From assembly GCA_964645485.1 (NCBI GenBank), contig CAZXZO010000011.1:1-55983 (forward strand): a DNA stretch of 55,983 nucleotides, in the 5' to 3' direction. The translations under genes and the position numbers were made by a program. Shown here piece by piece: positions 1 to 55,983 of this stretch. The notes under the pieces are model-generated. The model saw only the letters and a list, made by a program, of their open reading frames with translations. It did not search any database and was not told where the DNA came from. Origin of the DNA: an uncultured Candidatus Poseidoniales archaeon. GTDB taxonomy: Archaea; Thermoplasmatota; Poseidoniia; Poseidoniales; Thalassarchaeaceae. How positions within the stretch are numbered: position 1 is the stretch's first letter; the number at the start of each line of letters is the position of its first letter.

Positions 1-215
1 TGCCACCGGGAATGATGCCGCCAGGAGGAATGCCACCGGGAATGATGCCGCCAGGAGGAATGCCACCGGGAATGATGCCTCCGGGGGGAATGCCACCAGG
101 AATGATGCCGCCAGGAATGATGCCGCCGGGGGGAATGCCACCAGGAATGATGCCGCCAGGAGGAATGCCACCGGGACCTATGCCACCGGGAATGATGCCG
201 CCGGGAGGAATGCCA
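1..215 (+). repeat. Imperfect coding tandem repeat (ccaccgggaatgatgccgccaggaggaatg-like) encoding PPGMMPPGGM
   Basis: Directly visible; copies differ mainly at synonymous positions. Confidence 0.9.
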
Positions 216-353
216 CCTTCCGCTGGCCCACCACACGGCCCACCACAAGGTCCACCTCAAGGTCCACCACAGGGACCACCCCAAGGACCCCCTCAAGGAC
301 CGCCACAAGGCTTGGGTACTAAGGAAAAAACCGATGGGGCGAATGCTGAGTGA
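1..353 (+). CDS. 5'-truncated protein, Pro/Gly/Met-rich low-complexity C-terminus
   Basis: Frame of ORF 12..353 stays open to the window edge (cca ccg gga atg). It encodes MPPG repeats then PPQG repeats, and its stop overlaps the next start at 350-353. Confidence 0.75.
   Translation, partial: PPGMMPPGGMPPGMMPPGGMPPGMMPPGGMPPGMMPPGMMPPGGMPPGMMPPGGMPPGPMPPGMMPPGGMPPSAGPPHGPPQGPPQGPPQGPPQGPPQGPPQGLGTKEKTDGANAE
240..311 (+). repeat. 6 x 12-nt coding repeat (PPQG)
   Basis: ccaccacaaggt, ccacctcaaggt, ccaccacaggga, ccaccccaagga, ccccctcaagga, ccgccacaaggc. Confidence 0.9.
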
Positions 354-754
354 ACCAAGAATTGGGGAATTATAGTCATTCCAAACCAATCTATGATGAA
401 TTAGAAGGCCGATTCAAAATATTGAGAATCGTTGCGTTCATGAGATGGATAACTCTTCTTGTTGGCCCAGTTGCGATATTGATAGACGACTACATTCAAC
501 CTTGGCTTTTAGAACAAGGATTGCCATCAATTTTAACGATGGAAGATCTGAGTAAATTTCTTTTCTTAGAAATCTTAGGTCTTTCAAGATATATTGATGA
601 GGAACAATTTCTAGCCCTATATCACCACGTGAACATAGTCTCATGCGCACTTTTCGTAGTGTTTGTTTGTTGGGTAATAATTGCTAAGAAAAGGGCAGTC
701 GTTGCAGCTCGTGACTTGACACTCATGGAAGAAAAAATGAGGGGGAATATTTGA
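350..754 (+). CDS. Hypothetical membrane protein (about 2 TM segments)
   Basis: 134 aa with two hydrophobic stretches; tightly coupled to both neighbours. Confidence 0.7.
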   Translation: MNQELGNYSHSKPIYDELEGRFKILRIVAFMRWITLLVGPVAILIDDYIQPWLLEQGLPSILTMEDLSKFLFLEILGLSRYIDEEQFLALYHHVNIVSCALFVVFVCWVIIAKKRAVVAARDLTLMEEKMRGNI

Positions 755-755
755 G

Positions 756-1022
756 ATGGGAGAATACCTCTTAGAAATTTGTAGCGGACGGGCTGCTTGG
801 ACAGTTCAACCTTCTTCTTCTGAGCCAATTGAATTGGCTGAGGTTGCTGAAAAAATAATTGCTTCAGGCTGGGAATGCACCCTTCAAAATCGATTATGTT
901 ACACTTTTTCAGGATCTGTCAATTTGACACTCTTTCCGAGTGGAAAATTAATGATTAAAACATCAGACCAGGAAATTGCTGACGAAATTGCTAAAACACA
1001 TGTTGAAATTTGGCTCTGTTGA
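756..1022 (+). CDS. Small hypothetical protein, possible TBP-like/helix-grip fold
   Basis: 88 aa, in-operon spacing. ICSGRAAW and LTLFPSGKLMIK resemble the C-terminal domain of some ThiF/MoeB proteins. Confidence 0.6.
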   Translation: MGEYLLEICSGRAAWTVQPSSSEPIELAEVAEKIIASGWECTLQNRLCYTFSGSVNLTLFPSGKLMIKTSDQEIADEIAKTHVEIWLC

Positions 1023-1028
1023 AATCTC

Positions 1029-1694
1029 TTGTTCAACGGTTTGTTTGAAGAGGGGGTGCCACGACGGTCGCCTGTTATGAGCGGGGATGACTCTCATTGG
1101 CAAGCCTTGGTTAATCAGGTCAATCTCGGATTGCCGATTGTTTATCCAACTCCAAATTTACCTGCTCTTGGTTGCAAACCAACTTCCGATGCTTTAGATG
1201 AATTATTTAGATTAAAACAAAGAGGAGATGACATGGTTGTATCTCTCGCTGTTGCTGATTTAGAACAAGCGAGTGGAATTGTTAAGATTCCAGAACAAGC
1301 AAGAAACTTGTTCGAATATTTTCAGCCCTCCACATTGACTCTAATCTTACCAGCACTCAAAACTCTTGACAAGAGAGTTGGAGGTGATTCCATAGCCATC
1401 CGAATCATTGCAACAGGAATTAGTTCTAAACTTCTCAGGGAAGTTGGGCCACTTACTGCCACGAGTGCTAACATTAGTGGAGAGGTTCCTCTTGCAGATT
1501 GTCAGAAGTCTGCTGAGGCATTGGGGATGGGACAGGATGCATTTATCCCTGGAACTTGTTCAAATGAACCACCCACTACCTTGATACGGTGTGATGACTA
1601 CGCCACCCTCATATCGGGTGAGCAATTACAGGTTCTCAGAGAGGGTATCATAAGTCAAAAGGAGGTGAATAGGTGGTCCATGAAGAAGATCTGA
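1029..1694 (+). CDS. sua5: Sua5/YrdC (TsaC) family threonylcarbamoyl-AMP synthase
   Basis: IVYPT, LKQR (KxR) and GPLTATSANISGE motifs; likely real start ATG 1077. Confidence 0.85.
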   Translation: MFNGLFEEGVPRRSPVMSGDDSHWQALVNQVNLGLPIVYPTPNLPALGCKPTSDALDELFRLKQRGDDMVVSLAVADLEQASGIVKIPEQARNLFEYFQPSTLTLILPALKTLDKRVGGDSIAIRIIATGISSKLLREVGPLTATSANISGEVPLADCQKSAEALGMGQDAFIPGTCSNEPPTTLIRCDDYATLISGEQLQVLREGIISQKEVNRWSMKKI

Positions 1695-2686
1695 AAATTT
1701 GGCGCGATGCTGGGCATGTTGCTAACAGAGCATTACAAGCCATCAAAGATGAGATTAAGCCAGGCGTCAGTTGGAATAATGTCATTGAATCCGCAGAGCG
1801 ATACATTCGCCGCCATGGAGGCAAAGCGGCCTTCCCAACTACTATCGCTGTGAATGATATTGCAGCCCATTTCACAACAGATCACAATGAAAATAACCCA
1901 CCTGGTTGGGAACAAGAAATGGTCTTCAAGAAAGGAGATTTAGTTAAACTAGATATCGGGGTCCATGTAAAGGGCGCAATTGGTGATAATGCTCTTACAC
2001 TAGAGGTAGGAAATAGCAACAATCACACCGACCAAATAAAGGCTTCAATAGAGGCTAGGGATGCATCAATCGAGAAGATGCACCCCGGCACACCTTGGCA
2101 CGAAGTGGGGGCCGCTGCACAACAAGCACAAACAGATGCTGGGTTCACACCCATCAGTAATCTCTGCGGCCATCAACTTGAATCTTTCAATTTACACGCA
2201 GGAACATCTGTACCTTCCTACGCTTGTGGTGTAGATAATCCATCATTCAAAGGAGAAGTTCCCCTCGGTGGGATTTTTGCAGTTGAACCATTCAACACCA
2301 CTGGTGAACAGGGATTAATTGAGAATGTCCCGCCTAGAAACTCAAGCAATATTTGGAGAATCACCGGTGATATTTCGGTCAAGAAGGCTTTGGCAAAAAA
2401 CAAATTGAAACCATTAGGCGCAACAATGGCAAGGTATCTCGAAGAACGATATCACCAGTTACCATTTGCTGAAAGATGGGCTTTTCCTTTACTAAAAAAG
2501 CCGTTTCCTAATGAAAATGAAGAAAGCCTACAAAGCAAATGGGATGCGTTGACAAAAAAATTAATCAACATCAGATTCCTTGAAACTTACCACATGTTGA
2601 AATGTGCTGATGGCGGATTAATCAGTCAATATGAGCATACGGTATGGATTGCTCCTGGCGGGGCTGAAATCCTTACAATTCAATAA
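1673..2686 (+). CDS. map: Type II methionine aminopeptidase
   Basis: AAHFT, KLDIGVH, GDNA, GHQL, HAG, EPF and QYEHTV metal ligands plus the helical insert; GTG start preceded by GGAGGTGA. Confidence 0.95.
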   Translation: MVHEEDLKIWRDAGHVANRALQAIKDEIKPGVSWNNVIESAERYIRRHGGKAAFPTTIAVNDIAAHFTTDHNENNPPGWEQEMVFKKGDLVKLDIGVHVKGAIGDNALTLEVGNSNNHTDQIKASIEARDASIEKMHPGTPWHEVGAAAQQAQTDAGFTPISNLCGHQLESFNLHAGTSVPSYACGVDNPSFKGEVPLGGIFAVEPFNTTGEQGLIENVPPRNSSNIWRITGDISVKKALAKNKLKPLGATMARYLEERYHQLPFAERWAFPLLKKPFPNENEESLQSKWDALTKKLINIRFLETYHMLKCADGGLISQYEHTVWIAPGGAEILTIQ

Positions 2687-3124
2687 GTTATATTCCCAAA
2701 ATAACAGCCTCACAATGGTGAAATCGGAATATCTACTATTGAAAACGATTTTATGCCATCACCCCAAGGGCTATTGTGAACAGGGCCGTTGAGTGTTCTT
2801 CGTCGAGTGTGCATCCCATCCCCTCTACGTATACCTCTCTCCCTGTTCACCTTTCAGTTTAGACGGATGGGCTGAGCCATACATTTTAGCCACCTGGCAA
2901 CTTAATCTTCATTAGAAATAAATAATTCGTGAGTGAAAGCCTACAAAATAATTGTACTAGTGGGAGGATGTTATATTTTCAGCCGTGATACTCTAAATTA
3001 CCATATAACATTAGACCAGTGGTGCGTTTAGGAATGGGCGTCTCGCGATTCAATCCGGCAGTTACCTTAATATCAATAGGCGTCATAGGCGAAGTTACCC
3101 CCGCTGGGGGAATGAGGACTAAAA

Positions 3125-3622
3125 ATGATGAAGAACGAGAAGAATGAGCAGGCAGTCAGCCCGGTTATCGCAACCATCCTAATGGTAGCAATCACCGTCG
3201 TGTTGGCCGGAGTACTGTACGTGTGGGCAAACAGCCTAGCAAGCGAGGGAACAGATACCTCAGCTAGCACACTGAACACCTACACAGCAGATGACGCAGA
3301 TGACGCAGCAAACGATGCAGCTGGTGGAGCAGACACACTGATCCGCATGCAGATGACTGGTAAGGATGACCTAGCATGGTCATTCGTTAAGGTCACACTA
3401 AGTGTCGGTGACAACATCTACACATGCAGCGTAACAGCAGGCGATGACTGTACTATCAGCCAATCCGCTGGCAGTAACGACAACGCATGGGAACCTGGGG
3501 AGTACATCTTCCTAAGTGAAGGAACAGCAGAAATCTGCAGTGCACAAGGCTGTGACGTCGGTATCTCCGTAACAAACGGTGGCCACACAGTTGCTGGTGA
3601 TACCAGCCAGATGGTTAACTGA
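3125..3622 (+). CDS. Archaeal type IV pilin (class III signal peptide)
   Basis: Short charged leader followed by A/VSPVIATILMVAITVVLAGVLYVW, the typical archaeal pilin N-terminus. Confidence 0.92.
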   Translation: MMKNEKNEQAVSPVIATILMVAITVVLAGVLYVWANSLASEGTDTSASTLNTYTADDADDAANDAAGGADTLIRMQMTGKDDLAWSFVKVTLSVGDNIYTCSVTAGDDCTISQSAGSNDNAWEPGEYIFLSEGTAEICSAQGCDVGISVTNGGHTVAGDTSQMVN

Positions 3623-3667
3623 GCGCTGAAAAGCTGTTCAAGTAGAAAACACAAGTAATGCAAACAC

Positions 3668-3717
3668 GGTCCTCGTTGGGTCGCCTTCGGGCGGGTCAAC
3701 GAGGGCCATTTTTTTTT
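3668..3717 (+). terminator. Hairpin with UUCG loop plus T9 tract after the pilin gene
   Basis: ggtcctcgtt-gggtcgcc-TTCG-ggcgggtc-aacgagggcc, then a and nine T. Confidence 0.75.
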
Positions 3718-3794
3718 GGAAAAATTTCACACACTAGTGGATTGATGCTGTGTGCTCAAGTCTTGAATCGTGTATTTTGTAATGGTTCAATTGT

Positions 3795-5057
3795 TCACTG
3801 TAATTGGTCATAACGATGAATTGATTCTCGAATCTCCTGAATAGGTTTCCATATATGTGACTTCAAACGGAATACAATCCTAAGATGTACCCACACAAGA
3901 ATAGCCATTGAATGAATAAAAGAAGTTAACGCGTTCATAGGCCGCATGTGTTTTGTCCTTAAGACCAGAACAGAAATTGGAGGGGAAAGTGCTACAAGGA
4001 GCAGAGACAAATTTAGTAACGCAACACTGAGAGTGAAAACAGTCCATTGCTGTAGATTTAGAGCCACAGACAATAGTGCGCCAACACCACATGCTAGAGA
4101 TGCGATAACAAGGGCTGGCATTTTGATATGTACGTAAAACAGAGTTCGCATTGTCATTCGCATTGGTGCTCCCATTTTCTTTGAGAACATTAAATCTGAA
4201 TTGCGCCAAAGATGACGCACGAGCCCTTGGGCTCGCCGCATCCTTTGGCTATGAATCGCCCCAAGTGAATGGGGCACGGCTTCATAAAAATGTAAATCAG
4301 GATCATGGATTGCTCGCAAACCCTGGCGGCGGGCTTCAACTGCTAGTTGGGAATCGTCTGCGTTGGAATCTGCTACAACACCTGCGTTGATTGCTTTACG
4401 ACTGTAAGCGGCAAGAGAGCCCTCAAAAATAGGTGTTGAATCTAAACGACTTTCCGCTTCTCTGACACGGTTGTAGTAAGAACGATACGCATTAGATTTT
4501 AACATCGGTTTGCCATGTTCATCAATTGGTTGCTGCTGCCCACAAACTGCGCCAATTTCTGGATTCAAAAACCAACGCCCAATTCTCTCCAAAGAATTCA
4601 CCGCCAAGCGTGAGTCTGCATCAGTCAGAACTACCACTTCACTTTCAGCATGGGATTCAGCTAAGCCTAGATTTACTGCTGCAGATTTTCCAGCAACACT
4701 AGTTGTTGAGAGAAGTCGGACAAGTGGTCCAAACTCGGGGGCATTAGAAATCCAATCTTCAACAACATGCATGGTTCTATCAGATGAGCCTGTGTCGATT
4801 ACTAAAACCTCAAGTAACTCTCTTGGGTATTGTTTACTCGCTAAGTCTGACAATTTACCTGCAATTACCAATTCTTCATCGCGCACACATATAATCACAG
4901 TCATTCTAGGGAGTGGTGCCTCAACTTGTTGTGGAAATGTCGGTAATGCGTGCTTAGTAAGCCATTTTCGAGAAAACCAATCTTGTAGAAGCAAAGGCAA
5001 AATAGCGACAGAACCGAGGCCAATTTCTGCCATAATCAGCCATTCGGTTGGTGTCAT
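3795..5057 (-). CDS. Family 2 glycosyltransferase, membrane-embedded (cellulose synthase/PgaC-like)
   Basis: N-terminal TM, VIDTGSSD, GKSAAVN, LTDADS, DDSQL, QRMRR (QxxRW variant), C-terminal TMs. Confidence 0.9.
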   Translation of the reverse strand: MTPTEWLIMAEIGLGSVAILPLLLQDWFSRKWLTKHALPTFPQQVEAPLPRMTVIICVRDEELVIAGKLSDLASKQYPRELLEVLVIDTGSSDRTMHVVEDWISNAPEFGPLVRLLSTTSVAGKSAAVNLGLAESHAESEVVVLTDADSRLAVNSLERIGRWFLNPEIGAVCGQQQPIDEHGKPMLKSNAYRSYYNRVREAESRLDSTPIFEGSLAAYSRKAINAGVVADSNADDSQLAVEARRQGLRAIHDPDLHFYEAVPHSLGAIHSQRMRRAQGLVRHLWRNSDLMFSKKMGAPMRMTMRTLFYVHIKMPALVIASLACGVGALLSVALNLQQWTVFTLSVALLNLSLLLVALSPPISVLVLRTKHMRPMNALTSFIHSMAILVWVHLRIVFRLKSHIWKPIQEIRESIHRYDQLQ

Positions 5058-5068
5058 TCTATAAACTC

Positions 5069-6202
5069 CTAAATCGAATTTTCATAAAGTTCTGCCCACT
5101 GTTTACCTAGTTTTTCTGGCGTCTGAGAGGTGACAGAGTCGGGGCCGGCGGCAGCCATTTTTTCCCAACAATTAGAATCATTGAGTACATCCTCAATGGT
5201 ATCAGCCCATTCATTAGTTTCTAAATTTTCAACGATGACCCCACCATCACCCAATATTCCTTGACAAGAAGGAGAAGCCATCACTGGTAAGCCACATGAA
5301 AGGGCTTCCATGGCTGCCACCGGCATTCCCTCGTAATCTGATGGTATCAACAGTAGACCTGCGGTTGTAAGTAACTCATCTTTCTGCTCACCAGACAACC
5401 AGCCTCGGGCATGTATTCCTTGCTCCCCGCCCAACTCCCCAACCCACTTATGGTTAGGTGAAACTCCTGAAAGGTGAAGATTTACATCGTGACCACGGGT
5501 TCGCAATTCTTGTGTGACTTTAATTGCCAATTGATGGCCTTTGATAGGTGAAGGACGGGCAAGCAATATCATCAGTTTTGGGTCACGGTTTGATGTTTTT
5601 ATCCTCCTTATTGGAGGGGCAGGAGAGCCGATAACCTGCAATTTTTCCAAACCTATTTCCTTTTTATGACGGGGGGTTAGGGCAACGGGTGTTACTAAGG
5701 GGTGGGATGAAATCTTAAAAAAATCAGTTTTAACAGCGTTTGAATTTTGTAGAAATCTGTTGAAATTTCCAGCGTGGATTTGTAATATAACTGGTACCTT
5801 TGCATTAATGCACATTTTTGTTGCTCGAATTTTTCTCCACCATGAGTAACTGGTAGCAGTGTGGATGTGGACAACATCGGGTGGGTCATTTTTTAGTCTA
5901 GATTTCAGTTCTTTCTTAGCCTTGCACCAGGCATTGATTTTTGCTACTGGTGAACCATCAACATGAGTGTTGATTGATTCAGTAATCCAATCTACTGGAG
6001 GATGTTTCAGATGATGCCTTATTGTCGCCTGCATGCCACCTCGACTTTCAACTGGTCCGACATGTAAGACTCGCTTCAACCCGACCACCTTTGATGTGGG
6101 AGAGATGGAGCAACGATATAGGAGTCGGCATTTCGGGCAAATGTGAAACTTCTCTGGGTGACAGCAAAGCGGCTTGGCAAAGACCTTGCCAGCACTACTC
6201 AA
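5069..6202 (-). CDS. Family 4 glycosyltransferase
   Basis: GG loop, HIHTA, PSDYEGMPVAAMEALSCGLPV (EX7E). Likely start TTG at 6079 after AGGTGG. Confidence 0.9.
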   Translation of the reverse strand: MSSAGKVFAKPLCCHPEKFHICPKCRLLYRCSISPTSKVVGLKRVLHVGPVESRGGMQATIRHHLKHPPVDWITESINTHVDGSPVAKINAWCKAKKELKSRLKNDPPDVVHIHTATSYSWWRKIRATKMCINAKVPVILQIHAGNFNRFLQNSNAVKTDFFKISSHPLVTPVALTPRHKKEIGLEKLQVIGSPAPPIRRIKTSNRDPKLMILLARPSPIKGHQLAIKVTQELRTRGHDVNLHLSGVSPNHKWVGELGGEQGIHARGWLSGEQKDELLTTAGLLLIPSDYEGMPVAAMEALSCGLPVMASPSCQGILGDGGVIVENLETNEWADTIEDVLNDSNCWEKMAAAGPDSVTSQTPEKLGKQWAELYENSI

Positions 6203-7282
6203 TTAGCAGTCACAAAGTCGTTGGCCGAGCGCGGTTGGGAAATCACAATCGTTGCACCAAAAGGTATTGTATCTCAGGAAAGTAGTGTCTCAAATGAATT
6301 TGGAGGTGGAGAAACAAGCCCCATTCATACTTTTTTCGAAGTAAAAAGGTCTCCAAAACCAGGGTTGGGTTGGCTAACCTTCGCCAAGAGTTTGAAAGGT
6401 CAGTTACCAGATGTCTTGAACGGACAAGATTTTGATGTTGCGTTAGTGGAATGGCAGGCGGTGGCAGGGTCGCATAAGGCACTAACCCAAGCCAATATTC
6501 CATGGCTACTTGTAGACAGAAGCCCACCGGTTTTCCGCTCTTTAGTTGGACGACTTCAATGGTTTGAATATCGCCGAGCATACAAATTGGCCCACAAGAA
6601 TAGAGTTGCAGGTTTGGTGCCAAACTCACAAGCAATGACTGATTGGCTTCGTCAGCAAAACCGAATTATTGAACCTGTGACCATACTAGAAGCAGGGGTT
6701 GATGTTGCAAGATTTGAACCTTCAATATTTGAAGGGAAACCTACAATTGTTCACCACGGACAACTCGATAAAGAAAGAAAAATAATGCGATTAGTTGAGA
6801 TTGGCTCACTCATTGCTGAAAGAGGAATTGATTTCGAAATGAAAATTGCTGGGACTGGTAATTGTTTATCAAAATTACAAAAAAAAGCCGCCCAACATAA
6901 ATGGTTGGAGGTTTTAGGGCCTTTATCATCAGACCAAATACCGCAATTTCTCAAACGCGGCCACCTGGCTTTATTCCCTCTCCCTGATGGTGAAATATGG
7001 AGTTTAGCAAGCCCGCTGAAAGTACGTGAATGGGCTGCTGCTGGCTTGCCGATGATTCTCTCAGACATCCCTCCACACCGCTCAATTGGAGATGGTAATT
7101 GGGTATATCTTGTTGACCATGATGCACCATTGGAGAACTGGGTTAACCAAGTAGAAGAATTACTGAAAGCAGATCTTGTTAGCATTGGAAAAGAGGCTAG
7201 AATTGCCGCTGAAAATGAGTTTGATTGGAAACGAACCACTGAATCTCTTCACCTGAAACTTTCTGAATTGGCGGGTCTTTGA
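6143..7282 (+). CDS. Family 4 glycosyltransferase
   Basis: GVDVARF, HHGQLDKER, ASPLKVREWAAAGLPMILSD; GTG start. Confidence 0.88.
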   Translation: MKLLWVTAKRLGKDLASTTQLAVTKSLAERGWEITIVAPKGIVSQESSVSNEFGGGETSPIHTFFEVKRSPKPGLGWLTFAKSLKGQLPDVLNGQDFDVALVEWQAVAGSHKALTQANIPWLLVDRSPPVFRSLVGRLQWFEYRRAYKLAHKNRVAGLVPNSQAMTDWLRQQNRIIEPVTILEAGVDVARFEPSIFEGKPTIVHHGQLDKERKIMRLVEIGSLIAERGIDFEMKIAGTGNCLSKLQKKAAQHKWLEVLGPLSSDQIPQFLKRGHLALFPLPDGEIWSLASPLKVREWAAAGLPMILSDIPPHRSIGDGNWVYLVDHDAPLENWVNQVEELLKADLVSIGKEARIAAENEFDWKRTTESLHLKLSELAGL

Positions 7283-8566
7283 ATGACTGAGAAAGAAGAG
7301 TTTCCTGAACGAAAAGTTGCACCTCATAGGGACACACTTTGGTTGTCTGGGGCTGATGCGAGTAACCTAGTGTTTGGAGTCATAATCCATGTAGTGTTGA
7401 CGAGAGCACTTCTTAGCGATGACTATGGAACATTCGTGTTACTGCTCGACTTTTTCCACGTTTGTGTTATTCTTGTAGACCTTGGACTCCCCACCCTTAT
7501 TGCACGTGATGGTGGTAGACTTGGTAGTAAGTTAAGTGACCTAACTGGGAGAGTAGTTTCTTTTCAATTTCCACTAATGATAATGCTTGGGTTAACCGGT
7601 GCTTATGTTGGCGTGATGTTGTTTGGAGGCTGGTTGGTGCCAGCGTTTCTTCTCGCCATCGCTGCTGGACTTCAGGTTGTCACCTATTCTCTAAGGGCTG
7701 GGATGCGTTCACTTGGTGAAGCGAGATGGGAAGCAATTGTTCGGGTTGTTGATAGAGGCGTTGTCGCCTTTCTAATGATAAGTTGGGCAAATGGTACTGT
7801 TGAACAATTTGCCCAAGCAACTCTGTTTGGACCAATTGTTGCCTTTGCAATCACCTTGATAGTTTGGCTTCGAAAAATCAAACCTCGTTTGCAAGAAGCA
7901 AAACAACCACTGCCTGAAATCTACGGCATGAATATGAAAGAGTTAGTTAACAGTGGATTGCCGTTCCTGTTTGCATCTGCAGCCTTAGTTATCAATGTAA
8001 GAATAGAGAAATTGTTGTTAGGAATGTTAGCGACTCCAGAGGATGTGGCTGTATTCCAAATTGCTTGGCTTGGCTTTATTGCTGGATATGGCCCAATCCT
8101 TTCACTGAGGGCTGTTTTGTTATCATGGTTTGGCGAGGTTCGAGATGACTTGGAAAAATTGACTCACCGCTACAAGAGGGCTTTGTTTGCTTGTGCAATC
8201 TTAAGCCCAATCGGTGCTGGAATTGGAATTATAATCGGTCCATTCGCATTTGAAAATCTGTTCCCAGATTACGCCAATGTGGTGTCCAAACCATTTCTTG
8301 GATTTCTATTTGCTTGGGTTTTTCATGCAATGGCAAGTCCATCTCTTTCTTTAATCCAAGTAAGTGAAAAACCTTGGAACTACACTAGGATTCTCTGGGT
8401 TGGAATTGTAGCAAGCGTTGTCGCTTCCTTCTATCTAATTCCTACTCAACCTAGTGCAGTAGTTGGAGCAACTATTGCCGCGGCTTTTGCCTCTCTAGTC
8501 GTCTTGGCTTTAGCCTACACTGGAGCGGGAATAGAAAAACTGGAGTCCAAGACGCTGAATGATTGA
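7283..8566 (+). CDS. Oligosaccharide/polysaccharide flippase (Wzx-like)
   Basis: About 12 hydrophobic segments; VLTRALLSDDYG and LVDLGLPTLIAR patterns; directly follows a GT gene. Confidence 0.85.
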   Translation: MTEKEEFPERKVAPHRDTLWLSGADASNLVFGVIIHVVLTRALLSDDYGTFVLLLDFFHVCVILVDLGLPTLIARDGGRLGSKLSDLTGRVVSFQFPLMIMLGLTGAYVGVMLFGGWLVPAFLLAIAAGLQVVTYSLRAGMRSLGEARWEAIVRVVDRGVVAFLMISWANGTVEQFAQATLFGPIVAFAITLIVWLRKIKPRLQEAKQPLPEIYGMNMKELVNSGLPFLFASAALVINVRIEKLLLGMLATPEDVAVFQIAWLGFIAGYGPILSLRAVLLSWFGEVRDDLEKLTHRYKRALFACAILSPIGAGIGIIIGPFAFENLFPDYANVVSKPFLGFLFAWVFHAMASPSLSLIQVSEKPWNYTRILWVGIVASVVASFYLIPTQPSAVVGATIAAAFASLVVLALAYTGAGIEKLESKTLND

Positions 8567-8590
8567 GTTCACTCCACAATCGGTTTTGAA

Positions 8591-8914
8591 TTAAGCGCCT
8601 TCAGCAAGCATTTCTTGAAGTTCGCCTGATTCAAACATCTCTAGAGCAATATCCGAGCCACCGATAAGTTCGCCATCAATGAAACATTGTGGCATTGTTG
8701 GCCAATCTGACCAGTCACAAACTGATGGAATTGCTCTTGGGTCGGATAGGATATTGACGGAGACAAATGGCATCTCCAATTGTTGAAACACCATTGCAGC
8801 GCGAGCGGAAAAACCACATTGTGGTTGTTCTGGTGTTCCCTTCATGAAAAGAACTAATCTGTTCCCATCAACAATTTCCTGTAATTCATCTGCTGTCCAA
8901 TTAAATTCTGTCAT
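8591..8914 (-). CDS. grxD: Monothiol glutaredoxin (Grx4, CGFS type)
   Basis: LFMKGTPEQPQCGFS, WPTMPQ, IGGSD. Confidence 0.95.
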   Translation of the reverse strand: MTEFNWTADELQEIVDGNRLVLFMKGTPEQPQCGFSARAAMVFQQLEMPFVSVNILSDPRAIPSVCDWSDWPTMPQCFIDGELIGGSDIALEMFESGELQEMLAEGA

Positions 8915-8916
8915 CT

Positions 8917-9249
8917 TTATTCCTCCTTATTCGTCCGTCGAACTTGTAAGCCAACGAATTTGGTTCTCTTTGCTTCATGTGGTGAAAATGGTTGGTCCCC
9001 ACTACTCTGTTCCGCCTCATCGGGTGTTTGGCATTTTAGATCAAGAGCGTGTACATAATTAGTCTGGATGTGTGGCTTAAAGTGCTGGATAATTGGTTTC
9101 TGTCTTTTGAATGAACGTACTCCTTCAAATCCAATGTCAACAATTCGTACGAACCAGTGGTCACCACCACCCGTTGTATCAGTGGCTTCAACATCGGCGT
9201 CTGGATAGACCACTTTGACCTGTTCAACCATCCACTCGGCGGTAGGCAT
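8917..9249 (-). CDS. BolA/IbaG family protein
   Basis: DTTGGGDHW, FEGVRSFKRQK, VHALDL; immediately upstream of Grx4. Confidence 0.85.
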   Translation of the reverse strand: MPTAEWMVEQVKVVYPDADVEATDTTGGGDHWFVRIVDIGFEGVRSFKRQKPIIQHFKPHIQTNYVHALDLKCQTPDEAEQSSGDQPFSPHEAKRTKFVGLQVRRTNKEE

Positions 9250-9308
9250 TGATTCATTGGCCGCGTTAAACCATTTTCAACCCTCGTGTTGAGGACTCTT
9301 GCACTAAC

Positions 9309-9983
9309 CTAGAGTGAAGAATTGATTTCTGCAAGGTTTTCAGCGATAGTTCCTTTATCATTTATCAGACCTGAACCAACTACTGCCGCCTCAATACCCC
9401 ATTCTGCAACTTCTGCAATATTGTGTGCTTTGATGCCACCGTCAATCATTAATTTCGTTGCTCTACCGCCTCGTGAAATTTGTTCATCAACCGCCGCTCT
9501 AAGGCTGCGCACCTTATCTTCTACTTCGGGCATGAAAGATTGGCCACCCTTCCCGGGGACCACTGACATGACAAGCACAAGGTCAAGTTCGGGGAGAAGA
9601 GGTAGGACATCCTCAAGAGTTGTTGCTGGGTTCAGCACAAGACCGGCCTGACAGCCAGCATCGTGCAAATTTGTGATTAGTTTTGGGAAATCATCAACGG
9701 CTTCGATGTGAGCTATCACTAAGTCAACACCAGCATCGACATACTGCATCCAGGTATCGGCAGCATTTGTTACCATTAGATGGCAATCAAGGAATATATC
9801 GCTGCCAACCCGCTTCCTAATGGATGAAATTAATGCTGGACCAAAAGTGATGGTTTTGTTTACAACCCAGTTACCATCCATCACATCGAGATGTATCCAT
9901 TCAATTCCGGCTGCAACTGCGTCATCAACTACTTTTCCTAGAGCACAATAATCAGCGGTCAAAATACTTGGACATACAATCAC
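9309..9983 (-). CDS. rpe: Ribulose-phosphate 3-epimerase
   Basis: PSILTAD, HLDVMDG, DCHLMV, VMSVVPGKGGQSF, IDGGI. Confidence 0.95.
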   Translation of the reverse strand: MIVCPSILTADYCALGKVVDDAVAAGIEWIHLDVMDGNWVVNKTITFGPALISSIRKRVGSDIFLDCHLMVTNAADTWMQYVDAGVDLVIAHIEAVDDFPKLITNLHDAGCQAGLVLNPATTLEDVLPLLPELDLVLVMSVVPGKGGQSFMPEVEDKVRSLRAAVDEQISRGGRATKLMIDGGIKAHNIAEVAEWGIEAAVVGSGLINDKGTIAENLAEINSSL

Positions 9984-10064
9984 GACCTTCCCCTCAATCT
10001 ACCCGAGAGGCAAGGGGTTCTCAATCCTTCACATTGAAGACGGCAAGTTCAAAGACCTCCGCAC

Positions 10065-10418
10065 GTGGGGGAAGGTTGCACAGGAGATATTGACATGGCA
10101 GGGGCAATTGTAGAAGCATCAGACGCAACTTTTGATACGGTAACAACAGAAAATGAATGGGTTTTGGTTGATTTTTGGGCACCTTGGTGTGGCCCATGCA
10201 AAATGATTGCTCCCGTATTAGAACAAATTGCTGGTGAAAGGGATACCCTTACCATCGCAAAGGTCAACGTTGACAATAATCCAAATTCACCTGGGAAGTT
10301 TGGAGTCAGAGGTATTCCAACTCTCGTCTTATTCCATAATGGCAATGCGGTTGACCAAGCAACTGGAGCGATGCAAAAAGGTGGATTTGACGATTGGTTA
10401 AACCGACACATGAACTGA
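10065..10418 (+). CDS. trxA: Thioredoxin
   Basis: VDFWAPWCGPC and GIPTL; likely start ATG 10095 after AGGAG. Confidence 0.95.
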   Translation: MGEGCTGDIDMAGAIVEASDATFDTVTTENEWVLVDFWAPWCGPCKMIAPVLEQIAGERDTLTIAKVNVDNNPNSPGKFGVRGIPTLVLFHNGNAVDQATGAMQKGGFDDWLNRHMN

Positions 10419-10429
10419 ATAGTTCATTC

Positions 10430-12013
10430 TTAGGTCTCTTTCATCGCGGTTGTGAGGGCTTTTCTGCGCTCATCCATTGACTCTCCGACTTCACGCAACA
10501 ATCTCTCACGGATTGCTTCGTGTAACCATAATCCATCTGCTAATTCAACAATAATTCCACGACTCAATAATTCAGAAGGCGGAGTACCATTTACTCCCGC
10601 AGCCAATGCTAATGTCGACCAAGGGATTGGCCTTTCTGCAGCCGCTAAATAACCCAATAAATCACGATGTTCTTCTGGAAGCACTTGCAATATTTCCTCA
10701 TCAAGGAATCTCAGCCAATCACCGTGTACAACATCGCCGTACATCTCCAATAATTCAACGGCTAAAGGATGCCCGCCTGTCATTTTGTGAACCTCTTTTG
10801 GCTCTGGTGGTGATGGTACGTCAAATTTAGCAATCCACTGTTCCACTTCTTTCAAACTAAGTCCTCTAAGAGGTAATTCTGAAACTAAACCACGAGTGTG
10901 AACATCACGACGGTCGTAGAACGAGAGGGCGGTACGAGAGATTAGTAACATCCTCAGAGGAGTTTGGTCGGCAACTTGTAACAGCGAACCCAAGAGGTGT
11001 GCTGAGTCAACTTCAACATTGTGTACATCATCCAATACGAGCAAAATATACGGAGGTTTGTCGCTCTTCTCCTCTAGTTTTTCAAACACTTTTTCCCTCA
11101 ATTTTTCCGGGTCCGTGAGATAGGCAGTGAGGCGACGGCGGTACATGTCAATGTCGAATTTACCACTTGGCGACATTGGCAACGATTCGAGGATGCGGTA
11201 AGGGTCCCAACTCAAACTTCCTTTTGATTCAATACCAAGACGGTGAAGTATGCTAGTCGCAATTCCAATCGCTGTGTCCCACGGTTGACAAGGATAGTAC
11301 ATCACTCTGAGGTTTGGCTCATCATCAAGACGTTGATTTAGCCAATGAGAAACAAGGGTTGTTTTGCCACATCCTGCAATGCCACTTACCACAAGAGTTG
11401 GCTCGCGCCCCTCATACCAAGCATCCAGTGCAACTCTCTCATCGCTTCTGCCGTGAACTGCACGTGTTTTTGGTGCTCTAACGTGGTAGGTTGAATGTGC
11501 GCCTGCCAAAATTTGCAATCGACCTGGTGGAGGTTTGTCGTCGCCTTTTTCAATACGGCCAAGACGAATGTCACCATACTGTAACATTCCTTCAGCGATT
11601 ACCATCATCAGCACTTGTAATAGTGTGAGATTACTGTCTAATCTATCAGCAGCCTCGCCTGCTTCCACCTCCAGCATTTTCCCATCACTGCCTCTGATTA
11701 GAACGCTAGTCTTCTTGATTTGTGGTAATCTTTTATTGATTTCTTCTCGGCCATTTTCTGTTAATTGCCATGTTTTTTGGCGACGTGCTTCTCCACGAAT
11801 TTGACGGGTGTGCTCACTTACGAAGCCTTGCTTCAATAACGGCCGCATTGCTCTGCTAACATTTGGTGGATGAAGACCACAAGATTCTGCGATGCCCGGG
11901 CGAGTGACTGGGGCGGTCACTATGAAGTGGTCAGCCTGATGGTCATTCTCTAACAAGTGAAGCAACACGCGGTCATTAACCGAGAGGGACACGCGTAGTG
12001 GAGTCTCTGTCAT
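10430..12013 (-). CDS. Winged-helix plus P-loop NTPase (STAND/MalT-like) regulator
   Basis: N-terminal wHTH (TRPGIAESCGLHPPNVSRAM), Walker A GIAGCGKTT, Walker B LLVLDDVH, TGGHPLAV motif. Confidence 0.75.
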   Translation of the reverse strand: MTETPLRVSLSVNDRVLLHLLENDHQADHFIVTAPVTRPGIAESCGLHPPNVSRAMRPLLKQGFVSEHTRQIRGEARRQKTWQLTENGREEINKRLPQIKKTSVLIRGSDGKMLEVEAGEAADRLDSNLTLLQVLMMVIAEGMLQYGDIRLGRIEKGDDKPPPGRLQILAGAHSTYHVRAPKTRAVHGRSDERVALDAWYEGREPTLVVSGIAGCGKTTLVSHWLNQRLDDEPNLRVMYYPCQPWDTAIGIATSILHRLGIESKGSLSWDPYRILESLPMSPSGKFDIDMYRRRLTAYLTDPEKLREKVFEKLEEKSDKPPYILLVLDDVHNVEVDSAHLLGSLLQVADQTPLRMLLISRTALSFYDRRDVHTRGLVSELPLRGLSLKEVEQWIAKFDVPSPPEPKEVHKMTGGHPLAVELLEMYGDVVHGDWLRFLDEEILQVLPEEHRDLLGYLAAAERPIPWSTLALAAGVNGTPPSELLSRGIIVELADGLWLHEAIRERLLREVGESMDERRKALTTAMKET

Positions 12014-12148
12014 CTATAATCGCTGTGGCTATTGTCCCCATTGAAGCATTCGCCTCTCTGATGCAATTTCAAATGATGCAATAATAGCAGGTTGCAAAGT
12101 AATTTCTCAGTGATTTCTTTTGATGCGCGAACGCCATAAGGCCTTTTT

Positions 12149-15100
12149 ATGATTGCAGGTCCGGATACCATGGCAAAAAGTGGCATCGTGAATCTGCGCT
12201 ATCATGCAATCATGATTTCACTCACTATGATTCTTGTATTATTCAGCCCAATGGTGACTGCGTTTGACACTGATGGAGATGGTGTTGATGACAGTACAGA
12301 TGATTGTCCCTTAGCATATGGAAACAGCACCGTTGACAGAGATGGATGCCCGGATGCAGATGGTGATGGAACAAGTGACATCAATGACCCTTGGGTGATT
12401 CAACCGGGTGGATTTCTACAAGATAGCCGCCAATCTTCAAGTGATAACCAATATGTTTCATTATTCAATTTTGATGGAAGCAAATACTTGACAACAGAAG
12501 ATACCGGAGGATGGGGTAATCCAAATGGCTGGTTAAGAATTTGGGATACAACAACAAAAACGAATATTAAATCAGTTGAATTTAGTGGAGATTTCATTCA
12601 CGATGCTGATTGGTCTCAGGATGGAATGTACGTGGCTGCTGTCACCGACAACGATGAGTTGTTTGTTTACTACTCAAGTAACGTTACACCTCTATTCTCT
12701 GTTAGTACAGATGTTGGTAGTGGCGACCAACCTAACGAAGTGGCGTTTAGCCCGGACGGAACTATGATTGCTGTAGTAGTTGGAAGATCTGGAAATGGTG
12801 CTACAAATGGAGAAGTACAGATTTACAATTCAATGAATGGCTCGGCAATAACCGCATTTGACCCGGGTGCTGATAGCAGGTTCTATTCTGTAGATTGGAG
12901 TCCTGATGGTAGTAGAATCCTAATCGGTGGAAGAGAAGATGTTTACATTTACAATACAGGAAATTGGAATGTCAACCGTACAATCAATTCCAATCGCGGG
13001 TCAAACAACGCAGTTGCTTGGTCACCTGATGGAAACACAGTTGCTACTTGTGAGGCTTGGGAAGGGTCTGGGGCTAGAGTGAGATTATACGATGTAGCCA
13101 GTGGTTTACAAAATTGGAAATATGATACATCTACATCCTGTCTTGATATTGAATATTCACCCGATGGCACTCAAGTAGTTGCCACACACTCATATTACCA
13201 ATCAGATGGAGCTAGTCTTAGAGTATTCGAAGTCGATGCGAATTCTCCAACTATTATTGACACAATGTCAGCACCGCGACCTGGTAGTTGTAATGCCGGC
13301 GGCGGAGGAAACAACTGTGGCACCATTTACGGAGTTAGTTGGCATCCAGATGGTGATTATATCATCTCAGCACATGGCAGAAATGACGAGGGGATTTACC
13401 ATTGGATAGTTGACCCCGATATTGATAATGATGGAGTTCTAAACGTTGATGATGCGTTCCCTGAAGACCCTACACAATGGAATGATTCAGATAACGATGG
13501 GTTCGGGGATAACCCAGCACCTGCTACTGAACCTGATGCCTGCCCAGACATACCGGGAACTTCTACTGAAGACCGATATGGCTGTCCTGATACAGATGGT
13601 GATGGGTGGTCTGATTTGAATGATGATTATCCAAACGATGAGTATCAATGGGCAGACGCTGATGGGGATGGACATCCAGACAATATCGAGGATACTCGAG
13701 ACCCGAATCCACACGGCACAGTAGACCGATTACCAAACAATCCAACCCAATGGAATGATACTGACCTCGATGGATATGGTGATAATTTCGCTAATGCATC
13801 TTGGGTTGCAATCCGACCGGCTGAATGGCCTGGTATTCTAATTACCACAATGACTCCAATGCAATTGAATGACATTGATGTTTTCCCTACTGATGATGAG
13901 CAGTGGAATGACAGTGATGGGGATTGGGTTGGAGATGAACAATTTACTAGTCGCTCTGATGGCTGTATCTACATTTATGGTGATTCAATTTGGGACAGGT
14001 TGGCATGTTATGACACTGATGGAGATGGATGGTCAGACCCTGATGACAATTGGCCTGCTTGCAGAGAAGGGGCTGGAACTGGTGATGCTTTCATCAATGA
14101 TCCAAGCCAATGGTGTGATGCTGATGGTGATGGATTTGGAGATAATGCAAGCGGAACTGATGGTGATGCCTGTCCTGGATTTAGAGGAAACTCCTCGATT
14201 GACCGAGTCGGTTGTAAAGACTCGGATGGAGATGGATATTCAGATGCTGGTGACCCATTCCCGGGCGATAAAACTCAATGGGTAGACCGGGATGGAGACG
14301 GTTGTGGTGATAACAGCCTCGGAAATAATCCTGACCTTTTCCCCGATGATTCATCACAATGTGGTGACCGAGATGAAGATGGATATGGGGATTACCCTGT
14401 TGGAGAAAATGGAGATTGGTTCCCAGACCAAATTACTCAATGGTATGACTTTGATGGTGATGGTTATGGTGACAATTTTGGCAATGCTTCATGGGTTATC
14501 GACCGAAATCAATCGTGGCCTGGTATCTACGTAGAAAATGCGTACGAACCTGATTTGTGTCCAACCGAATACGGGCAAATGGAAGGAGAAACTACTCGTG
14601 GTTGCCCAGACACTGACCAAGATGGTGTTGCTGATAATGAAGACGATTATCCCGAGGACCCAATGCGTTCATCCGACCGTGATGGAGATGGATATGCTGA
14701 TGACCCTCTAGCAGCACAAAAAGATGATTGCCCAGACACTTTTGGTACTAGTTACAAAGGAAATACCTACGGTTGTATTGACTCAGATGGTGATGGCTGG
14801 GCAGACAGTAGAGATGAATTCCCTGAAATTTCCAGCCAATGGAAAGATTCCGATGATGATGGTTACGGCGATAATTGGGGTAATTCAACTTGGAACCATA
14901 GTCGAGAATTGAATTGGCCTGGTGATTTCATTGTTGATGCTGAAATGGCGGATGCGTTCCCTACTGATATTACTCAGTGGAATGATACAGATGGCGATGG
15001 ATGGGGGGATAATCCAAATGGTACCGACCCTGATGATTTCCCACTCATTCCTTCGCAGTATAAAGACAGTGACAAAGACGGGTATGGCGACAACACTACT

Positions 15101-15637
15101 CGTGATGCTTTCCAACCAGATGAGTGCAGGTCGAAATTTGGAACATCTTGGGAAGACCGATTTGGCTGTGTTGATACTGATGGAGATGGCTGGTCTGATA
15201 TCGCTGACATCTGTATCTATGATCCAAATGTGTGGGAGGCACCTGGCGTTTGTGAAATAACAGAAGCTGAAACTGGTGTTTCTATTTCTGACAAAAAAAT
15301 GTCTATCGGAGAATTGGGCACATACATTCTGGGTGGTTTAGGAGTAGTTCTTCTTTTAGCCATCCTAGTTGCGATGGTTGCACGTCAAGCAGCCCGGCGT
15401 AGTGGACAATTGATGCGTCAAAATGTTGCCTTACAAGAGCAAATATTCGACGAAGAAGAAACTCGTCGAGAAGAATGGATTGAATATTATCTAGGCCAAG
15501 GAGACTTAGAGAAAGCCAGAGAACTTGGGTGGGTGGAGAAGGCTGATTGGCAACTTCATCAAGAAGCCGAAGAGAAGCAGGCTGTTGAAGCAATTGAGGC
15601 ATTACCTGACGCATTAAACCTTGATGACTTGCTTTGA
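12149..15637 (+). CDS. Secreted, membrane-anchored WD40 beta-propeller plus thrombospondin type 3 repeat protein
   Basis: Signal peptide, WSPDG/FSPDG blades, dozens of DxDGDGxGD repeats, one C-terminal TM. Confidence 0.9.
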   Translation: MIAGPDTMAKSGIVNLRYHAIMISLTMILVLFSPMVTAFDTDGDGVDDSTDDCPLAYGNSTVDRDGCPDADGDGTSDINDPWVIQPGGFLQDSRQSSSDNQYVSLFNFDGSKYLTTEDTGGWGNPNGWLRIWDTTTKTNIKSVEFSGDFIHDADWSQDGMYVAAVTDNDELFVYYSSNVTPLFSVSTDVGSGDQPNEVAFSPDGTMIAVVVGRSGNGATNGEVQIYNSMNGSAITAFDPGADSRFYSVDWSPDGSRILIGGREDVYIYNTGNWNVNRTINSNRGSNNAVAWSPDGNTVATCEAWEGSGARVRLYDVASGLQNWKYDTSTSCLDIEYSPDGTQVVATHSYYQSDGASLRVFEVDANSPTIIDTMSAPRPGSCNAGGGGNNCGTIYGVSWHPDGDYIISAHGRNDEGIYHWIVDPDIDNDGVLNVDDAFPEDPTQWNDSDNDGFGDNPAPATEPDACPDIPGTSTEDRYGCPDTDGDGWSDLNDDYPNDEYQWADADGDGHPDNIEDTRDPNPHGTVDRLPNNPTQWNDTDLDGYGDNFANASWVAIRPAEWPGILITTMTPMQLNDIDVFPTDDEQWNDSDGDWVGDEQFTSRSDGCIYIYGDSIWDRLACYDTDGDGWSDPDDNWPACREGAGTGDAFINDPSQWCDADGDGFGDNASGTDGDACPGFRGNSSIDRVGCKDSDGDGYSDAGDPFPGDKTQWVDRDGDGCGDNSLGNNPDLFPDDSSQCGDRDEDGYGDYPVGENGDWFPDQITQWYDFDGDGYGDNFGNASWVIDRNQSWPGIYVENAYEPDLCPTEYGQMEGETTRGCPDTDQDGVADNEDDYPEDPMRSSDRDGDGYADDPLAAQKDDCPDTFGTSYKGNTYGCIDSDGDGWADSRDEFPEISSQWKDSDDDGYGDNWGNSTWNHSRELNWPGDFIVDAEMADAFPTDITQWNDTDGDGWGDNPNGTDPDDFPLIPSQYKDSDKDGYGDNTTRDAFQPDECRSKFGTSWEDRFGCVDTDGDGWSDIADICIYDPNVWEAPGVCEITEAETGVSISDKKMSIGELGTYILGGLGVVLLLAILVAMVARQAARRSGQLMRQNVALQEQIFDEEETRREEWIEYYLGQGDLEKARELGWVEKADWQLHQEAEEKQAVEAIEALPDALNLDDLL

Positions 15638-15701
15638 AACCAATCTTCAAGCACAATTGCTATGCCTAATCTCCTAGTCCAACACACTAGGAGGCTGATG
15701 C

Positions 15702-16904
15702 TTGGACCCGTTTGACACAAGACCTGCTCCAGCAACTATGGAGGCTAGATTGCGAGCACTTCTCTCTTCAATGCACAGTGCAATCTTAGAGATTGATGCT
15801 CAGGGTGGACTTGTACATGCGAATCGGGCGGCACAAATTATGCTCCCCAATCTGCCGCCAACACCGGCACCACCAGAGTGGATTCACGAGTTTGAAGACG
15901 AGCACATTTTCCGTGATAGCCATGGTGCACCAATGCAGTCCACCGAAGGTCCTCTTCTAGAAGCACTGAGAACAGGAGAAGCGCAACGTGATTGGCAATT
16001 TAGTATTGAATTTTTGAATGGAAGAATTCTGTATCTGATTGGTGCTGCTGAACCACTATTCGGCACAGATGGCCGCCTTAGTGGTGTAGTGTGTTCATAT
16101 CAGGATATTACGGAATTGATTGGATTACAACACGCACTTGAAGAACAACTCACTGAGACAAAAAATGCGGCTCAGGAATTACGACTAACTCATGGCGAAC
16201 TATCGCGCGCGCACAATCTGCAAGCAGGATTCATCGCAAACTTCAGCCACGATTTACGGACCCCTCTTTCGGGTGTTCTAGGGTTTGCGGATTTACTTGA
16301 TATCTCGCCTAATCTCGATGCTGAAGAAAAGGAATTTTTGACGGAAATCATCGATGCAGGGGATTCTCTGAGGATGATGATTGATTCTGTTATCACCTAC
16401 TCTAACATTATCTCTGGGACTGTTCGGATTACCTCGGAATGGCACGATATTGACAATGTGGTTGAAAAATCATGTGAGGCGGCTAGGAAAGTATGCACAC
16501 GAAGAGGACTTGAGTTCCATATGGAAATGGTTGGAGCACCAGAAAAAATGTGTATTGATGAGATGAGAATTCAAGAGATCCTCGAACAACTATTGGATAA
16601 TGCTGTGAAGTTCACAGAAAAAGGTCACATAACCATCAAAGTGAGTAGTATTGCCGATAATGTATTGTTTGAAATCTCAGATACAGGACCTGGAATTTCT
16701 CATGAAGCTGAGATGAGATTGTACGAACCATACTCAAAGGCGCTTGTCAAAGATGGGCAACTTAGGCGCGGGGTTGGTCTAGGTCTTACACTTGTAAAAG
16801 CACTTTGTGATTTGATGCACGGCAAAGTTGACTACTCAACCTCTGCACAAGGAACTACATTCAGAGTGCAGTTCCCATTGATTTATACACCGGTGTTATC
16901 TTAA
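15702..16904 (+). CDS. Cytoplasmic PAS-domain sensor histidine kinase (no receiver domain)
   Basis: PAS-like N-terminus, H-box SHDLRTPL, N-box LLDNAVKFT, G1 DTGPGI, G2 GVGLGL; TTG start after GGAGG. Confidence 0.92.
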   Translation: MDPFDTRPAPATMEARLRALLSSMHSAILEIDAQGGLVHANRAAQIMLPNLPPTPAPPEWIHEFEDEHIFRDSHGAPMQSTEGPLLEALRTGEAQRDWQFSIEFLNGRILYLIGAAEPLFGTDGRLSGVVCSYQDITELIGLQHALEEQLTETKNAAQELRLTHGELSRAHNLQAGFIANFSHDLRTPLSGVLGFADLLDISPNLDAEEKEFLTEIIDAGDSLRMMIDSVITYSNIISGTVRITSEWHDIDNVVEKSCEAARKVCTRRGLEFHMEMVGAPEKMCIDEMRIQEILEQLLDNAVKFTEKGHITIKVSSIADNVLFEISDTGPGISHEAEMRLYEPYSKALVKDGQLRRGVGLGLTLVKALCDLMHGKVDYSTSAQGTTFRVQFPLIYTPVLS

Positions 16905-17051
16905 TATTGAATTGATGAGATTTTCAATCGCATTAAGAAAATGGGTCATACCTGTCTTCTTTTGATGAACCGTTTAAAAGCTCTCAACAAAATTTTTGCA
17001 AGTTGAATTGGGTTTGAGTCTAAAAGAGGAAGGATTTGTTTTGCTACATTC

Positions 17052-17813
17052 TCATTTAGCCATGTCATCATCAAACCGCAAAAAATCAAGTTCCTCAAAC
17101 TTAACCAAGGAAGGTGAATTCAGTGCCAAATTATGCTGCAATGCCTGAGATAAACTAACCCAATTTCGTTCAGTCCCGTCTATCCACTCGTAATTATGCC
17201 CTGGAATCAGTCGCCAATCACTAGGCAACCCTTTGAGAATCTCCTTAGCATGGGTGACACTTCTCCACTGAGATTGTGAATCCCCTCCGGGTAAATCAAC
17301 TCTCCCAGAGCGTTGGGTGAACAGTAAATCGCCGGCGTGAAAAATCCCATGACCATGGAAGGTGAGGTGACCTGGCGCATGACCGGGTGTGTGAGTGACT
17401 TCGAGAGTAATACCTCCTGCATTCCACTGCTTTCTAGAATGTACTGGATGATTCCAAGTATGTGTGAAATCTATGTGACGAAATAATACTCGCCCAAGTA
17501 AGTTAGGATAGTTGGATTCAACATGTCCCCACAACTCAATTTCAGGGTTGGATTTCATGATTTTTTTTACCCCTGATGTGTGGTCTCTATGGGTGTGGGT
17601 TAGAATGATGTGGGTGGGTGATAAACCTTCATTTTCAAGGGCTGACAGCCACTTATTAGCAGAGTATGGGTCAACAATTACAACTGTATTTGTGGCTCTG
17701 TTGATGAACGCGGTATTGACATTTCCAAATGGTCCTTGCTGGCTTACCCAAACCTCAATTCCATCGTCTTCTATTCGACGGTCGAACTCGCCCTTCGCTA
17801 ACATCAAATTCAT
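17052..17813 (-). CDS. Metallo-beta-lactamase fold hydrolase (glyoxalase II-like)
   Basis: THTHRDHT, TPGHAPGH, AGDLLF, PGH. Confidence 0.9.
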   Translation of the reverse strand: MNLMLAKGEFDRRIEDDGIEVWVSQQGPFGNVNTAFINRATNTVVIVDPYSANKWLSALENEGLSPTHIILTHTHRDHTSGVKKIMKSNPEIELWGHVESNYPNLLGRVLFRHIDFTHTWNHPVHSRKQWNAGGITLEVTHTPGHAPGHLTFHGHGIFHAGDLLFTQRSGRVDLPGGDSQSQWRSVTHAKEILKGLPSDWRLIPGHNYEWIDGTERNWVSLSQALQHNLALNSPSLVKFEELDFLRFDDDMAK

Positions 17814-17847
17814 GCGAAGGGGGAGGTGGAATTGAAATTACTGATTT

Positions 17848-20613
17848 TTGCCCTCAGGGCGGGTCTTAAGTGTGAGTGGGTTTGTCGCCTCTATAAGAGG
17901 CGGTAGTATGGGGGGACGTAATTCTGACAGCAGATTGCTCATAATTGCGCTTGCTTTTATTCTACTCGCTCCACTTGCGATAAGTTCTGCAAGCGCGGAT
18001 TCAGAGGATATTGAATTAGTGATTTCTATTTCTGAGCCAACAACCGGAGCAGATTGGTATGATGGCGGCGAATCCCTTTCAATCTCGATTTCTGTAAAGA
18101 ATTCTGGTGCAACTACTCAATCAATTGAGTACAATCCGTCGTGCCCTGTTGACATTGAAATTTTTGACAATAATGATGAATCATTCACAACCCTACGTGA
18201 GCACAGAGTTTGCCTTGAACAACGTCGAGCAATTGACATACCTGCTGGACAAACAAGAAGCCTTGATTCATTTGATTGGCAATGGCAAAACGCATCTGGG
18301 GCAGTCATTAGCAGTGGTGATATTACGGTTGATTTCAACTTTGAGTCAGGTTTAGCAACTCATGTACAACCTATACAATTCCAGCGCAGTCCTGTGTTAA
18401 TTGAAGACTTGGTATTACAAGTTAACACTGCCCTACCTATTAGTGGCGGCCTAGATTATTTGTCCGGAGAGAGCGTTTATTCTCATGTTTCACTAACCAA
18501 TAGTGGCACCAACCCGATAGCTGTTGACGCCGATGAAGGTTGTATGGTTACGATTCAAGTTAACTCAATAGCGACATCAAATCCACCTTCAATGACTGAC
18601 TTGAGTTGTAGTTCCGGGACTACACTTGGAATCGGTGAATCGGTTCCTTTGGGTTGGCTTATTTGGGACTTTACTTCGGAAGGTGAGCAACTTGAGGCCG
18701 GGCTATGGACGGTTGAAATTGCAACGACTGGATTGAGTGGTTTGGCAAGTTCCTTTGATGCTACATTAGCAAGCAGTGAGACTAGGCCCGAGGCTTTAGT
18801 TGAGGTTGCAGTTAGTTTACTCGGTGATGATGAACAAGATGGAATCATTACCGAAACCGATAATATTCAAGTAAAAACTGAGTTAGTGAATTCAGCCGAT
18901 GTGCCTGCTGAGTTACAATTCAACAGTAGTTGTCTAGTTCAAATCCAATTAATTTCCGAAGAAGGAATGATAACCAAGGATTCAAGATTGAATGAAAACT
19001 GTGAAACCGAATTTTCTGAATTAAAAATTGATCCTAATAGCCAGTTTATGATTGACCAGAGAATATGGTCGATGAATGCAGACAGTAATTGTGAACTCAA
19101 TGATGGCTCTTATTTGATGTTGGTAACAATGCCTGAATATGGAATTACTACTGAATATCTAATTGATTACGATGGCAGCGATAGCGGACCTGCTTGTTTA
19201 GCATCTATGCAAGACACTAGCCTAGCCCAATTCAGAGTAACTGAATTAATCACTAACAATCCTAGGACATTCGAAGAATCAATTACTTTCCAAATCCAAC
19301 TAGAAAACCAAGTTGACTTGGATATCCATTGGCCTCAAGAATGTCACTTAGCCTTCACTCTACAAAGAATTGGTGATTCCCAACCCCATCAAATATGGAA
19401 TGAACAGTGTGGGGAAGCGGCTGGGGTTGTAGAGACAATTGCCGCTGGAAATGGCATACCATTTGACCCATTTACAATTGAGTTTGGTGAACTGAACCAA
19501 GGGACATGGTCTATTTTCATAGAGACCACTGGTACACCTAAATTCACAACACAATTAGCCCATACTTGGAACCCGCCTGTCATTGAAGAAGAGCAGAATT
19601 CCGAAGATGAAACTGTCAGCGAAGTTGCAGATGAAACAATCGTTCAAGAAGATGCTATTCTAATGAGTTGGATGGCAGAAGGTAATTGGCAATATGTCAC
19701 AACTGATTTTGGTGGATGCTGGATTCTAATTGATGTTGATGGAAATGAACACGCTTTCTCATCTTCCCTGGTAAATGACTGGAAACCACTTCCAAATCAC
19801 AGAGGAGCATATTGGGTTGAGGAAACTGTCGACACATCAACTGCTTGCTCAAGTTGGGAATCTCACATCGTTGTAGTTGACGTGCTAGGTGAAGCGCAAA
19901 GCGCTCCAGCAGAAACTAACTCTGACAATGAGGTGGCATCTGAAACCCCAGTAATTTCTATTCCTACTGCAGCACCAACAATCGTCGCTTTGGTTGCATC
20001 AACTAGTTTACTCGCACTAATTGCTGGCGCTTTGACTCAAGTTGAGTGGATTCGACTTCCAGCAACAAAGTATGGCCTGGCTCTTCTAGGAATGGTTCGC
20101 AGGACCAAGGAATCAGGTGGAGAGTACCAGAGAGGTAGAATTGTTGCCTACATTGAATTGCACAGAGGTATTCACTTCAGGGCGTTACTTGGGGCATTAG
20201 AAATGTCGAATGGGCAACTGACCCACCATCTTTCGGTCTTGGAATCTGATGAAAGAGTTTGGCGGCGAAAGGATGGGCGTAAAGTAAGATATTACCCCGC
20301 TTCCATTGACTCAAGAACTGAGGATGATGATTTGCCAGTTCCAGTATTAACTCCCGACCCGAACAGTCTACAGGGGAAAATTCTGCAAATCCTTGACATT
20401 CACGAAAATGAAATCCTAAATCTTTCACAGAAAGAATTGTCTGACAAATTGGAAACCAGCCAGCAATTGGTATCATACCATCTCAAATCATTAGAAGATT
20501 GGGGCCTAGTTGAGAAAGAGAGAGTTGCCATGCGTTATCGATACCGATTGACTGACCGAGCACTGATTCTGCTGAACTCTAGCGACTTCCCATCTTTACT
20601 TGATGAGGTATGA
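17848..20613 (+). CDS. Membrane-spanning protein: large extracellular Ig-like region plus cytoplasmic tandem winged-helix domains
   Basis: Signal peptide (likely start ATG 17908), Cys-paired beta-rich repeats, TM, then GIHFRALL...GQLTHHL and LSQKELS...LVSYHL helix-turn-helix units. Confidence 0.8.
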   Translation: MPSGRVLSVSGFVASIRGGSMGGRNSDSRLLIIALAFILLAPLAISSASADSEDIELVISISEPTTGADWYDGGESLSISISVKNSGATTQSIEYNPSCPVDIEIFDNNDESFTTLREHRVCLEQRRAIDIPAGQTRSLDSFDWQWQNASGAVISSGDITVDFNFESGLATHVQPIQFQRSPVLIEDLVLQVNTALPISGGLDYLSGESVYSHVSLTNSGTNPIAVDADEGCMVTIQVNSIATSNPPSMTDLSCSSGTTLGIGESVPLGWLIWDFTSEGEQLEAGLWTVEIATTGLSGLASSFDATLASSETRPEALVEVAVSLLGDDEQDGIITETDNIQVKTELVNSADVPAELQFNSSCLVQIQLISEEGMITKDSRLNENCETEFSELKIDPNSQFMIDQRIWSMNADSNCELNDGSYLMLVTMPEYGITTEYLIDYDGSDSGPACLASMQDTSLAQFRVTELITNNPRTFEESITFQIQLENQVDLDIHWPQECHLAFTLQRIGDSQPHQIWNEQCGEAAGVVETIAAGNGIPFDPFTIEFGELNQGTWSIFIETTGTPKFTTQLAHTWNPPVIEEEQNSEDETVSEVADETIVQEDAILMSWMAEGNWQYVTTDFGGCWILIDVDGNEHAFSSSLVNDWKPLPNHRGAYWVEETVDTSTACSSWESHIVVVDVLGEAQSAPAETNSDNEVASETPVISIPTAAPTIVALVASTSLLALIAGALTQVEWIRLPATKYGLALLGMVRRTKESGGEYQRGRIVAYIELHRGIHFRALLGALEMSNGQLTHHLSVLESDERVWRRKDGRKVRYYPASIDSRTEDDDLPVPVLTPDPNSLQGKILQILDIHENEILNLSQKELSDKLETSQQLVSYHLKSLEDWGLVEKERVAMRYRYRLTDRALILLNSSDFPSLLDEV

Positions 20614-20691
20614 TAATTCCGTTCCTTTGATAGCGGACGGTTGATTCGGCCATTCAATAACGAATGTTGATGTCGTTGACGGGTTGATTGT

Positions 20692-23526
20692 ATGGAGGAG
20701 GTATTCTCGCCTGCAAACATTGAACAGAAATGGCAAAAGAGATGGTTTGATGAAGAGATTTTCATTGCTCCAGTAGAGGCTGAAAAACCTAAATTCTACT
20801 GCTTAGAAATGTATCCATATCCATCTGGGAAAATGCATATTGGCCATGTAAGAAACTATTCGATTGGAGATGCTGTTGCTCGTTATCGACGGGCAAGAGG
20901 ATTCAATGTCATCTACCCAATGGGTTTCGATTCTTTTGGAATGCCTGCTGAAAATGCTGCAATAAAAGAAGGTGGCCACCCAAGAGATATCACAGACCGA
21001 AATATCGCTAGCATCAAATCTGACTTCCAGCAAATGGGATTTTCACACGATTGGAATCGTCAAGTTATGAGTCATGACCCTAATTATTATCGATGGAACC
21101 AATGGTTTTTTCTGAAATTTTACGAGAGTGGATTGGCATACCGAACTTTTGCCAATGTCAACTGGTGTGAACAGTGTAACACCGTTTTAGCAAACGAACA
21201 AGTGCATAATGGGAGGTGCTGGAGATGTTCGAGTGAAGTTGCTCAAAGAGACATGGACCAATGGTTTTTGAAAATCACGGACTATGCCCAAGAACTGCTT
21301 GACTCACTAGAGGAAATACAATTCCCTAACCATGTTAAAGCACTACAAAAAGACTGGATGGGTCGTTCAGAAGGTGCACAGATTAAGTTCAAAGTGGAAG
21401 ATGATGATGCTCTTGAAATAGAAGCATTTACCACTCGGCCTGATACTATTTTTGGTGTGACATTTGTAACTCTGGCTCCTGAAAATCCTCTATGTGGTGC
21501 CTTGGTTGAAGGACACGAAAATGAACAGGCATGGCGGGAAATGGAGAAGGAAGCAAAGCAACTTTCCGACATGGATAGAGGCATGTTGAAGAAGAAAAAG
21601 GGTGTATTTCTTGGCCGCCATGCTATTAATCCCCTGAGTGGAGAGAAAATACCAATTTATGCTGGTAATTTCGTTATCGCTTCATATGGCACGGGCTCAG
21701 TAATGGCCGTACCTGGTCATGACCAACGCGACTTTGACTTCGCCACTGAGCACAACCTACCGATTACACGCGTTTTGTTAGAAGATGGGGCTGACAACGA
21801 TGCCCCACTTACCCAAGCCTTCGAAGGCTATGGAAAAATGACAAATTCCGCCCGAGATGGGTTTGATGGTTTGAGCGGAGATGAGGCTAAGAGGGCTGTC
21901 ATTGATGCACTCGAGAGTGAAGATTCAGGGCACGGGATGGTTCAATGGAAAATTCGTGACTGGTTGATTTCAAGGCAGAGGTATTGGGGTACTCCAATCC
22001 CTATAATCCACTGTGAAGAGTGCGGTGCTGTCCCCGTTCGAGAAGATGAATTGCCTGTTATGTTACCAGATGATGTTGTCTTTAGTGGAACGGGAAATCC
22101 AATGGAAACATCGGAATCATTCCTCAATGTGAATTGTCCAACCTGTGGAATTCCGGCTCGGAGAGAAACCGACACAATGGATACATTTGTGGATTCTTCT
22201 TGGTATTTTATGCGCTACACCGACGCGCAAAACTCTGAATCATGTTTTAGTGAAGCAGCAGCAGATTACTGGATGAATGTTGACTTTTATTGTGGTGGAA
22301 TTGAACACGCACAAATGCACTTAATCTACGCTAGATTTTGGACTAAAGCATTGAGAGATATGGGGTTGCATCGTTTTGATGAACCATTTGAGGAATTATT
22401 ATGCCAAGGAATGGTTAATGCCCAAGCACCATTTTGTGCTCCTTGTAACATAACTCACCCTGTAAGTGAAAGAGGTAATGCTTGCCCTTATTGTTCTGGT
22501 GAGTTGACAGAGCGCAGTGCCAAAATGAGTAAATCTCTGGGCAATACTGTCGGACCAGTTTCAATGATTGAACAATATGGTGCAGACACTGTGAGATTGT
22601 TCATTTTGTTTGCAGCCCAGCCCACGGCTGGAATGGATTGGTCTGATAGCGGGGTGGAATCTTGTTTCAAACAGATGAAAGCGATTTGGAATTTGAGCCG
22701 TGAAATGTTATCATGGGGAAACGATGATTCACCAATTGATGATTGGTTGAGAACCCAATTTGAAACACGTACAACTGAATGGGTTTCAGCAATGGAATCC
22801 GTTGATTTACGGGCTGGAGTCATGCTAAGTCATTATGACATTTATTCCGACCTTGTTTGGTACCAACGACGTGGTGGGTGTAATAGTGAGTTGGCCAGAA
22901 CACTACTACTCGATTGGGCTAAAATGATGCATCCTGCGACCCCTCATCTTGCTGAAGAACTTTGGGAGTTAGCAGGAGGTGAAGGCCTGGTTGCCATCCA
23001 AACACTCGGGTTTGATGAGCATGCAAATGGGGAGACTGAGGGGATAAATCCAGTCTTGGCTCGTGAAATTTTCTTGCAATCTGTTCTAGATCAGGCTCGC
23101 CAAATGAAAGGTTTAGCACAACGACATCTTGAGGATGATGCAACATCTGTTACCTTCCAAATCGCTGAGGATTGGAAAGGACAACTAGTTCGGACGGGTA
23201 TTGAATTACTAGAGAATGAGTTCCCAATGAAAGGCGCGATGGGCGAGATTATGTCACGACCTTTTACCCAAGAAGGAGAAGTGAGAGGACAAGTTCCTGG
23301 GGCTTGGAAACGAATAATGAAACAATTGTACAAATGGTCGCCAACCGAGAGAAGTGTGTTGAAAGTTAACCTTGATGAAGTACAAATCCTAACTGATGCT
23401 GAGGAATTCATTAGCAACGAGTTAGGTATTCAAGAGATTCATATTTACCGTGCTGGCGACGGCGAGGATGTTGGTGGGAAAGCGAAATTTGCTTACCCGT
23501 CAGAGCCGGGTATTGCCTATCTCTGA
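20692..23526 (+). CDS. leuS: Leucine--tRNA ligase
   Basis: PYPSGKMHIGH, TTRPDT editing motif, GTGSVMAVPGHDQRD, SRQRYWG, KMSKS. Confidence 0.97.
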   Translation: MEEVFSPANIEQKWQKRWFDEEIFIAPVEAEKPKFYCLEMYPYPSGKMHIGHVRNYSIGDAVARYRRARGFNVIYPMGFDSFGMPAENAAIKEGGHPRDITDRNIASIKSDFQQMGFSHDWNRQVMSHDPNYYRWNQWFFLKFYESGLAYRTFANVNWCEQCNTVLANEQVHNGRCWRCSSEVAQRDMDQWFLKITDYAQELLDSLEEIQFPNHVKALQKDWMGRSEGAQIKFKVEDDDALEIEAFTTRPDTIFGVTFVTLAPENPLCGALVEGHENEQAWREMEKEAKQLSDMDRGMLKKKKGVFLGRHAINPLSGEKIPIYAGNFVIASYGTGSVMAVPGHDQRDFDFATEHNLPITRVLLEDGADNDAPLTQAFEGYGKMTNSARDGFDGLSGDEAKRAVIDALESEDSGHGMVQWKIRDWLISRQRYWGTPIPIIHCEECGAVPVREDELPVMLPDDVVFSGTGNPMETSESFLNVNCPTCGIPARRETDTMDTFVDSSWYFMRYTDAQNSESCFSEAAADYWMNVDFYCGGIEHAQMHLIYARFWTKALRDMGLHRFDEPFEELLCQGMVNAQAPFCAPCNITHPVSERGNACPYCSGELTERSAKMSKSLGNTVGPVSMIEQYGADTVRLFILFAAQPTAGMDWSDSGVESCFKQMKAIWNLSREMLSWGNDDSPIDDWLRTQFETRTTEWVSAMESVDLRAGVMLSHYDIYSDLVWYQRRGGCNSELARTLLLDWAKMMHPATPHLAEELWELAGGEGLVAIQTLGFDEHANGETEGINPVLAREIFLQSVLDQARQMKGLAQRHLEDDATSVTFQIAEDWKGQLVRTGIELLENEFPMKGAMGEIMSRPFTQEGEVRGQVPGAWKRIMKQLYKWSPTERSVLKVNLDEVQILTDAEEFISNELGIQEIHIYRAGDGEDVGGKAKFAYPSEPGIAYL

Positions 23527-23591
23527 TTCTGTAACATAGCCCCTTGATTGAGCCGGAGGTTGAAAAGGGAGGGGCTTCTCGCTTAGCATAA

Positions 23592-24680
23592 GTGAACAGA
23601 AGTAACGAACAAGACGACAACCACCGACCGAAGAAAAACAACCGTGATAAGAAGCAGAGCGGCGATTCCAAAAAAGGAAACAAGAAAAGTCGCTCAAATT
23701 CTCGCCGAGGCGGTAGTGGTGGTGGGCAGAATAGCCAATCAACTGCCCGAATTAAAGAAGCAAAGGAACGGGCTGAGGCTAGATTTTCCGTCAATCCTAA
23801 ACCATTGGGTTTTCCTGAAGAATTGGAAGCCCCAAGTAAGGTGTCAGTTCAATGGGAGACTACTCCAATAAAACAACGCACAGAACGTCAAGCTTGTGAT
23901 TTAGTAATGATTCCAGGTGAATGGGGATTCCTAGATGATGATGCTGTGGATGGGATGGGCGAGCGCTTGGAAAAGCATAACATGAGTGTTGACCAAGGTC
24001 TATCATTGCGCAAAGCATTGATGCAAGAGAAGGCCGTTTACGGCCATTATAAAATGATGAATAAGTCAAAAACGTTCCATAAAAGATATGAAAATGGTGA
24101 AAGTATTCTACAACTCTCAAGACAATTTGACTTTCCGCCGGTTGCGATATTTAGAGCAATACTCACTGCCCGTGGGTGGTCAAAAGTGAAGATTCGAGAC
24201 TCTCTAAGAGCGCCTGATAGATTGCTTTCAAAACGCGATGCTGCAGAGTTTCATGAAGCGGAAGAAAAAGACCGCGTGACAAATGTCGACCAAGGTGAAA
24301 CTGCAGTACGAGCAGATTTGTTTGAGGATGTTGTTGGCAATTACCTCGACACTTTAGGTATCAAATACCGCCGCCAAGAAGAGTTGCTAAGTGAGCAACA
24401 AAAAGAACATGGTAGGCCACTGAATACTCCAGATTTTCTAATAATGGATGATTTGAAGGTTAATGGTAAGTCGATTGCTTGGATTGACGCTAAGAATTTC
24501 TATGGTGCAAACGTATCATTTGCTAAGAAGAAAACTAAGAAACAAATGAATCGATATATCGATGAATGGGGTTCAGGTGCAATCGTTTACCGGCATGGAT
24601 TCTGTGAGGCAATGAAAATTCCCGGGGTCTTAATGTTAGATGAAACACCCCTAGATATCACTATCATGTATGATGAGTGA
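23592..24680 (+). CDS. CDIN1/C15orf41-like (TPD family) PD-(D/E)XK nuclease
   Basis: NTPDFLI...WIDAKNFYG and QMNRYIDEWGSGAIVYRHGF, with a helical N-terminal region and a basic disordered N-terminus; GTG start. Confidence 0.8.
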   Translation: MNRSNEQDDNHRPKKNNRDKKQSGDSKKGNKKSRSNSRRGGSGGGQNSQSTARIKEAKERAEARFSVNPKPLGFPEELEAPSKVSVQWETTPIKQRTERQACDLVMIPGEWGFLDDDAVDGMGERLEKHNMSVDQGLSLRKALMQEKAVYGHYKMMNKSKTFHKRYENGESILQLSRQFDFPPVAIFRAILTARGWSKVKIRDSLRAPDRLLSKRDAAEFHEAEEKDRVTNVDQGETAVRADLFEDVVGNYLDTLGIKYRRQEELLSEQQKEHGRPLNTPDFLIMDDLKVNGKSIAWIDAKNFYGANVSFAKKKTKKQMNRYIDEWGSGAIVYRHGFCEAMKIPGVLMLDETPLDITIMYDE

Positions 24681-24687
24681 TGGGGAA

Positions 24688-25677
24688 TTATCTCAGCGAC
24701 GTTTCTGATAATGAAACCTCAATTGATTTCAATCCCATCAAATTAAACTGTTCAATCATGTTTAACATCTCATCGTTATTGAATCCTGATTCAAGTGATG
24801 TTGGTAAAATAACAAGGCTTTCTCCAAGCATGCAAAGATGTGGTGAGGCTGATGTGCCAGCGAGTGAAATCGCCTCGCTTGCAATCTGTAACAGTTCGGC
24901 TCTGCCTGCATCCGATGCCAACTGTGAGTTTGTTGCAAAGGCAGTAGAGGCAGCAAGGATTTCTGCCCAGCGCGTTTCGTCCCAATCACCTGTTTTCAAG
25001 CCAGATAATTGTTCTTCTCCGCTCTTGCGAATACGCGTTTTCCAACCTTCATCATCAATGTATGAGGATGTGTGACGTGTGGTTCTGTCTCGCCACGCTA
25101 CTAACATTTTGAGGTCTTGATGCCAGCCGTCTACTACTCCTGAACCCCCCAATTTTTCGCTCACTCGCGGGCATCCTGGTTCTCTTCTGAGGTCTATTCC
25201 CCCAGCCCATAGTGCAGATATGTCACCGAGTCCACCTGAGAGTATACGCTCGACCAAATGTGCTACATGAAAGGATTGAGAATGTGCGACTTGTTCTTCT
25301 ACACCCAATGCTCTCTGTAAAGCAAGGGCAGTGGCCAAGGCACCAGCGGCTGAGAGGCCAAACCCCTGTTGTTGGGGTAATCCACAACTCTGTTGAATTT
25401 GCCAATTATAATCTAAAACTGAAGGTACTAATTGAGAAAGTGTGTCAATTACTGTCTGCTGAAGGATTAAACTCTGGTCTTGAGATTTCTCAATGATTTT
25501 ACCCGAACCTAATTCACCAATCACGGTTATCTGGCATGTTGGCTGCGCCGAGTCAATACAAAGCCCGATTCCCCGGCTACCTTGATTGATTAATTCAGTA
25601 GCATCGTCCTGTACACTGAAAATTAGAGTAATGTGTCCCGATGAAGCGGCTTGCCCTGTAATCTCGGTCATCGTCAA
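24688..25677 (-). CDS. pok: Pantoate kinase (GHMP kinase family)
   Basis: GHITLIF, GSRGIGLC, QGFGLSAAGALA, AHLVE...GLGD, RREPG. Confidence 0.85.
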   Translation of the reverse strand: MTMTEITGQAASSGHITLIFSVQDDATELINQGSRGIGLCIDSAQPTCQITVIGELGSGKIIEKSQDQSLILQQTVIDTLSQLVPSVLDYNWQIQQSCGLPQQQGFGLSAAGALATALALQRALGVEEQVAHSQSFHVAHLVERILSGGLGDISALWAGGIDLRREPGCPRVSEKLGGSGVVDGWHQDLKMLVAWRDRTTRHTSSYIDDEGWKTRIRKSGEEQLSGLKTGDWDETRWAEILAASTAFATNSQLASDAGRAELLQIASEAISLAGTSASPHLCMLGESLVILPTSLESGFNNDEMLNMIEQFNLMGLKSIEVSLSETSLR

Positions 25678-25716
25678 TCACCCCGTAAGGGTAATTTGGC
25701 TTGGTCTTACCGACTC

Positions 25717-26610
25717 TCAAAGAGATTCTGCGAAGTCACTTGATAGTGATTCAAAGCGACCCGCTAATTCCTTACAGGCTTGATCTAAGCAAGTGCGGGC
25801 TGTCATTGAACCATCAGTCTCGAACTGGAAAATATATTCTCCTTCAACATCCTCTAAAGTAATCGCATCATTGAATTCTGCTTCTAAATCAGTTCCACTT
25901 CCAACATGGTTGAGGTCGTTTCTGAGCAAATCTACCTTATCGATATCATCGAGAATTCCATCTTTATTGAAATCCTTAGCAGTGATATTCAAATTAAGAT
26001 CAAAAAGCATCTTTGAGCGTGTCTTAACGTTCATTTTCCCGTTCTGACGTGAGTGGAATGTCACACCAGATACTGGTGAGTACTTGGCATGGTCTCTACC
26101 TCTACCCATTATTGCATAGAAGTATGCATGAAGCACTTGTCCTTCGAATAATTTTGTTAAAGGAATGGAACCATAGGCTTCTGGGATTTCTAATCGGCGG
26201 TCACCAATCACGTTTAACTCTGAAGCAACAACACTTCTTCCACCCGCTTCACCGCTAGATGAAATCGTGTAGATAATCTGACATGAAGGGCAGCCACGTT
26301 GATCAACTACCATGTCTTTACAATCAGGACATTCGTCTTGGAAGTAAAAGTCATCATGGAAGGTTGGGATTGGAAGCATTGAGAATCTATGTGCGAGTTG
26401 TTCATCACTGATCGCATAATTTGACTCAAATAATTCGCCAGTCTCTTCATCTTTGAAAACACCGAGTTCAACTCTCATTTGGTCAATGGCGAATTTTGGT
26501 ACATCAGCAATCATAGTCCTGCGTAGGGAATTTACGAATGCTCGGTTAACTCCTGAAAAGAGAATCCTTAGTGAAGTATCTGTTTCTGAAAGAACTTTTA
26601 ATTTTACCAT
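25717..26610 (-). CDS. rpoD: DNA-directed RNA polymerase subunit D (Rpo3)
   Basis: NSLRRTMIADVPKFAID, LAHRFSMLP, GRGRDHAKYSP, FQFETDGS; follows rps11. Confidence 0.95.
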   Translation of the reverse strand: MVKLKVLSETDTSLRILFSGVNRAFVNSLRRTMIADVPKFAIDQMRVELGVFKDEETGELFESNYAISDEQLAHRFSMLPIPTFHDDFYFQDECPDCKDMVVDQRGCPSCQIIYTISSSGEAGGRSVVASELNVIGDRRLEIPEAYGSIPLTKLFEGQVLHAYFYAIMGRGRDHAKYSPVSGVTFHSRQNGKMNVKTRSKMLFDLNLNITAKDFNKDGILDDIDKVDLLRNDLNHVGSGTDLEAEFNDAITLEDVEGEYIFQFETDGSMTARTCLDQACKELAGRFESLSSDFAESL

Positions 26611-26628
26611 CTTTAATACACCTCTGAA

Positions 26629-27012
26629 TCAAACCCTTCGGCCTCTACGACCGCCCTTTCGCTTTGTACCATCATGTGGACGTGGGGTACAATCCTCTAT
26701 TCTAGCAACTTGAATGCCAGCACGTGTCAGGCTTCTGACTGCCTGTTGTGCTCCTGGACCTGTGTTTGGGCTCTTGTTTCCACCTTGGCCACGGTATCGA
26801 ACAATTGCTTGTGAGAATCCTTTGTCTTGGATAGATTCTGCAATTCGTTCTGCAGCTCTAATTGCTGCAAACTGACTGCCCTTGTCGCTACCTTTCTTGG
26901 TTACTTGGCCACCGCTACACTTAGCAATGGTTTCTGCACCTGTTTGGTCAGTGGCAGTCATGAGAATATTGTTGTAAGAACTGTAAATATTGATGATACA
27001 CTTACGAGACAT
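26629..27012 (-). CDS. rps11: 30S ribosomal protein uS11
   Basis: TPGPGAQ-like PNTGPGAQ, RIEDCTPRPHDG, KGGRRGRRV. Confidence 0.97.
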   Translation of the reverse strand: MSRKCIINIYSSYNNILMTATDQTGAETIAKCSGGQVTKKGSDKGSQFAAIRAAERIAESIQDKGFSQAIVRYRGQGGNKSPNTGPGAQQAVRSLTRAGIQVARIEDCTPRPHDGTKRKGGRRGRRV

Positions 27013-27734
27013 CAGGATTCACCTCCGCTAACATCATCTGCACTTGGAGCCGCATCAGCGGCTTCAGCAATTTGTTGAACTTCTTCTGCGGTTGGAACTC
27101 CATCTTCTAATTCCAAACTATCACCATCCTCATTTTCATAAGTCGCTTGTGAACGGATTTCAGTGATGCCTACTCGGATTGGGTGGTTTTCACCAGTTGC
27201 AATACCACTCTTTTTGCTATCACCAGTTCTCTTTGCTGAGTCGTGAAGAGATGATTGGATACTGTATTGAAGTGTGTCTTCCTCTTCTCGAGTAATTGTA
27301 TATCCAGGCACTGTCATTACTTGCTCGCCAACTGAAATGTGGCCATGAATTAGTAATTGTCTTGCTTGCTTCATGCTTGAAGCGAATCCCTTGTAGTATA
27401 CTTGTGATTGTAGGCGGCGAGCCAACACGTGCTCTACATTAAGACGAAGAATATCGTCAAGAGTTGCGCCTTCAGGAAGCATTCCTCGGCGATGTAGTGA
27501 AGTAATCAAATCAGCCTTCTCTCGGGAGATGTGGTCATCTCCTGAATCGGTTGTCGCAATCAACTTCATTGCGTTTGAGCGCCATCGGCGCAACTTACTG
27601 CGAGCCTTCCAGATTTCTCTGTGGTTACGCAAACCATAGTTGAAAATGAGGGTGCGTTCCTCATCAATCCTCTCGGACTGCCATGGGTGTTTGGGGCCTT
27701 GCCATACTCTTCGACTAAACTTTGGATGTCCCAT
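27012..27734 (-). CDS. rps4: 30S ribosomal protein uS4 with acidic C-terminal extension
   Basis: MGHPKF, YGLRNHREIW, RRLQSQV, ARQLLIHGHI. Confidence 0.96.
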   Translation of the reverse strand: MGHPKFSRRVWQGPKHPWQSERIDEERTLIFNYGLRNHREIWKARSKLRRWRSNAMKLIATTDSGDDHISREKADLITSLHRRGMLPEGATLDDILRLNVEHVLARRLQSQVYYKGFASSMKQARQLLIHGHISVGEQVMTVPGYTITREEEDTLQYSIQSSLHDSAKRTGDSKKSGIATGENHPIRVGITEIRSQATYENEDGDSLELEDGVPTAEEVQQIAEAADAAPSADDVSGGES

Positions 27735-27744
27735 ACTTCACACC

Positions 27745-28212
27745 TCACTTCTTCCTCTGAACACCGAGTGTCAAACCACTACGGTTGTTCGAACGTGTTC
27801 TTTGTCCTCTCACCCTGCCACCGAGTGCGTGGCGAACACCACGGTAACTCTTGACTGCACGATGTCGGTCAATATCTTCCTTCTGGACCATCTTCACATC
27901 TTGTGAAAACAAATGAAGTTCATCACCTGAATGTAAGTCTCTCTGACGGTTTAACATCCAGAGTGGGACTGCGGTCGGGTAATTTTCAATCGCTTCCTTC
28001 AATGAATCAATCTCTTCATCTGAAAGGAGACCGCCCATTTTCTTTGCATCTATATTGGCTAAACCACACAATGCAGTTGCAGTTCTCTGACCAACTCCAT
28101 CAATTGAAGTCAGGCCCAAGCCAATCGGTTTCATTCCATCAACATCAGCCATTGCTAATCTCAGAATATATCTGAAATCGTCGCCTAACTGACTCTCGTC
28201 TATTTTTGCCAT
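27745..28212 (-). CDS. rps13: 30S ribosomal protein uS13
   Basis: LTSIDGVG, PLWMLNRQRD, YRGVRH, VRGQRTRSN. Confidence 0.97.
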   Translation of the reverse strand: MAKIDESQLGDDFRYILRLAMADVDGMKPIGLGLTSIDGVGQRTATALCGLANIDAKKMGGLLSDEEIDSLKEAIENYPTAVPLWMLNRQRDLHSGDELHLFSQDVKMVQKEDIDRHRAVKSYRGVRHALGGRVRGQRTRSNNRSGLTLGVQRKK

Positions 28213-28281
28213 TATTCGGTTCCCCCGAGTACACCGGTTACCCAGTGGCTACTATGTAGCGGCTCCGCGACTTACCCCCCC

Positions 28282-28290
28282 TATAAAAAA
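28282..28290 (-). promoter_or_regulatory. Putative TATA box of the rps13 operon
   Basis: TTTTTTATA on the minus strand, about 70 nt upstream of the rps13 ATG. Confidence 0.45.
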
Positions 28291-28345
28291 GGGACTATTT
28301 TACCAGAATGAAAATATCGTTGAAATGACCAAATTAGGCTTAATT

Positions 28346-29677
28346 TTAAGGTTCTTTACAGATAAACCAAGCAGGTCCATCAATTGTTTCAACATCAGCA
28401 AGGAAACCCGGTTTTCCACGTGGATAATCCTTCAATCCATGGTCTAATTTACCCTGGAGTTTGGGTTGGGCAGAGGGTTCAATTTTACATCTTAATGTGA
28501 GTTTGGAGAGGTATGCGAAATTTGCGGATACAAGAATTGGAGAGATATTCTCAACCGTTGGTTCAACCTTCAACCGACTCATGACTTGACCAGTTGTTGA
28601 GACAAATGCACTCACTAATGACTTCTCCATTTGGATTGGTTCGCTAGAGAGCAACATAGGCCTACGTCCAGAAATTCTAACCCAATCTCTCGTGGACTCA
28701 GAAGGTAAGGCTTCGCGTAACCATTGGGCTTGAAGTCCTGATGATAAGAGAGCAGAATCAACTATTGTTAACCACTCTCCGGTCTTAGGAACAACCAAAG
28801 ATGAGCGCTTCGCTTCTGTTGCCCGGCCTGCAAAACTAACGACAGAACCGTCTGAAAGTAATCTAAGCATTCTAGCAGGTGTTGCCGGTTCTGCGGCTGC
28901 ACCAAACCAAATTGTCAAACGGTCAATTCTACCACGACCAGTTGAAACCCATTCCCAGGTGATTGGTGAGTCAGGCCAATGTGATAGAAGTAGTTCTTCA
29001 ATTTCACTTTGTTGAGTATCTAATAGCCTAGGTGAAAGGTCGATGATAATCGCTGGACCCCGATTACCCAACACAAGATGGGGAGACCATTTGTTTAGCA
29101 AAGTTGAGATTGGTGGTTGCATTTCATCAAGAGAGTGATTCTGTGTATCTAGAGGCCTAGCTGGATCTACATGCAATACTGCAATTACCCGGTCTGACAA
29201 GTCAATTTCTGCTAGGGCTGCAGTAGCATCGGTTCCGTCTCCAACCAATACGAAACTATCTGCAGTCCATTCACTATTACTTCCCTCAGCCACGATTTGC
29301 CCGTTTGCTGCGGAAAGAACTGCTGAATCTGCATCAAGTTCAATCCCAAGTCCTGCTCTTTCCAACACCGAACAATAAGCAAAAAGTTGTGACCCAGAAC
29401 CACAAGCAGGGTCGAGAAGTATCCCTTTACCCAGCCGGCAATCAGCCAACTGCTCGGCTCTAGTTAAACAAACTGACCAAGGTGTTGAAAGCCGTTTCAT
29501 TCGAGGAGTCTGATACAAATGTGGGTCACTTGATGTTGATTTTTCCTCTATTTTGCCAAGTGGCGAAATCACTTCTGCGAACCCTAGAATATCGGGGGAA
29601 ATAGGTAAAACTGTGTGAGTTGGCATCACGCACCAAATTATACGACTGCTGCTGCTGTTATTCGCTTTTCTATTCAA
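28346..29677 (-). CDS. Class I SAM-dependent methyltransferase, THUMP-like type
   Basis: LLDPACGSGSQ motif I and HVDPARP; likely start ATG 29626. Confidence 0.75.
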   Translation of the reverse strand: MNRKANNSSSSRIIWCVMPTHTVLPISPDILGFAEVISPLGKIEEKSTSSDPHLYQTPRMKRLSTPWSVCLTRAEQLADCRLGKGILLDPACGSGSQLFAYCSVLERAGLGIELDADSAVLSAANGQIVAEGSNSEWTADSFVLVGDGTDATAALAEIDLSDRVIAVLHVDPARPLDTQNHSLDEMQPPISTLLNKWSPHLVLGNRGPAIIIDLSPRLLDTQQSEIEELLLSHWPDSPITWEWVSTGRGRIDRLTIWFGAAAEPATPARMLRLLSDGSVVSFAGRATEAKRSSLVVPKTGEWLTIVDSALLSSGLQAQWLREALPSESTRDWVRISGRRPMLLSSEPIQMEKSLVSAFVSTTGQVMSRLKVEPTVENISPILVSANFAYLSKLTLRCKIEPSAQPKLQGKLDHGLKDYPRGKPGFLADVETIDGPAWFICKEP

Positions 29678-30681
29678 GCAAATAATTCGTTTATACTCAA
29701 TTCAAAGCGTAACCATTGATTGTTAGCCGGCTCCCTGTCAGGTCTATCCTTGTAAGCAAGTTCAGGTGGAAGTATCACCGTATGAGTTGTTCCATCTCCA
29801 ATTACACATCTTAGAACACCACAATCAAGGCCAATTACACCCCAATGAAATCCTTTGATGTAACATGCACTTGGAGCACCTGCTTCACAAGTTGGTTCAG
29901 AGCCTGCGGTTACAGGTAGGTCACCCTCGTCAAGTTTTTCCTCAGTATCATCAATCCAAACTTGGTAATGAACCGTCATCCTATCACCATAATCGGTGTG
30001 TAAAGCCCAATCATCACCTGCTAGAAGTCTCACTTCTAATTGCACTTCTGAACCTTCAACTGTTGGGTGTGAAACTGTAACCAAAAATACTTCTTCTTCA
30101 ATCTCAGAATCTAATGTTAAAACTAGTAATTCTGCTGAATCTCCATCAATCGTGAGTAATCCGCTTGATGGCTCACTTACTGAAACTGAATCACTATCAA
30201 CAGTGACTTGCAAATCAAGACTTGTATTTCCGGCGTTATTGACCGCAACTACTGCAGTGTCACCTACACCCTGATGGCGCCATTCACAAGAGACTTCACC
30301 GGGTAACCAAAACGGTTCATCTTGGGCAGAGAGATTTTCTGGCCAATCCCATGCATCATCTTTAGGCTCGCATGTATCGAATAACAACATTGCTTCCCAA
30401 GTCCAGCGCCCATCTTCTTGAAGAGATGTTTCGTCAACGGTAACAAAAGCCCCATCCATTTGTCCAAGGAACGCGTAAGCACCCCACCCAACCCAGATAA
30501 TTGAAATTAAAAGCATGGCAATAGTGCCTAAAGAAGCCAAAATTGCTGCCCTTGGAATTGTCATCTCATTGAGCCCTAAAGGAACCGGCGGATCCTCAGG
30601 CTCATCGCTTATCCACGGACCAGACACAACACACCCTGTAGGCCACCTCAAATCAAGATATGGACTGATTGACTGCTTCAA
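29674..30681 (-). CDS. Membrane-anchored protein with a C-terminal FKBP-like domain
   Basis: N-terminal TM, beta-rich middle, then GDRMTVHY...YIKGFHWGVIGL...TVILPPELAY. Confidence 0.7.
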   Translation of the reverse strand: MKQSISPYLDLRWPTGCVVSGPWISDEPEDPPVPLGLNEMTIPRAAILASLGTIAMLLISIIWVGWGAYAFLGQMDGAFVTVDETSLQEDGRWTWEAMLLFDTCEPKDDAWDWPENLSAQDEPFWLPGEVSCEWRHQGVGDTAVVAVNNAGNTSLDLQVTVDSDSVSVSEPSSGLLTIDGDSAELLVLTLDSEIEEEVFLVTVSHPTVEGSEVQLEVRLLAGDDWALHTDYGDRMTVHYQVWIDDTEEKLDEGDLPVTAGSEPTCEAGAPSACYIKGFHWGVIGLDCGVLRCVIGDGTTHTVILPPELAYKDRPDREPANNQWLRFELSINELFA

Positions 30682-33600
30682 TCAATGGCCATTTGACCCT
30701 CATGTTTCTGTCCAAGCCAAGCGATTATACCCAATTCAAGCCCTAATGCAATACCCATCAATAATAGTGAATTTGTATTGATTGCGCCACCAGCGGCCAA
30801 TGCGGCTGCTACTAGTGCTAGAACTAAGTCTGCTGCACCCCACACCCGAAGTGAACGGCGTAATTGGAGTATCCCAGTTACCCAAATAGTTAGAGAAAGG
30901 GTGAGTAAAGAGATAACCAAAAATGCACTTATTCCGGTAAGTAATAGAACACCTAATGGTAATAGGAGATGGGCATCCCAAGACCATGTAGAACTCCAAC
31001 CAGGCTTTCGCATTGGTACACTTAACACTAAACACACCAGTGAAATTAAACCTAGAATAATCATCAGATGTGGAATGAAATCAATTAATCCGTCAAACCA
31101 ACTTGCTAGCGAACGTGCCGCTATAACCGTACTAAGGACGATGATTCCAACTGCTGCTGGTTGTTGCCACTGAATTGAACGGCGCAAGCCCAGTAAAATC
31201 GCGATGAGTGCTACTGGACCGATTGATAGCATAGCCACTGAAACTACCCAGCCACCTCTACCGGCTGCGCCGTGGAAATCTGGAAGTTCATGTCGTCTCC
31301 TAACAGCCTCTATCCAATCCCATCCAAGAACACAAGCGAGCAACACCCCTTCGACTAACAACCATGGAATTGTGTATGACAGAGTCGTTCCACCTTCCAT
31401 AGGTGTGAATGGGTCTGTCAATACCGGCATCGGCATGGTTCCAGCCATCATTGCGCCGGCAATTCGAGATACCAGAAGGGTTGCAACATACCACTCAATT
31501 GCCGCTGGAATTCGATGTACCAAGTCCTTACGACCTGTTAGTGAAATGCCAATGATTAGCAATACTATGATTGCAAAAACTGCAAAATCTAACTGATTAC
31601 CTAGCGACGCTCCTGCTGCTAATCTGCCAGTAACGTGCATCAAAGTTAAACCAGCAATTGTCGCAGCGAATGGAGTTTCAATTCCAAGTACATCTGGCAA
31701 ACTCAAATCATTACTGCTCGCCCGCCAACGTGATATACCGATGAGTACTAATGAAATCGCACCGCTAACCACTAAAATTCCGGCAGATGCGGAACCAAAA
31801 CTCCACACAGTATATACTCCAAACAGAATAATGCTAGCAATGAATGCAAGCACGATCACAGGTTTATGGTGAATGTCACCATACAACATCTCTTCACGAG
31901 ATAACTCACCCTTTCTCTTAGAACGCTTACGCATTCTTTCAGCCTGCATATACAACTCAGGAGCAACCGTCTTGATTGCCCCTACTGATTTTGCTTGTGA
32001 CATGTGTTCAATTGATATGTCACTTCCAGCGGCTGCTGCAGCTGCCTCTTCTGAATCAAAATGATAAGTTTTTGATGGTTCACTAGATATTAACTCGGGT
32101 TTCTCAGAAATAGCCGCTTCCTGTTCACCACGGACTACTAAAGGCGCAGAAGGTGAAGACGCACCCGATGTCAGAGCGAGAGGTTCTGGTTGGAACAGAG
32201 AGGGTAATGCCCCACTTGCCTCCAATGAACGTTGAACTTCGTCAATCCGTTGCATTCTACTTCTCCTCTCATCTCTGGCTCCAACCGCCTTTAGTTCAGC
32301 GCGTAACTCACCTTGAGCCGCTAACCAAATTGCCGAACCTATGAACAATAGAGCAGAGAGTGAAAGTTGGACAAATGTCATTCCTTCCGCTGCCATAGCC
32401 CAAACAGTTGCTATCAACATTAATGCTGAAGATGCTGCTGGTTTGAGCAATTTCTCCATTTTTGCGGCCCTTGGTAGATAGAGTGCGAGCGTCAAAAACA
32501 CTGAGAGAAGAATTATCCAACCTGTGCCCTCAACTGGCAATAATTGCTCCCCTTCCAACAAAGAAGTGGTTCTCTGGTCGAGTGAGAATATCACTGTTTG
32601 AGCAGTTAAGAATCCCATCAAGAGGCTGAGAATATCCTCGACTTCGATATTTTTGCTAAACAGCACTAAGGAGCCAAGACCTCCTACCATCATCAGCATC
32701 CAAGCGGCATCAAGTCCGTTACGCCATTGTAGCAGCAAAGTAGTGATTCCAAACAACACCATCAAAGTGCGAGGATTATCTTGATGCTCACCTCGACATT
32801 CTGCAAAGATATTGATTGCTAATACGACTGCTAAACCAAAAATCAAGCCATAACCTGAAACATCTGTTCCACGGGAGACTACAATCCAAATTAGAAGTGA
32901 GAGAATAAACCCGATATTCCACAACTTCAACAAACCGCTATCACGTAATCTAGCACCAACTTCAGAAAGACCGACTAGACGAGCGGCTAGATTTACCCCT
33001 GATTCTCCAAGTGCTCTATTGACAGGGTACTGTAATATTGTCACTAGAACAAGATATGCAACCAAATAATTGCCATCCCATCCAACTACGCCTGCTGCTA
33101 ATTCCCAAGATTGATTTGCGGCGTTGAAGGTTTGGGCACCCATTGCCCAAAATGAAATGAACAGAACCCACAACCATGGTGCGAGTATTGTTACACCTGC
33201 GAGAGAAGGGGATTTTCTCAATAAGGCTAAGACGGCTGTTCCAAGGTGAATTCCCCCAAGTGCGATGAACAAAACCAGCGCTCCATCACCGCCCTGAGAA
33301 GAAGGTGTGGCCGGAATTAAAATCGTCATTAAGAGAATCAAAACGAGGCTTCCACCCCACAACACATGGTCGCTTACTAGGGATTGGTTTGATAGTAGTA
33401 TGAATGCGGTAAGGATTGCCGCCCCAACTGCGAATACATCGTATGCCCCGATTCCAAATGGTGCTGTGAAGGATGCTGAAATCTGAATGATTAGAAGCAA
33501 AATTAGTGCCGGCAATGCGGTAGCAAGTGGAGTGAGAACTCGGCTTTTGGGAACATTCCTTACTACCAAATATGAGCCGCCAAAACAAGCAAGGAGCATC

Positions 33601-34700
33601 ATAATCAGTGCAAGCGCATAGGAAGTTTCTGCTCTATTTGCTGAAATTGCAAGTAATGCACCAATCATTCCTAATCCAATTGAAACTGACCATAATCCAG
33701 GTCTGCCAAGTCCAACCAATTGTAATCCATCGGAAAACCAATTTTTCTCGGCTGAAAACCTTGCCGCCATTACCGCATTTACGGCATTGATACCTCCAAG
33801 CAGAAGGAATAGTAGCAACAAATCGTCAAATGGGACGATTTCTAGAGCGCCAATTTTCCAATTATTACTGAAAGCGTGCAATCCAATCCACAAATTAGAG
33901 GCTGCGATTCCAAGTGAGGCAAGATTGCCGCTTTTACGATGCCATGCTAAACCATGTAGCAAGATGGTGGCAACAATGATCCCCGCTGCAACACCAATTT
34001 GCCCATACACCGCTCCAGCACCAGAGCCTATTGCGAGCAGAACTAATGTTGCTTGAGCGGCAATTGCATCTTCATCATGATGATAAGATATCCAGACATT
34101 CAGTCCGACCAATCCAAGCAATACTGCGCCTAACATTGTAGGGTCGAGCGGGAAAACACCCCACAACTCCCAGTGTCCTAGGTCAATTGCTAACCCATAC
34201 AAGAGTTTCATAGTGATAATTACCCAAGTAATTCCAAGCATCCTCATCGCGGGGTCAGGAATCCATCGCTCACCTAATACAAAACCAAGAGTTGCCAAAC
34301 CGAGTAAACCGATTAGACCAATCATTGGGTCAAGAGTAGTTCCTACTAACCAACCTACTAGAGAATAAACGATAATCATGCCAACCATGATACCCCAGTG
34401 AAGGCGCTTTTCCCCCGTCGTTGCCAACTCAGTAATACTGTCCATTTCTGCTTCTAATTGAACGGTGCCATCTCGTTGTACATCACCCGGTCTAGGACCA
34501 TCTACAAATGGGTCGAAAATATCACCCATTGCTTCGTCGACAACTTCCTTTTCTGGTTGTTCTGTTTGGGGTGACGGAAGTTGGTTTGTTTCCTCAACGA
34601 TGTCTTGGCTAAGGAAGCTGGATAAATCTAGGCCACCGCCCATGTCAAAGGCTCGTTTTCGGATGACTGAGTCATCCTCATCAGCCGGTTCGTCTCCCAT
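30678..34700 (-). CDS. Very large multi-pass membrane protein (DUF2339-like)
   Basis: 1340 aa, roughly 30 or more hydrophobic segments, acidic N-terminus, central soluble loop. Confidence 0.8.
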   Translation of the reverse strand: MGDEPADEDDSVIRKRAFDMGGGLDLSSFLSQDIVEETNQLPSPQTEQPEKEVVDEAMGDIFDPFVDGPRPGDVQRDGTVQLEAEMDSITELATTGEKRLHWGIMVGMIIVYSLVGWLVGTTLDPMIGLIGLLGLATLGFVLGERWIPDPAMRMLGITWVIITMKLLYGLAIDLGHWELWGVFPLDPTMLGAVLLGLVGLNVWISYHHDEDAIAAQATLVLLAIGSGAGAVYGQIGVAAGIIVATILLHGLAWHRKSGNLASLGIAASNLWIGLHAFSNNWKIGALEIVPFDDLLLLFLLLGGINAVNAVMAARFSAEKNWFSDGLQLVGLGRPGLWSVSIGLGMIGALLAISANRAETSYALALIMMLLACFGGSYLVVRNVPKSRVLTPLATALPALILLLIIQISASFTAPFGIGAYDVFAVGAAILTAFILLSNQSLVSDHVLWGGSLVLILLMTILIPATPSSQGGDGALVLFIALGGIHLGTAVLALLRKSPSLAGVTILAPWLWVLFISFWAMGAQTFNAANQSWELAAGVVGWDGNYLVAYLVLVTILQYPVNRALGESGVNLAARLVGLSEVGARLRDSGLLKLWNIGFILSLLIWIVVSRGTDVSGYGLIFGLAVVLAINIFAECRGEHQDNPRTLMVLFGITTLLLQWRNGLDAAWMLMMVGGLGSLVLFSKNIEVEDILSLLMGFLTAQTVIFSLDQRTTSLLEGEQLLPVEGTGWIILLSVFLTLALYLPRAAKMEKLLKPAASSALMLIATVWAMAAEGMTFVQLSLSALLFIGSAIWLAAQGELRAELKAVGARDERRSRMQRIDEVQRSLEASGALPSLFQPEPLALTSGASSPSAPLVVRGEQEAAISEKPELISSEPSKTYHFDSEEAAAAAAGSDISIEHMSQAKSVGAIKTVAPELYMQAERMRKRSKRKGELSREEMLYGDIHHKPVIVLAFIASIILFGVYTVWSFGSASAGILVVSGAISLVLIGISRWRASSNDLSLPDVLGIETPFAATIAGLTLMHVTGRLAAGASLGNQLDFAVFAIIVLLIIGISLTGRKDLVHRIPAAIEWYVATLLVSRIAGAMMAGTMPMPVLTDPFTPMEGGTTLSYTIPWLLVEGVLLACVLGWDWIEAVRRRHELPDFHGAAGRGGWVVSVAMLSIGPVALIAILLGLRRSIQWQQPAAVGIIVLSTVIAARSLASWFDGLIDFIPHLMIILGLISLVCLVLSVPMRKPGWSSTWSWDAHLLLPLGVLLLTGISAFLVISLLTLSLTIWVTGILQLRRSLRVWGAADLVLALVAAALAAGGAINTNSLLLMGIALGLELGIIAWLGQKHEGQMAID

Positions 34701-34824
34701 CTAAATCTCTCAGAACGGACCTTATCCATCAAGGTCGCCCTTGGCTGGAATACTGAAATTATGGTTTTTTACTACATGCATTCGTTCCGTAGCATTCTAA
34801 GAGGTCCTGCGACCCGCCCCCAAT

Positions 34825-36447
34825 ATGACGACCCTCATCCGAGAGGATGGCGCTCCTCCGGGACCTGTCGGCCTAGGTGCACATGGATTAACACCAACAG
34901 GGTATATTCACTGGAATAACGACGTCACAAATTTAATTGAAAAATCCGTGAAAAGAGAGGAGGGAGTTCTCAGTGCACATGGTGTACTCATCACTGAAAC
35001 GGGGGAGCGAACTGGTCGCTCTCCAAATGACAAATTTATCGTTAGAGAAGAATTAGTTGAAGATAATGTTTGGTGGGGGGATGTGAATACCCCGACCACA
35101 CGAGATGTCTTTGATAATCTACGGCAAAAAGTTCGTACTTATCTGAACTCAAAGCCAGAGTTATTTGTCCAAGATTTGTATGCAGGAGCTGATGAAAACC
35201 AGCGACTTCCAATCCGAGTTATTACAGAAAATGCTTGGCATGCTGCTTTTTCCCGTAATATGTTTCTAAGGCCAAGTCAAGAACAGATCGAATCACATTT
35301 TCCTGAGTTCACAATTTTTCATGCGCCTAACTTTTTGGCTGATGCTGAGATTGATGGCATTAATTCGGGAGTTTTTGTAATCGTCTGCTTTTCTGAGAAG
35401 CAGGTGATTATTGGTGGAACTAAGTATGCTGGAGAAATTAAAAAATCAATTTTCTCGGTAATGAACTATATTCTTCCAACCCAAGGGCAATTACCTATGC
35501 ATTGCTCTGCCAATGTTGGACAAGAAGATGACTGTGCAGTATTCTTCGGACTTTCAGGTACAGGTAAAACCACACTATCTGCAGACCCAAATAGACCTCT
35601 GATTGGTGATGATGAACACGGCTGGAACCATGATGGTGTATTCAACTTTGAAGGGGGTTGTTACGCCAAAATGATTGACCTATCTGAGCAAGATGAGCCT
35701 GAAATCTTTGCAACTACAAGAATGCCGGGAACAATTCTTGAGAATGTCATTTTGGATGGTAATGGTGTACCAGATTTCAATGACACATCTTTGACCCAAA
35801 ATACTCGAGGATCTTATCCTCTTGAAGCGATTGAAAATCGAGTCATGGAAAGCAGAGGAGGTCAACCAAAAAATGTAGTCTTTCTCACCTGTGATGCTTT
35901 TGGAGTTCTTCCTCCAATCTCAAGGCTAACACCCGACCAAGCCGCATATCATTTCATTTCGGGTTACACCGCTAAGGTGGCGGGAACTGAAATTGGTGTT
36001 GTTGAACCTCAAGCAACTTTCTCCGCTTGTTTTGGCGCACCTTTCATGCCTATGCACCCTAGCGTCTATGCCAACTTATTGTCTAAGAAAGTTGCAGAAA
36101 ACAACGCTTCATGCTGGTTACTGAATACCGGTTGGGTCGCAGGTGGATATGGAAATAGTGACCGAATCAAAATCAGGTGGACTAGAGCACTTCTCAATGC
36201 GGCATTGGATGGGACACTCAATAATACAGAATTTGTGTCTGACCAACGTTTTGGTTTTGAAATCCCTTCTTCATGTGAAGGTGTACCAAGTGAAATACTC
36301 AATCCTAAAACAACTTGGAAGGATGAGGCGGAATTCGAAGCAGTAGCCGATAAGTTGGCATTAATGTTCCAAGACAACTTCAAACAGTTCGCGTCTGGAT
36401 GCAGTGATACGGTTTTGGATTCTGCTCCTCAAGTATTAACCGAGTGA
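34825..36447 (+). CDS. pckA: Phosphoenolpyruvate carboxykinase (ATP)
   Basis: TGRSPNDKF, GTKYAGEIKK, FGLSGTGKTTLS, IGDDEH, EGGCYAK, NTGW. Confidence 0.97.
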   Translation: MTTLIREDGAPPGPVGLGAHGLTPTGYIHWNNDVTNLIEKSVKREEGVLSAHGVLITETGERTGRSPNDKFIVREELVEDNVWWGDVNTPTTRDVFDNLRQKVRTYLNSKPELFVQDLYAGADENQRLPIRVITENAWHAAFSRNMFLRPSQEQIESHFPEFTIFHAPNFLADAEIDGINSGVFVIVCFSEKQVIIGGTKYAGEIKKSIFSVMNYILPTQGQLPMHCSANVGQEDDCAVFFGLSGTGKTTLSADPNRPLIGDDEHGWNHDGVFNFEGGCYAKMIDLSEQDEPEIFATTRMPGTILENVILDGNGVPDFNDTSLTQNTRGSYPLEAIENRVMESRGGQPKNVVFLTCDAFGVLPPISRLTPDQAAYHFISGYTAKVAGTEIGVVEPQATFSACFGAPFMPMHPSVYANLLSKKVAENNASCWLLNTGWVAGGYGNSDRIKIRWTRALLNAALDGTLNNTEFVSDQRFGFEIPSSCEGVPSEILNPKTTWKDEAEFEAVADKLALMFQDNFKQFASGCSDTVLDSAPQVLTE

Positions 36448-36480
36448 AAGCATCAAGCCTGTTGAGGGTCTCGGCCTTTC

Positions 36481-37194
36481 ATGGCAGTGCCTCTAGCCAG
36501 CCTCACCAGCCCAAGTCTATGGCCGAGTATGGTGAATCGAAATGAGTACTCTGGGTACATTCCAAAACTACCGGAACAAGATGAACCGGTTTGGCTGATT
36601 TTAGATCCATCTCACGAAGATTCTCTGAATAATCAACTGGAATCTTTACTTGAACAGTATGGCCACGTAATTCCCGATTTACCTGATTCAGTTTCGGTCG
36701 ATGATTCAAAAGGCCCTATATGCATAGATGATAGAGCGAGTATTGGGGAGTGTGTCCGAATAGAAGGACCGTGTTATATTGGTCCAAATGCAGAAGTTCG
36801 CCATGGCGCATATATTCGCCCTTACACATGGTTGTGCTGTGGTTCAGTTGTGGGACACGCTTCGGAGGTCAAACATTCACTACTACTTCCTGGTGCAAAA
36901 GCTCCTCACTTCAATTATGTCGGTGACTCAATATTAGGCAAAGATGTGAATCTTGGTGCTGGATGTAAGTTGTCTAATCTACGAAATGACGGGCGCTCAG
37001 TTCTTGTTCGAGGTCTTGAAGAAGGAATTGTTGACAGTGGATTAAGGAAATTTGGGGCTATTCTTGGAGATGGTGTTGCAATTGGTTGTAACGCCGTTTC
37101 TAATCCTGGAGTAATAATTGGAACCAACTCAAACATATGGCCAAATGTCAATGTCAGTGGAGTATTTGATAGTGATTCAACCATTAGGGAGTGA
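36481..37194 (+). CDS. Stand-alone left-handed beta-helix acetyltransferase (C-terminal half of archaeal GlmU)
   Basis: IEGPCYIG, EVKHS, APHFNYVGDSILG, NLGAGCKLSNLRND, RKFGAILGD; no nucleotidyltransferase domain. Confidence 0.85.
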   Translation: MAVPLASLTSPSLWPSMVNRNEYSGYIPKLPEQDEPVWLILDPSHEDSLNNQLESLLEQYGHVIPDLPDSVSVDDSKGPICIDDRASIGECVRIEGPCYIGPNAEVRHGAYIRPYTWLCCGSVVGHASEVKHSLLLPGAKAPHFNYVGDSILGKDVNLGAGCKLSNLRNDGRSVLVRGLEEGIVDSGLRKFGAILGDGVAIGCNAVSNPGVIIGTNSNIWPNVNVSGVFDSDSTIRE

Positions 37195-37200
37195 GCCAAA

Positions 37201-38868
37201 ATGATTGGCCAGAGATTGCACGGTACTGACGGGATTCGCGGTTTAATTTCAGATTGTAGTGAGTCTGAAAATCCAATTGAAAAATTGATTTTACAACGTG
37301 AAATTTCACCATCATTAATGCAAGTTATTGGCTTTGCAACTGGCTCGGTCATCGGGGCAGGTGAGGGTGGAGCAGAACCACCACTTGTGGTAATTGGTTG
37401 GGACCGCAGGAGTGGAAACGACAAACTGGTGTCATCACTAAGTTTGGGTCTTAGGGAAGCAGGCTGTATAACCCAATTAGTTGGTGAATTACCGACACCT
37501 GGGTTACTCCATTGTTTGCTATTGCTAGATGCTGATGCTGGAATGATGGTAACAGCAAGTCACAACCCGGCTACTGATTCAGGGGTGAAATTGTTTGATA
37601 AGAATGGATTCAAATCGATGCCACCTTTGGAAGACTTGATTTCAGCCCATGCTTGGGATTATGTTTCTACGCTTTCAACAATTCAATCTATCCAACCATC
37701 TGATTCCCAAGAATTGCCTCTATTCGATGGACTGAAAGCCTATCGGAGGCATTTGAAAAAATGGTTGGGGATTCTTTCCAAAACGCTTGGAATTGATGTT
37801 GGTTCACTGGACGCCAATATATCTCCAAACGGATTAATCCTAGATTGTTCAGGCGGGGCCAGCACTGATTGGTTTGGTTTTGGACTTGTTAGACGTGGCC
37901 TTGAATGTGAAGAAATCTCATCTGTGGAACAGCCAATAAATCACAATTGTGGCGCGGGGGAATTTAGTTCCACAGATAATTGGAATATTGCTGAACTTTT
38001 AGAAACTGAACATTCCCATCTGATGCTTATTGAAATCTCAGAACGGCTCAAAGAAAATGATGGAATGCCACCATGGAGTCAAGGCCAGTTAATTGGTGCT
38101 GCATTAGATGGTGACGGTGATCGTTGCCTTCTTATTGAAGGTACAAAAAACGGAATCAAAATTGTTGATGGAGACCAGATGGCATTTGATTGGCTCCACT
38201 CCCTAAAAAAGTCAGGATTTTCACAGTTGAAATTAGCCCACAGTATTGAGTCAGACCTCTGTCTACCAGCGACTTGCAATGAATTAGAGATTGAGACAAC
38301 CCAAACCGCCATTGGTGACCGCTGGTTATCTGATGCCTTGCGGAAAAAAAATGATTCGAACAATCAATTCGTGAATGCTGATGAGATGCCTTCAATCTGT
38401 GGATGCGAAGACTCTGGGCACCTCGTTATGCCTACACCTCACCCAACAAAACCGGGCCACTGGGGGCTTGCGGGAGACGGTGCTGCAACTCTGCTTGCTC
38501 AACTTTTTGCTCGTGCGAAACTTGGCTCTGACCGAGTGGAAGTAGCACGTGGTTGGAAAACTAGGGTTGGGATTAAGGGCACTGACCGTACCCTGTGGGA
38601 TGGGACAAACGAGTTATCCAACATGGTAGAGAATTTGGTTTCAAAGGAGTTTGGTGAAGGAGTATTACATCGCCAGAAAATTGTTGGTGAGGCAAATCTC
38701 TTGTTGCTGAGTGGTAATCAAGATGGTGTCGACATCAGTATTGGCATTCGAAATTCTGGAACCGAAGCAAAAACTTCCATCACAGCGCGCACATCTGATG
38801 ATGGGTTGGAACTATCTAAAGTTACAAGTGAAATTGTCGATTTGCTCAAGTTACACCTAACCGATTAA
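37201..38868 (+). CDS. glmM: Phosphoglucosamine mutase / phosphohexomutase
   Basis: HGTDGIRG, VTASHNP, DGDGDR, EDSGH, IRNSGTE. Confidence 0.85.
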   Translation: MIGQRLHGTDGIRGLISDCSESENPIEKLILQREISPSLMQVIGFATGSVIGAGEGGAEPPLVVIGWDRRSGNDKLVSSLSLGLREAGCITQLVGELPTPGLLHCLLLLDADAGMMVTASHNPATDSGVKLFDKNGFKSMPPLEDLISAHAWDYVSTLSTIQSIQPSDSQELPLFDGLKAYRRHLKKWLGILSKTLGIDVGSLDANISPNGLILDCSGGASTDWFGFGLVRRGLECEEISSVEQPINHNCGAGEFSSTDNWNIAELLETEHSHLMLIEISERLKENDGMPPWSQGQLIGAALDGDGDRCLLIEGTKNGIKIVDGDQMAFDWLHSLKKSGFSQLKLAHSIESDLCLPATCNELEIETTQTAIGDRWLSDALRKKNDSNNQFVNADEMPSICGCEDSGHLVMPTPHPTKPGHWGLAGDGAATLLAQLFARAKLGSDRVEVARGWKTRVGIKGTDRTLWDGTNELSNMVENLVSKEFGEGVLHRQKIVGEANLLLLSGNQDGVDISIGIRNSGTEAKTSITARTSDDGLELSKVTSEIVDLLKLHLTD

Positions 38869-39387
38869 CTAGAGGATGAACTTTGGTAAGTGACGTGCGA
38901 CAATTGCATGGCTTATCACGCCAATCAAGACACCTTCGTGGTCTACAACAGCCATCTGATTGATATCGTGGGTAATCATCAATGCTGCTGCTTTGAGAAG
39001 GGGAGTCCGGCTTGATACTTGCATCGGCGGTTGGGAAATTAGTTGGCTTGCTTCGACAGCTTGCATCCACGCTAGGTCACGGTTTACCCGCTTTCTTTGA
39101 ATCAATTTTAGCATATCAACAGCGTGAATTCGCCCTACTGGAATTCCTAAATCGTCTACCAAGAAAAGATGGTCCCAATCTCGTGATGTCAGAGTAGTCA
39201 ATACTCTATCCATCGTAACTGTGGAAGATAGTACTCTCGCTCTCTTCATGACTTGACCGCAAGTTACCTTACGTGCAGCATTTGTCTTCACTGCATCTGG
39301 CTTATTTGATTTTGCAGATCGCCCGAATATGCCCGACATTTTACCCACTCCTGAAGCCGGCCGGCTGGCCCACCCTATTTGAATCAA
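38869..39387 (-). CDS. CBS-pair protein
   Basis: Two CBS repeats (LFLVDDLGIPVGRI; MAVVDHEGVLIGVIS); likely start ATG 39339. Confidence 0.85.
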   Translation of the reverse strand: MIQIGWASRPASGVGKMSGIFGRSAKSNKPDAVKTNAARKVTCGQVMKRARVLSSTVTMDRVLTTLTSRDWDHLFLVDDLGIPVGRIHAVDMLKLIQRKRVNRDLAWMQAVEASQLISQPPMQVSSRTPLLKAAALMITHDINQMAVVDHEGVLIGVISHAIVARHLPKFIL

Positions 39388-39467
39388 ATGTCTTGCTGAG
39401 ATGGGGTGAATTTCAAATTAACAACGTTGCATAACCTTGAGATAGGGAGAACACGGCCGATTAAACG

Positions 39468-39887
39468 ATGACACAGTTGAGCAACAGTGTTCTGAGTGAA
39501 TTAGCGAACATGGATGAATACGACCGAATGCTCGCCCTTGACCGAATTGCTCGCCAACATAACTTGACAGTAGCACAAGTAGAAGAGCAGGTAAAATCAT
39601 TCCAGCAAGGTGGTAGTTCACAACCAAGCATGAGCATCGTTGAAGACTATGCAACACCTAACCAAACCGAAGAGCAAGCACCTGTGGGCCACCAACCGAA
39701 CTATATTGAAAACGCACACCAATATCGAGTGCGGTACGACCCTAGTCACGAAGGTCAATCCCGCCAGTCTAGCGTAGAACAGGCAATCCTTTGCCCGCAC
39801 TGTAGTGCACCATTGGGAATCCCCGCTGTTCGTCCAATCAAGGTAACTTGTCCGAATTGTATGAATGAAGCGATGTTCGAAAATTGA
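39468..39887 (+). CDS. Hypothetical protein with C-terminal zinc ribbon
   Basis: CPHC...CPNC at the C-terminus; helical N-terminus. Confidence 0.75.
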   Translation: MTQLSNSVLSELANMDEYDRMLALDRIARQHNLTVAQVEEQVKSFQQGGSSQPSMSIVEDYATPNQTEEQAPVGHQPNYIENAHQYRVRYDPSHEGQSRQSSVEQAILCPHCSAPLGIPAVRPIKVTCPNCMNEAMFEN

Positions 39888-40683
39888 CAAGCGTTCCATC
39901 CAACTCCCAACTTGCCAAAGCCTCAAAAGCCACAGCATCGAACGAAGGTTCATGCATATCATGACCAAGATTACCCTCGGATTGGGAGTTGCATTGCTAA
40001 TTGGCAGTGTCATTCTGGCAGTTGCAGGCGGAGGCTCAACTGTTTCTGACATCGCAGAGAACCCTAATGGCATGGAAGTTTGGAGTGGTACATCCCCAGA
40101 TACTTATTCAGGAAATTTCGAAGTGATGAACGTCTACCTAATTTTTGTTGAAGAGGGAGAGACTGTTGATGTCACCCTTGTAGGTGGGGATGATGAGAAT
40201 CGCTTCATCCCTTGTGAAGAGGAGCCCAATGACTGTGGCTACTATAATTGGCCAGGCCACACATATGCCGGTCAGATTTCAGTGTATACCCCGGGTACTT
40301 GGGAAGTAGAGTTTACTGGCTCTGGATCAGTTGTTGTAACTGAGATGGCAGTTGATTTCGGTGGTGTCATGAGTATATTTGGTGGGATGATGGGCTTTTG
40401 TTGTTCATTTTGTCTAATCGGATTAGGTGTGGTTTTCATCTTTACACTCAAAGATAACAAAGTCCCCCAAGGAGTGATGATGGTCCAGCAAGCAGATGGT
40501 ACCGTGCAACCGGTGGCGGGAATGCAACAACCAGGAGCAGGAGCACCAATGGTGGGTGGAGCGGTTCATCCAGCCTTCGCTACTCAGCAGCCAGCAGCAC
40601 AACCTGTCCAACAACAAACTGTGCCACAAGGTCAAATTCTTCCGCCCATGGGTGGACAGCAACCACCAAACCAAGGATTCTGA
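39865..40683 (+). CDS. Membrane protein with Gln/Pro-rich tail
   Basis: Two TM segments and a QQPG/QQP tail; likely start ATG 39952 or 39961. Confidence 0.75.
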   Translation: MKRCSKIDKRSIQLPTCQSLKSHSIERRFMHIMTKITLGLGVALLIGSVILAVAGGGSTVSDIAENPNGMEVWSGTSPDTYSGNFEVMNVYLIFVEEGETVDVTLVGGDDENRFIPCEEEPNDCGYYNWPGHTYAGQISVYTPGTWEVEFTGSGSVVVTEMAVDFGGVMSIFGGMMGFCCSFCLIGLGVVFIFTLKDNKVPQGVMMVQQADGTVQPVAGMQQPGAGAPMVGGAVHPAFATQQPAAQPVQQQTVPQGQILPPMGGQQPPNQGF

Positions 40684-41799
40684 TTAGATACCCCAGTAAC
40701 TTCCAGAAGGTTCCTGACGGCTAATTGAATTGACAACTCCTTTGACCGCCCAGAATAAAACCAAGGCTCCGATTGCTTGATCCCAATCTTGCCAAAGTGT
40801 TGTTGGGTTCAGAGCATAAGTTTGGTTGAGTACTTCCAATGCCATCCTTAAGCCAGCACTACACAGTGTCCAAATAACAATTCCAAAAGCAATGATTTGG
40901 ACTGTTCTTCCACTGAATGTACCTTTTTTCATCTTCAAAACTAGTAAAGAAAGAGCTAATGTGAGGAACGCCAATACAATCCAAGTTATCGCACCTTGTA
41001 AAACTAGAAGAATAATTTCAAGTCCACCGGGCGGCTCTGTCAATGCCATATTGGTTGAATAAACCCGTAAACCTTCGGCAATTGCGAAGATAAAGAAGAA
41101 CACCATGGAGAACCATAATATCGACGAGACAAAGGCAGCATCGGCATTTTCTCTCATATCTCTCATTATACGATTAAGATGTTGTTCCGCACCTAACCCT
41201 TTAGCCATCAAATATACACCGATGAGTAATGGCATCATTCCGATAATGACTCCACCGTTTGGAAGAATCAATCCAAGACCAATCATCATTAGGAAAATTG
41301 ACAGAGGGACTAGAAGTTTCATGCGCCACTTCTCATCTTCGATAGCCTTAGCGATGTAGTAGTAAGTGCCCTCAATCCCCTTTGACTGGCGCACAATAAT
41401 TTTCTGGACATGGTCAATATGTAGTCTTGATTGAATAATTGGAAGTATACTTTCATCTTCTGCTCCATCAGTAACCATCACACCACGGTCTGGTTGAAAT
41501 TTCTCAATTACTTCTTCCAGTTGCTTAGCAATCGCTCGGTCCGAACGGACTCCGACTCGTTCATCACCAGTGAGGACCGCAATTTCAACTGCATCGTTTG
41601 ATTCGCCACTTTCTTTCAATTGGTCGTGAAGGTGAAGACCACCAAGAATAGCGTTGGTATCACTCTCTTCTGGGTCGGCAATTCCGAGCCTAAGTGCGGC
41701 CGTTAAAACCTCTTTACGACCTACTATTGGGCCGCGGATTCCAGCCTTCTTTCCTAAGTCATCATCGCGGTCAACAGAGAGGACTAGAGTTCTCGTCAT
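40684..41799 (-). CDS. DUF373 family archaeal membrane protein
   Basis: LVLSVDRDDDLG, DPEESDTNA, VTDGAEDE, VRQS; C-terminal TMs. Confidence 0.9.
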   Translation of the reverse strand: MTRTLVLSVDRDDDLGKKAGIRGPIVGRKEVLTAALRLGIADPEESDTNAILGGLHLHDQLKESGESNDAVEIAVLTGDERVGVRSDRAIAKQLEEVIEKFQPDRGVMVTDGAEDESILPIIQSRLHIDHVQKIIVRQSKGIEGTYYYIAKAIEDEKWRMKLLVPLSIFLMMIGLGLILPNGGVIIGMMPLLIGVYLMAKGLGAEQHLNRIMRDMRENADAAFVSSILWFSMVFFFIFAIAEGLRVYSTNMALTEPPGGLEIILLVLQGAITWIVLAFLTLALSLLVLKMKKGTFSGRTVQIIAFGIVIWTLCSAGLRMALEVLNQTYALNPTTLWQDWDQAIGALVLFWAVKGVVNSISRQEPSGSYWGI

Positions 41800-41844
41800 A
41801 CTTGCTCACCTGACCTTTCCCGATGTGGCTGGGGTGTTACTCCA

Positions 41845-43206
41845 CTATGAATCATTGTCCCCTTCTTCCCCTTTAGCACCATTGGTTTGCTTGTTTTCTG
41901 TTGTTTGGGGGTTTACTGCTTGTTCAGGGGGTGTGTCACGGGCCCTTCGACGCTGTTGCGCACGTACATATTTGAGAGGATGGGTCATCCATTCTAAGTT
42001 ACACAGGGAATCACTGATTGTGCCTTGTGAGACTGGGCATCGAGCGTGCAATTTCAAAGTGTTACATTTCTCTGGCGTATATTCGCCCTCGTATAGATGA
42101 CCTAATTGATACTTCGTTGTGCCCTCGTTGTAGTCGGGCGCATTGACAAAAAATGAGGCTGCTTCATCAATTGAGAGACCTAGGGCTCGGCTCATGTTTG
42201 CTAAGAATCGCCGGCCTGCGTGGTTGACATTTTCACCTTGTGCAAGGTCAGCAATTGCTGATGTCATGCATGGCGGCCAATCGCCTTCATGGGCTGCTGC
42301 AACCTTGATTTCTTGGCCCTTACTTAGCTGTAGTTCAGCTACCATTTTACCAACCGGGTCGGCAAATTTTGCCGCGAATTCATCATCCATTTTTTCCATG
42401 TTTTGTTGACATCTTTCAATTAATACTTGACGTATTCTCTCTTTCAAGAGGCGGGCCAATCGTTGCTGTGAGGATTCGGATTTGGAGGCACACATTGTTA
42501 TCCAACCTGCACTGATTGGACGGTTGATCATGCGCCAATAACTACCTGTAATTCGCGGTGAAAGTTCAATAAAATCAGTCATTGGGATCTCATAGATGAG
42601 AGTTGATGATTTGGCTGCGTGGATGGATACCCCTGCTACCGATTGTACGTGAGCACGGACATCGGAAAGGTATGTGTTAGTAATTAACTCAAATGTTTGC
42701 TCATCAATGGTATCACCAAGTAACTTGTCAGCCCTACTAGCTTCACCTTCTACCCAACGCTTCACTAGTCGTTCGTCAAAGGATGCACATACCACTAACA
42801 TCGCATAGTAAAATCCCAAACCTTCTACCATCTGACCATAGGGTTCATGGATATCGTGCCTAGTTGTTGAAGAAACACCTTCAGAGAGGTTAATGGATTC
42901 CAACATTCTGTGGACACCACGGACACGAATCGGTTCAACCCACTCGCCTTCAATCAATGTATCAAGGTCAATATTATTGTCTGCTAAAAGAGATTTCAAC
43001 CACTCCTCACCTTGGGGGAGAAAAGGGAATCTAGCCAGTAAACTTGGAGATTCGATGGTCGGGAAGCGGCGCGGGAGTGGCATGAGCGAACTGTGATGCT
43101 TCGCTCGGGTTCTTGAACTCTCAGTTTGACGGAGGACTGGAGGGGGAGCCATGGGGACACCACAGAACACTGGATTAGAGGCAGTGAACCCCGCCTTAGT
43201 TAGCAT
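41845..43206 (-). CDS. priL: DNA primase large subunit
   Basis: RFPFL, WPPCM, NHAGRRFLA, APDYNE..TKYQLGH, YTPEKC...CP; likely start ATG 43083. Confidence 0.9.
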   Translation of the reverse strand: MLTKAGFTASNPVFCGVPMAPPPVLRQTESSRTRAKHHSSLMPLPRRFPTIESPSLLARFPFLPQGEEWLKSLLADNNIDLDTLIEGEWVEPIRVRGVHRMLESINLSEGVSSTTRHDIHEPYGQMVEGLGFYYAMLVVCASFDERLVKRWVEGEASRADKLLGDTIDEQTFELITNTYLSDVRAHVQSVAGVSIHAAKSSTLIYEIPMTDFIELSPRITGSYWRMINRPISAGWITMCASKSESSQQRLARLLKERIRQVLIERCQQNMEKMDDEFAAKFADPVGKMVAELQLSKGQEIKVAAAHEGDWPPCMTSAIADLAQGENVNHAGRRFLANMSRALGLSIDEAASFFVNAPDYNEGTTKYQLGHLYEGEYTPEKCNTLKLHARCPVSQGTISDSLCNLEWMTHPLKYVRAQQRRRARDTPPEQAVNPQTTENKQTNGAKGEEGDNDS

Positions 43207-43882
43207 TCAGGACGAAGTGCGGATTGCATTTGGCTGGGATTTAAAATTTGACCAACAATCAGCGATAGCACTGCAACAATCTTGCTTGGGTTTTGATTCT
43301 GTCAACTGTGCTCCTGATAGGCTAATTTCTATTCTTCAAGATGCAGATGAAATCGTTATTTTAGGCGCTGCTGTGGAACCCGATGACCTGCTTTCGGTTA
43401 GTGAAAATTGTCATTTCGTGGCTGCTGACGGAAGTGTGGGGGTGTTCGATGAATTACCTCCACAACTCTCTCAATCGATGTGGGACCGTCTTGTCTTGGT
43501 TGTTTCAGATGGTGATGGGGGAGATGCAATTGTACGGGCGAGTGAACAAAAAATTCCTTTTGCTCTACATGCGCATGGAGATAACCAACAGGAGTGGCAA
43601 GACCTTCTCCCTATTCTAAAACAAAATTGCCCTAGCCTTATCCTGACTCATCAATGCCCCGAGTCAATTGAAGGAATGTACAATCCAGGTGGATTCACAG
43701 ATGGTGATAGAGCCGCGTGTATAGTGGCCGCGTGTGGAATTCCAAAAAGCAAAATGAGACTAATTGGTTTTCGAAGTGATAAGATAGGGCGCTGGACTGG
43801 TGTTACTGACCCAGTGCGCAAACTGCGGAAACTGAAATGGATGGAAGCGGTCCTCGACATCTTGAGGGGGGCGTCTTTTTGA
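43151..43882 (+). CDS. mptE: 6-hydroxymethyl-7,8-dihydropterin pyrophosphokinase-like (MptE/DUF115)
   Basis: AADGS, HAHGDN, LTHQ, NPGGFTDGDRA, KLRKLKW. Confidence 0.82.
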   Translation: MGTPQNTGLEAVNPALVSIQDEVRIAFGWDLKFDQQSAIALQQSCLGFDSVNCAPDRLISILQDADEIVILGAAVEPDDLLSVSENCHFVAADGSVGVFDELPPQLSQSMWDRLVLVVSDGDGGDAIVRASEQKIPFALHAHGDNQQEWQDLLPILKQNCPSLILTHQCPESIEGMYNPGGFTDGDRAACIVAACGIPKSKMRLIGFRSDKIGRWTGVTDPVRKLRKLKWMEAVLDILRGASF

Positions 43883-44835
43883 TAGAGAAGAGTACGAAAA
43901 AAATTGATCCAAGTGCCCCTATTAGACCTTGGGCAGCAATTATCACTTGGTTGATGTTGAATGTGATTTGGATTGGCATCTCACCAATGGCTACTCCCCA
44001 TCCAGTACTCTCTGAAGAAGGAGGTCACAGAGAATATTACGAGATGACTGCGCCAAATGTTCTTGGTGCTGAACTCCCTTTTGAGATAGATTGTCAGTTC
44101 AAAACTACATTTTCAGATCACGCTAACATTACTGCTTCCTGGGAATTGTGGGAAGTTGCCACAAAAGAAAAGGCAATTTCAGGTGAGTTAAACGACCCTT
44201 CCTCGCCAGTTCCAGAACCATCTAGAATGTGGACTGGAGGCTTGAATGAAAATTGTGGTGAGGCGGGGGGCACTATTTTACCTGGTGAATACATATTGGA
44301 AATTCGTTTCTATTCAGAGAATGGTACTAGATTTACTTGGGATGAAGCAGGCAGAATTGTTGAGGGTGAATTCACCATGAGATATTGGATTTATTCACCT
44401 CATCAGACAATAGGATATATCATTGCTAATGTACTTGGAGTCCTGATTCTAGTAACTGACCAAGCAGTCAGACGAATGAGGAGGCGAAAGCGTTTAGCCA
44501 AGTCAAAACTACCCCTCCATAAACAACGTCACAAAGAAGAATGGGAGTCTCTCAAAGAACAGATGGAGGGTGATGGCAGGGCAACCGTTGAATCTTTCCA
44601 GATTGAATTGAGTGCAACTTCGGAATCTGAGCGTGATGAAATGAGGAAACGCTTCGAAGAATCTTCTGAGGATGAATTTGAGGACAGTGGAGTACCTGCT
44701 CCTGAAGAAGGTCAATCTGATGAGGACTTGGGTAAAGGGTCAGTTGCAGGGCTTGAAGGGAAGACAAAGGTCAGCAAAGACATACAAACAGTCGGAGATT
44801 TGTGGAAGCGAATGGAGGATGAAGACGAATTCTGA
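43837..44835 (+). CDS. Hypothetical two-TM protein with acidic C-terminus
   Basis: Two hydrophobic segments; probable TTG start at 43879 overlapping the upstream TGA. Confidence 0.75.
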   Translation: MDGSGPRHLEGGVFLIEKSTKKIDPSAPIRPWAAIITWLMLNVIWIGISPMATPHPVLSEEGGHREYYEMTAPNVLGAELPFEIDCQFKTTFSDHANITASWELWEVATKEKAISGELNDPSSPVPEPSRMWTGGLNENCGEAGGTILPGEYILEIRFYSENGTRFTWDEAGRIVEGEFTMRYWIYSPHQTIGYIIANVLGVLILVTDQAVRRMRRRKRLAKSKLPLHKQRHKEEWESLKEQMEGDGRATVESFQIELSATSESERDEMRKRFEESSEDEFEDSGVPAPEEGQSDEDLGKGSVAGLEGKTKVSKDIQTVGDLWKRMEDEDEF

Positions 44836-45028
44836 CGGTGCGCCGGTGCTTCCACAATTGGGTGAAAAATTCTTTTGAAGGGCTAAAGATTTCTCGGAAG
44901 GTTGTCACACTTCCCGACACACCCATGGGGTCGCAGGTACATGCACGGGGAAATCATTTTTGATTTCTTAATTAAAAACACTTTTTCGTTACACTGCTAA
45001 GCAGTTCAATCAAATTGAAGAGTAAACA

Positions 45029-45066
45029 TTGTGACACAAGGTATATAGCAAACTTGTGACACAAGG
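45029..45066 (+). promoter_or_regulatory. TATA box flanked by two palindromic operator-like sites
   Basis: TTGTG-A-CACAA (45029-45039), TATATA (45042-45047), CTTGTG-A-CACAAG (45053-45065). Confidence 0.65.
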
Positions 45067-46885
45067 GTTGGTATCGGAGAACGATAAGATGTCACTAAAC
45101 CCGAATAAATATGGAAAATTGAATGGACAATTGTACAGGCCCCCAACCTTTAGGGCAAGTGTAATGGTAATGCTAATGTTAGCCACTACTTTGATGGCAC
45201 CAGCAATTTCATTTGAGACTGGAAATGAAGATATGGATGATTTGCTAGAAGCGCTGCTTGGCCCTATTGCAACAGTACAAGCCGCGGATTTGGAATCTGA
45301 TTCAAGCATGATTCCAACAGATCATGTTGAATTTATTACAAGCGCTGATGTTGGGCAAAACATTCGGCTGCAAGATGGTTTTGAAGACAATGATGACGAA
45401 GAAGATGATTGGTGCATGGGTGATTATGTTATGCTAAATGTCACCCGCCGTCTATCTTACTTCGCGGTGTGCTGGGGTTCAGAAGATAACCCAGGACCTG
45501 TCAGCATTGCTGCTCTTGAGGTGCAATACCTTGGTGGAGTAAATTTGGAAGACTTCCCTGTTGAGGGTATGTCTGTACCAGGAGTTCCCCTACCTATTGC
45601 GACAGTCTTTGCGACTAGTTTAGTTCACATGATTGAGTTCGAGGACACCGGAGTTCCGGGTGATGAAGAAAACACAAGCGGAAATGGCGTTTTTGACTAC
45701 ACACGCGATGGAACAGGTCTAACCGATTTTGATATGACTAGTGCCGAAGATGTTCACGCAGCTGTATCTCTTGAGAGAGATTGGGATATGTCTTCAGATG
45801 GTATCGAAGAATGGACTGATGGAAGTTCAATGGGATGGAACTTCACTTTAATTGCTGAAGATGTTGAATACGATAATAGCGATGGATGGTGGATGACTGC
45901 AAACGATGATGTGGTTGAATTAATCGCCCTCACATTCCACCTTGGTGTAGAAATTATCCCTGTAACTGAAGAGGTGATTCCATGGTGGACTGTATCTCTA
46001 GATCCAAATCCAAACCACGATGAAACTTCTGAAGTTCTTGCCGATCAAATACCCTTCGTGGTTGAAGATATAGGTGAGCAACAGGACCTAACCTGGAGCG
46101 GGGTACGAGTTGGTACCGACTTCAAGTACGACCAAACAATCGATGGTTGGGATTTCCATAATGCAAACTCACTATTGATGGTTGAATCTGTTATTGCTCG
46201 AGGGTCGTTTACATTTGGACTCATCTCAGACTTCATGGATGATGTGAATAACGAAACTGGGGGTAGTTTCGACGAAGAAATGGCATATGACCGAGAAGAT
46301 GAAGATGGAAACCTGCTGTCTACTGGAGATAGCAGTGCGGTCAACAAAGTGAGTGGGACTTCTGTCACGTGGAGTCATGATTACACAAAGGTTCCAGATA
46401 AATATCATTGGATTGACACAGCAGAGGTTGGTCCTGACAGTCTCTCGACCCAGACAGCAAACGTAACTTTCCAGTTACATGAATCTGAGACTTTCCAAGA
46501 GAGTAACGACGCAGTCAGTGTTTCGTTGTATATCGCTATTGGGGGAGCAATATATCCTCCTGCAGAATACATTTACCACGACCCTGGATATGCTGCAAGT
46601 GTGAGCATAATTCAATTGGGTGGAATGCTTCTATCTGGTGAAATTGTTGGATTACAATTTGTAGTCGTTGGCTTACTAGGTGTTCTCGGATTAATCGGAA
46701 TCACTATTCGCAAGCGTAAGCATAAGCACGTTTTACGAGGGCTGAATCAAGCGAGTGCACCCTCTACACAAGTTGATTATGGAACGGCTCCTCAAATCGA
46801 GCAGATACAAGCAAGGATACCACAGATGGTTAACCTTGATGCTGGTCAACCCCCCGATGGTAACGGCCCAATCGGGCCGTATTGA
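45056..46885 (+). CDS. Secreted, C-terminally membrane-anchored acidic protein of unknown function
   Basis: Signal-like segment, D/E-rich beta-rich body, one TM followed by RKRKHKH; likely start ATG 45089 after GGAGA. Confidence 0.8.
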   Translation: MTQGLVSENDKMSLNPNKYGKLNGQLYRPPTFRASVMVMLMLATTLMAPAISFETGNEDMDDLLEALLGPIATVQAADLESDSSMIPTDHVEFITSADVGQNIRLQDGFEDNDDEEDDWCMGDYVMLNVTRRLSYFAVCWGSEDNPGPVSIAALEVQYLGGVNLEDFPVEGMSVPGVPLPIATVFATSLVHMIEFEDTGVPGDEENTSGNGVFDYTRDGTGLTDFDMTSAEDVHAAVSLERDWDMSSDGIEEWTDGSSMGWNFTLIAEDVEYDNSDGWWMTANDDVVELIALTFHLGVEIIPVTEEVIPWWTVSLDPNPNHDETSEVLADQIPFVVEDIGEQQDLTWSGVRVGTDFKYDQTIDGWDFHNANSLLMVESVIARGSFTFGLISDFMDDVNNETGGSFDEEMAYDREDEDGNLLSTGDSSAVNKVSGTSVTWSHDYTKVPDKYHWIDTAEVGPDSLSTQTANVTFQLHESETFQESNDAVSVSLYIAIGGAIYPPAEYIYHDPGYAASVSIIQLGGMLLSGEIVGLQFVVVGLLGVLGLIGITIRKRKHKHVLRGLNQASAPSTQVDYGTAPQIEQIQARIPQMVNLDAGQPPDGNGPIGPY

Positions 46886-46932
46886 TTGACGCAATAATCA
46901 AGCTATTCAAGTAGAGTAGAGGTGATGAATCA

Positions 46933-48048
46933 TTGATGAGTGAGGGTAAACTACATCCATTAATTATGGATTTAACACCGGCTCCAAACTCTCATCTCAA
47001 TTTAGACGAAATGGAGGAACCAACGCCTGCAACTAGAGGTTGGAAGAGGAGGTGGGTCGCTAGACTTGTTGCTTTAGCACTAGTCGGATTTGGAGTCTAC
47101 ACTTCAAGTTATGAACCACTTTTCACCGTGGTTATTTTGTTCATAATAATCGTTCCTTTTGAGAAACTATTTCCGCGCCATAAAGGACAGAAAGTGCTCC
47201 GGTCGAAAATTTCAACCGATGTCAGTTATGCCTTAGCCTCTCCCATTTTGAATATCATTGGGGCAATTGCAGCAGGTGTGGTAGCAATCATCAGTTTAAC
47301 TTGGATTCCAGGCCTTATGATTCGCCCATTAGTTGCGATGATTCCACCAATGGCAGCACCTGTCGTAGCACTAGTGCTATTCGACTTTGTAGTCTATTGG
47401 GCACACCGCTGGTATCACGAAGTACCCTTCCTATGGCGCTTCCATGCAATTCACCACTCTACTGAACATCTAGACTGGGCAAGTGGATTCAGAGCACACC
47501 CATTTGATGGAACATTGATCGCACCTGCTTTCATCTTCCTGATTGCTGCCGGCTTTGACCCCTCAACAGCAGGAATTATTGCAATCGTCCAAATTCTCAG
47601 TGGCTTATTCCTGCATGCAAATGTGAAGTGGCGATTCCGCCTACTACACAAGATTATCATCACACCAGAATTTCACCATTGGCACCATACCAATGAAGCG
47701 GAGGCAATTTGGTCAAACTACTCGGTTTTCCTACCAATTTGGGACCTCATATTCGGTACCTACTACATGCCCAAAGACAAGCGACCTCAAGTGTACGGGG
47801 TCGATGAATACATTCCAGATGGTATTACCGAACAGTTACTACACCCTCTACGTGGGATGGGTAACCCGATGTGGGTACTGCGTCATCCATTGAAGGCGAC
47901 GGTTCTTGGATTCGGGTCAACAAAGAGCCTCCTCAAACAAATGTGGCAATCAGCCACTCGCCCTCGCGGCCACACACCTTTCAAGAACCCAGAAGACAAA
48001 CAATTAGTTTCACCATTCCCAACTCGACCTGTCAATGAAGATGTATGA
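46933..48048 (+). CDS. Sterol desaturase / fatty acid hydroxylase superfamily protein
   Basis: His boxes HRWYH, HAIHH, HANV and HHWHH with several TMs. Confidence 0.92.
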   Translation: MMSEGKLHPLIMDLTPAPNSHLNLDEMEEPTPATRGWKRRWVARLVALALVGFGVYTSSYEPLFTVVILFIIIVPFEKLFPRHKGQKVLRSKISTDVSYALASPILNIIGAIAAGVVAIISLTWIPGLMIRPLVAMIPPMAAPVVALVLFDFVVYWAHRWYHEVPFLWRFHAIHHSTEHLDWASGFRAHPFDGTLIAPAFIFLIAAGFDPSTAGIIAIVQILSGLFLHANVKWRFRLLHKIIITPEFHHWHHTNEAEAIWSNYSVFLPIWDLIFGTYYMPKDKRPQVYGVDEYIPDGITEQLLHPLRGMGNPMWVLRHPLKATVLGFGSTKSLLKQMWQSATRPRGHTPFKNPEDKQLVSPFPTRPVNEDV

Positions 48049-48101
48049 GCGGGGCAAGGCTATGACAGAAGACCATAGTTGAAACATTAGGAGATGGGTT
48101 A

Positions 48102-48455
48102 GTGGCTCGAAAAGTAGATGCTGTTACCGAACTTAGAAGAGGGGCTTTTGAGTTAGCACTTTTAGCGTATCTGAATAAAGAGGCAAACTTTGGCGGGGCT
48201 ATCATTGATGGACTTGAGGAAGCGACTGCTGGTGGATTTACCATAACAGAAGGGGCTCTCTACCCAGCCCTTGGCAGGCTCGAAAAGAAGGGGTACCTGA
48301 AACCTGAAATGCGGAAAGAAATTGAGGGAAGGAAAGCACGAAAATACTACTCATTGACTAGTGAAGGAGAAGAGAGATTGAGGGAATTAAAAGATGCTTG
48401 GATTCCACTGGTTGAAGGAATAAATACATTATTTGGAGATGATAATAATGAATGA
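48102..48455 (+). CDS. PadR family transcriptional regulator
   Basis: ELRRGAFELALL, EGALYPALGRLEKKGY, RKYYSLTSEG. Confidence 0.95.
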   Translation: MARKVDAVTELRRGAFELALLAYLNKEANFGGAIIDGLEEATAGGFTITEGALYPALGRLEKKGYLKPEMRKEIEGRKARKYYSLTSEGEERLRELKDAWIPLVEGINTLFGDDNNE

Positions 48456-48981
48456 AATTGAGATCTATTTGAAGAAAGTGCGGAAAGGAATGAGGTTTGT
48501 TTCTGGAAAAAATAAAAGGTCATTCTGTGGTGAATTAGGAGCCCAATTTGAACATCGTGGCACCTTACCTCAAGAGAACCCTGTTACCTTAGGGAAAGCA
48601 ATGCGCCAAGTGTATGGAATAGGGATGTTTTATCGTATTTTCTTAATTGTCACCGCATTTCCTTTAGGAGTTCTCTCAACCCCGATGATTGAGGCTTGGT
48701 TCCCAGGTGTTCCTGTCAATTTCTTCCTTCTTCTTGCCCTCATTTGGGTCTTCCTTGCCGCTTACTACGGCGGGCGGTGGTCCGGTTTATTCACAGGTTT
48801 TTCTGCTGCAGTTCCAAGAATCATTGCCTTGATTCTATTCACTTTTGGATTGGATTTTATCAACAAATTCTTTGACTCATTTGAAGTTTCAGAGGGTGAT
48901 ATCGGATTGGTCTTAATCACATCAATTCTACTACCAATTGTTGGATTCTTTGCAGGTGGGCGCATCCGCCGCCCTGACTGA
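48433..48981 (+). CDS. Membrane protein with HAAS-like N-terminal helical domain
   Basis: Likely start ATG 48448 overlapping the padR end; EIYLKKVRKGM...FCGELGAQF then about 4 TMs. Confidence 0.65.
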   Translation: MEMIIMNEIEIYLKKVRKGMRFVSGKNKRSFCGELGAQFEHRGTLPQENPVTLGKAMRQVYGIGMFYRIFLIVTAFPLGVLSTPMIEAWFPGVPVNFFLLLALIWVFLAAYYGGRWSGLFTGFSAAVPRIIALILFTFGLDFINKFFDSFEVSEGDIGLVLITSILLPIVGFFAGGRIRRPD

Positions 48982-49198
48982 AGAAGAGACGAAGATCAGT
49001 ACGAAGCGGCGGAGGCCCGGGTTGAATGAGGACCGTGGTGACCAACACAATCCAAGCCAAAACAAAGTTGAACATGGTGAGCAGAAAATGTGCCACCCAG
49101 TATCTTGGCCATAGTAACTAGCAACCTAGTCAGCAAATAAAGATGATGCCGGATTGATTCATAGAAATTAGGTTAAATCCCGGTTTGCGGAAACCTCG

Positions 49199-52100
49199 TC
49201 AGAAAAAATCGTCTAATGTGTACACTTTCACACGGTCATTTTTGAATAAACTATCAAGTGAATCTGCTAAGACTGCATATTTTTGTTGAGTATAGTTTGA
49301 TGTTCCAAACGTTTCCATAACGTGATTTGCTACTTTGACATATTTCCTCACTGCCCCTTCTGACACCGTCATAATGAGGTTGCCACCACATTGCATTGGG
49401 CCTTCGCTTCGAGTGATTGCTGCTGTACCTGTAGTGGCTTTAATTGGTTTAATGCATTTACCAGATAGTGGGGCCCTTCGAAATTTTTCTCCACAACGAC
49501 CACACCTGAATTTTTGACGAGTGAAGGCCAATAAATTACCTCTCAAGTCGGGGAAGAAATGAGATTCAACTACCGACGATGCCACCTTTTCAACATTCAC
49601 AGAGCGTAGACGCTGGGCCAAAGAAATTTGAGCATTCATTTTGTCAACCATTGTATCGAGTATCTTGTATGCAGAGTTAGATGGGCCTGCGTCCAACGAT
49701 GTTAAATCGTGAGTATAGCCATATCCTCTTAGTGCACCAACGGTGCCAATTCTCTTTTCTACGAAATCCATGATTTCAGTTACTTCTTTTGGATGTGGCA
49801 TTTTAGTAGTTGCTTCATAGAATTCCCGTGGATAGAACCAAGCAGAATCAACATTCAACGCTTCCTTATCCAATTCAGCTGGGTTCAAACGTGTAGTAAG
49901 AACAAGTGGCGCATCCATTCTACCGCCTCTATTTGCAGGAAGTATTTGTTTAGAGAAATTTAGTAAACCATCAAGCAATAACATGATACAATCTTCATCT
50001 CCATCACAATTTCTACGCTTAGCAGCATGGAAAAGTGTGTGGGCATAACCACCTGAGGCATCGGTAAATCCAATAATTCTACAAAGCACACCACCAGATG
50101 TGTGGGGTGCTAATGCAATTCCCATTTGGCCAACAAGTCCTTCCACATCTTCAACATTGTAATATGGCTCCATTTTGTAGAATCTAATTAGCATATCATC
50201 AATAAAATTGCAAGTGTTCATTAAGTGAGATATTCCTTTCGAACTTGGGATAAAATCTTGAGGATACAACTCTATTACTTGAGTATCTGATTCAAGGGGT
50301 GCACCATCCACATCCGAGTCATAACCAAGTTCAACCAAGCGTTGCCAAGAAGTACCTATTTCACAAGGCCTAAAGTGAGTTACAGGGATATCGGACATGT
50401 CAAACCTCACAGTCCCATCACGAAACACGGGTAAATTGTGGTGGGCGCGTAATATTCCTTTCTCAAGAGGTTCTGGTGTTTGGGTTTTAGAAGTTAAACC
50501 CTTAATGCATTTCACCTTAGGGATTTTGTCAATCTCCAGTTCTTCAATCTTAGATTCAAGGATATTTGTTAATGGAATCGTTTGAAATTCACCTTGCCGG
50601 CGGCTATTGGGATTTGATGATTTAATTTGCAACGTCCTACCGTTACAAGTTGAGGCGAAATCGGCTGCATCTAGGCGATGGTGACATCTCATGAACGGTG
50701 AAGGCCTGCCGCATTTAGTACACTCACGAGCCCCCATTGAAATTCTCAAATTACCCCGACTTGATGCAACAGTGAGTAAACGCTGAGGGCCACCTTGAGT
50801 GCCCACCGGGAATAATGAATGGACTGAGGTTTTCATCAACCGAGCGGCCGCTTTTTCGGGTCGAGCCATCCTCGCTCCAATACGGACTGGAGTATTGTGT
50901 TCCCACCTTGCTTCACTGCATTCTCTAATGATGTTGAGTATACCATCAACCTCGTGCTCATCAAGCAATTTTTGCGCAGCAATTAGCCGGTCTGGGTCAG
51001 TGGTGCCTTCATCTACAACTGTTGCTGCTGCTTCATCTCCGGCTTTGTCAGTGGCTGCAATCCCTTCTCCTCTCTGACGAGCCGCTGTTTGAGCTTGAAT
51101 TCGAATTTTTTCTCTTTTTTCTTCAAGAATATTATATCTTTCTGATTCTGTTTTGAGAATTTTAATGGCACCTTCAATTCGCTGAAAACGGTCTTCGAAA
51201 TGGGGTAACAATTCTACCCTCTTCACAATCTTTTCATCTTGTACCTTCAATCCCAACCCATCTAGCAATCCTTCCCAACTAGATGTGACAATAATGTCAT
51301 CACCCGTGTGGTGATGGGGTAGCCCTAACAGCATCATAGAGGTCTTTAACATGCCATGTTGAAGGTGTAAATCTCCACACCGATACGATGCTTTGAGTGG
51401 TGGAGGAATCTCAATTTTATTTCCAGGTGGGTTGCTGGCTTCACCTTCTTGATGCCAGCCTTTTGCACCATCTTTCAACCTCATCCAGTGTATTGATGTT
51501 GCATCATTATTCCATGAATCTTGAGGAGATTCCTCAGCAGATACTATCTCTGCCTCTTGGATAATCGAATGTAGTACTGCAAGCCATTCTAAAGGTAAAT
51601 CCAACCAATTTAAATTCCAAGGAGGTGGAATCGCACAATTGAATTGATGGCTAATTCTGAGTGCAGAGTTCCAATCAAGTGGCATTGTTTGCAAGTGCTT
51701 GACCCACGATTTCTTCAAGTGAAATTTATCCAAATCATCATTTGAAATCATACCGGGTATTCCATCAGGAAGTTGTGACCTGTCAATTTCTAAAGCCTTG
51801 ACAAATTTTGACAAAGACTCCTCATCATCAATTGCTTCAATGAGTTCTGCTGCCCACCAATCACGATTATACGCAGAGGGAATGAGATTCTTATTATTCT
51901 CAAGAAACTCACCAAAACCTAGCATCATTTCTCCATTATCCCAAATAGAAATGACTTCATCGTCAATTTCATTCCACTGTGACAATATATCTACTCTACC
52001 AAATTGACCATCTTTGAGAATCACGGTTGGTCCCTGAAGTGAGTCACAAGGTGTGATAGCACACGCTTTCCCAGGTCTTTCTATTTTCAATTGGGTGCCT

Positions 52101-53185
52101 ACAGCGATGAATTCCCCCATCGCGTGCATTGTAACTGGTGACAACGCTCCCGCGGCCAAGCCTGTAGCCCGAGACCTTCCGTATCTAAGGCGGAAACCAC
52201 CTGCTGCAAGAGGTTCTCCAAATACAGGTCGGCCCGCAATGATGTCTTCCATGAATCTAGTAATTGGCTTAATTGAGCGCTTTTCAAACCCGCCGCCATT
52301 TCCTTCTTCCTCAGCCTTGCTCTTATTGGCAAAATGGCTGATGAACTGCCATCCTTCAATTTTCAATCTCTCAGTATGTTTCTGTACTTTAGGTGCTTTG
52401 AGGCATAATCCTTCACCAATTACGAGCAGAACACCACCTCTTACCCGTGAGCCATCTACATTCTCAATATTACCATATCCAGCGCATTCTTGAGCCTCCG
52501 TGGATTCCCCATTCACCATTATTGGGCAGGCTTTGACAATTGTTTCAATCTCTTCTGGTGGTGGCCGATATTGTAAGTTTCCGCGGTATAAACCAAATTC
52601 TTCTTTGACCCTTTCAATCTCTTCATGCCGGGCAATGTATGGGCCAACATCCAACTCCCTTCTCACTACATCTGTGATGAGTACTGCCAATGCTTGGGCT
52701 GTGCCACCAGCGGCCCGAATCGGGCCGCAAAAGTCTACGGAAACAAATCGTGAACCATCAGCATTATTCAGTAATCTCACATTACTAATACCTTCAAGCG
52801 GCGCCACAAGTACTGCTTCAGTCAATATTGCAAGTCCAACCCGCAATCCAACCTCAATTGCTTTCACTAAATCTCCAGTGCGTGTATGATACCTCTTAGC
52901 AACCGTTTTACTCATTTCAATGGCTGTAGTTTCCCGGTCAACTTTTAGCAATAGTTGTCTTAGTTCTTCTGCAATTTTCAAACCATCTAAATATTCATCA
53001 AGCAATTTTTCAGTTCTATCTGCTAGGTCGGATGCCCTAGGGATTTCAACTTCCTCCGTGAAGTCTTTACCTAAACTTCTTGCCTTTTCAGCAATTTGAT
53101 ATTCAATTTCACAGCGCTCATCCAGCCAGGCATGGTAAGCATCCATCTCTTTGGATAGTTGCTCTTCATTCCAAGGATGTAACAT
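49199..53185 (-). CDS. polC: DNA polymerase D large subunit (DP2)
   Basis: GPIRAAGGT, GGFRLRYGRSR, RPEKA, DGTVRFD, AKRRNCDGDED, C-terminal CxxC zinc module. Confidence 0.97.
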   Translation of the reverse strand: MLHPWNEEQLSKEMDAYHAWLDERCEIEYQIAEKARSLGKDFTEEVEIPRASDLADRTEKLLDEYLDGLKIAEELRQLLLKVDRETTAIEMSKTVAKRYHTRTGDLVKAIEVGLRVGLAILTEAVLVAPLEGISNVRLLNNADGSRFVSVDFCGPIRAAGGTAQALAVLITDVVRRELDVGPYIARHEEIERVKEEFGLYRGNLQYRPPPEEIETIVKACPIMVNGESTEAQECAGYGNIENVDGSRVRGGVLLVIGEGLCLKAPKVQKHTERLKIEGWQFISHFANKSKAEEEGNGGGFEKRSIKPITRFMEDIIAGRPVFGEPLAAGGFRLRYGRSRATGLAAGALSPVTMHAMGEFIAVGTQLKIERPGKACAITPCDSLQGPTVILKDGQFGRVDILSQWNEIDDEVISIWDNGEMMLGFGEFLENNKNLIPSAYNRDWWAAELIEAIDDEESLSKFVKALEIDRSQLPDGIPGMISNDDLDKFHLKKSWVKHLQTMPLDWNSALRISHQFNCAIPPPWNLNWLDLPLEWLAVLHSIIQEAEIVSAEESPQDSWNNDATSIHWMRLKDGAKGWHQEGEASNPPGNKIEIPPPLKASYRCGDLHLQHGMLKTSMMLLGLPHHHTGDDIIVTSSWEGLLDGLGLKVQDEKIVKRVELLPHFEDRFQRIEGAIKILKTESERYNILEEKREKIRIQAQTAARQRGEGIAATDKAGDEAAATVVDEGTTDPDRLIAAQKLLDEHEVDGILNIIRECSEARWEHNTPVRIGARMARPEKAAARLMKTSVHSLFPVGTQGGPQRLLTVASSRGNLRISMGARECTKCGRPSPFMRCHHRLDAADFASTCNGRTLQIKSSNPNSRRQGEFQTIPLTNILESKIEELEIDKIPKVKCIKGLTSKTQTPEPLEKGILRAHHNLPVFRDGTVRFDMSDIPVTHFRPCEIGTSWQRLVELGYDSDVDGAPLESDTQVIELYPQDFIPSSKGISHLMNTCNFIDDMLIRFYKMEPYYNVEDVEGLVGQMGIALAPHTSGGVLCRIIGFTDASGGYAHTLFHAAKRRNCDGDEDCIMLLLDGLLNFSKQILPANRGGRMDAPLVLTTRLNPAELDKEALNVDSAWFYPREFYEATTKMPHPKEVTEIMDFVEKRIGTVGALRGYGYTHDLTSLDAGPSNSAYKILDTMVDKMNAQISLAQRLRSVNVEKVASSVVESHFFPDLRGNLLAFTRQKFRCGRCGEKFRRAPLSGKCIKPIKATTGTAAITRSEGPMQCGGNLIMTVSEGAVRKYVKVANHVMETFGTSNYTQQKYAVLADSLDSLFKNDRVKVYTLDDFF

Positions 53186-53322
53186 TGCTCAATCGCCGTC
53201 CCGCTTCCCAACAAAGCAGTTTAGAAAGCGGGCGCTAAAAGTCATTCGCACTGTGCAAGATTAGATAATTAGTAGAAATTCAGAACTCGCAACGTTGATG
53301 GCCCTGCCTTGATTACAACGTT

Positions 53323-53922
53323 TTGGCGACAAGCATGGGCGAATCAACAAGCACACTGGATGCAAAGGAATCATTGATTGAGAAAATACGAGAACTAGCT
53401 TGGCTTCGTTCAGACCACGAAGAATTCACCTTGGCAAGTGGGCGTACCAGTCGTCACTTTTTTGATATGAAACCAGTCATGATGGATCCACAATGTGCAC
53501 ACTATCTCGGGGTGTTAATCCATGCCAAACTCGAGGAACTCGGGGGTATTGACACAGTTGGGGGGCTTGAACTTGGAGCGGTTCCATTAACCGGGATTGC
53601 CATCGCTAAGGCAGGAGTGGGCAGTAATCTCAGAGGATTCATAATGCGAAAAGAACCCAAAGGTAGGGGCGGGCGCAAAACAGGTAATCCACCGGGCATT
53701 GAGGGCTCGACTCTAATTGCGGGTGACAGGTGTGTCATCTTAGAAGATGTAACCACCACAGGTGGCTCTGCTCTAAAAGCAGTTGACAGACTTATTGAGA
53801 TGGGTTGCGATGTTGTTGGTTGCATCACAATACTTGACCGCCAAGAAGGAGGGTTGGAGGCATTCGCGGAAGCGGGTGTGCCGCTGTATCCTTTAGCAAC
53901 TCTAGCGGATATTGAAGCGTAA
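53323..53922 (+). CDS. pyrE: Orotate phosphoribosyltransferase
   Basis: FTLASGRTS, GLELGAVP, RKEPKG, ILEDVTTTGGS PRPP-binding loop. Confidence 0.92.
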   Translation: MATSMGESTSTLDAKESLIEKIRELAWLRSDHEEFTLASGRTSRHFFDMKPVMMDPQCAHYLGVLIHAKLEELGGIDTVGGLELGAVPLTGIAIAKAGVGSNLRGFIMRKEPKGRGGRKTGNPPGIEGSTLIAGDRCVILEDVTTTGGSALKAVDRLIEMGCDVVGCITILDRQEGGLEAFAEAGVPLYPLATLADIEA

Positions 53923-54011
53923 TTTTATCCCATATTTTATGCCTAATCATAAGTTTATAGAGAAGGTGTTTTGAATACATCAAATGCAACTCAGTAATTA
54001 TTATAGAGAAA

Positions 54012-54482
54012 GTGAATAATACTCTCCCCCCCTCTCGACAAAAAGGGTATTGGATGACCGAATCTCAAAACGCAACTATCGTTCGCCGTTGGTTTGAAGA
54101 AGGTTGGAACAAAAATAATTCAAATCTGATAGACGAAATATTTTCACCATCTTTTCGTGCTGATGGTGGCCCGCATGGAATGCTTGATAGACTTGGGTAC
54201 AAACAGTACTTTGAGGCTGTTCACCGTGCTTCACCAGATGTACAGTGCAGAATTATTGAGTTAATTGATGCGGATGAATATGTTGTTTCAAAAATCATCT
54301 CAGAAGGTACCCACTCAGGTTCTATCAAGGGACTTGACGCCTCTGGGGAATTTATTTCTACAGAGATAATTGATATTTGGTATATTGTAGATGGGAAAAT
54401 CGTAGAGCGAAAAAATGCTGAATTTGATTTACTTGGACTCAAAGAACAGGTCAATCAACGAGTTAGATATGAAAAAGAATGA
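54012..54482 (+). CDS. SnoaL-like ester cyclase (NTF2-like fold)
   Basis: ATIVRRWFEEGWN...EGTHSG...DIWYIVDGKIVE; likely start ATG 54054. Confidence 0.85.
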   Translation: MNNTLPPSRQKGYWMTESQNATIVRRWFEEGWNKNNSNLIDEIFSPSFRADGGPHGMLDRLGYKQYFEAVHRASPDVQCRIIELIDADEYVVSKIISEGTHSGSIKGLDASGEFISTEIIDIWYIVDGKIVERKNAEFDLLGLKEQVNQRVRYEKE

Positions 54483-55048
54483 CTTTTTCCTCTATATGGT
54501 TAACCATTAGACTCAAAATCTCTAGGCCCCCGGCCTTATTCATGACAAACGTATTGATGCAGACTAGCGAAGGAAATGTGACCCTTGAAGTATTCACCGA
54601 AAAGATGCCTATTACAACAGCAAATTTTCTAAAATTAATTGATGAGGGCTATTACAATGGGTTGCACTTTCACCGAGTTATCAAAGGCTTCATGATTCAA
54701 GGTGGATGTTCAATTTCCAAAGACCCGTCATCCCCAAGATGTGGAACGGGTGGACCTGGATACACTATTCAAGACGAACACCCATCAGACGCACAATTCA
54801 CTAATGATGTTGGTACTCTTTCAATGGCTAACACTGGCCGACCAAACTCGGGTGGGGCGCAATTTTTCATCAACACAAATCACAATTCATTCCTTGATTG
54901 GTGGGATAGAAGCACACCTTCTGCCCACCCTGTTTTTGCTAAGGTGACTGAAGGTATGGATGTAATCAGAAAAATTGAAGGGAGTCCAACCGGAATGCAA
55001 GATAGACCAAAAACTCCAATCCAAATCGTTTCCATCACACGTGTGTGA
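54479..55048 (+). CDS. Cyclophilin-type peptidyl-prolyl isomerase
   Basis: FHRVIKGFMIQGG, LSMANTGRPNSGGAQFFIN; likely start ATG 54542. Confidence 0.95.
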   Translation: MTFSSIWLTIRLKISRPPALFMTNVLMQTSEGNVTLEVFTEKMPITTANFLKLIDEGYYNGLHFHRVIKGFMIQGGCSISKDPSSPRCGTGGPGYTIQDEHPSDAQFTNDVGTLSMANTGRPNSGGAQFFINTNHNSFLDWWDRSTPSAHPVFAKVTEGMDVIRKIEGSPTGMQDRPKTPIQIVSITRV

Positions 55049-55066
55049 TTTGGTTTTTTTTGGTTT
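55049..55066 (+). terminator. Oligo-T terminator after the cyclophilin gene
   Basis: tttggttttttttggttt directly after the TGA, with T8 at 55054-55061. Confidence 0.5.
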
Positions 55067-55156
55067 AACCGACCTATTTGCAATGGGTTTCAATAGCGAT
55101 TATTGAACTATTATTACTTCGTTAATTTATTAAGTAACCGGCTACGTCCTTTGTTT

Positions 55157-55983
55157 ATGGCAAAGCATCGAGCAGGTGATCGGAGAATAATTAGCATCAG
55201 CATTCCAGAGGATTTGGCTAAGCGGCTTGATAGGAAAACAGGGCGCGGCCGTAAAGGCGGACGCTCTGCAACAATCACCCAACTCATTACCTCAGGATTA
55301 GAAAATGATTCTCATATTCAATCTTCAAATAACGCAGAAGTGACTTCCCGTAGTGCTGATGCGACACAAGGGGAAGTGCGGATTGAAACAGACACAATGG
55401 GTGAATTGCAAGTTCCAGCCGACAAATATTATGGCGCCCAAACTGCTCGTTCCCTGATCAATTTTGATATTGGTAACGATATAATGCCAAGAGCATTAAT
55501 CAGAGCATTTGGCATTTTGAAGCAGGCGGCTGCAGATACTAATCTAGAATTAGGTGAATTAGATAGTGCTACTGCGAAATTAATCAGCAAAGCTTGTGAT
55601 GAGGTAATTTCGGGAGAATTAGATGGGCATTTTCCACTCAGGATTTGGCAAACTGGTTCAGGCACTCAAACCAATATGAATTCAAATGAGGTTATCGCAA
55701 ATCGGGCAATTGAGATCGCCGGGGGTAAATTGGGGAGTAAAACACCTGTTCACCCAAATGACCACGTCAACAGAGCACAATCTAGTAATGACACTTTTCC
55801 AACAGCAATGCACATCTCAGCGGCAGAAGAAATTCACCATCAATTATTACCCTCGCTAAACCATTTGAAGGCTGTTTTATCCTCGAAGGCTGATGAGTTT
55901 TCTAGCATAGTAAAAATCGGCAGAACTCACTTAATGGACGCTGTACCACTTACTTTAGGTCAAGAATTCTCTGGTTATGTTGC
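55157..55983 (+). CDS. fumC: Class II fumarate hydratase with N-terminal ribbon-helix-helix domain (3'-truncated)
   Basis: Translated by hand from ATG 55157 with no stop to the window end: [73 protein letters not shown]. Confidence 0.95.

Follow-up and report, generated by a model that had tools for sequence, protein, structure and literature searches.

The window, a 55,983-nt stretch of the genome of an uncultured Poseidoniales archaeon, carries a gene, here called TPD after the Pfam domain of its predicted product, that is flanked by leuS upstream and by a convergent gene for a GHMP-kinase-like protein downstream, with rpoD beyond the latter (Table 1). The start codon of TPD is backed by close orthologs, which begin with MNRN at the same position. 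The GHMP-kinase-like neighbor is matched by the NCBIfam models of pantoate kinase below their cut-offs, and a scan for sigma-70 promoters, which is not applicable to archaea, found no more sites than in shuffled sequence. The sequence hallmarks that a preliminary description had attributed to this ORF were all found where it had located them, with ILQLSRQFDFPPVAIFRAIL at residues 172-191, FEDVVGNYL at residues 244-252, TPDF at T279-F282, WIDAKNFYG at residues 297-305, and QMNRYIDEWGSGAIVYRHGF at residues 318-337.

Table 1. Features of the TPD gene and of its neighbors in the window
Feature	Coordinates (nt)	Strand	Basis
Whole TPD gene (362 aa, GTG start, stop codon included)	23592..24680	+	ORF list and translation
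Basic low-complexity N-terminal tail, residues 1-80	23592..23831	+	pLDDT, charge, tail counts, dN/dS
Type B N-terminal element, residues 81-115	23832..23936	+	Strand 83-86, helix 95-105, PGEWGFL motif
Helical N-domain, residues 116-233, ~9 helices, contains ILQLSRQFDFPPVAIFRAIL	23937..24290	+	Model, Saprolegnia alignment
Long connecting helix, residues 234-254, with E245 (nt 24324-24326) in FEDVV	24291..24353	+	Model
PD-(D/E)XK nuclease domain, residues 255-355, helix-flanked five-stranded sheet	24354..24656	+	Model, VIA-align
TPDF; D281 (nt 24432-24434) is the PD aspartate	24426..24437	+	Conservation in 70 sequences
D299-A-K301, (D/E)xK motif inside WIDAKNFYG	24486..24494	+	Conservation
Q318-x-x-x-Y322, helix after the DxK strand	24543..24557	+	Invariant in 70 sequences
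leuS, upstream neighbor, 65-nt gap (context)	20692..23526	+	Pfam matches
GHMP-kinase-like gene, probably pantoate kinase, convergent downstream (context)	24688..25677	-	Pfam GHMP_kinases_N
rpoD, beyond the GHMP-kinase-like gene (context)	25717-26610		Pfam

The predicted TPD protein matched the profile of PF14811 (TPD), the Pfam family of CDIN1/C15orf41, at 76.9 bits (E 1.7e-21; cut-off, 27 bits). In this match, residues 214-350 were aligned to profile positions 3-136 of 138, and the genome-level search with the same profile gave 79 bits. This was the sole significant Pfam family, to the exclusion of generic restriction-like or Hjc nucleases; the Hjc profile PF01870 did not match the protein even at E values up to 10, and searches of NCBIfam and PHROGs returned no significant match. 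One search yielded 538 homologs, and 1231 representatives were available at 50% identity; the orthologs in NCBI and UniRef bear names such as 'C15orf41 family protein', 'TPD domain-containing protein', and 'CDAN1-interacting nuclease 1'. In a BLASTP comparison with the protein of Saprolegnia parasitica named CDIN1 in UniRef (34% identity over 274 aa, E 3e-53), residues 86-357 were aligned to residues 356-627, and the alignment is colinear through the helical part as well as the nuclease part. The profile match, the database names, and this alignment bear out the earlier proposal of an archaeal CDIN1/C15orf41 homolog with colinear similarity over both parts, and, judged from the sequence, decisively identify the predicted product as an intact member of this PD-(D/E)XK family. 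The novelty of an archaeal CDIN1 had nevertheless been overstated, given that euryarchaeal orthologs were reported by Swickley et al. in 2020 (PMC7092493) and are annotated in public databases. Archaeal copies are thus already known, and what is new is that the Poseidoniales version groups with marine protists and giant viruses, not with other archaea; we found no literature tying CDIN1/C15orf41 to giant viruses or to Marine Group II.

The AlphaFold model of the TPD protein has a pLDDT of 86.9, with values of at least 95 over residues 81-355 except for 88 at residues 231-240, and of at least 96 in the N-terminal element (residues 81-115). About nine helices are followed in the model by the long linker helix (H234-254) and by a sheet formed by strands 259-261, 282-290, 293-301, 329-333, and 346-350. 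The N-domain of human CDIN1 is, according to the published model, mostly α-helical as well, with eight helices, and the modeled two-domain plan agrees with the description of the human protein, both structures being predictions. Across 70 diverse sequences, no variation is seen at D227, E245, P280, D281, W297, K301, Q318, Y322, G327, and G329, and hardly any at T279. Residues E245, D281, D299, and K301 match in order the catalytic set E166, D196, E214, and K216 reported for human CDIN1, so that the catalytic PD...DxK is intact, as initially claimed; E245 and D281 are 36 residues apart, compared with 30 for their human counterparts. Q318 and Y322, which are found in type A proteins (see below) too, seem to us to resemble the QxxxY motif known from nucleases of the RecB/Cas4 type; hhalign did not confirm a link to these enzymes, assigning a probability of 0.14% in comparisons with three Cas4-like archaeal proteins.

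At the sequence level, the CDIN1 family is split into two deep types, denoted A ('WIESK') and B ('WIDAK'), position 299 being E in the former and D in the latter. All 120 Poseidoniales copies are of type B, which elsewhere was encountered in protists and in giant-virus-like contigs. Type A is carried by other Thermoplasmatota, including the sister order, and by Methanosarcina acetivorans. The Pfam scores separate the Poseidoniales, protist, and giant-virus-like proteins (65-86 bits) from those of other Thermoplasmatota (123-167 bits), and the identity of the Poseidoniales protein to type A is 24-30%. The element spanning residues 81-115 is common to the marine-protist, Saprolegnia, and L021 proteins, whereas type A starts after it. 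The type A proteins of Methanomassiliicoccales and other Thermoplasmatota share the family and the catalytic residues with the Poseidoniales protein, but are 250-280 aa long, lack the basic tail, and carry the motif 'WIESKASFG'. The protist proteins compared (Saprolegnia parasitica XP_012202103.1, the EukProt entry of the diatom Chaetoceros neogracilis, and Kipferlia bialata GIQ89291.1) have a WIDAKNFYG-like motif, score 68-86 bits, and are 34-41% identical to the Poseidoniales protein across the whole core, the 81-115 element included; they differ in having a long N-terminal extension, with total protein lengths of 365-765 aa, and in lying in eukaryotic gene contexts. Human CDIN1, which presumably carries the motif WIESKASFG, appears to be of type A, judging from this motif, Pfam scores, and a published human-archaeal E value of 1e-34. 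The Poseidoniales protein belongs to the same Pfam family as the human one, and in both a linker helix connects a helical N-domain to a PD-(D/E)XK C-domain, with the catalytic residues in the same order. It has, however, about 80 extra N-terminal residues, forming the basic disordered tail, and its (D/E)xK motif has D where the human one has E.

The N-terminus had been described as disordered and rich in K, R, S, and G, and residues 1-45 indeed have pLDDT values below 50 and contain 14 K+R. Residues 46-80 are modeled at pLDDT 52-75, with a predicted helix at 46-64 followed by a linker, and the first 109 residues contain 24 K+R versus 14 D+E. A tail of at least 20 aa is present in 120 of the 121 Poseidoniales homologs, with a median length of 93 aa and a net charge of +9, whereas the median tail of the archaeal type A forms is 7 aa; long basic N-terminal tails are likewise found in the proteins of the marine-protist clade. 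The sequence of the tail evolves fast, and basic tails are common among nucleic-acid-binding proteins.

In Poseidoniales (Marine Group II), TPD is nearly universal, syntenic, and strongly constrained by purifying selection. The gene was detected in 120 of the 121 genomes and in all 21 genera (21/21), and the order leuS-TPD-GHMP-rpoD is kept in all three families. In comparisons with congeners, the core has a dN/dS of 0.06-0.07 and the tail one of 0.23-0.38. The fixed syntenic place indicates that the gene was present in the ancestor of Poseidoniales. Beyond this stable synteny, the gene neighbors offer no functional clue.

The TPD gene has apparently passed between Poseidoniales on one side and marine eukaryotes or viruses of these on the other, because Poseidoniales share the WIDAK type with protists and giant viruses and because the marine-protist clade is nested, in all three of our trees, within one Poseidoniales family (f3), beside genus g15. 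All trees are unrooted and cover archaeal, protist, giant-virus-like, and unplaced sequences. Approximately unbiased (AU) tests, in which the groups were named after the trees had been seen, gave p-AU 0.005 when f3 was held together and 0.029 when all Poseidoniales were; in the larger data set, holding Poseidoniales together was not rejected (p-AU 0.058). A further test, 'all archaea together' without P0122 (p 1.7e-11), was discarded as confounded, because it forces P0122 from its clade. Of the two alternatives originally offered, an ancestral archaeal form or a transfer from eukaryotes or viruses, the trees leave both standing, and they indicate that exchange between Poseidoniales and eukaryotes or viruses did take place.

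The direction and number of transfers can be read in two ways. It is a serious possibility, if one that falls short of being probable, that the Poseidoniales ancestor swapped a type A gene for a type B gene of eukaryotes or giant viruses, and that Poseidoniaceae-like archaea later passed the gene to marine protists. The only two sampled genomes from the same class but the other order both encode type A (Pfam E ~1e-38) at a different locus, compared with type B in 120 of 120 Poseidoniales copies, and in the 91-row tree, in which the oomycetes and Kipferlia fall outside the Poseidoniales group, type A is attached to type B at a point surrounded by giant-virus-like and unplaced clades; together with the nesting in f3 and its AU support, these observations argue for such a swap followed by a later transfer. 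In the 75-row tree, however, the type A branch attaches inside the protist clade, and this shift between data sets makes long-branch attraction likely; the nonrejection in the larger data set and the post hoc naming of the groups also weaken the case, and the giant-virus origin of the type B rows rests on the gene content of five contigs. Possible as well, and somewhat more doubtful, is a vertically inherited Thermoplasmatota gene that diverged fast on the Poseidoniales stem and was passed from Poseidoniales-like donors to all protists and giant viruses with type B. Such outward spread is suggested by the short-branched Poseidoniales rows, which form the backbone of the unrooted trees, and by the eukaryotic and viral groups, which hang from it separately, the marine-protist clade on f3, P0122 inside f1, and all other type B rows beside f2; forcing the eukaryotic and viral rows into one group costs 39 lnL (p-AU 0.012), and the fixed synteny places the gene in the ancestor of the order. 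Yet this scenario requires a single order of marine archaea to be the source of a very wide secondary spread that reached oomycetes, diatoms, a metamonad, and several deep giant-virus clades. In addition, the type A branch does not fall on the Poseidoniales backbone in any tree, and the sister order has its gene at another locus. If the nesting of the marine-protist clade within Poseidoniales is true, it would represent a clean archaeon-to-eukaryote transfer among cohabitants of the ocean surface.

Human CDIN1 is mutated in hereditary anemia and is an essential, poorly understood disease enzyme, the structure of which, to our knowledge, has not been solved. Its RNA nuclease activity was shown only in 2026: the enzyme trims RNA 3' ends in double-stranded RNA and RNA:DNA hybrids, is weakly active alone, requiring more than 250 nM protein, and works on substrates for which the positively charged CC domain of Codanin-1 increases affinity (PMC13463051). 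An earlier extensive study had detected no nuclease activity of human CDIN1 (PMC7261414). In the literature, Codanin-1 is placed only in eukaryotes, among which oomycetes and diatoms are reported to have it (PMC7092493). The Codanin-1_C profile (PF15296) found no match in the 82%-complete source genome, in a setting in which the control search matched 0 of 14 control genomes.

Extrapolating substrate and role from the 2026 biochemistry of the human enzyme, we predict that the Poseidoniales TPD protein would be a nuclease that requires divalent metal and shortens RNA from its 3' end within double-stranded RNA or RNA:DNA hybrids. It would serve as a housekeeping enzyme of RNA or R-loop turnover and would work without Codanin-1. 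The extrapolation spans about 30% identity. More speculatively, the basic disordered tail might provide in cis the nonspecific grip on nucleic acids that the basic coiled-coil of human Codanin-1 provides in trans, and thereby stand in for the CC domain. Taken as a whole, the account of TPD as a core nuclease of the CDIN1 family, type B, which would trim RNA 3' ends without Codanin-1 and which has been exchanged with marine eukaryotes or viruses, seems to us somewhat probable. Its extended version, in which a Poseidoniaceae-like donor gave the gene to the protist clade, including a diatom nuclear gene, a second copy passed from the other Poseidoniales family to a virus- or eukaryote-like contig, and the basic tail makes the protein an autonomous RNA nuclease without a Codanin-1-like feeder, is tenable, and we would lean slightly against it.

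A DNA repair-type role has long been assumed for C15orf41, and TPD might accordingly be a repair or recombination nuclease comparable to Hjc, T7 endonuclease I, or NucS, with damaged or branched DNA as its substrate; we consider this unlikely. The PD-(D/E)XK fold speaks for it, as the core fold and the metal-binding motif are shared with Hjc, NucS, T7 endonuclease I, and type II restriction enzymes; these generic nucleases, however, have no counterpart of the CDIN1 helical N-domain and no specific sequence affinity to the TPD protein, which has no Pfam match to their families, and they reach Z scores of at most 6.8. In VIA-align comparisons, the C-domain (residues 232-360) was matched to PD-(D/E)XK nucleases, with NucS (Z 6.0), Vsr (Z 6.0), and Hjc (1gef; Z 5.1) among the neighbors, but the overall Z range of 5-6.8 is that of generic fold resemblance, and values below 8 carry the tool's own warning. 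The 70-member profile had a sole match in the PDB, T7 endonuclease I (3cae), where FE...TPDF is paired with LE...TPDF; the match covers 49 columns and, with an E value of 0.019, is not significant, and 3cae is absent among the best 50 structural matches listed. Against the PDB, phmmer recovered no CDIN1 chain and only chance matches to ribosomal protein S15, Foldseek gave no match at E ≤0.001, and the ESM Atlas shape search returned only proteins of its own kind (TM 0.82) and weak restriction-enzyme matches. In some Thermoplasmatota (2 of 6 loci, both from one family), the type A gene lies directly upstream of a gene for a Cas4-like DNA nuclease, which would fit DNA repair; the Cas4-like homolog of the source genome is unlinked to TPD, on contig C21. 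Against a role in DNA repair, human CDIN1 left DNA and Holliday junctions uncut in two studies (PMC7261414, PMC13463051), yet cuts RNA. Furthermore, canonical Hjc is retained in 119 of the 121 Poseidoniales genomes, on contig C2 in the source genome, so that there is no resolvase gap to fill, and TPD as a stand-in for a missing Hjc was ruled out.

A restriction-like nuclease of a defense system or selfish element, or an inactive scaffold, is highly improbable: type II restriction enzymes are numerous among the top structural neighbors, as are ancillary nucleases of CRISPR systems such as Can2 and Card1, but the distribution of TPD, a single-copy core gene with a fixed housekeeping neighborhood in 120 of 121 genomes, already largely refutes a defense role, no methylase or defense gene was found beside it by Pfam annotation of its neighbors, phage records and IMG/VR viral contigs contained no TPD match, and the invariant catalytic residues together with the low core dN/dS argue against both a defense nuclease and a scaffold.

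A small, soluble-looking, presumably partner-free archaeal relative of CDIN1 could suit structural and enzymological work, an idea already raised in the preliminary description and evident from existing annotations. The choice of the model would matter, however, as the Methanomassiliicoccales-like type A proteins look nearer to the human enzyme, whereas the Poseidoniales protein stands for the subtype of protists and giant viruses and has a basic tail built in.

The window gene encodes a CDIN1-type two-domain protein with an intact, conserved PD-(D/E)XK metal site. TPD/PF14811, the family containing human CDIN1/C15orf41, is the sole significant Pfam family for the protein (E-value 1.7e-21; 76.9 bits versus a gathering score of 27), with 134 of the 138 profile positions covered. 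Its orthologs carry the NCBI label "TPD domain-containing protein" or "C15orf41 family protein" and, in the ESM Atlas, the label "CDAN1-interacting nuclease 1 family protein". In a BLASTP comparison, residues 86-357 aligned colinearly with residues 356-627 of the Saprolegnia parasitica protein named CDAN1-interacting nuclease 1 in UniRef (34% identity over 274 residues; E-value 3e-53), spanning both the helical and nuclease parts. Because the profile and alignment evidence points to CDIN1 rather than to generic nucleases, the homology over both parts proposed in the preliminary description stands; all the motifs listed there are present in the reading frame, with TPDF at exactly nt 24426-24437. 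The GTG start is credible, given that close orthologs begin with MNRN at the same position. The source assembly, from a Marine Group II archaeon (Poseidoniales), comprises 1.94 Mb and is 82% complete.

Features of the TPD-family gene and of other window genes discussed in the text
Feature	Window position (nt)	Strand	Details
TPD-family gene	23592-24680	+	GTG start, 362 residues
TPDF motif	24426-24437	+	T279-F282, from translation
ILQLSRQFDFPPVAIFRAIL			TPD protein residues 172-191
FEDVVGNYL			TPD protein residues 244-252
WIDAKNFYG			TPD protein residues 297-305
QMNRYIDEWGSGAIVYRHGF			TPD protein residues 318-337
WD40/beta-propeller protein	12149-15637	+	1162 aa
BsuPI-like/HTH protein	17848-20613	+	921 aa

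In a 70-sequence alignment of diverse relatives, D227, E245, P280, D281, W297, K301, Q318, Y322, G327, and G329 are invariant. The catalytic PD...DxK constellation is intact, as had been claimed, with E245, D281, D299, and K301 corresponding in order to E166, D196, E214, and K216 of human CDIN1 (PMC13463051). The AlphaFold model built on this alignment (mean pLDDT 86.9; at least 95 across residues 81-355, save for 231-240 at 88) consists of a disordered tail (residues 1-45, with 14 K+R and abundant S, G, and N), a helical domain, a single long linker helix (234-254) on which E245 is located, and a five-stranded alpha/beta/alpha domain. The published model of human CDIN1 has the same architecture, both being predictions (PMC13463051); sequence and 70-member profile searches of the PDB identified no solved CDIN1 structure, and CDIN1 was left unresolved in two cryo-EM studies, according to a 2026 paper (PMC13463051). 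The structural neighbors of the C-terminal domain are generic PD-(D/E)XK nucleases (Z 5-6.8), including AF1548, VC1899, Can2/Card1, NucS, Vsr, and type II restriction enzymes, with Hjc at Z 5.1, and neighbors of the same kind have been reported for the human domain (PMC13463051).

Within Poseidoniales, TPD is a housekeeping-like core gene with a conserved basic tail. PF14811 was detected in 120 of the 121 sampled genomes, representing all 21 genera and three families, nearly always in single copy, and all three families share the arrangement leuS, TPD, convergent GHMP-kinase-like gene, rpoD-S11-S4-S13. The dN/dS of the core is 0.06-0.07 versus congeners, and that of the tail is 0.23-0.38. A tail of at least 20 residues upstream of the type A start point (see below) is found in 120 of 121 homologs (median 93 aa; K+R fraction 0.22; net charge +9). 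The convergent neighbor is probably a pantoate kinase; its stop (24688) and that of the TPD gene (24680) are only 7 nt apart, and no terminator-like hairpin was found between the gene ends (24677-24691). Two genomes of family f3 have a second TPD match in addition to the syntenic copy, one inside a 940-aa ORF that is possibly a fusion (G044:C4:120240-120626) and the other in a 344-aa ORF (G060:C8:601-1008). A 407-aa Poseidoniales-type TPD protein (P0021; 53% identity) comes from an NCBI MAG labeled "Dehalococcoidia bacterium"; its contig probably belongs to Marine Group II and was binned incorrectly.

Across Thermoplasmatota, the gene is present in 116 of 201 sampled genomes and falls into two Pfam score classes. 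Poseidoniales proteins score 65-82 bits on PF14811, and those of all other lineages, including the two genomes sampled from a different order within the class, score 123-167 bits, except for one gene split over two contigs. The latter proteins (type A; ~255-280 aa) carry the motif WIESKASFG, have no tail, and are 24-30% identical to the window protein; those of Methanomassiliicoccales bear the NCBI name "C15orf41 family protein". The type B motif WIDAKNFYG is common to Poseidoniales, the oomycete Saprolegnia, Kipferlia bialata, and an MMETSP transcript. It also occurs in a cluster with a Chaetoceros neogracilis EukProt entry, where the contig, with genes for WW, B9-C2, prefoldin, and PI-PLC, clearly represents a eukaryotic nuclear setting, and on AT-rich or ORFan-rich contigs whose gene content (kinesin, fused topoisomerase II, FtsJ, XPG, Ras, DOT1, Rpb2 with an intein, mitochondrial carrier, thymidine kinase, and RING finger) points to giant viruses. 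These protist and giant-virus-like proteins score 67-86 bits. Human CDIN1 appears to be type A, judging indirectly from its motifs as given in the preliminary description, from published E-values, and from the spacing of catalytic residues. The human protein matched archaeal C15orf41 with an E-value of 1e-34 and the choanoflagellate protein with 1e-12 (PMC7092493), and 30 residues separate its first catalytic acid from the PD aspartate (PMC13463051), compared with 28-29 in type A and 36 in the window protein.

The Poseidoniales gene resembles eukaryotic and giant-virus genes far more closely than it does the gene of the sister order, and it occupies a different locus from the latter, so that inter-domain transfer is needed. 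In a tree of 91 rows (IQ-TREE, LG+C20+F+G4, as for all trees), the longest branch led to a single clade of all type A rows (100/100), Poseidoniales and 24 other rows formed another clade (100/97) with Kipferlia as sister (95/87), and a 23-row marine-protist clade (100/97) was nested among rows on the Poseidoniaceae side. In a 75-row tree, for which the Poseidoniales rows were drawn from genomes with a known family code, the unrooted backbone started with the marine-protist clade, followed by an f3 grade (genera g15; g18+g16; g19; g17+g21; g20), and ended in a split between f1, including the window gene and P0122, a protein from a virus-like contig, and f2 with all other type B rows. The pattern was the same in a 53-row tree omitting type A and long giant-virus rows (f3 with protists 97/95; protists sister to g15 98/88). 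In AU tests, for which groups were chosen after inspection of the trees, holding Poseidoniales (with P0122) together cost 31.8 lnL (75 rows; p-AU 0.058) or 22.2 lnL (53 rows; p-AU 0.029), holding f3 together cost 31.5 lnL (53 rows; p-AU 0.005), and uniting all eukaryote and virus rows cost 39 lnL (75 rows; p-AU 0.012). Type B rows are mostly metagenomic proteins. The marine-protist clade most likely derives from a Poseidoniaceae-like archaeon. Both options of the preliminary description, an ancestral archaeal form and a transfer from eukaryotes or viruses to archaea, are compatible with these trees, which show transfer between Poseidoniales and eukaryotes or viruses but do not fix its direction at the base of type B. 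The attachment of the long type A branch shifts from tree to tree, lying once among giant-virus-like clades and once within the protist clade, and the root of type B shifts with it; Poseidoniales may have donated every type B gene, or their ancestor may have acquired type B from eukaryotes or viruses. P0122 (L021:2140-3828; 562 aa), with a 268-aa N-terminal extension and nested in f1 beside g7 and g9, looks like a second case of transfer, with Marine Group II as donor and a virus or eukaryote as recipient; its 42-kb Logan contig (GC 47.6%) is gene-dense and ORFan-rich, encodes a RING finger, and is otherwise without similarity to the window.

By analogy with human CDIN1, a nuclease active on RNA 3' ends in dsRNA and RNA:DNA hybrids (PMC13463051), the archaeal protein would be a Mg/Mn-dependent nuclease acting alone on RNA or hybrid 3' ends. 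The positively charged coiled-coil domain of human Codanin-1 feeds substrate to the nuclease, increasing affinity and processivity (PMC13463051), a role that, speculatively, the basic tail might fill in cis; an earlier study found human CDIN1 inactive on many DNA and RNA substrates (PMC7261414). The 82%-complete source genome yielded no match to the Codanin-1 C-terminal domain, and a control search of 14 genomes likewise gave none. The chief alternative is a structure-specific DNA nuclease, with which the fold-level resemblance to PD-(D/E)XK nucleases, an insignificant profile match to T7 endonuclease I (E-value 0.019), and the proximity, in other Thermoplasmatota, of type A genes to a gene for a Cas4-like nuclease are consistent; in the source genome, the Cas4-like homolog is unlinked, on contig C21. 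The invariant Q318-x-x-x-Y322 resembles the QxxxY motif of RecB/Cas4-type nucleases, and profile comparison with Cas4-like proteins gave no support for such a link. The Cas4-like PD-(D/E)XK nuclease, whose reading frame has a long hydrophobic insertion and a C-terminal cysteine cluster, is encoded immediately after the type A gene in two other Thermoplasmatota (L016:1980-2969 and L020:1982-2971) and has its source-genome homolog at L026:853-2091 (412 aa; 35% identity). A role as substitute for an absent resolvase is ruled out by the presence of Hjc in 119 of the same 121 Poseidoniales genomes.

The CDIN1 homology, although correct, is already known from a 2020 report of euryarchaeal C15orf41 orthologs (PMC7092493) and from public database names. 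Our literature search retrieved no paper on the type A/type B split, the giant-virus copies, or the Marine Group II exchange; the two subtypes and the nesting of protists within archaea add modestly to what is known and need a properly rooted, named data set.

Elsewhere in the window, the 921-aa protein, in which an N-terminal part resembling BsuPI (intracellular proteinase inhibitor) is combined with C-terminal HVO_0163-type and ArsR/MarR-type HTH domains, is, by its predicted domains, a large regulator of unusual architecture. The 1162-aa protein contains WD40 and beta-propeller repeats, with eukaryotic-type propeller families THOC3, EML, and eIF2A as best matches; only eIF2A, WD40, PD40, ANAPC4_WD40, and DUF5711 (the last at the cut-off) reach or exceed the cut-off, the rest falling below it.

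Follow-up and report, generated by a model that had tools for sequence, protein, structure and literature searches.

A ribbon-helix-helix domain fused to class II fumarase in an uncultured marine archaeal order: a candidate archaeal trigger enzyme

The class II fumarase (FumC) of an uncultured Candidatus Poseidoniales archaeon, an ocean archaeon of the Marine Group II type, carries an N-terminal module with the sequence signature and predicted fold of a ribbon-helix-helix (RHH) domain, the DNA-binding-type domain and the metabolic enzyme being covalently fused in a single open frame which, judging from orthologous genes, is conserved across the order. The protein, here termed RHH-FumC, consists of a basic arm (aa 1-8), the RHH domain (aa 9-49), a linker of about 24 aa and a class II fumarase from aa 74. 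By analogy with PutA, RHH-FumC may be an autoregulator that binds its own A/T-rich core promoter, a reading to which we assign a probability of about 0.5. The arrangement joins a housekeeping enzyme itself to a DNA-binding-type domain and has been kept under strong selection across an abundant order of uncultured marine archaea.

Architecture of the fused gene and its two modules

The window, meaning the whole stretch of 55,983 nt that was analysed, is the entire contig G000:C11 of an 82%-complete assembly. The open frame starts at an ATG at 55157 and runs on the plus strand to 55981 with no stop codon, being interrupted by the contig end after 275 residues (Table 1). The C-terminal half of fumC was not found anywhere in the 82%-complete assembly. 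The translation is letter-for-letter identical to that read in the initial annotation for an ORF running off the window, and the start of FumC that was placed there at codon 75 (nt 55379) can be accepted to within one codon because the alignment with the TIGR00979 fumC_II model starts at residue 74. The variable linker between the two modules, put at about 25 aa, is likewise recovered with a length of about 24 aa.

Table 1. Features of the fumC locus in the window
Feature	Positions	Strand	Basis
T8 run, likely archaeal oligo-T terminator	55054..55061	+	Sequence reading; terminator function inferred
Proximal promoter (-40 to -1), candidate operator region	55117..55156	+	Slow divergence; element unique in genome
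TATA box TTTATTAA	55126..55133	+	Centred some 27 nt 5′ of the A in ATG 55157
Start codon and basic N-terminal arm MAKHRAGD (aa 1-8)	55157..55180	+	Conservation in 69 distinct orthologues
RHH domain (aa 9-49): strand RRIISISIP, helix, basic Gly-rich loop GRGRKGG, helix	55181..55303	+	Pfam RHH_1, AF2 model, structural matches, dN/dS
Flexible linker (aa 50-73)	55304..55375	+	Sequence variable, length conserved
FumC N-terminal 202 residues, ended by contig edge	55376..55981	+	TIGR00979 model positions 1-202; Lyase_1 E 1e-55

The cyclophilin gene that precedes fumC is followed, directly after its stop codon, by the T8 run, a likely terminator between the two genes. The genes upstream of fumC encode the PolD large subunit DP2 (49199-53185, minus strand), a phosphoribosyltransferase (53323-53922), a SnoaL-like protein (54012-54482) and the cyclophilin PPIase (54479-55048), and no functional link to fumarase is evident among these neighbours (window 49199-55048).

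The Pfam model RHH_1 (PF01402, cut-off 20.5 bits) matches residues 12-45 of the protein, with 21.1 bits (E 3e-4) for the isolated 55-aa domain and 17.9-20.3 bits, just under the cut-off, for the same region inside the longer protein, falling to about 17 bits in the full-length protein, so the margin is thin. Since the match is sub-threshold in the full-length protein, public records show only Lyase_1 and FumaraseC_C and the fusion is invisible in annotation. RHH_1 was matched by 20 of 20 diverse orthologues with a best E of 3e-6. Searching the PDB with a profile of the RHH module gave the RHH domains of NikR (2bj1) and MazE as the best, though weak, matches, with SISIP...NRSEAI of NikR aligned to SISIP...GRSATI of the module, and NCBIfam nikR matches were also obtained.

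In the AF2 model, the domain has an extended N-terminus followed by helices at residues 18-28 and 35-53 (pLDDT 78), with a strand at residues 9-13 in the model of the full-length protein. Foldseek found no match to the small model in the PDB at E <= 0.001. An exhaustive structural comparison (VIA-align wide) gave a list whose 50 best solved chains are almost all RHH proteins, with Z values of 3.1-5.1 and rmsd mostly 2-4.5 Å over 40-55 residues, including Rv0298, ArtA, AmrZ, TacA, NikR, Arc, omega and ParG together with the PutA RHH-operator complex (2rbf, Z 4.1). Z values of 3-5 are modest because the domain has only about 45 residues, and the weight of the comparison lies in the uniformity of the RHH list and not in the Z values. 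Homodimer prediction for the 55-aa domain gave a score of 0.27 against a mark of 0.42, which counts neither for nor against. The RHH pattern that had been read by eye at residues 9-49 is thus borne out by Pfam RHH_1, by the strand-helix-helix order of the AF2 model and by a structural list made up almost wholly of RHH proteins. With the fold predicted by AF2 and the PDB profile matching NikR and MazE, the N-terminal module is best described as an RHH fold with the signature residues of the superfamily.

The remainder of the fragment aligns with TIGR00979 fumC_II from residue 74 to its end (model positions 1-202, 336 bits) and with Pfam Lyase_1 at residues 82-275 (E 1e-55). The score is below the fumC equivalog cut-off for full-length proteins (664.75 bits) because the gene is cut off at the contig edge; P0002, a full-length orthologue of 534 aa with 92% identity, scores 784 bits over all 458 positions of TIGR00979, exceeding its scores against the aspartase models. 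WQTGSGTQ and further FumC catalytic motifs are intact in the window, in which the first three signatures (TGSGTQ, HPND(H/D)VN...SSND) are present. The SS loop (GSSxMPxKxN) falls past the contig end, reading GSSIMPGKVNP in P0002 and being invariant in 27 orthologues, and the FumaraseC_C domain, present in the orthologues including P0002, would likewise lie beyond the contig end. The FumC part is canonical in the regions compared and is probably active. A search of the genome itself and four relatives found no class I fumarase, and there was one FumaraseC_C per genome among those of this set that hold the full gene, which points to RHH-FumC, the only fumarase found, as the fumarase of the TCA cycle.

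Distribution, selection and repeated loss

Of the 40 nearest relatives, 27 show the full 1-275 architecture, their open frames being 531-576 aa long. Among the 121 genomes of the order, a search with the RHH profile detected fused genes in about 80, including 56 of the 59 in the family to which the window belongs. The extension is thus conserved in relatives, whereas a lack of conservation would have counted against the reading by the terms of the initial annotation. The fusion is also contained in 202 public protein clusters (90% identity), mostly at 530-540 aa, coming from marine metagenomes and from MAGs named Ca. Thalassarchaeum or Thermoplasmatota. All 202 bear the name 'class II fumarate hydratase' alone, with the N-terminal domain unnamed.

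Between close pairs, dN/dS was 0-0.04 for the RHH domain and 0.03-0.05 for FumC, with values of 0.2-0.7 for the linker. The length of the linker is held, FumC starting at aa 70-75 in 73 orthologues, and its pLDDT is below 50 over residues 47-60, predicting disorder. The recurrence of the same architecture with near-zero dN/dS in dozens of related genomes places the fusion far beyond chance, and indicates that it is genuine and ancient and that purifying selection on it is strong.

A maximum-likelihood tree of the FumC core (36 loci) follows the genera. Unfused fumC genes are nested within fused clades at four to five places (genus g2, genus g9, a subclade of g7 and two in g8), the loss of the RHH domain sometimes falling inside a single genus. 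The simplest reading of this nesting is that the fusion is ancestral and that the RHH domain has been lost at least four times within the order. Repeated loss implies that the module is dispensable, and with at least four independent losses the order would offer a natural experiment in which such lineages can be set against those retaining the RHH domain.

No stand-alone copy of this type of RHH domain was found in the unfused genomes, in which there are only NikR-like ORFs of about 130 aa, the same class of ORF that gives the next-best RHH matches in the genomes searched. An exhaustive profile search of 1.84 billion representatives detected no other enzyme fused to this type of RHH domain, returning only fragments of RHH-FumC and weak matches to ordinary small RHH proteins. 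Likewise, no fused form was found outside the order in 301 sampled genomes of the phylum (RHH profile, E <= 1e-4).

Several candidates and variants came to light in these searches. An apparently stand-alone RHH of 47 aa in another genome (G028:C16:14517-14654, locus L090) probably represents part of a copy that is either additional or mis-binned, and was not taken as a separate gene because it lies at the very end of its contig; the same genome also carries a complete fused gene. RHH matches in long frames of 433-447 aa from other families of the phylum were rejected as fusions, since the genes behind them are of the ordinary NikR-like kind, about 135 aa long and situated in high-G+C DNA. NikR-like RHH proteins of about 135 aa in other families (L087:1-537 and L088:1112-1699; MAILSISLPDDLL...HGSITILYPH...) directly adjoin, in two genomes, an ORF of about 200 aa resembling a PduO-type corrinoid adenosyltransferase. 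A second, divergent form of RHH-FumC with 521 aa and the N-terminus MPTKGRPRTHDARIVSVSFPSELLEKMDEIESIAENRSQWIVEAV... occurs in genus g9 (L089:171-1736, genome G090). In this form the Gly-rich basic loop is missing and the linker is shorter; no RHH_1 match is reported at E <= 0.01, and the family profile matches at E 3e-6. Positions 16-51 of the RHH profile also match at G076:C37:27745-27852, inside an open frame of 660 aa, which may be a different fusion or reflect read-through from a gene upstream.

Core promoter and DNA-facing surface

In an alignment of 46 non-redundant orthologous upstream regions, the TATA box at -30..-23 is the most conserved block and the nucleotide at -1, directly ahead of the ATG, is a pyrimidine (C or T) in every case. 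This is the TATA-plus-initiator geometry of an archaeal leaderless mRNA, indicating that the transcript is leaderless and starts at the ATG of the RHH domain. In several relatives there is a stop codon a few codons 5′ of this start. The Met encoded by codon 80 is itself conserved in FumC (DTMG), and no TATA-like sequence was seen in the window sequence 5′ of this internal ATG. A start near codon 74-81, which the initial annotation had set against its own reading, is at odds with the location of the promoter and initiator at ATG 55157, and an internal start is countered by this promoter and by the near-zero dN/dS of the extension, no TATA-like sequence having been seen before codon 80.

Within the proximal promoter lies the element CGTTAATTTATTAAGTAAC (55120-55138). 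Among orthologues of the genus, the proximal 40 nt have a JC divergence of about 0.08-0.27 compared with 0.3-0.75 for -100..-41 and a synonymous-site divergence of 0.23-0.95, such that the proximal region diverges 3-5 times slower than the distal spacer and synonymous sites. Allowing up to 2 mismatches, the genome contains no second copy of the 17-mer GTTAATTTATTAAGTAA. The corresponding block in many other genera has the sequence TTTATTAATAACTAATTAA, in which about one helical turn separates two ATTAA units, and in four other genomes the equivalent 18-mer has its best match only at fumC with no excess over a reversed-pattern control elsewhere. A regulon scan of the genome and four relatives with the 17/18-nt element (<= 3 mismatches) gave no other close copy. 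The motif TTTAWWAA at -38..-26 is rare, occurring at 3/966 in a survey of about 960 long ORFs of the genome, which is noisy because start-codon calls are crude and does not allow a genome-wide TATA consensus to be defined. The conserved block coincides with the TATA box and initiator, and so may simply be a strong core promoter. Two palindromes in the region, TTCAATA-N5-TATTGAA (55089-55107) and TTACTT-N12-AAGTAA (55114-55137), were set aside as chance occurrences in A/T-rich DNA because neither is conserved even in orthologues of the same genus.

Residue conservation was counted in 69 distinct orthologues. R10, I11, S15, R36 and S37 are invariant; position 13 is S in 65 and T in 4, position 35 is G in 64 and N in 5, and positions 12, 14 and 16, the alternate residues of the core, vary among I, V, L and M. 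In the arm, M1, H4 and G7 never vary, and K3, R5 and D8 are nearly invariant. RHH domains are obligate dimers that bind DNA as a dimer, inserting a two-stranded ribbon into the major groove. From the alignment with Arc and NikR we take residues 11, 13 and 15 to be the strand positions facing the groove, and G35-R36-S37 presumably caps helix B and grips the phosphate backbone. The most conserved residues thus lie on the face expected to contact DNA. This speaks for a DNA target that is itself conserved, and it is fairly likely that the module binds DNA. The outward strand residues Ile/Ser/Ser form an unusual recognition surface of poor hydrogen-bond donors, well-studied RHH repressors having Arg/Asn/Thr at the outward strand.

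Proposed autoregulation and alternative readings

FumC enzymes are homotetramers, and with RHH domains binding DNA as dimers the RHH-FumC particle should present two RHH dimers. The tetrameric core would display these on flexible tethers, an arrangement resembling that of NikR and suited to a two-part operator. The site proposed for binding is the A/T-rich core promoter of fumC itself, reaching from TATA box to start site, where bound RHH-FumC would exclude TBP/TFB or RNA polymerase and so repress its own transcription. Archaeal repressors usually act by covering the TATA box or start site. The only candidate site for RHH-FumC is its own core promoter, unique in each genome examined. Given DNA binding by the module, we put the odds of autoregulation at roughly even. 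An added metabolite-sensing function, in which fumarate or malate at the active site or allosteric B site would alter the spacing or availability of the RHH dimers and so couple TCA flux to transcription, appears doubtful. Were the proposal to hold, RHH-FumC would be the first DNA-binding fumarase, with TCA-cycle flux read out directly as transcription. It would act at its own promoter and possibly others in one of the most abundant groups of surface-ocean archaea, and would give the connection of fumarase with DNA in bacteria and eukaryotes a physical precedent.

The nearest functional parallel is PutA, the classic trigger enzyme, in which the trifunctional protein shares an N-terminal RHH domain joined to an enzyme and acts at the put promoter as autogenous repressor of its own transcription (PMC5293562). 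In PutA of E. coli, Salmonella and Pseudomonas putida the enzyme is a proline dehydrogenase/P5C dehydrogenase, whereas here it belongs to the aspartase/fumarase superfamily. PutA is bacterial, dimeric and switched by flavin reduction and membrane binding, whereas RHH-FumC is expected to be a tetramer acting at an archaeal TATA/TFB promoter. By sequence the closest relative of the RHH module is NikR, which has a central ligand-binding tetramer flanked by two RHH dimers on a two-part operator. The C-terminus of NikR is a small ACT-like nickel-binding domain, whereas RHH-FumC carries an enzyme of 460 residues, and the archaeal protein differs further in its long flexible linker and in the basic Gly-rich insertion between the helices. 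Pfam detects no NikR_C after the RHH domain, only Lyase_1 and FumaraseC_C, and so RHH-FumC is not a NikR, though its RHH domain is NikR-like.

We know of no characterised fumarase with a DNA-binding domain, the known link to DNA operating via localisation or partner proteins. RHH-FumC shares the catalytic motifs and the full TIGR00979 model with the canonical FumC enzymes (E. coli FumC, B. subtilis CitG and human FH), and class II fumarases have DNA-related second roles in both bacteria and eukaryotes (PMC5711358, PMC6068284). Full-text searches of papers on fumarase with ribbon-helix-helix and on Marine Group II fumarate hydratase yielded no described RHH-FumC fusion, in agreement with what the initial annotation had stated. 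On these comparisons RHH-FumC is placed in the class II fumarases and in the RHH superfamily, being a member of neither PutA nor NikR. As a candidate archaeal trigger enzyme it would be a simple case, with one protein, one candidate operator and a leaderless promoter.

The DNA-related roles of other fumarases raise the alternative that the RHH domain tethers the enzyme to the chromosome, anchoring it to DNA at low or A/T-biased specificity, with fumarate and malate being interconverted at the nucleoid, for example in a DNA-damage response, and not for transcriptional control. The B. subtilis class II fumarase is induced by DNA damage and co-localises with DNA, acting via L-malate and RecN (PMC5711358), and the yeast and human enzymes act at double-strand breaks (PMC6068284). 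Binding of low specificity, or with a bias to A/T, would be in keeping with the Ile/Ser/Ser strand, the basic arm and the basic loop GRGRKGG. However, characterised RHH domains are sequence-specific operator binders, a specific site accords better with the invariant outward residues and with a conserved element found once per genome, at the fumC promoter, and there are no repair genes linked to fumC in the window, such that a chromosomal tether is unlikely.

It is equally conceivable that RHH-FumC regulates other genes, for instance at TCA-cycle or C4-dicarboxylate promoters, tying their expression to the level or substrate of fumarase, with its own promoter perhaps also a target. Trigger enzymes and NikR-type tetramers commonly control small regulons, and the invariance of the recognition residues across the order implies a conserved target sequence. 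The scans with the 17/18-nt element in the genome and its four relatives, which gave no further close copy, count against such a regulon, although real operators may be more degenerate, and we regard this reading as improbable.

A role for the RHH domain away from DNA, as an extra dimerisation clamp stabilising or regulating the tetramer, in docking a partner (as in antitoxins) or in binding RNA, would draw on the obligate dimerisation of RHH domains, which could cross-link subunits, and on the repeated loss of the domain from an enzyme that is kept. The conserved features are nevertheless those that make the DNA contacts of RHH-DNA complexes (the G-R-S cap, the outward strand residues and the basic arm), a disordered linker of 24 residues argues against a rigid structural part and no toxin-like gene neighbours fumC in the window, so this reading is quite improbable. 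Finally, that the N-terminal extension is an annotation artefact, the upstream frame being chance or a remnant and the protein beginning at the FumC domain, is extremely unlikely, for although unfused FumC exists in some relatives and public annotation is silent on the N-terminal domain, no TATA-like sequence was seen before the internal Met, the dN/dS of the extension is near zero, its start codon is conserved with stops just upstream, and the promoter and initiator sit exactly at ATG 55157.
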